From an uncultured virus (IMG/VR IMGVR_UViG_3300031996_000002) (taxonomy: Duplodnaviria > Heunggongvirae > Uroviricota > Caudoviricetes), in IMG/VR virus record IMGVR_UViG_3300031996_000002: a DNA stretch of 20,000 nt. The stretch is one strand, 5' to 3'. The first letter of the stretch is position 1. Every line of letters begins with the position of its first letter. A program made the translations under genes and the position numbers. Below are positions 1 to 20,000 of this stretch, piece by piece. The notes under the pieces are model-generated. The model was not told the origin of the DNA. It worked only from the letters and a program-made list of their open reading frames with translations, and made no database searches.

Positions 1-2555
1 GCGCTGTCCAGGTTGTCCAGGTTGGCCTGCAGCCTGCGCAGCCGGTGCAAGGCCTCGGACTGCTTGAGGATGGCCTTGGCCCGCTTCTCCGCCTCCGAGC
101 CACCACGGTTGGCCACGCTCATGACGCTGCGGATCTGCTCGGCGGTGGCGCCGTACCCGGCAGCCTTGGCCGCGAAGGACTCATCCAGCCCCTGGCGCAG
201 GGCGTGGCCCATGTAGCCGTACATGGCGGCCAGCTTGCCCAGCTCCTCCTGGGTCTTGTCCCCGGGCTGGACGTTGAACAGCGCGCCAGGAGCCACCCGG
301 CGCCACTCCGCTTCGATCTCCGGTGCGTTGGCGGCACCGGAATACCCGACCCGCCTGCCCTTGTCGCTGTCGAAGGCGAACGGGGTCTTGGGGTTCTCGG
401 CAGCCTTGGCCTCGTCGTACATCGACCCGCCGCGCATGGCCTCGACGGCCACGAACAGAGCCCGGGCCTTCTCGTGCACGTCGGCGTGCTTGGGGTCGCC
501 CTCGATCTTGGTCTGGACGTTGTTGAGCTCGTCCATCAGCTCCTGGCGCTTGGTGGCGTTGTTCGCGATGGAGTCGAAGTCGTCCCCGGCAGCCCGAGTG
601 ATGATCGGCGGCAGCTCATCGAAGTTGCTCTGGTAGAGCTTGGCCAGCTTCTGCAGCGACTCGTTGCCGCGGGTCTGGGCCTGGCCCTGGGCGATCTGCT
701 CGCGCAGCTTGGCCTCTCGCGCCAGGGGGTTCTTGGCGTCCTCGGCGTTCTCCTGCTCCACCGGGGTCAGCCGTGCACCACCGGCGTGGGCCCGCTCGGG
801 GTTGTTGGCCCAGTTGGCGTAGTTGAGCCGGTCGGCGCTGATCTTCTTGCGCCCGGTGATCGTGTCGTCGAAGTAGCCCTCCTTGGCACCCTCGGGACGG
901 ATGTACCGCGGCTTGACGTAGCCCTTGTCGGTCTCGTTGGTGAACGGGTCCTCGACGGTGCCGTGCTCGGGGTCGCGGTGCTTGTACTCGACGTTGGCGA
1001 TGTAGTACGGGAACTGCTCACGCAGCGCCTCCATGGACGCCGCGTAGCCCTCCCCGTCGAGCCGGTAGTTGCGCTGGGCCTTCTTGTCCAGCGCCGCGCT
1101 GATCAGCTCGCTGCGGGCGATCTTGTACTTGCGCTCGTCGTCGTCGTTGTCCTTGCGCGCCCGGGCATCGATGTCGGCCAGCTCGGCCTTGGTCAAGGTG
1201 GGACGGCTCTTGTACTCGTCCTCGCGCTCCTTGATCAGGTCCTCCAGCTCGGTGGAGGGCATCCCGAAGCCCGCGTACTCACCCTCCACCTGGTCGCGGA
1301 TCTCGGCCCGCTCCTCGGGGGACAGCGACCGGCGGCTGACCGTCTCGGACTTCACCGCATCCAGGGTCGAGGCGTAGCGGCTCACCATCTGGGCGGCCTT
1401 GTCGTTGTAGCGACGGCCGCCGCGGAAGTCGTCCTCGAAGTTGATCGTGAAGATCCCAGAGCGGCTGACCACCGTGACGGATCGAGCGCCAGACACCAAC
1501 CCCGTGTAGATGTCTTCGGTGGTCAGCCCGCCCTGGGACCGGGAGCGCACATAGTGCCCTCCCTGTAGGCCCTTCAGATTCTTCAGGTTGAAGGGCAGGT
1601 AGTGGTCGTCGGCGTACCCCACGGCCTGAGTGATGATCTTGCCATCGGCATTGATGATCACGCCTTCGGAGGGCGGGATCTTGCCGCTGGCCTGCTGCAG
1701 CTTGGTCCACTTCTTCTTGGGCAGACGCTCCATGAGGTAGCCCGCGGCGGCCCGCTGCGAGGCGTGGGTACGCATCGCCGGGGTGAGCTCGTCGGTCTCG
1801 TCGTAGCGCATCAGGTTCTTGGAGTTGGTGTTGGCCGCCTGGATCAACGCGCTGTCCGGGGTGCGCTCGGTGCCGCGGTAGCGGTAGGCGGTGCGGCGCA
1901 GGTGCGGACCGACCACCTTCTCGGCCTCCGGGCCGTACTTGCCGAAGAACCCGGCCACCCCGGTGGCGGCCTGCATCTTGGGCCCGCCCACCCCGTGCAG
2001 GGCCTGGGACCCGGCGGCGATCCGGTCGTAGGTGCGCTTGTTGGTCGAGGCGTACAGCGGGTCGGACTTGTTCCAGGAGTCCTGGAAGGCGGTGGTGCGC
2101 CCACCGGTCTCGGCCAGTGCCGAGGTGAGGTTGAACTCCGGGCCGACCATGACGTTGCCGCGCTGGTACTTCTTGCCCTTGGGGGTCTTGCCCTGCTTCT
2201 CCCGGGAGATGGACACCGACCAGCGGCCGCCCTTCCCGCGGGGCTGCTCGCGGTGGTAGAGCTCCTCGTAGGGGGTGCTGCCCTTGGACACCACACCCAC
2301 CACCGCAGCGGCCTGCTTGGCCCCGTCGACGGCTCCCTTGGAGACCAGCGAGACGGCGGCCTTGGCCACGGTGTCGGCCAGCCGCTTGTGCACCGCGGCG
2401 GTGTGCCGCTCCAGGGTGCGCCGGTTGGCCTCGATGTCAGCCATCAAGGTGTCGTAGGTGGCCAGCCGCATGAACATCTCGGCCTCATCTGCATCCATCT
2501 TCGACACGATGCTGCGCACCTTGGCCGCAAACTGCGCGTTGTAGAACTCGTCCAT
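1..2555 (-). CDS. Large (>851 aa, runs off the window edge) probable head/virion-associated protein with a degenerate JAB/MPN-like segment
   Basis: Not in the ORF track because it has no stop in the window. ATG at 2555 with AGGAGG 7 nt upstream; the frame reads open to base 3 with G/C-ending codons. Translation begins MDEFYNAQFAAKVRSIVSKMDAD, contains HREQPRGKGGRW (resembles the HPR..GRF motif of phage head-associated proteins) and SEGVIINADG...RSRSQGGLTTEDI. Confidence 0.85.
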   Translation of the reverse strand, partial: MDEFYNAQFAAKVRSIVSKMDADEAEMFMRLATYDTLMADIEANRRTLERHTAAVHKRLADTVAKAAVSLVSKGAVDGAKQAAAVVGVVSKGSTPYEELYHREQPRGKGGRWSVSISREKQGKTPKGKKYQRGNVMVGPEFNLTSALAETGGRTTAFQDSWNKSDPLYASTNKRTYDRIAAGSQALHGVGGPKMQAATGVAGFFGKYGPEAEKVVGPHLRRTAYRYRGTERTPDSALIQAANTNSKNLMRYDETDELTPAMRTHASQRAAAGYLMERLPKKKWTKLQQASGKIPPSEGVIINADGKIITQAVGYADDHYLPFNLKNLKGLQGGHYVRSRSQGGLTTEDIYTGLVSGARSVTVVSRSGIFTINFEDDFRGGRRYNDKAAQMVSRYASTLDAVKSETVSRRSLSPEERAEIRDQVEGEYAGFGMPSTELEDLIKEREDEYKSRPTLTKAELADIDARARKDNDDDERKYKIARSELISAALDKKAQRNYRLDGEGYAASMEALREQFPYYIANVEYKHRDPEHGTVEDPFTNETDKGYVKPRYIRPEGAKEGYFDDTITGRKKISADRLNYANWANNPERAHAGGARLTPVEQENAEDAKNPLAREAKLREQIAQGQAQTRGNESLQKLAKLYQSNFDELPPIITRAAGDDFDSIANNATKRQELMDELNNVQTKIEGDPKHADVHEKARALFVAVEAMRGGSMYDEAKAAENPKTPFAFDSDKGRRVGYSGAANAPEIEAEWRRVAPGALFNVQPGDKTQEELGKLAAMYGYMGHALRQGLDESFAAKAAGYGATAEQIRSVMSVANRGGSEAEKRAKAILKQSEALHRLRRLQANLDNLDS

Positions 2556-2585
2556 CAACAGACCTCCTGGGTCTATCTTCTCGGG

Positions 2586-2792
2586 TCAGTCCTCCCAGGC
2601 GATGGTGGTGGCTCCGCCATGGCCGTGAATGGCCTGCACATCCTCGATCCCAGGCCAGATCACGGTGGAGGACCGCTCCCCTCGCCAGCGCACCACCACC
2701 TGCCCGTCGCGGAACTGCACCCCGTCGGCCACGATCCCGGTCCCGGAGATCCCCGAGGGATCGCGGTGGCGGACCAGGTGGAAGCGACGCAT
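2586..2792 (-). CDS. Small conserved-type actinobacterial/phage hypothetical protein (68 aa)
   Basis: ATG at 2792 overlaps the upstream stop (TGATG). MRRFHLVRHRDPSGISGTGIVADGVQFRDGQVVVRW...HGHGG. Shorter than the 81-aa track call. Confidence 0.8.
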   Translation of the reverse strand: MRRFHLVRHRDPSGISGTGIVADGVQFRDGQVVVRWRGERSSTVIWPGIEDVQAIHGHGGATTIAWED

Positions 2793-3043
2793 CAGAACTT
2801 GCCGCCGGTGACGAAGTGCAACACCAGCCAAGCCATGAAGGCCAGCAGGGCGAAGCGCCTCAGTCGTAGGCCCACCGTCCTGGGACGCTTGCCGTCATCC
2901 TTGGAGCCCGCCTGGGGGATGGCGAACCACTTCCAGACGTGCTCGGACAGGGTGTCCCCGTTGACCTTGTTGGTCAGCGCGAAGCCCTCCTCGACCGCGA
3001 ACGCCGCGACCCAGAGCAGCCAGCCGACCGTCCACAGGCTCAT
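2792..3043 (-). CDS. Membrane protein with two hydrophobic segments (83 aa) next to the holin
   Basis: ATGA overlap with the holin stop at 3040-3043. MSLWTVGWLLWVAAFAVEEG...TLSEHVWKWF...FALLAFMAWLVLHF. This is the real C-terminal part of track ORF 2792..4243. Confidence 0.8.
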   Translation of the reverse strand: MSLWTVGWLLWVAAFAVEEGFALTNKVNGDTLSEHVWKWFAIPQAGSKDDGKRPRTVGLRLRRFALLAFMAWLVLHFVTGGKF

Positions 3044-3279
3044 GCCGGTGGCTGCACTGACTCTTGCTGGTGCTCGGCCTGGGGGTCCTTGTTGGGTACC
3101 GACCAGACGACGCTGGCGGTCACCACACCGGTGAGCAGCGAGACCAGCCACTCGGTGCCGGTGATGGTGCTGCCTCCCGGCGTGCCGTTCTGGGTGGCCG
3201 CGATGAGCGAGCTGGCAACCGGGGCAACGAAGCCGACGATGGCCTTGGCGTAGGGCAGGATCTGGTCGACCTTGGACAT
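3040..3279 (-). CDS. Putative holin (79 aa, two hydrophobic segments)
   Basis: Directly abuts the endolysin stop. KAIVGFVA...ITGTEWL...VVWSVPN pattern resembles actinophage holins, with a hydrophilic C-terminal tail. Confidence 0.75.
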   Translation of the reverse strand: MSKVDQILPYAKAIVGFVAPVASSLIAATQNGTPGGSTITGTEWLVSLLTGVVTASVVWSVPNKDPQAEHQQESVQPPA

Positions 3280-4119
3280 CTAGAACGCTCCGGTGTTGAG
3301 CCGCCGCTGCAGGGCGGAGATGGTGACCGGACCGGCGATGCCGTCCGGGGTGACCTTGAGGCGGCGCTGGACGCCCTTCCAGGTGACCGGCCCCAAGATG
3401 CCGTCCACGCTGACCCCCACGACCTTCTGGACCGCCCTGATCAGCAGGCTGGGCCGGGAGATGACCCCGTCGACCGGGGTGTGCAGGATCTGCTGCCAGC
3501 GAGCGATGGTGCGCACCCCCAGGATCCCGTCCACGGTCAGCTGGGCCACGAACGGCTTGGCCGGGTACTTGGGCTTGGCCGGGGTCGGCGGGGTGGCGGG
3601 CAGGTTGGCGTGCACCAGGGTCAGGAAGAAGTTGACCGGGAAGTTCGGGCCCGGGTCCCAGTGGGTGGAGCGCTTGAACACCCGGGACACCTGGACGTGG
3701 GTGGTGATGCCCTTGGTCTTGCCATCGGCCAGCTGGGCGTCGGTCAGGTAGGAGGCCGGGATCTTGTAGGCGGCACACCAGTTGGCCACCTCGATGGCCC
3801 CCCGGGTCAGGATCGCCTGGGAGGACGCGTCGTCCCACTGCCCGGTGGTCTGCCCGGCTCGACCGGCCATCTCCAGCTGCAGCCCATCGGCGTTGGCTCC
3901 CGGGGCGGCCCAGGCGGTGTCGTTGTCGTCCACGTAGCGACAGGTGGAGTCGGTGTCCACGCCCAGGTGCGCGCTGGCCTGGGTGGTGGGCTTGGCGAAG
4001 TAGTTGCCCACCGCCTCGGCGACCGAGCCGTCCTCGTCGGTCTCCATGGTGTGCAGCACGATCACCCGGATCGGGGAGATCCGGCCCTCGTACTTGTTGG
4101 GGCTGTAGATCGTGCTCAT
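3280..4119 (-). CDS. Endolysin: N-acetylmuramoyl-L-alanine amidase with C-terminal peptidoglycan-binding repeats (279 aa)
   Basis: Amidase motifs IVLHTME, ASAH, LEM, TTH, HWDPG, then a Pro-rich linker and four DG-(I/V)...Q repeats (e.g. VDGILGVRTIARWQ). ATG at 4119 has GGAG upstream and an ATGA overlap. Confidence 0.92.
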   Translation of the reverse strand: MSTIYSPNKYEGRISPIRVIVLHTMETDEDGSVAEAVGNYFAKPTTQASAHLGVDTDSTCRYVDDNDTAWAAPGANADGLQLEMAGRAGQTTGQWDDASSQAILTRGAIEVANWCAAYKIPASYLTDAQLADGKTKGITTHVQVSRVFKRSTHWDPGPNFPVNFFLTLVHANLPATPPTPAKPKYPAKPFVAQLTVDGILGVRTIARWQQILHTPVDGVISRPSLLIRAVQKVVGVSVDGILGPVTWKGVQRRLKVTPDGIAGPVTISALQRRLNTGAF

Positions 4120-5510
4120 CGGATTCTCCGGATCGCGTCGGGCGGACACTTGCGCAGGCGACCACGCCTCTGTCCTGAGGATCCGGCCACGTGCAACTCA
4201 CTCGGATCCGGGCCCATCTTGGAGACCTCCGAACGGATGCCATCCCAGGGCTGGTAGGACTTGTTCACCTTGTGGTCTCGATAGGCCGCGACGCCCACAC
4301 CAGCTCCTACGGTGCCGCCCGCGGCATACCGGATGGCTCGGTTCCGGCGCTTGCGTCGCCTCCAGTCGACGTACTGGTTGCCGTGGAACGCATCACCGGG
4401 AGTGCCAAAGTCCGGCTTGGGCTCAGGGGCCTTGTATCCCCAGGCCGGGGAGTAGAAGTGTTGGCCCGGACCCAGTCTCTTGTCGTCCTCCGTCTTGATC
4501 CGTGCGCCCCGAGCGATGGCGATTTTGTCCTGGACCATGCGGTAGTCACCGGCTTCCCGGGGGCTGAGACCTGAGCCAACGAGATGAGAAAGCATCTGGT
4601 ACCCCGGGTCGGAGGCCGCCGCCGCGTATCCGCTGTGGGCGCTCGCTTCGCCCGCACCAGGCTGGATGCGGAAGTAGGACGCCCCGGTCATGTCGGCCCT
4701 GGCCTCCTCGCTGCCCCGCTTGCCGTTGAGGTGGTTCTGGAAGGTACGGTACGAGGAGCGCTTGGGGGTCAGATGGGCTATCTCGTGGGCCAGGGTCTGC
4801 GCGTCGGTGTCAGCGGGGGCAACGATGTAGCGTTCGCCCCGGCGACCGCCCAAGGTCACGGCGTAGGCAAGAGCGTTGCGGTCGATCTTCCCCGGATTGG
4901 CCTGGATGAGGGTGATCTTCCCGCGCTTGGTCTGGATGGTCCGAGTCGGCTGGCCCTCGTGGATGTTGATCGCATCCCGCATGCTGCTCAGGTACCGGCG
5001 ATAGGTCACGGCGTTGTTGGGGTCCACCTCGCCGGTGGCCGTGTTGAACCGGATCCGCTGCTTGCCCTTCTTGCCCATCCGGGTGGCCTCATAGCCATGG
5101 GAAGAGCGCAGCTTGGCGCCTCGACGCAGCGCTTCAGCGCCCGCCTCCGTGGCCTTGACGTACCCCTGGCCGGGGATGAAGGACTTGGCCACCGCCGGGC
5201 GCAGCCGCCCCTGTCCGCTGGCGGTCTCGCGGATCAGCTTGTCCTTGTCGTTGAGGCTGGACACGTCGTAGGAGACGCTGCGGATGGTCTCGGCCGCCTT
5301 GGTGCGTCCGGTGGTGATCACCTTGGAGCCCACCCGCTTGACGGTGGGCAGGTGCCGATCCACCAGAGGCCGCGGGGTGGGCTTGCGCCGCTTGGCGGCA
5401 TACGGCTCGACCCGGTCGGCCACCCGGGAGAGCTTGACCGTCCAGTGCGCCCCAGCCACGTGTGGGATGTCCCGTGGGGCCATCTTCTCCACACCCAGGT
5501 CGTCATTCAC
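4116..5510 (-). CDS. Basic 464-aa protein with a zincin-like HExxH metallopeptidase motif, possibly virion-packaged
   Basis: QTLAHEIAHL (4773-4787) followed by EEARAD; Gly/Ala-rich hydrophobic C-terminal segment; GTGA and ATGA overlaps at both ends. Confidence 0.75.
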   Translation of the reverse strand: MNDDLGVEKMAPRDIPHVAGAHWTVKLSRVADRVEPYAAKRRKPTPRPLVDRHLPTVKRVGSKVITTGRTKAAETIRSVSYDVSSLNDKDKLIRETASGQGRLRPAVAKSFIPGQGYVKATEAGAEALRRGAKLRSSHGYEATRMGKKGKQRIRFNTATGEVDPNNAVTYRRYLSSMRDAINIHEGQPTRTIQTKRGKITLIQANPGKIDRNALAYAVTLGGRRGERYIVAPADTDAQTLAHEIAHLTPKRSSYRTFQNHLNGKRGSEEARADMTGASYFRIQPGAGEASAHSGYAAAASDPGYQMLSHLVGSGLSPREAGDYRMVQDKIAIARGARIKTEDDKRLGPGQHFYSPAWGYKAPEPKPDFGTPGDAFHGNQYVDWRRRKRRNRAIRYAAGGTVGAGVGVAAYRDHKVNKSYQPWDGIRSEVSKMGPDPSELHVAGSSGQRRGRLRKCPPDAIRRIR

Positions 5511-5788
5511 GTCTTCGTCCTGTGCTTTCGGGGGTTGGAGGGATGGTCGTCAAAGCTCTTGGCGAACCGGTTGGCATACCGGGCGCCGAACCACAGCCAG
5601 GAGCCGGTGAAGAAGAAGACCAGGGAGAACACCGCGGACACCCAGACCCACCAGCTGGGCACCGAGGCGTCGGAGGCGATCCGCAGCGCATCAGAGCCGC
5701 GGACCACCCCCTGGATCCAGAAGGCTCCGGCCAACACGCGCAGCGCGACGATGAGCACGTGAATCAAGCGGTACTGGTCGGAGCTCAT
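5507..5788 (-). CDS. Membrane protein (93 aa, two hydrophobic segments)
   Basis: Hydrophobic stretches LIHVLIVALRVLAGAFWI and WWVWVSAVFSLVFFFTGSWLWFG; fills the gap between coupled genes. Confidence 0.75.
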   Translation of the reverse strand: MSSDQYRLIHVLIVALRVLAGAFWIQGVVRGSDALRIASDASVPSWWVWVSAVFSLVFFFTGSWLWFGARYANRFAKSFDDHPSNPRKHRTKT

Positions 5789-5791
5789 GGA

Positions 5792-6706
5792 TCAACCGCA
5801 GAGTGAGGACTTGGCGGTGCCCACGATGCAGGTCTGCTGCATGGTCAGGAACGCGTCGTCCTCCCAGGCCTGCCAGAAGTCGGCGTGCATCGAGGCGCCG
5901 TTGGTGGTGTTGGCCATGGCGTCGGAGGTGACCGCCAGGTACTGCACCGGGACCTTGTCCGGGTTGGGGAACTGGATGGTCTCGCGCAGCTGGAGCATCT
6001 TGCGCGGGAAGGCGGAGGGGCAGACCCAGTTCTTGCCGCTCTTGACCGGGTAGGCGTAGTGGGCGTTGTCCCGGGTGTCCCCGGTGTCGCTGGCACTGTG
6101 GGTGGGCTTGACGCCATCCCAGCAGGACGGGAAGTTGATGTGCGCGGTGAGCACGTAGCCCGCCTTCTGGGACAGGTTGGAGCAGTCCGGGATGGTGGCG
6201 GTGCTGCCGGTGCCGGAGAACTGCCCGCAGGACCAGCCGTGCGCCCCGGGGGAGACCGAGGTCTGCGGGGCCACCAGGCGGGTGTCCGGCGGGAACAGCT
6301 CGGCGCTGGAGGCCGGGCCGTGGCTCTTGCCATCGAAGGTGCGGTAGTAGGCGGTGAAGGCCTGCGGAGCCAGCGTCTTGCCGGTGCGGGTGTCCACCAC
6401 GGCGGGCACCCAGTACCCGGCGGTGTCCCCGGTGTCGGCGCAGTTGGTGCCCTGGCCCTTGAGGTCACCGAGGTTGGCCGTGTTGGGGTTGGCCAGGCTC
6501 AGCCAGGAGTTGTTGCCGAAGAACTGATGCAGGTGCTGCATCATCGAGGGCTCTTCGTTATGTCGCACGATGGGATCGACATTGGCCGTCCCGGTGGTCT
6601 GCTTGCACTTGATCTTGGCCAGTGCATTGGCATCGGTGGCAGTGACTCCAATCCCGATGGCAGCTAAGGCGAATGCCGCGAGAACGGCGATGACACGTCT
6701 GTGCAT
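5792..6706 (-). CDS. Secreted DUF1996-domain protein (304 aa)
   Basis: Sec-type signal peptide (MHRRVIAVLAAFALAAIGIGVTATDANA). DUF1996 motifs DPIV, HLHQFFGN, YWVP, YY, FPSCWDG, CP..FP, HADF. Confidence 0.88.
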   Translation of the reverse strand: MHRRVIAVLAAFALAAIGIGVTATDANALAKIKCKQTTGTANVDPIVRHNEEPSMMQHLHQFFGNNSWLSLANPNTANLGDLKGQGTNCADTGDTAGYWVPAVVDTRTGKTLAPQAFTAYYRTFDGKSHGPASSAELFPPDTRLVAPQTSVSPGAHGWSCGQFSGTGSTATIPDCSNLSQKAGYVLTAHINFPSCWDGVKPTHSASDTGDTRDNAHYAYPVKSGKNWVCPSAFPRKMLQLRETIQFPNPDKVPVQYLAVTSDAMANTTNGASMHADFWQAWEDDAFLTMQQTCIVGTAKSSLCG

Positions 6707-6708
6707 GG

Positions 6709-7359
6709 TTAGCCCTTCGTCTTGGAGGGGATGGCGAACTCCCCGTCCTCCTTGATGAGCTGCTCCAGGTCGGAGAAGGACAGCCAGGCGTTGCCGTCAA
6801 CGCCCCAGTCCTTTCCCCAGGAGTTGTAGAGCAGCACTGCTTCCCTGCGAAAATCGATGCCGCCAACGCAAATGGCGTGACCCCCGGCGAGCTTTCCGCT
6901 GCGGTGCAGAAAGCCCTTGTCATCGGGGGTGAACATGTCCTGATACCAGTTGATGCCGATCTGCACCGGGCCCAGGTAGGACACCGCGTGCTGGACCTCC
7001 TCCAAGGTGGTGCACCAGCGGTACTTGCTGATCTGCTTCTCGGCCTTGAGGGCCTGCATGGCGCCCAGCACCGAGGAGCCCTCGTAGTCCTCCCCCGGCC
7101 ACTGATCGTTGCGCTGGGCCGCGTGGTACAGGTCCTCGGCACCTGCCTGGGTGTAGCGCGGCTGGATGGCCTTGGGGGTGGTGGACATGACATGCGCCCC
7201 GGAGAAGCCCACGCAGGCCCCCTCCTGGCCCTGGTCCAGCCAGGTGTCCCGGCGCCAGATGCAGTTGCGCACGTGCAGGTTGGGCTCGGTCTTGGCGATC
7301 GTGTAGCTCAGCGACCGGGGGTCGTAGCGGGGCTTCCAGTCAAGGACACGGTTAGGCAT
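6709..7359 (-). CDS. Papain-like (C1 family) cysteine peptidase (216 aa)
   Basis: DQGQEGACVGFS (oxyanion Gln and catalytic Cys), GGHAI (His), NSWGKDWG (Asn). Confidence 0.92.
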   Translation of the reverse strand: MPNRVLDWKPRYDPRSLSYTIAKTEPNLHVRNCIWRRDTWLDQGQEGACVGFSGAHVMSTTPKAIQPRYTQAGAEDLYHAAQRNDQWPGEDYEGSSVLGAMQALKAEKQISKYRWCTTLEEVQHAVSYLGPVQIGINWYQDMFTPDDKGFLHRSGKLAGGHAICVGGIDFRREAVLLYNSWGKDWGVDGNAWLSFSDLEQLIKEDGEFAIPSKTKG

Positions 7360-7639
7360 GGGGGGCCGCCTTCTTGATCGCCGCGTACCCGGCCAGCGCC
7401 AGGGACTGCTCGGCCTTGTGGGTCTTGGGTGGGGTGGTGCCCTTGAGCAGGGCGTCGAGCACGGCGTGGATGTTGTAGTGGCCGGTGTCGCAGACCAGCA
7501 CCAGGTTGGTGGGCACCGTGGGGCCGCCGTACTCCTGGGGCCAGATGTGGTGCTTGACGGTGCGCAGTGGGCGCGGCCAGTGGTACTTGTGCACCTCGCA
7601 GGAGTTGCCCGCCAGGGTCAGGTGCGGCTCGTGGCTCAT
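7352..7639 (-). CDS. Small HNH endonuclease (95 aa)
   Basis: HHIWPQEYGGPTVPTNLVLVCDTGHYNIH core; 8-nt ATGCCTAA overlap with the peptidase gene. Confidence 0.85.
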   Translation of the reverse strand: MSHEPHLTLAGNSCEVHKYHWPRPLRTVKHHIWPQEYGGPTVPTNLVLVCDTGHYNIHAVLDALLKGTTPPKTHKAEQSLALAGYAAIKKAAPHA

Positions 7640-7643
7640 GGCC

Positions 7644-8243
7644 TCAGCCAGCTCTGACGATCAGCAGGTCGAACCCGGAGATCGCCCAGTTCAGGGTTCC
7701 GGCATAGACCATGGGGCGGAAGGTGGTCTGCGGTCCTGCCACCAGGGTCGAGGATCCGGTCAGCACCAGCTGCTCGTTGGCGAACAGCCAGGAGTAGTCC
7801 ACCGAGTAGTACGCCGCGTAGGGGGAGGAACCCTGCGGGCGCTGCGCGCCGCCCCAGTCCAGCGAGGCGTAGATCATCTTCTCCACGCTGCCCGCCGGGG
7901 GCGCGGAGGCGGTGCCCACGTAGACCGACAGGTTCATCGTGTACAGCCCGTTCTCGGCGCAGACCACGCGCCCCGAGCCATCCACGGTGGCCACGCTGGT
8001 ATTGACCGCCTGTGCCTCGGCGGGCACATAGGTGTAGTTGTTGGCGGTCACCGGGTAGGTCGTCAGCGAGTCCGAGCCCTGGGCCCGGAAGGTGGCCAGA
8101 GCCCCCACCCTGGAGCCACCGGGGGTCATCGTCCAGCTGCCCACCCCGGCATCCCAGGCGTAGGCGTTGGCGGCGGTCTTGTCCGCCAGCTTGCGGTTGG
8201 CCCAGTAGTCGCCGTAGGTGAACGAGACCTGCTCTTCACTCAT
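7644..8243 (-). CDS. Beta-rich hypothetical, possible virion structural protein (199 aa)
   Basis: ATG at 8243 in ATGA overlap with the portal stop, AGGAAGAAGG upstream; rich in T/S/G/Y/V. This is the real part of track ORF 7644..9482. Confidence 0.75.
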   Translation of the reverse strand: MSEEQVSFTYGDYWANRKLADKTAANAYAWDAGVGSWTMTPGGSRVGALATFRAQGSDSLTTYPVTANNYTYVPAEAQAVNTSVATVDGSGRVVCAENGLYTMNLSVYVGTASAPPAGSVEKMIYASLDWGGAQRPQGSSPYAAYYSVDYSWLFANEQLVLTGSSTLVAGPQTTFRPMVYAGTLNWAISGFDLLIVRAG

Positions 8244-10174
8244 CTCTTTGCCTTCTTCTTGGTCTTGGGCGGGGTGACACCGTTGCGGGCCTTGATCTTG
8301 GCCTCGCGCTCCTTGCGCTTGAGCTCGGCTTCCTTGAGCCTGGTCTCCCGCGCCGCGTCGGCGTCCTTGCCCTGCTGGTCGCGCTTGAAGTCGGCGTCCT
8401 TGGCCTGCTGGTCGCGGGCGTGGTCGCGCTCCTTCATGGCCTGGTCGACCTGCTTGCCCTGCAGGTCCAGCTCGCGGCTCTGCTGGTCGTTGGCGGCCTG
8501 GGCCTGGGCGTTGGGGTCCTGGGCCTGCAGCTGCATCTGGGCCTGCTGCTGCTGCAGCTCCGTCTGCTGCTGCTGGGCCATCTGCTGGGCCTGGGAGGCC
8601 TGCACCTCGGGGTGCATCGCGGCCCGGGCCTGACCCACCTGCTCGTTGACCGCCTGGTCGGTGGCCATCGCCTCGTTGGGCTGCTCGGCACTCATCGCGG
8701 CCTGCTGCGGGCTGTGCCCCTGGGCCACCAGCTGCTCCTGCTGGGCCATGCCCTCCAGGTCCATGTTGGACTGGGCGTAGTTCATCAGGTTGTTCTGGGA
8801 GGCCATCTGGCGGCGCAGGTCCAGCACCTGCTCGGGCATCTCGGGCAGGTGGGCGGTCTCGCGCAGGAACTTCTCCAGGTCGGGGTCGGGGAAGAACTCC
8901 ATCCCCAGGCCCGCCATCTGGGTCATGAACTGCCCCAGCTGGGCCAGGTCGGGCGGGTCGACGTTGTTCGGCACGATCCGCGGCAGCTCGTCCAGCTTCC
9001 AGGCGTTGAGCTCGAACAGCCGGGGGATGGCGTGCCGGTTGAAGGTGTCGGCGATGGCCTCGGCGATGGTGTTCAGCGCGGCCCGGAAGATGCCGGTCTT
9101 GTCCACGTGCATCGAGTAGGAGCCGACCCCCTCGTGGCCGACCAGGATGAAGTCGGCCAGGGTGGTCATCAGGATGCGCTGCTCGTAGCGCTGGATGATC
9201 GCCGAGGTGTCGAAGCTGCGCGCCCCACCCGAGCTCATCAGCTCGAAGTCGAACATCGGCTGCTTGGTGACCGGGTCGTACTCCAGCGGCAGCACCAGGC
9301 CCTCGTGCTCGTCGCGGCGCACGTTCTGGACCATCCGCTTGAAGGCCTGGAAGGCGTTGTTCTCCCGGGTGCCCTTGGCGGCGTTCATGTAGGAGCTGGG
9401 CACCTTGGCCACCGGCATACCGGCCAGGTCCCGCTCGACGCCGATCGCCTCGAACTCCTCCAGGCGCTTCTTCATGAACCACGGCCGGTAGGAGTTGCGC
9501 AGCAGGCTGCGGCCCTCGGGGTTGCCCTTGTGCAGCCCGGTGCGGAACAGCAGCGACTTGTTGATCGGCAGCACCGTGGTGTCGTAGTACGGCGGGGCGA
9601 TCTGGACCATGGCCTGCACGCCGCCGGTCTCATCGAACATCCAGCGCAGCAGGGTCTCCTGGGACCGGATCGGGATCTTGCGCCAGCCGATCTTGCCGTC
9701 GGTGAACTTGGAGCGCTTGGAGGGGTCCTTCTCCCAGGGCCCGATCCGCTTCTTGTAGACGATCTCGTGCCAGGACCAGCCGTAGACCAGGCAGGACAGG
9801 ATCTCGGAGATCAGGTCGCCCCAGGTGTGCGACATGTCGTCCATGCACTCTTCGAGGAAGTCCGATGCCGCGGTGGCCTCGGGGGTGGTGTCGGAGGACT
9901 CCACCCGCCAGGAGACCTGGCGCAGCAGCTTCTCGATGGCGAACAGCAGCGCCCCCACCATGGGGTCGTTGTCGCTCATCTCGCGGTAGACCTTGACCGC
10001 CTTGCGGCCACGCAGCGCGGGCAGGAACTCCTCGTCGATGATCCCGCTGGCCCGCTTCAGGCCGGTGCCGCCCAGCTCGGCAAAGGGCATGGCGGGCACC
10101 CCGCCAGAGGCCTGCGGGTCGCTTTGGTCGTCGTAGCGCAGGACGTCGGCGTAGTTCATTTGCTGATCAGGCAC
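8240..10174 (-). CDS. Portal protein (DUF935/Mu gp29-like) with a long Gln/Ala-rich charged C-terminal extension (644 aa)
   Basis: YREMSDNDP, YGWSWHEIVY, GNPEGRSLLR...W..K...E...ER...GMP, GSYS motifs; GTG start with AGGAG; downstream of the terminase. Confidence 0.88.
   Translation of the reverse strand: MPDQQMNYADVLRYDDQSDPQASGGVPAMPFAELGGTGLKRASGIIDEEFLPALRGRKAVKVYREMSDNDPMVGALLFAIEKLLRQVSWRVESSDTTPEATAASDFLEECMDDMSHTWGDLISEILSCLVYGWSWHEIVYKKRIGPWEKDPSKRSKFTDGKIGWRKIPIRSQETLLRWMFDETGGVQAMVQIAPPYYDTTVLPINKSLLFRTGLHKGNPEGRSLLRNSYRPWFMKKRLEEFEAIGVERDLAGMPVAKVPSSYMNAAKGTRENNAFQAFKRMVQNVRRDEHEGLVLPLEYDPVTKQPMFDFELMSSGGARSFDTSAIIQRYEQRILMTTLADFILVGHEGVGSYSMHVDKTGIFRAALNTIAEAIADTFNRHAIPRLFELNAWKLDELPRIVPNNVDPPDLAQLGQFMTQMAGLGMEFFPDPDLEKFLRETAHLPEMPEQVLDLRRQMASQNNLMNYAQSNMDLEGMAQQEQLVAQGHSPQQAAMSAEQPNEAMATDQAVNEQVGQARAAMHPEVQASQAQQMAQQQQTELQQQQAQMQLQAQDPNAQAQAANDQQSRELDLQGKQVDQAMKERDHARDQQAKDADFKRDQQGKDADAARETRLKEAELKRKEREAKIKARNGVTPPKTKKKAKR
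8357..8416 (-). repeat. Imperfect direct repeat with a 33-nt period in the portal tail (RDQQAKDAD / RDQQGKDAD)
   Basis: gtcggcgtccttgccctgctggtcgcg at 8357-8383 and gtcggcgtccttggcctgctggtcgcg at 8390-8416. Confidence 0.8.
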
Positions 10175-10334
10175 GGCTCTCCTCGGTCTCTTCCATCCTC
10201 TCCGGACTCACCACCCAAGCCTGGGAGGCAGCCCGGACCGCCAGCGCCCACAACTGCCCGGCGCAGCAGGCATGACCCTCGGCGTAGTGCTCCCAGCCCT
10301 TGGCCTGGAGCTGCTCGCTGATGGTCCTAGGCAT
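10167..10334 (-). CDS. Small hypothetical protein (55 aa)
   Basis: Below the track cutoff. MPRTISEQLQAKGWEHYAEGHACCAGQLWALAVRAASQAWVVSPERMEETEESRA; 8-nt overlaps at both ends (ATGCCTAG, GTGCCTGA). Confidence 0.6.
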   Translation of the reverse strand: MPRTISEQLQAKGWEHYAEGHACCAGQLWALAVRAASQAWVVSPERMEETEESRA

Positions 10335-10473
10335 AGCGCTGGGCCACTGCTTGGGCCCGGCGCTGGATGGCCAGCATCAGCTCCTGGAACAAGATGAGGT
10401 AGACCTCACCCATCAGTTGAGCGGCGTTGACGACGGCGACGGCGGCGAGGTGAGTCTTGTCCTTCATGCCCAT
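10327..10473 (-). CDS. Small helical hypothetical protein (48 aa; alternative start 10467)
   Basis: MGMKDKTHLAAVAVVNAAQLMGEVYLILFQELMLAIQRRAQAVAQRYA; its stop overlaps the next ATG. Confidence 0.55.
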   Translation of the reverse strand: MGMKDKTHLAAVAVVNAAQLMGEVYLILFQELMLAIQRRAQAVAQRYA

Positions 10474-10488
10474 AGTGTCGCCACACGC

Positions 10489-10523
10489 AGAAGACCCCCT
10501 AGGCGTGAGCTAGGGGGTCCTCT
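10489..10523 (-). terminator. Probable intrinsic terminator hairpin
   Basis: Perfect 10-bp stem GACCCCCTAG (10493-10502) / CTAGGGGGTC (10510-10519) with a 7-nt loop, intergenic; only a weak U-tract (TTCTGCGT) follows on the minus strand. Confidence 0.7.
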
Positions 10524-10589
10524 ACACCCAGGCCGATGGGCAGCGGGTCCTCGGCCTGAGGATCCTGTGGAGGGGGATCTAGCCGGAGG

Positions 10590-10868
10590 CTAGGCCCTGG
10601 TGGCGGCACCGTCAAGGCGCACCCGGGCGTAGACGGTCTTGCCGCTCTCGCGCAGGGCGCTGGTGGTCTCCACGTCGCCCTCCTTGCGCAGCTGGCGCAG
10701 CACCGAGTTGGCCTCGCTGGAGCTGGGGATCTCGAAGGAGACCCAGCGGCCTTGAGCCAGCCGGACGGCGGTGATGAACGGGTCGATGTCCACCAACGGG
10801 CGCCGCCCCCGACGGCGGGGCACGAAGCCCTCGGCCATCATCTTGGTGCGGGTCTGTGGTGCGCCCAT
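10590..10868 (-). CDS. Small basic hypothetical protein, possibly DNA-binding (92 aa)
   Basis: AAGGAG upstream; Arg-rich PRRRGRRP followed by an alpha/beta pattern ending VYARV. Confidence 0.7.
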   Translation of the reverse strand: MGAPQTRTKMMAEGFVPRRRGRRPLVDIDPFITAVRLAQGRWVSFEIPSSSEANSVLRQLRKEGDVETTSALRESGKTVYARVRLDGAATRA

Positions 10869-10870
10869 CG

Positions 10871-11080
10871 CTACTCCTTGTGGTGCCGGTACCCCATGTG
10901 TCTCAGGATGGAGATCTGGTTCTTCCAGCTGCGGTGGTCGCCAGGAGTCCCGCCCAGAAATGCCACCCTCTCTCCGTCTGGAGAATACACCTTAAAGTGG
11001 TTCTTCTTGGTCTGTGTGACCTTGAAACCCTGTTTTTGCAAGCTCTTGACGAGCTTTCGTTGTTCGGTGAACCCCGCCAT
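10871..11080 (-). CDS. HicA-like (dsRBD-fold) toxin/RNase (69 aa)
   Basis: ATG at 11080 in TGATG overlap. RKLVKSLQKQGFKVTQTKKNHFKVYSPDGERVAFLGGTPGDHRSWKNQISILRHMGY fits helix-GF-strand-His-strand-strand-helix. More A/T-rich codons than its neighbours. Confidence 0.7.
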   Translation of the reverse strand: MAGFTEQRKLVKSLQKQGFKVTQTKKNHFKVYSPDGERVAFLGGTPGDHRSWKNQISILRHMGYRHHKE

Positions 11081-11349
11081 CACCAGTGCCCAAGGCCCTC
11101 GGGCAGCCACGTGGTGGCCACGCGGCGAGGGCTGATCACCGGCTCCCCGTCGCGCAGCTGGGGGTTGCCATCGGGGCCCGGGTCGTAGACGTAGTACACC
11201 AGGATGACCTTGGCGCCCTCGTGCTCTAGGTCGAAGCCCGCGCAGGTCTCTAGGTTCACCCCGTGGTCGGTCAGCCACGCCTGGATGCCCACCTTGCGGG
11301 AGAAGTCCTGGTAGTGCAGCCAGGCGGGGCTGAACCGGGGTTCGGGCAT
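11080..11349 (-). CDS. Hypothetical protein (89 aa)
   Basis: ATG at 11349 (MPEPRFSPAW...) lies just after the upstream stop; TAGAGT sits 7 nt upstream; the stop is coupled to the HicA-like gene. Confidence 0.7.
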   Translation of the reverse strand: MPEPRFSPAWLHYQDFSRKVGIQAWLTDHGVNLETCAGFDLEHEGAKVILVYYVYDPGPDGNPQLRDGEPVISPRRVATTWLPEGLGHW

Positions 11350-11359
11350 GGGCTCGACT

Positions 11360-11662
11360 CTAGACGCCCGGCTGGAGGTTGCAGCCCTCCCGGTAGAGCT
11401 CCTCGCCCACCTCACGAGCCAGCTTGGCGCCCAGCTTGTAGATGGTCTTGTGCTCCCCAGCGCCGATGATCAGCCGGACCTCGGTGTCGGTGCGTTGCAC
11501 CTCCACGGTGACCTGTCCGCCCTTCATGGCTGCCCTTCGCTTGAGCCGGTTGACACCTTCAGTGTCGTCGGCCTGTACAGCCCGTAGATGGTTCACGACG
11601 TCTTGGTAGACCGCGTCGCTGGTGAGGAACTGGGGGTCATTCCACGGTTGAGAGTTGTCCAC
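11360..11662 (-). CDS. Hypothetical protein (100 aa)
   Basis: GTG start with AGGAG; codon usage like neighbouring genes. Confidence 0.7.
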   Translation of the reverse strand: MDNSQPWNDPQFLTSDAVYQDVVNHLRAVQADDTEGVNRLKRRAAMKGGQVTVEVQRTDTEVRLIIGAGEHKTIYKLGAKLAREVGEELYREGCNLQPGV

Positions 11663-11823
11663 TTCGTCTCCTGGTAGTCCTGCTCCGACATGTGCATCGC
11701 GGCGTAGGCCAGCATCAGGCGCATCAGCTCGGTGACGGTCACGTCCAGCGACTTGGCCTTGTCGGTGATCCAGGCGGCCTGCTCCGGCTTGGCCCGCATC
11801 CCCAACACGGTGGTCCTGCTCAT
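11593..11823 (-). CDS. Putative ribbon-helix-helix DNA-binding protein (76 aa)
   Basis: TVLGMRAKPEQAAWITDKAKSLDVTVTELMRLML shows a strand-helix-turn-helix pattern; a promoter and a palindrome lie directly upstream. Confidence 0.65.
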   Translation of the reverse strand: MSRTTVLGMRAKPEQAAWITDKAKSLDVTVTELMRLMLAYAAMHMSEQDYQETKWTTLNRGMTPSSSPATRSTKTS

Positions 11824-11829
11824 ACCTCG

Positions 11830-11858
11830 ACCCTAGTCCTTACTGTTAACGTTAACAA
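11830..11858 (-). promoter_or_regulatory. Sigma70/SigA-type leaderless promoter with an overlapping 14-bp palindromic operator
   Basis: TTGTTA-N17-TAGGGT-N6-ATG. Perfect palindrome TGTTAACGTTAACA (11844-11857) overlaps the -35 box in an A/T-rich intergenic patch. Confidence 0.7.
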
Positions 11859-11865
11859 CCTGGTC

Positions 11866-12090
11866 TCACTCGAACAGCGAGGGGGTCTGCTGGCGCAGCT
11901 GGTAGATCCGGCTGTTCACCGCGCTGGGCTTGATCCCCAGCACCTGGGACAGCACCCCGGCGCTGATCCCGGCCTCCTTGGCGGCCAGGGTCAACCGGTC
12001 CACCTCGGCCCGGGCCTTGGACTCGGCCCAGTGCTGGTGACGCAGCTCGGTGAGCAGGTCGTGTTGGGTCTGGCTCAGCTCAACTGCCAA
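11866..12090 (-). CDS. Helix-turn-helix protein (74 aa)
   Basis: TTG start with GGAGG 7 nt upstream; AAKEAGISAGVLSQVLGIKPSAVNSRI HTH pattern. This is the real part of track ORF 11866..12723. Confidence 0.75.
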   Translation of the reverse strand: MAVELSQTQHDLLTELRHQHWAESKARAEVDRLTLAAKEAGISAGVLSQVLGIKPSAVNSRIYQLRQQTPSLFE

Positions 12091-14321
12091 CTCAGGTCCT
12101 CCGTCTCGGTGGAGCGCACGTCGCCCTCGGGACGCCAGTGCGAGGAGCCATGCAGGTGCTCGGTGCCCTGCTCGATCTGGCGGGCCATCCAGGTGGTGTC
12201 GGTGCGTGGCAGGCCCACCGGGGAGACCACCGGGAACTTGTGGCTGACCAGCTTCCAGGCCAGTGCCGCGCTGCACACGCTGTCGGGCAGGTGGTAGTCC
12301 TTGCCCCGGGAGTACAGGTCCTCCACCGAGGCGTACAGGTGGTCGCGGTACATGCTGCCGATCCGCGGGGCGACGATCTTGCCGTTCTCCACCCCGGTGA
12401 CGTACTCGGACAGCATGTCGTCTCGCTCGCGCCCGGCCATCACGAAGTCGCGCACCCGGCCGTCGATCAGGTCGGAGACCACCCGGCCCAGCCCGGTGGC
12501 GTCGTGGATGCCCTGGGCCCGGTAGCGCTTCTGCAGGTCGTTGAACTTGCCGATCATCTTGGGGTAGGGCAGCCGGTTGAAGGACACGAAGTAGACCATC
12601 TCGATGGGCTCGTAGGTCACATCCCAGACACTGATGACCGTCTTGTCCACGGCCTGGGCCCAGTCCGCGGCGATGACGTAGTCCCGGTCGTCCTTGGGGT
12701 CGGCGGTCTTGTACTCCTCCCACTCCCGGCTGGACTTGATCGGCTCGGGGCAGGGCAGGGAGAAGACCTGCTCGACCGAGGAGGAGTCGAAGGCACGGTT
12801 GCCGATGGAGGGCTCGCCCAGCTCGTACTCCACCCGCCAGCGCTCCCGGGAGACCTCGCGCTTCTTCTGGGTGACGAACTCCTCGGACAGCCAGCCGTCC
12901 TTGGCGTACATGGTGTCCAGGTAGCAGTTGTGGACCACCACGCCCTCGGCCACGAACTCGTGGTCTTCTTCCACCCCAATGTCCCAGACCGGTACGGTAG
13001 CACCATGACTGATACCGAGAACCGTATGCGTGGTCAAGCTCGGGTACGGCAGTCCATCTCGATCGACATGAACGGCTGTTGGCTGTGGATCGGAGCTAGA
13101 GACAAGGACGGCTACGGGATCGTCAACCGCAAGACCTGGGGGCATGCCAAGGCCCATCGGCTGTCCTACGCCTGTTTCATCGGCCCCATCGATGGGGAGA
13201 TCGACCACCTGTGTCGAGTCCACGCTTGTGTCAACCCCAGCCACCTGGAGGACACGAGCCATCGGACGAACATGCTCCGCGCACCCCACATCGCCGCACA
13301 GCTGGCACGCACGCACTGCCCCCGGAACCATGAGTACACCCCGGAAAATACCTACGTGGCCCCCAGTGACAACCGCAGGCACTGCCGTACGTGCGTCCGA
13401 GAGCAGACCAAGAACTGGCGAGCTCGGCTCAAGGCTGTCGGCGCGGGCCCATCCTGAGGGGGTCGCCACCTTGTGCTCGGGAGTAAGTCGCAACGTCTTG
13501 CCGTTGCTCAGCTGGATGCTAATGGTGGTTTTGTAGCCCATCCGGCTGACGTGCTGGACAGGCTTCCACCCCCCTCGGGTGAGCATCTTGTCGGTGAGCA
13601 GCACGTCCTCGATGTTCTTGATCCCGGCCTGGGTGGTCACCTGGGTGCCCTCGGCCAGGGACCACTCCATGACCGGCAGGCCCTCGTCCTCGAACCGGGC
13701 CATCTCCTTCATCATGGTGCCGTCGGCGTACTGCAGCGTGGACACCATGGTGGTCTGCTGGGGGATGCGCACCCCGAGCCAGTTGTCCTGGGGCATCGGC
13801 TGGCCCTTGGCGGACTCCAGGATGTTCTCGTCCATCTCGTCGATCTCATCCAGCAGCAGCCGCTGCGGGTGCGGGCCACGCACGCTGCGCTCGGAGGCGG
13901 TCAGCGGGCGGATCACCGCGTCGTTGTGCAGCTCGATCCGGGTGGTCTGGTCCTTGCGGATCATGTACTTGGGCGCGCTGTGGAAGGACCACATCTTCTT
14001 CATGTGCTCCAGGGCGTTGATGGCCTGCATCTCCGAGCCACCCACGATGTTGTTGTCCGCCCCGAGCACCACCGCCTGGGTCAGCCCCAGGCAACTCATC
14101 ATCTGGGTCTTGCCGGACAGGCCTCGACTGCCACGCACCAGCACCTGGGGCTCACGGGCGAAGAAGGCCGTGGCGAAGGCGTCGAACGGCGCCTGGTGGT
14201 GCGGGCAGTGCTTGCCGCGGGGGATGGTCACGTTCCACAGCGCCTGGACCAAGGAGTAGAGCTCGTCGTCATTCCTGGGCGGCCGGGTCAGCTGATAGGA
14301 GCTGGGGAACGTGACCGTCAT
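12075..14321 (-). CDS. terL: Terminase large subunit precursor containing an intein (748 aa; 503 aa after splicing)
   Basis: Walker A GSRGLSGKT, Walker B LLLDEID, motif III VST; nuclease motifs IAADWA..D, HDATGLG, HLPDS. Spliced junction reads PVMEW-CYLDT. Confidence 0.92.
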   Translation of the reverse strand: MTVTFPSSYQLTRPPRNDDELYSLVQALWNVTIPRGKHCPHHQAPFDAFATAFFAREPQVLVRGSRGLSGKTQMMSCLGLTQAVVLGADNNIVGGSEMQAINALEHMKKMWSFHSAPKYMIRKDQTTRIELHNDAVIRPLTASERSVRGPHPQRLLLDEIDEMDENILESAKGQPMPQDNWLGVRIPQQTTMVSTLQYADGTMMKEMARFEDEGLPVMEWSLAEGTQVTTQAGIKNIEDVLLTDKMLTRGGWKPVQHVSRMGYKTTISIQLSNGKTLRLTPEHKVATPSGWARADSLEPSSPVLGLLSDARTAVPAVVTGGHVGIFRGVLMVPGAVRACQLCGDVGCAEHVRPMARVLQVAGVDTSVDSTQVVDLPIDGADETGVGQPMGLGMPPGLAVDDPVAVLVSSSDPQPTAVHVDRDGLPYPSLTTHTVLGISHGATVPVWDIGVEEDHEFVAEGVVVHNCYLDTMYAKDGWLSEEFVTQKKREVSRERWRVEYELGEPSIGNRAFDSSSVEQVFSLPCPEPIKSSREWEEYKTADPKDDRDYVIAADWAQAVDKTVISVWDVTYEPIEMVYFVSFNRLPYPKMIGKFNDLQKRYRAQGIHDATGLGRVVSDLIDGRVRDFVMAGRERDDMLSEYVTGVENGKIVAPRIGSMYRDHLYASVEDLYSRGKDYHLPDSVCSAALAWKLVSHKFPVVSPVGLPRTDTTWMARQIEQGTEHLHGSSHWRPEGDVRSTETEDLSWQLS
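12993..12998 (+). promoter_or_regulatory. Candidate -10 element for leaderless expression of the antisense HNH gene
   Basis: TACGGT (TANNNT), then 6 nt, then the ATG at 13005; no SD. Same geometry as upstream of terL and the RHH gene. No clear -35. Confidence 0.5.
13005..13457 (+). CDS. HNH homing endonuclease with a C-terminal Cys/His zinc-binding motif (150 aa), nested antisense within the terL intein
   Basis: GCWLWIG..DKDGYG, AHRLSY..FIGPI, IDHLCRVHACVNPSHLE..SHRTN, then HCPRNHEYTPENT..RHCRTC. Aligns motif by motif with the free-standing HNH ending at 19234. Confidence 0.92.
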   Translation: MTDTENRMRGQARVRQSISIDMNGCWLWIGARDKDGYGIVNRKTWGHAKAHRLSYACFIGPIDGEIDHLCRVHACVNPSHLEDTSHRTNMLRAPHIAAQLARTHCPRNHEYTPENTYVAPSDNRRHCRTCVREQTKNWRARLKAVGAGPS

Positions 14322-14327
14322 GTTTAC

Positions 14328-14333
14328 AGTCTA
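14328..14333 (-). promoter_or_regulatory. Candidate -10 element for a leaderless terL transcript
   Basis: TAGACT-GTAAAC-ATG; no SD before the terL start; no clear -35. Confidence 0.5.
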
Positions 14334-14342
14334 TCCACCCTG

Positions 14343-14438
14343 TCAGCCGATCTTGATCGGGTGTCCCACCAGCAGGAACAGCAGCAGGATCAAGATGACC
14401 ACGACGATGAACCAGACAAAGCCCGGAACTTGGCGCAT
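14343..14438 (-). CDS. 31-aa single-pass membrane peptide
   Basis: Strong GAGGAGG SD; MRQVPGFVWFIVVVILILLLFLLVGHPIKIG; fills the gap between the tail gene and terL. Confidence 0.75.
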   Translation of the reverse strand: MRQVPGFVWFIVVVILILLLFLLVGHPIKIG

Positions 14439-14457
14439 GGGTTAGCCCTCCTCTCTC

Positions 14458-15453
14458 TTACTCGGTCCATTTCAGGTACACCCGGCCGCTGACGGCGTTG
14501 GCGCCGCCCAGGGCGTACAAGTACTTGGGATCGGTATAGGAGGTGGTCCCGGCATACAGCCCGAAGCCCTTGTAGGTGCCGCCCAGGAAGCTGGCCCAGT
14601 AGCCACTGGGGACGGCAAAGGTGTCGGTCTGCCCGCGGGTCAGGGTGCCCACGTAGGCCCCGTTGGAGTCGTTGGCCTGCGGGCTGCCGCTGGGCTGGGC
14701 GGTGGCGGTGTGGGCGGTCAGGTAGACGTTGGCACCCCCGGGGACGCCATGCACAGTGTTGGCCCGGGTGATGGTGATCGAGAAGGCCTCGATGGTCTTG
14801 GCCTTGGCCAGCAGGGCGCTGATCCGGGTGGAGTAGAACCACAGCCCGTGGTAGGCGTCCCCGCCCTGGTAGACGTAGTCGTTGTCGGTGCGCCAGTAGC
14901 CGCTCACGTCGTTCCACGAGGCCGAGTCGGTGGCGTAGACGTAGGCGCTCTTGGTCACCGTGGTGGGGGCCGAGGCGATGGTCGGCACGGTGTACTTCAG
15001 CAGCCGAGGGGTGGAGTAGTTGCCGCTGGTGTCGATGGCAAAGACCGCCCAGTACAGCACCGTGCCGCTGGTCTGGTTGGCATAGCTGGCGCTGACCGTG
15101 GCCGAGGGCCCGGCTGCCACGCTGCCACCGCCCCCAGAGGTCGGCGAGGTCGGGTAGCCGGTGGTGGACCAGCGGAAGGCGATCGAGGCCATGTCGGCAT
15201 CGGCCGGGGCCTTGGCGGTCATGGTCAGCGTGGAGCCGCTCAGCGTGGCGGTCAGCGACAACGGCATGGCCGGGGGCGTGACATCCCGCTCGTACAGCAG
15301 CGTCCAGCTGGCCGCGGCACGCTGGTAGATCTTGGCCACCGGTCGCTGCCCGGAGCCGGACTGCACGCTGATCGCGGTGTCGTTGCGCCACCGGATCGAG
15401 GTCCCCACGTCGGTGGGGGTGGCCACCAGGGTCCACAGCTGGCCGGTGGACAT
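14458..15453 (-). CDS. Minor tail protein-like (331 aa) with an FnIII/Ig-like segment
   Basis: DVTPP...YWAVFAIDTSGNYS (FnIII-like), YQG...GLWFY; rich in T/S/A/G; TGATG overlap. Confidence 0.75.
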   Translation of the reverse strand: MSTGQLWTLVATPTDVGTSIRWRNDTAISVQSGSGQRPVAKIYQRAAASWTLLYERDVTPPAMPLSLTATLSGSTLTMTAKAPADADMASIAFRWSTTGYPTSPTSGGGGSVAAGPSATVSASYANQTSGTVLYWAVFAIDTSGNYSTPRLLKYTVPTIASAPTTVTKSAYVYATDSASWNDVSGYWRTDNDYVYQGGDAYHGLWFYSTRISALLAKAKTIEAFSITITRANTVHGVPGGANVYLTAHTATAQPSGSPQANDSNGAYVGTLTRGQTDTFAVPSGYWASFLGGTYKGFGLYAGTTSYTDPKYLYALGGANAVSGRVYLKWTE

Positions 15454-15791
15454 CAGACGCCGTACTGGATGTAGATGTCACCCACCGCGCCGGTGGAGAT
15501 CGAGGGCAGCGTGGTGCCGGTGGTGATGTTCGGGCTGGGCGGGTAGATCTGCTTCCAGTCCGTGCCGTCGAACAGGTGCAGTTTGTTGGTGTCCTGCAGC
15601 CAGGCCATCATCCCCTCGGTGCGTGAGCCCGCGGGCAGCGTGGTGTCCCGGTCGCTGGCCGAGACGAAGACCATCACCAGCTTGGTCTCCAGCGCCTTGG
15701 CCAGGTTGCGGATGTACTCATCCACCGAGTTGATCAGGCTGTTCTCGTCCGGGTAGGGCAGCTTCTGGATCGGGGTGTTCAAGATGGCCAC
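15453..15791 (-). CDS. Minor tail protein-like (112 aa)
   Basis: GTG at 15791 with AAGGAG and a TAGTG overlap. LPYP..., FVSASDRD...EGMMAWLQDTNKLHLFDGTDW and P...GAVGDIYIQY are tail-fibre-type motifs. Confidence 0.8.
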   Translation of the reverse strand: MAILNTPIQKLPYPDENSLINSVDEYIRNLAKALETKLVMVFVSASDRDTTLPAGSRTEGMMAWLQDTNKLHLFDGTDWKQIYPPSPNITTGTTLPSISTGAVGDIYIQYGV

Positions 15792-16147
15792 TAGAGCACT
15801 CCTTGGATGGTGATCAGGTCCCCGGTGCTGGCACCGGGCAGGGTCGACAAGGTGGTGGTCATCCCGGCCACGAACAGGGCCGGGCTGAGCCCGGTGGCGC
15901 TGCCGGTCTGGATCCACACCCCATGACCGATGGCGCTCAGGGTGTGGCTCAGGGTCCAGTCGCCGCTGGGTGCCGAGCCGATCAGGGTGAAGATGCCGCG
16001 CACCAGAGTCAGTCCCCCGGTGTAGACCGCGCTCAGCTCCCCGGTGCAGTCCACCGGGATGCCGCCACGGGACAGCACGTAGTCCAGCGGCAGCGCCGAG
16101 ACCTGGGCGGGGGCGCGCTGGCTCAGACGCAGTTGACGGTCCAGCAT
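15791..16147 (-). CDS. Hypothetical, probable structural protein (118 aa)
   Basis: ATG at 16147 in TGATG overlap; beta-rich composition; located in the tail-like cluster. Confidence 0.7.
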   Translation of the reverse strand: MLDRQLRLSQRAPAQVSALPLDYVLSRGGIPVDCTGELSAVYTGGLTLVRGIFTLIGSAPSGDWTLSHTLSAIGHGVWIQTGSATGLSPALFVAGMTTTLSTLPGASTGDLITIQGVL

Positions 16148-16851
16148 CAGCCACCCAGATCCGCGAAGGTGGTGGTCGCTGAGAGCGTTCCTGCGGGCCC
16201 GGGAACGGTGCTGGCCGGTCCCTCTGGGCCAGCCGGTCCTGCGGGCCCCACAGGGCCAACTGGGCCCGGTCCCACGGCACACACGGCCAGTCGGGCGTCG
16301 GCCAACGACAGCGCGCTGCCCTGGGTGTGGGTCACCGTGACATCGAGCCAGGCGCTGGTGCCCACCGAGACCAGCACCGTGGCCCCGCCGACCTTCATCG
16401 TCTTGGCCACCGGTGCCTGGCAGCTTCCGGCCACGCTGGTGGTGTTGTACTGCAGGTCGATCTCCCGGTAGCCCACCGCGGTGCCCGAGGGCTGGGCCCA
16501 GGCAGCCCAGCCGGACACGAAGTAGTTGCCCGCGGGCAGCAGCAGCTTGGTCGAGGCGCCGCTGTTGTCGATCGCCCCGCTGATGTGGTCCAGCACGGTG
16601 GACAGGAACTTCAGCTTGGTCGGGGTGTTGTCCGCCACGCTGATCGCCCCACCCAGGGTCAAGATGGTGCCGTAGTCGCCGACCAGGCCCATCGGGCCGG
16701 TGGCTCCGGTGGCGCCGGTGTCGCCCTGGGCACCCTGCGGGCCCATCGGGCCAACCTCGCCCTGAGGTCCCTCGGGGCCGATGCCCTGGATCGCCCCGGT
16801 GCGCACCTCGATGGTGTCCCCGGTGATCAGACGGATGACCTGGTTGCTCAT
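16147..16851 (-). CDS. Collagen-like (Gly-X-Y) minor tail/fibre protein (234 aa)
   Basis: Two G-X-Y tracts (GPEGPQGEVGPMGPQ... and GPVGPVGPAGPAGPEGP) flank a beta-rich domain. Confidence 0.85.
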   Translation of the reverse strand: MSNQVIRLITGDTIEVRTGAIQGIGPEGPQGEVGPMGPQGAQGDTGATGATGPMGLVGDYGTILTLGGAISVADNTPTKLKFLSTVLDHISGAIDNSGASTKLLLPAGNYFVSGWAAWAQPSGTAVGYREIDLQYNTTSVAGSCQAPVAKTMKVGGATVLVSVGTSAWLDVTVTHTQGSALSLADARLAVCAVGPGPVGPVGPAGPAGPEGPASTVPGPAGTLSATTTFADLGG

Positions 16852-17210
16852 AGCGTCTGAGTGACCTTCTGGTTGAGGATGAACCGGCCGCGGATCAACC
16901 GCCGCCGACGGGTGGAGGTGGGGTTCTCCTGGTAGCTGACGAACAGGTCGTACACGTAGGTGTCGGCCTTGATGGTGTCGGTGGTACTGGCCGGGATGAG
17001 CACCTGGATCAGTCCCCCGGCGGGGTTGAAGGTGATCCCGGCGCCGCTGGATACCGCGGTGACCAGCTGCAGGTCGTCCAGGCGGCGAACCTCCATCCGC
17101 ATGGGTTCGAGCAGCTGGTACGGCGTCATGGTGGGGTCGAGCCAGTAGAGCTGGAACCCGAAGTCGGCGCCCTGGTCAGCCTCCAGGTCCACCACTGCGG
17201 CAACACTCAT
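16848..17210 (-). CDS. Tail-associated beta-sandwich protein (120 aa)
   Basis: DLEADQGADF...I...T...YVYDLFV...RLIRGRF pattern is typical of small fibre-attachment proteins preceding collagen-like genes; GGAGG SD. Confidence 0.7.
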   Translation of the reverse strand: MSVAAVVDLEADQGADFGFQLYWLDPTMTPYQLLEPMRMEVRRLDDLQLVTAVSSGAGITFNPAGGLIQVLIPASTTDTIKADTYVYDLFVSYQENPTSTRRRRLIRGRFILNQKVTQTL

Positions 17211-17218
17211 CTGGCCTC

Positions 17219-17689
17219 CTAGCGATCATCTCCATCTTCGATGGCCTCACCAGTCAGGGCGTGCTGGGCGCGCCCGGCCTGCAAGGCAGCCAGGAAGCTG
17301 GCCTGGTCCCCGCCGACGATGAGCACCCGGGCACCCTCGGTCTGCTCCCCGCTGCCCAGCTGGTCCAGCCCCATCAGCTTGGCCCGGTGGGTCATCACCT
17401 TGAGCACGAACTCGGCGCTCTTGACCTCCCCGGACAGGGCGTCGTTCCAGTAGGCGCTCTGCAGCGAGTCCAGCCGGTTGAGCTCAGTGGCGATGGCCAG
17501 CCTGCGCTCGTCGGTGGTCAGTGACTTGGCCGCCTCGACCACGTAGCCGCGGTAGTACTCGATGACCACCGCGGTGGAGGTCTGCATCTGGTCGGCGATC
17601 TCCACGAACGGCACCCCGCCGGTGCGCAGGTGGTAGATCTGGCGAGCCAGCTCCTTCTCAGAGGGCGGCCGCTGCACGTCGGTGGGCAT
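17219..17689 (-). CDS. Probable terminase small subunit (N-terminal HTH; 156 aa)
   Basis: LRTGGVPFVEIADQM HTH, then ELNRLDSLQ..W..A..G......VLKVM..RAKLMGLD helical pattern; start of the late gene region. Confidence 0.65.
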   Translation of the reverse strand: MPTDVQRPPSEKELARQIYHLRTGGVPFVEIADQMQTSTAVVIEYYRGYVVEAAKSLTTDERRLAIATELNRLDSLQSAYWNDALSGEVKSAEFVLKVMTHRAKLMGLDQLGSGEQTEGARVLIVGGDQASFLAALQAGRAQHALTGEAIEDGDDR

Positions 17690-18143
17690 CTCTTCGCTCC
17701 AGCAAGTAGTCGATGATCTCGTCAGTGGTGGCCTGACCCTTGCGAATCATTCTGAAGTACTTCTGGCGCTCCTTGGTGGTGGTGCCTGCCCAGACCCCGT
17801 ACTCCTCGAACCCGTTGATCGACTGGCGCAGGCACAGCTCGAACACCGGGCAGGTGGCGCACTTGGACTTGGCCGCCTTGATGTCACTGGTCGTATAGGG
17901 CGGTCGCTCATTGGGCTCGGGAGAGCCAAAGAACGTGGTGCCCAGATCCCCCAGGCACTTGGCCTTGGCATGCCATTCGGGCCACATCGAGGTGATGCCG
18001 CGATAGGACTTGGGCTCTTCTTCGTCGTGGGTGATTTCCTCAGAGATGGCTACGTGAGCCGGAATCCACCGTGGAGCGGTGGAGGACATTGATGCCGTGG
18101 ATTGCGATGGCTGCGGCATCGACAGCGTCCTGGTTTCCATCAC
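17658..18143 (-). CDS. whiB: WhiB-family Fe-S transcription factor (start uncertain: 18143 or 18089)
   Basis: W...AKC...FF...AK..CATCPV...C...GVWAGTT..ER: four Cys plus the G-V-W-x-G turn. Confidence 0.9.
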   Translation of the reverse strand: MMETRTLSMPQPSQSTASMSSTAPRWIPAHVAISEEITHDEEEPKSYRGITSMWPEWHAKAKCLGDLGTTFFGSPEPNERPPYTTSDIKAAKSKCATCPVFELCLRQSINGFEEYGVWAGTTTKERQKYFRMIRKGQATTDEIIDYLLERRDAHRRAAAAL

Positions 18144-18528
18144 AGGACAAAAAGTACTGTTCGTACTCTAGTCTAAGCCATTCCGACACGCCGCTTTTGT
18201 CCGCGTTTCCGCGTCCGGTGGTGTCCTTCTTCCAGGTGCTCACCGGGACCAGGTAGACCGGCACGTCCAGGGCCAGCACCATCCCCACGGTCTGGGCCAG
18301 CAGGATGGTCGAGCGCAGGTTGCGCACCCCGGCCACCACCGGCTCCTCGCAGAACACGATGGGGTCCGCCTCGGCGCCCAGCAGCTTCTCCAGCTGGTAG
18401 CGCATCCGGGTCAGCTCGTTGCCTCGACCCAGCTTGGGGGTGGTGATGATGTGCACCTGGTGGTGCTCACCGTTGATGCCGAACAGGGCCAGCTTGCGGG
18501 CGGCGGGGTCGACACCCCAGACCGTCAC
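18040..18528 (-). CDS. RuvC-like Holliday junction resolvase (162 aa)
   Basis: GTG at 18528 (GTGA overlap). GVDP, VFCEEP, WKK..TGRGNADK, QDAVDAAAIA catalytic motifs. Confidence 0.88.
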   Translation of the reverse strand: MTVWGVDPAARKLALFGINGEHHQVHIITTPKLGRGNELTRMRYQLEKLLGAEADPIVFCEEPVVAGVRNLRSTILLAQTVGMVLALDVPVYLVPVSTWKKDTTGRGNADKSGVSEWLRLEYEQYFLSCDGNQDAVDAAAIAIHGINVLHRSTVDSGSRSHL

Positions 18529-18830
18529 GACAGCCAGGCTGTGACGTCGTGCACCGGCATCCCCACCCCATTGGCCACCTGGATCTCCAGGGCGGCTCCC
18601 TTGGAGCGCTCCCAGCCCTCGATCAGCGCCACCCCATCGCAGGCCAGCATCATCGTCAGGGTGGCCTTCATGTAGTCCTCCCAGCCCCACCCGCAGGCCG
18701 CGCCCTGGTCATCGAGCCAGCAGGGGTTGGCCACCTCAAAGCCGCGTTCGACCAAGGTGGTGGCGGCCTTGTCGAAGTTCACCTGGTGGTTGTCCACCCC
18801 GGTGATCGGACCGGCGATGTACAGCTTCAC
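18525..18830 (-). CDS. DUF4406 / nucleoside deoxyribosyltransferase-like protein (101 aa)
   Basis: KLYIAGPITG, F..A...L..G..V.NP, W..YM, CD....GWERSKGA.LE motifs. Confidence 0.85.
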   Translation of the reverse strand: MKLYIAGPITGVDNHQVNFDKAATTLVERGFEVANPCWLDDQGAACGWGWEDYMKATLTMMLACDGVALIEGWERSKGAALEIQVANGVGMPVHDVTAWLS

Positions 18831-19237
18831 AGGCGTTCTCCATGGTCGAGGCGTTGAGCCGAGATCAACTGCTCCTGGGTCAGCCGTCTGCTGCCCAGGT
18901 CGAACATCTTGCGGGCCATCTCGATGAAGCTGTTGAGCTGGCCGGTGCGCACCCGGTAGTGCGGGTCGCCCTTCTTGATCGAGCCGTTCTGCTCCCCCTC
19001 GAAGATGAGGATCTCCAGCTCCCGGGCTCGGGCGTAGTATGCCGCGGCCACCTCCATCAGCTGTAGATAGGGGCTGTCCACCGGTGGGTCCACCCTCCCC
19101 AGTAGAACGTCGGTGTACTCCTCGATCTCGCGGTTGATCCGGTCCACCGTGGGCAGCCCGGCAGGCAGCGGCACACTGGTCAGCCGATGTCCGAACTGGA
19201 CGTGGCTGGGGTGTGCTGCGGTGATCCTGATGCTCAT
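18827..19237 (-). CDS. Hypothetical helical protein (136 aa)
   Basis: ATGA and GTGA overlaps at both ends, AAGGAG SD, G/C-ending codons. Confidence 0.8.
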   Translation of the reverse strand: MSIRITAAHPSHVQFGHRLTSVPLPAGLPTVDRINREIEEYTDVLLGRVDPPVDSPYLQLMEVAAAYYARARELEILIFEGEQNGSIKKGDPHYRVRTGQLNSFIEMARKMFDLGSRRLTQEQLISAQRLDHGERL

Positions 19238-19656
19238 GCGGCTCTCCTTGCCCTGCTTCGATCCCTACGGCACGCCTTGCAGTAGCGGTTGGGATGTCCT
19301 CCGGCCTGGATCGAGATGCCGGTGTTCTGAGGGCTGTAGTCGTGCCCCTGTGGGCACTGTGCCACCTGTTGGTGGCGCCACCTGGTGATGCTGCGCTTCA
19401 TGTTCTCCCGATGTGTCACCTGCTCTAGGTGGTCGGGGTTCACACAGGCACGGTTGCGGCATACGTGGTCCAGCTCCATGCCCGGCTGCACCGGGCCCAC
19501 GTGCCACACGTAGCTGAACCGATGGGCAAGCTGAGAGTGCCCAGGGTCGGGGGAGAGCACTGCGTAGCCATCGGGGTTGACGTACGCCGTCCATACCCAG
19601 CAGCCACGCTCATCCAGTTCGATGCGCTCCAGGAGGCGCTCAATCGCTGGTCGCAA
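19234..19656 (-). CDS. Free-standing HNH homing endonuclease with a C-terminal zinc-binding motif (140 aa; alternative start 19710)
   Basis: GCWVW...DGY, AHRFSY...GP, LDHVCRNRACVNPDHLE.VTHREN, CPQGH...RYCKAC. The TTG at 19656 has AGGGAG 8 nt upstream. Confidence 0.88.
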   Translation of the reverse strand: MRPAIERLLERIELDERGCWVWTAYVNPDGYAVLSPDPGHSQLAHRFSYVWHVGPVQPGMELDHVCRNRACVNPDHLEQVTHRENMKRSITRWRHQQVAQCPQGHDYSPQNTGISIQAGGHPNRYCKACRRDRSRARRAA

Positions 19657-20000
19657 TGCGCGCTCTCCCTTCTGGCCATCGAGCACCTTCGCAGATCGAG
19701 CTGTACTCACACCACCTGTACTTGCCCTCCCCGTTGAGGCACTCGGGCAGCATGGGTATCAGCTCTCTTTGTGATGTTGATTCGTTCAACCTTTCAAGCT
19801 CTTCTCGTACCGATTTTATGACTTTTTCATCCCGTGGGACAAGGATCTCTTTGAGTTGTTGATCGTTCTTCGACTCGTACACCGCGTGGAACGCCTCGAT
19901 GTCGGTGGCCAGCATGTACGCGTGCATCTGCAGCACGTGCTCGGGCTTGGCTCCGAAAGTGTTCACCTGGCCGAAGCCGAAGGTGTTGATACTCTTGAGC
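19640..20000 (-). CDS. Cas4-family / PD-(D/E)xK exonuclease, C-terminal part (begins beyond the window)
   Basis: Frame is open to the window edge: LKS...H..QMHAYM...VYESK and a C-terminal Cys cluster C...WCEYSSIC. Confidence 0.75.
   Translation of the reverse strand, partial: LKSINTFGFGQVNTFGAKPEHVLQMHAYMLATDIEAFHAVYESKNDQQLKEILVPRDEKVIKSVREELERLNESTSQRELIPMLPECLNGEGKYRWCEYSSICEGARWPEGRARIATSD
19813..19842 (-). promoter_or_regulatory. Candidate sigma70-type promoter embedded in the exonuclease 3' end
   Basis: TTGTCC-N18-TAAAAT within an abruptly A/T-rich tract upstream of the HNH gene. Confidence 0.4.

Follow-up and report, generated by a model that had tools for sequence, protein, structure and literature searches.

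An intein in the terL gene of an uncultured soil actinophage carries a codon-aligned HNH_3 endonuclease gene on its opposite strand

The terL gene of an uncultured soil actinophage (IMG/VR record IMGVR_UViG_3300031996_000002; the whole 20,000-nt stretch analysed is referred to as the window) contains an intein, and the opposite strand of this intein encodes a complete HNH endonuclease whose codons are exactly antisense to those of terL. The two genes very probably constitute one composite selfish element, consisting of a mini-intein-like splicing domain and a codon-aligned, antisense HNH_3 gene of the free-standing type that would act as the homing nuclease.

The terminase large subunit precursor, identified as an ORF and by homology, is encoded on the minus strand (12075-14321; 748 aa with the intein counted). 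Its protein has 659 homologues at E<=0.001, all of them from metagenomes; the 'phages' collection gave no match at the DNA (megablast) or protein (tblastn) level. The Pfam profiles TerL_ATPase and Terminase_6C match, both weakly, and an intein-less homologue (P0004) is assigned to PHROG 9, 'terminase large subunit', in a profile search (5e-9), while a sequence search of the PDB with P0004 returned a single row at chance level. Translation and alignment delimit an N-extein (13662-14321, residues 1-220, ending in MEW; GC3 0.955) and a C-extein (12078-12926, beginning with Cys466; GC3 0.968), both on the minus strand. The host reading frame is a single 748-aa ORF with no stop across the insert.

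The insert is a class 1 intein of 245 aa (12927-13661, minus strand), assigned by Pfam Intein_splicing (6.1e-9; 36.3 bits, cut-off 35.8) and by its alignment boundaries. It extends from Ser221 (codon 13659-13661) to Asn465 (12927-12929), with Cys+1 at 12924-12926. The features that define class 1 are all present in the translation, namely a nucleophile at position 1 (Ser1, block A), a TxxH motif in block B (TPEH), and a terminal His-Asn followed by the +1 residue (VVVHN/C), together with block F (VWDIGVE..HEF), and the splicing positions are conserved across 24 intein-bearing homologues. The original prediction of a terL intein with intact splicing blocks was thus exact down to its coordinates. 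An AlphaFold model of the intein yielded 41 PDB matches at E<=0.001, every one an intein or Hint domain, the best being the splicing domain of the Mtu RecA intein (4.7e-8); gp41-1 matched with a TM of 0.87-0.88. Since the motifs are intact and TerL is essential, we infer that the precursor undergoes protein splicing.

Between the two splicing lobes the model loses its fold. The N-terminal lobe (13395-13661, intein residues 1-89, blocks A and B) is modelled as beta strands at pLDDT 78-93, and the C-terminal lobe (12927-13049, residues 205-245, blocks F and G) at pLDDT 60-92 with beta strands at 209-244. The in-frame linker (13050-13394, residues 90-204), which is the antisense reading of the HNH core, reaches a pLDDT of only 27-35, shows no secondary structure, and is predicted to be structureless filler. 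A motif-less middle had been proposed from the outset and stands; its length had been put at about 125 aa and is 115 aa (pLDDT about 30).

The plus-strand gene (13005-13457, 150 aa) encodes an endonuclease of the HNH_3 (His-Me finger) type, matched by Pfam HNH_3 (1.3e-6; 28.3 bits, cut-off 24.8) and by PHROG 826, 'HNH endonuclease' (E 6e-44); tblastn with the protein matched 511 phage records (best E 4e-26). Profile searches of both strands therefore find each family where it was expected, Intein_splicing on the minus and HNH_3 on the plus strand, each above its cut-off. Across 15 aligned sequences, H68, C70, C75, H80, C105, C127, and C130 never vary, while N77 and H109 reach a conservation of 90% or more. 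The conserved residues would be the catalytic His and Asn and the zinc-binding Cys and His. The profile scores and the residues invariant in 15/15 sequences agree with the proposal of a complete gene with intact catalytic and zinc-binding motifs. The AlphaFold model of the protein has a mean pLDDT of 90.1. With regard to the beta-beta-alpha-metal fold of this enzyme class, Foldseek found no PDB match for the model at E<=0.001; VIA-align ranked I-PpoI (Z 5.9), I-HmuI (Z 5.6), SMAD MH1 (Z 5.2), and NFI (Z 4.7) ahead of the next structure at Z 3.0, all below the advised Z of 8.

Both genes share their register to the nucleotide, as had been noticed before: the HNH stop codon TGA is the complement of the Ser289 codon TCA, and its ATG is the complement of the His439 codon CAT. 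Both ends of the HNH gene run into splicing-domain sequence, again as foreseen, HNH residues 1-15 coinciding with intein residues 205-219, and residues 131-150 of the HNH with intein residues 70-89; these overlaps are modelled with confidence in both AlphaFold models. Base composition changes accordingly, the GC3 signal switching strand within the linker. Within the HNH core, the HNH frame has a GC3 of 0.817 and the intein frame one of 0.565, the exteins showing 0.955-0.968 in the minus frame. Among 11 other long plus-strand ORFs tested, nine show the shadow pattern (GC1 high, GC3 lower), and the remaining two, which are ambiguous (7485-8633 and 15803-16471), track the GC3 phase of minus-strand genes; by this comparison the HNH gene is, as claimed originally, the only convincing plus-strand gene in the window.

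At the window's GC content of 66%, long open antisense frames are the rule, and a relative of the element (L094) has its HNH split across two frames. Both observations would suit a decaying relic, a chance antisense ORF, or an inversion introduced by assembly, a reading to which we nevertheless give next to no credence. The HNH family scores lie far past chance, the model is confident, dN/dS is about 0.1 (see below), the catalytic and zinc residues do not vary, and the arrangement recurs in 16 other contigs. Among 197 loci fetched, 23 have an HNH tblastn match. Twenty of these matches are located within an intein, in antisense; the remaining three precede a terL without intein and share its strand. 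After deduplication, 12 complete elements in 11 other contigs remained besides further partial ones, giving 13 with that of the window. All 13 have a host frame without stops, 2-13 stops in the other two frames, and a codon-aligned HNH. A continuous intein ORF, an opposite-strand nuclease ORF between the splicing blocks, and a foldless linker, the hallmarks of an antisense-endonuclease intein, were thus found together.

Assembly was examined with contigs from four independent soil runs, which cross both intein junctions and the interior of the HNH gene; positions 13296-13538 are uncovered, and none of these contigs spans the whole stretch. In X3 and X4, contigs skip 811 nt and have 76 nt in between, the difference being exactly the 735-nt intein; these contigs stem from a diverged intein-less allele in the same soil samples. 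The crossing of the junctions in independent runs and the recurrence of the layout dispose of the assembly artefact that had been named as a possible refutation. The antisense HNH-in-intein layout is confirmed as real, neither a one-off nor an artefact. Related inteins of phages with 46-49% GC (L103, L121, L126, L128, L130, L132-L135, L145, L146, and L150) and of L158 (29% GC) have linkers of about 130 aa, in which no codon-aligned antisense ORF and, by tblastn, no HNH was found; the sole HMM signal among them is weak (E 0.0034) and lies in L103 on the same strand in another frame.

Constraint on the two frames was measured in relatives of the element. NG86 dN/dS is 0.09-0.14 in the HNH frame versus 1.7-1.9 in the linker frame (range of the latter in relatives, 1.2-1.9), values that derive from the L088 group and deeper pairs, with no close relative of the window among them. 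Between L088 and L089, 9, 6, and 30 differences fall on HNH codon positions 1, 2, and 3 over 107 codons (chi-square p 1e-5), and over 78 pairs the mean difference at these positions is 0.47, 0.46, and 0.61. In relatives, purifying selection thus acts on the HNH frame. With both frames open and the HNH frame selected in relatives, the element is dual-coding, which the original prediction had anticipated.

Selection on the host frame is visible in the codons TTA, CTA, and TCA, which make stops on the opposite strand. None of the 13 embedded HNH genes has them, whereas at similar GC they are present in 9 of the 11 homologues that are free-standing (Fisher p 4e-5; 2e-4 with the L088 trio counted as one); 22 were expected in the embedded genes from the free-standing rate. 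Across the element family, terL is thus actively kept open in this frame. For the window alone, the chance of an open antisense frame is about 0.24 with the free-standing HNH genes as control. Under a null drawn from extein codon usage P(0) comes to about 1 (window), 0.007 (L079), and 0.006 (L082), but this null is less apt than the free-standing control because GC3 of the HNH gene is below that of terL. The earlier explanation, that the frame stayed open since such codons are rare at high GC, accounts for only part of this, given their presence in most free-standing homologues of similar GC. The free-standing HNH_3 genes of actinophages are intergenic and on the coding strand, and their antisense frame is not kept open, as those codons reveal, whereas the HNH gene of the window is antisense and devoid of them.

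Such free-standing relatives include genes of Clavibacter phage CMP1 and the Mycobacterium phages Mutaforma13 and Plumbus (40-47% identity, same motifs and size). The window itself harbors a free-standing paralogue of 158 aa (19234-19710, minus strand; PHROG 826, 4e-50), which is 40% identical to the embedded HNH (E 7e-29) and has one TTA/CTA/TCA codon. The nearest record, G001 (47 kb), shows the embedded HNH copy only, its sequence stopping short of the paralogue. Free-standing homologues occupy positions as different as the recE-recT interval, the terS-terL interval, and the neighbourhood of lysin B. In a tree of 24 rows and 140 columns, embedded and free-standing HNHs interleave with five changes; monophyly of the embedded HNHs is not rejected by an AU test (p 0.07), the tree being compatible with one capture as well as with several.

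The distribution of the element in the TerL family is sporadic, and its phylogeny is discordant with that of the host gene, a pattern of the homing type. The closest exteins (P0004 and P0005; 83% and 81% identity) contain no intein, while P0060, P0064, and P0069, whose exteins are only 47-48% identical to those of the window, have splicing domains that are 52-58% identical to its own. P0003, the window's nearest relative with an intein, and P0011 have near-identical exteins with different inteins, and a single clade for the five exteins with this intein subtype is rejected (AU test, p 2e-74). Sorting the terL homologues by insert yielded intein-less, mini-intein, and HNH-bearing forms, the mini-inteins at the same terL site being those of P0045 (135 aa) and P0051 (163 aa). 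The composite of intein and HNH occurs at three sites within this TerL family, in other TerL families, and in one protein with a head-maturation-protease domain. At the W/C junction, the DNA of 53 distinct intein-less alleles carries 1.36-1.40 bits versus 1.04-1.23 bits in the flanks, a slight signal. By these comparisons, the intein together with its HNH moves among terL alleles, other sites, and other genes. Empty closest exteins and the rejection of co-descent agree with the mobile element that had been proposed.

It is unlikely, though not far-fetched, that the HNH is an independent free-standing homing gene with another target, for which the linker is a safe landing place and the intein a mere co-resident. 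The many unrelated positions of its free-standing homologues, the interleaved tree, and the paralogue in the same phage would accord with such independence. Against it, intein and HNH are found as a pair, always in one register, at more than one site and in more than one gene, the embedded HNHs may still be monophyletic by the AU test, and linker (HNH) similarity follows splicing-domain similarity across distant exteins. For splicing domain and linker, respectively, identity to the window is 74% and 46% in P0003, and 58% and 45% in P0060, versus about 43% and 30% for closer exteins with other intein types.

HNH proteins adjoin terminase genes in cos phages as packaging partners. The embedded HNH could accordingly be a terminase accessory nuclease for DNA packaging, kept in terL for linkage rather than homing, which we regard as very improbable. 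HNH homologues do lie directly upstream of an intein-less terL (L007, L068/L069) and, in Gordonia phage Mcklovin, between terS and terL, but the majority of the free-standing homologues have no terminase gene nearby. Moreover, the closest TerL relatives, P0004 and P0005, lack the intein and hence the embedded HNH, the same composite resides in the protease-domain protein, the Pfam family is HNH_3, and the nearest structures, at Z scores below the advised value, are the homing enzymes I-PpoI and I-HmuI.

For a composite homing element, the following course of events is proposed. Translation of TerL would continue across the linker, and protein splicing would excise all 245 aa of the insert, so that the linker would have to be stop-free and harmless, nothing more. 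The HNH protein would be produced from its own plus-strand transcript, independently of the late terL gene as the original prediction supposed, and would cut or nick the intein-less terL of co-infecting phages near the W/C junction, whereupon recombinational repair would copy intein and HNH into the cut allele. The transcript may be a leaderless mRNA started from a -10-like TANNNT hexamer within the block F codons. The candidate, TACGGT (12993-12998, plus strand), is located at -12 to -7 from the HNH ATG and recurs at the identical position in L088, L089, and L091, with TACCCT in L064; the other 8 of the 13 elements are without it. The five elements, noticed post hoc, amount to three lineages, the background on these strands being 0.0004-0.007 per position, and a conserved ATVPV peptide could explain the conservation instead. 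Within 12000-14600, a sigma-70 scan found no plus-strand promoter and a terminator scan one terminator-like site (13979-13993, plus strand) at chance level; no clear Shine-Dalgarno sequence precedes the HNH ATG.

As to its origin, the most likely event is the reverse insertion of a free-standing HNH gene into a mini-intein, for which the mini-inteins at the same site make a natural starting point. Insertions that survived as a contiguous intein would be those in the one register able to stay stop-free. The original prediction had proposed the same route, and the free-standing homologues, the paralogue included, the mini-inteins, and a published model of similar content (see below) support it.

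Inteins with an HNH domain as part of the intein polypeptide were reportedly described in 1997. They likewise combine an intein with an HNH-type nuclease, but the nuclease is located within the polypeptide there, whereas the HNH of the window is a separate opposite-strand protein, for which transcription and translation need separate signals. Anti-sense LAGLIDADG and anti-sense VSR-like ORFs have been described in actinophage inteins, TerL included (Gosselin, Arsenault, and Gogarten, 2025, bioRxiv 10.1101/2025.01.02.630785). According to the accessible parts of that preprint, earlier antisense cases (Gorbalenya, 1998; Gogarten, 2002) concern Synechocystis DnaX and a Chloroflexus SpoVR-like protein, horizontal transfer is seen, and in the proposed origin a free-standing endonuclease gene invades an intein. 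The inteins presented there resemble the one of the window in their continuous intein frame, a structureless in-frame region, an intact opposite-strand nuclease ORF between the splicing blocks, free-standing phage relatives of the nuclease, and TerL among the host genes. They differ in nuclease type, HNH appearing in these parts of the survey in frame only (IPR002711); the present HNH_3 family, in addition, stems from uncultured soil and other environmental phages, and codon-level evidence of selection on both strands is added.

A related arrangement is that of fractured genes, in which the two halves of a split intein flank a free-standing endonuclease gene (Dassa et al., 2009, PMC2677866). 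In the model outlined there, an endonuclease gene invading an intein either fractures the gene or inserts within the intein. A free-standing endonuclease gene inside the intein coding region is common to both systems; the sections consulted deal with GIY-YIG and Vsr-like nucleases and host genes in two ORFs, unlike the unbroken terL of the window. Owing to the antisense placement of the inserted gene in the only register that can be free of stops, the intein of the window remains a single polypeptide. The earlier impression that no such example had been described does not hold for the architecture, which is known from antisense LAGLIDADG (1998/2002) and VSR-like ORFs in actinophage TerL (2025); only the HNH type appears undescribed, no antisense HNH intein having been found in the literature searched, which did not extend to most subscription journals and bioRxiv supplements.

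HNH_3 thereby joins the nuclease types able to serve an intein from the opposite strand, and the codon-level tests mark the arrangement as held by selection on both strands rather than as a passing accident. The findings support the view that in intein evolution the splicing domain came first and the nuclease was captured later, and that free-standing endonuclease genes have colonised inteins repeatedly. Antisense nucleases escape gene callers limited to one gene per locus, and the inteins concerned are filed as 'decaying' or 'mini'; censuses of inteins and homing endonucleases in phage metagenomes are therefore biased. The endonuclease loop of a putatively splicing-competent intein apparently tolerates about 115 arbitrary residues, which is relevant to intein engineering. 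More tentatively, and with somewhat less than even confidence, antisense-HNH inteins may represent a large class of mobile elements of environmental phages that annotation has missed and that are dual-coding in the full sense, with both strands selected, stop-making codons purged, about 15 first and 20 last HNH codons folded in both proteins, and a -10-like TANNNT signal for a leaderless mRNA, 6 nt ahead of the ATG, in the block F codons. If so, near-identical terL exteins with different inteins at one site would be the trace of homing that is still exchanging inteins in soil phage populations.

The window (66% GC, genes on the minus strand) stems from an uncultured phage of soil metagenomes. 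Its annotated genes include those for a portal protein, a peptidase, a RuvC-like resolvase, and a WhiB-like regulator, the last of which points to an actinobacterial host. The gene of the terminase large subunit, terL (12075-14321, minus strand; 748-aa ORF), gives weak matches to Pfam TerL_ATPase and Terminase_6C; its intein-less homologue P0004 is matched by PHROG 9 ('terminase large subunit', 5e-9). Relatives with E<=0.001 amount to 659 out of 7999 scored candidates. Among 119 other proteins listed, 29 reach at least 640 aa and thus carry one or more inserts; the rest measure 421-515 aa. Elsewhere in the window, 7644-8240 (minus strand) is a real gene by GC3 phase. It lies downstream of the portal gene (8240-10174) and forms the 3' part of a longer ORF (7644-9482), which taken whole has no PHROG match. 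A collagen-like or tail-fibre-like protein (22 PHROG matches, best 5e-13) is encoded upstream of terL among small genes (16147-16851, minus strand), an unusual position relative to the head/packaging genes.

The terL intein (12927-13661, minus strand) comprises 245 aa (TerL residues 221-465), extends from Ser1 to a His-Asn pair followed by Cys+1, and shows a TxxH motif in block B. Pfam Intein_splicing barely exceeds its cut-off (36.3 vs 35.8 bits). AlphaFold models residues 1-89 and 205-245 as beta-rich with a pLDDT of ~90; residues 90-204 reach ~30, and secondary structure is absent. The model matches 41 solved intein/Hint structures at E<=0.001, best the splicing domain of Mtu RecA (4.7e-8), and superimposes on the gp41-1 mini-intein with a TM score of 0.87-0.88. 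In effect, the intein is a mini-intein with 115 filler residues at the usual place of the endonuclease.

The DNA of this linker is read in exact antisense register by a 150-aa gene (13005-13457, plus strand), as the original prediction had described; its account of intein, antisense HNH gene, and register is correct in all important details. The plus-strand ORF is matched by Pfam HNH_3 (28.3 bits vs a cut-off of 24.8) and PHROG 826 (6e-44). A tblastn search retrieved 511 phage records, every one below 60% identity, mostly from phages of Mycobacterium, Gordonia, Streptomyces, and Arthrobacter, whose matching ORFs carry the annotation of free-standing HNH endonucleases. Modelled with 15 aligned sequences, the embedded HNH protein reaches a mean pLDDT of 90.1, compared with ~30 for the intein linker encoded by the same DNA. 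Its nearest structural neighbours, I-PpoI (Z 5.9) and I-HmuI (Z 5.6), are both homing enzymes, with modest Z values; the related SMAD MH1 and NFI domains rank after them, and the subsequent row falls to Z 3.0. Given these modest values and no Foldseek match to the model at E<=0.001, the assignment to the HNH_3 family is based on sequence. The structureless linker accommodates precisely the HNH core (Cys25 to Cys130); the first ~15 and last ~20 codons overlap segments of the splicing lobes that are modelled as folded with high confidence. The HNH stop codon is complementary to a Ser codon of the N-lobe, within its conserved 'SGW', and the ATG to a His codon directly ahead of block F.

Base composition marks the HNH frame as the gene over the HNH core, where GC3 is 0.817 in the HNH frame vs 0.565 in the terL frame; the exteins show 0.955-0.968 in the terL frame. 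By GC3, the remaining long ORFs on the plus strand are shadows of genes on the minus strand, hence 13005-13457 remains the sole convincing plus-strand gene of the window, as previously proposed. The phage also harbors a free-standing paralogue (19234-19710, minus strand; PHROG 826 4e-50) with 40% identity to the embedded HNH. Over the whole ORFs, GC3 is 0.77 for the embedded and 0.75 for the free-standing gene, both below the core genes, as expected for imported genes. The paralogue adjoins a Cas4-like exonuclease fragment (19640-19966).

Selection acts on the same frame. In a trio of close relatives (contigs L088, L089, and L091; 107 core codons), differences at HNH codon positions 1/2/3 are 9/6/30 and 5/2/16 (chi-square, p 1e-5 and 8e-4), and NG86 dN/dS is 0.09-0.14 (~0.1) in the HNH frame vs 1.7-1.9 in the linker frame; these figures come from relatives (the close trio and deeper pairs) more distant from the window than P0003, its nearest intein-bearing relative. 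Deeper pairs with the window included have the same direction. This is the opposite of purifying selection on the linker, which the original prediction had named as an outcome that would refute it. That prediction is right in describing a dual-coding element with a filler linker and a nuclease gene under selection.

In the codon-aligned register, antisense stops arise only from TTA, CTA, and TCA codons of the HNH frame, and the open terL frame had been ascribed to their rarity at high GC. High GC helps, but across the family the frame is kept open by selection: none of 13 embedded HNH genes contains such a codon, whereas 9 of the 11 free-standing homologues, which have a similar GC, do, the window's own paralogue among them (Fisher, p 4e-5; with the trio as one, 2e-4). 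The free-standing rate (16 codons in 1663) predicts 22 for the embedded genes together; for the window's HNH gene alone, the expectation is 1.4 and the probability of none 0.24. An alternative null derived from terL codon usage indicates selection for an open frame only in lower-GC relatives.

The ATG at 13005 is supported as the HNH start by homology, because stops 4 and 1 codons upstream in the related elements L064 and L081, respectively, leave the aligned ATG as the only possible start there, and the N-terminal helix is modelled with confidence. Neither a sigma-70-type promoter on the plus strand nor a good Shine-Dalgarno sequence before the ATG was found. A TANNNT hexamer, TACGGT, precedes the ATG by six bases. 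It recurs at the same position in L088, L089, and L091, with TACCCT in L064; counting the window, 5/13 elements from three lineages have such a hexamer, against a background of 0.0004-0.007 per position on these strands. Leaderless mRNAs of actinobacteria have a TANNNT motif in this arrangement just ahead of the ATG. That it serves as a leaderless promoter of the HNH gene is only a hypothesis, noticed post hoc, and the hexamer may be kept through the peptide it encodes in the other frame, which is itself conserved. L081 instead has AAGGA six bases ahead of the ATG.

The antisense-HNH intein is not a one-off. In 197 fetched loci with TerL and intein alignments (85 viral, 78 metagenome, and 34 genome contigs), tblastn detected an intein in 113 and an HNH in 23, which in 20 of these 23 lies antisense within an intein. 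In the other three (L007, L068, and L069), it is located on the terL strand immediately upstream of an intein-less terL, e.g. the HNH_3 homologues L007 151-537 and L068 222-584; similarly, Gordonia phage Mcklovin (L206 532-981) encodes an HNH_3 homologue on the coding strand between terS and an intein-less terL. Removal of contigs fetched twice left 12 complete elements on 11 contigs (L013 with two, L064, L079, L081, L082, L088, L089, L091, L095, L106, and L177), besides partial or damaged ones (L085, L094, L098, and L110) and L107, a duplicate of L106. With the window counted, all 13 complete elements have codon-aligned HNH genes and no stop in the host frame over them, compared with 2-13 stops in the other two frames. 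The relatives' HNH proteins are 28-44% identical to the window's copy, with invariant catalytic and zinc residues. On the 1.8-kb contig L094 (1256-1773), the antisense HNH is matched in two frames (1256-1660 and 1372-1773), reflecting either a sequencing error or a frameshift in a copy that may be decaying. Related inteins of 46-49% GC (L103, L121, L126, L128, L130, L132-L135, L145, L146, and L150) have linkers of ~130 aa, in which no in-frame domain, codon-aligned antisense ORF, or HNH by tblastn was found; the L103 linker gives a weak hit to an HNH profile in a different frame of the same strand (E 0.0034).

Within the window's TerL family, the W/C site is occupied in the window, L013, L081, L082, and L095, a second site after 'QYPDK' in L064, and a third before 'SVE.LYS' in L013 and L079. 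In L013 (the contig also fetched as L083 and L090), one terL is interrupted at two sites (3643-4284 and 4885-5622) by inteins that each have their own antisense HNH gene, the two HNH genes being of different subtypes. L106 and L177 harbor the element in other TerL families; in L106 (51-3809, a TerL of another PHROG family), an in-frame LAGLIDADG intein precedes it. Host genes go beyond terminases, since the host protein in L088, L089, and L091 (>1000 aa; its ORFs start near 1400 and reach the end of the contig) has an N-terminal domain resembling head-maturation proteases (PHROG 18299 3e-20, PHROG 2774 3e-55).

Intein and extein relationships disagree. The closest exteins, those of P0004 (83% identity) and P0005 (81%), are intein-less and cluster with the window at a support of 99. 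P0008 and P0012, whose exteins are 71% identical to the window's, have an intein of another subtype (43% splicing-domain identity), yet P0060, P0064, and P0069, with exteins just 47-48% identical, share the window's subtype (splicing domains 52-58%, linkers 41-45% identical; Ser1 in all). A single clade of the five exteins with this subtype, a group set by intein ahead of tree building, is rejected by the AU test (p 2e-74). Three pairs of TerL proteins (P0003/P0011, P0054/P0061, and P0072/P0077) combine exteins that are identical or nearly so with clearly different inteins, or different linkers, at the same site, which looks like recent intein replacement. P0045 and P0051 have mini-inteins, of 135 and 163 aa respectively, at this very site of the window's intein. 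In two soil runs not flagged as source (X3 and X4), terL is matched by contigs of 4.7 and 20 kb that lack 12870-13680; these 811 nt minus 76 other letters between equal exactly the 735-nt intein, so a diverged intein-less allele co-occurs in the same soil samples. An assembly artefact is ruled out by contigs of other runs, which cover both intein junctions (12654-13091 and 13544-14216) and the inside of the HNH gene (13112-13271) with 0-1 differences; the antisense layout is genuine.

The view that such an architecture lacks a described example does not hold. A recent preprint (Gosselin et al., 2025, bioRxiv 10.1101/2025.01.02.630785) describes anti-sense LAGLIDADG and VSR-like ORFs in actinophage inteins, TerL being one of the host proteins. 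It credits the anti-sense LAGLIDADG inteins to earlier work (Gorbalenya 1998; Gogarten et al. 2002) and proposes that free-standing endonuclease genes invaded inteins. The list given there contains HNH in frame only, whereas the HNH of the window is antisense. A full-text literature search, whose scope left out most subscription journals and 2025 preprint supplements, yielded no antisense HNH intein. Dassa et al. (2009; PMC2677866) described an alternative outcome, in which genes are broken up by an endonuclease gene that sits within a split intein. For the window, the origin initially proposed, a free-standing HNH gene invading a mini-intein in reverse, is plausible. The element is an HNH variant, at a TerL W/C site, of a class of non-canonical inteins that is rare but already described.
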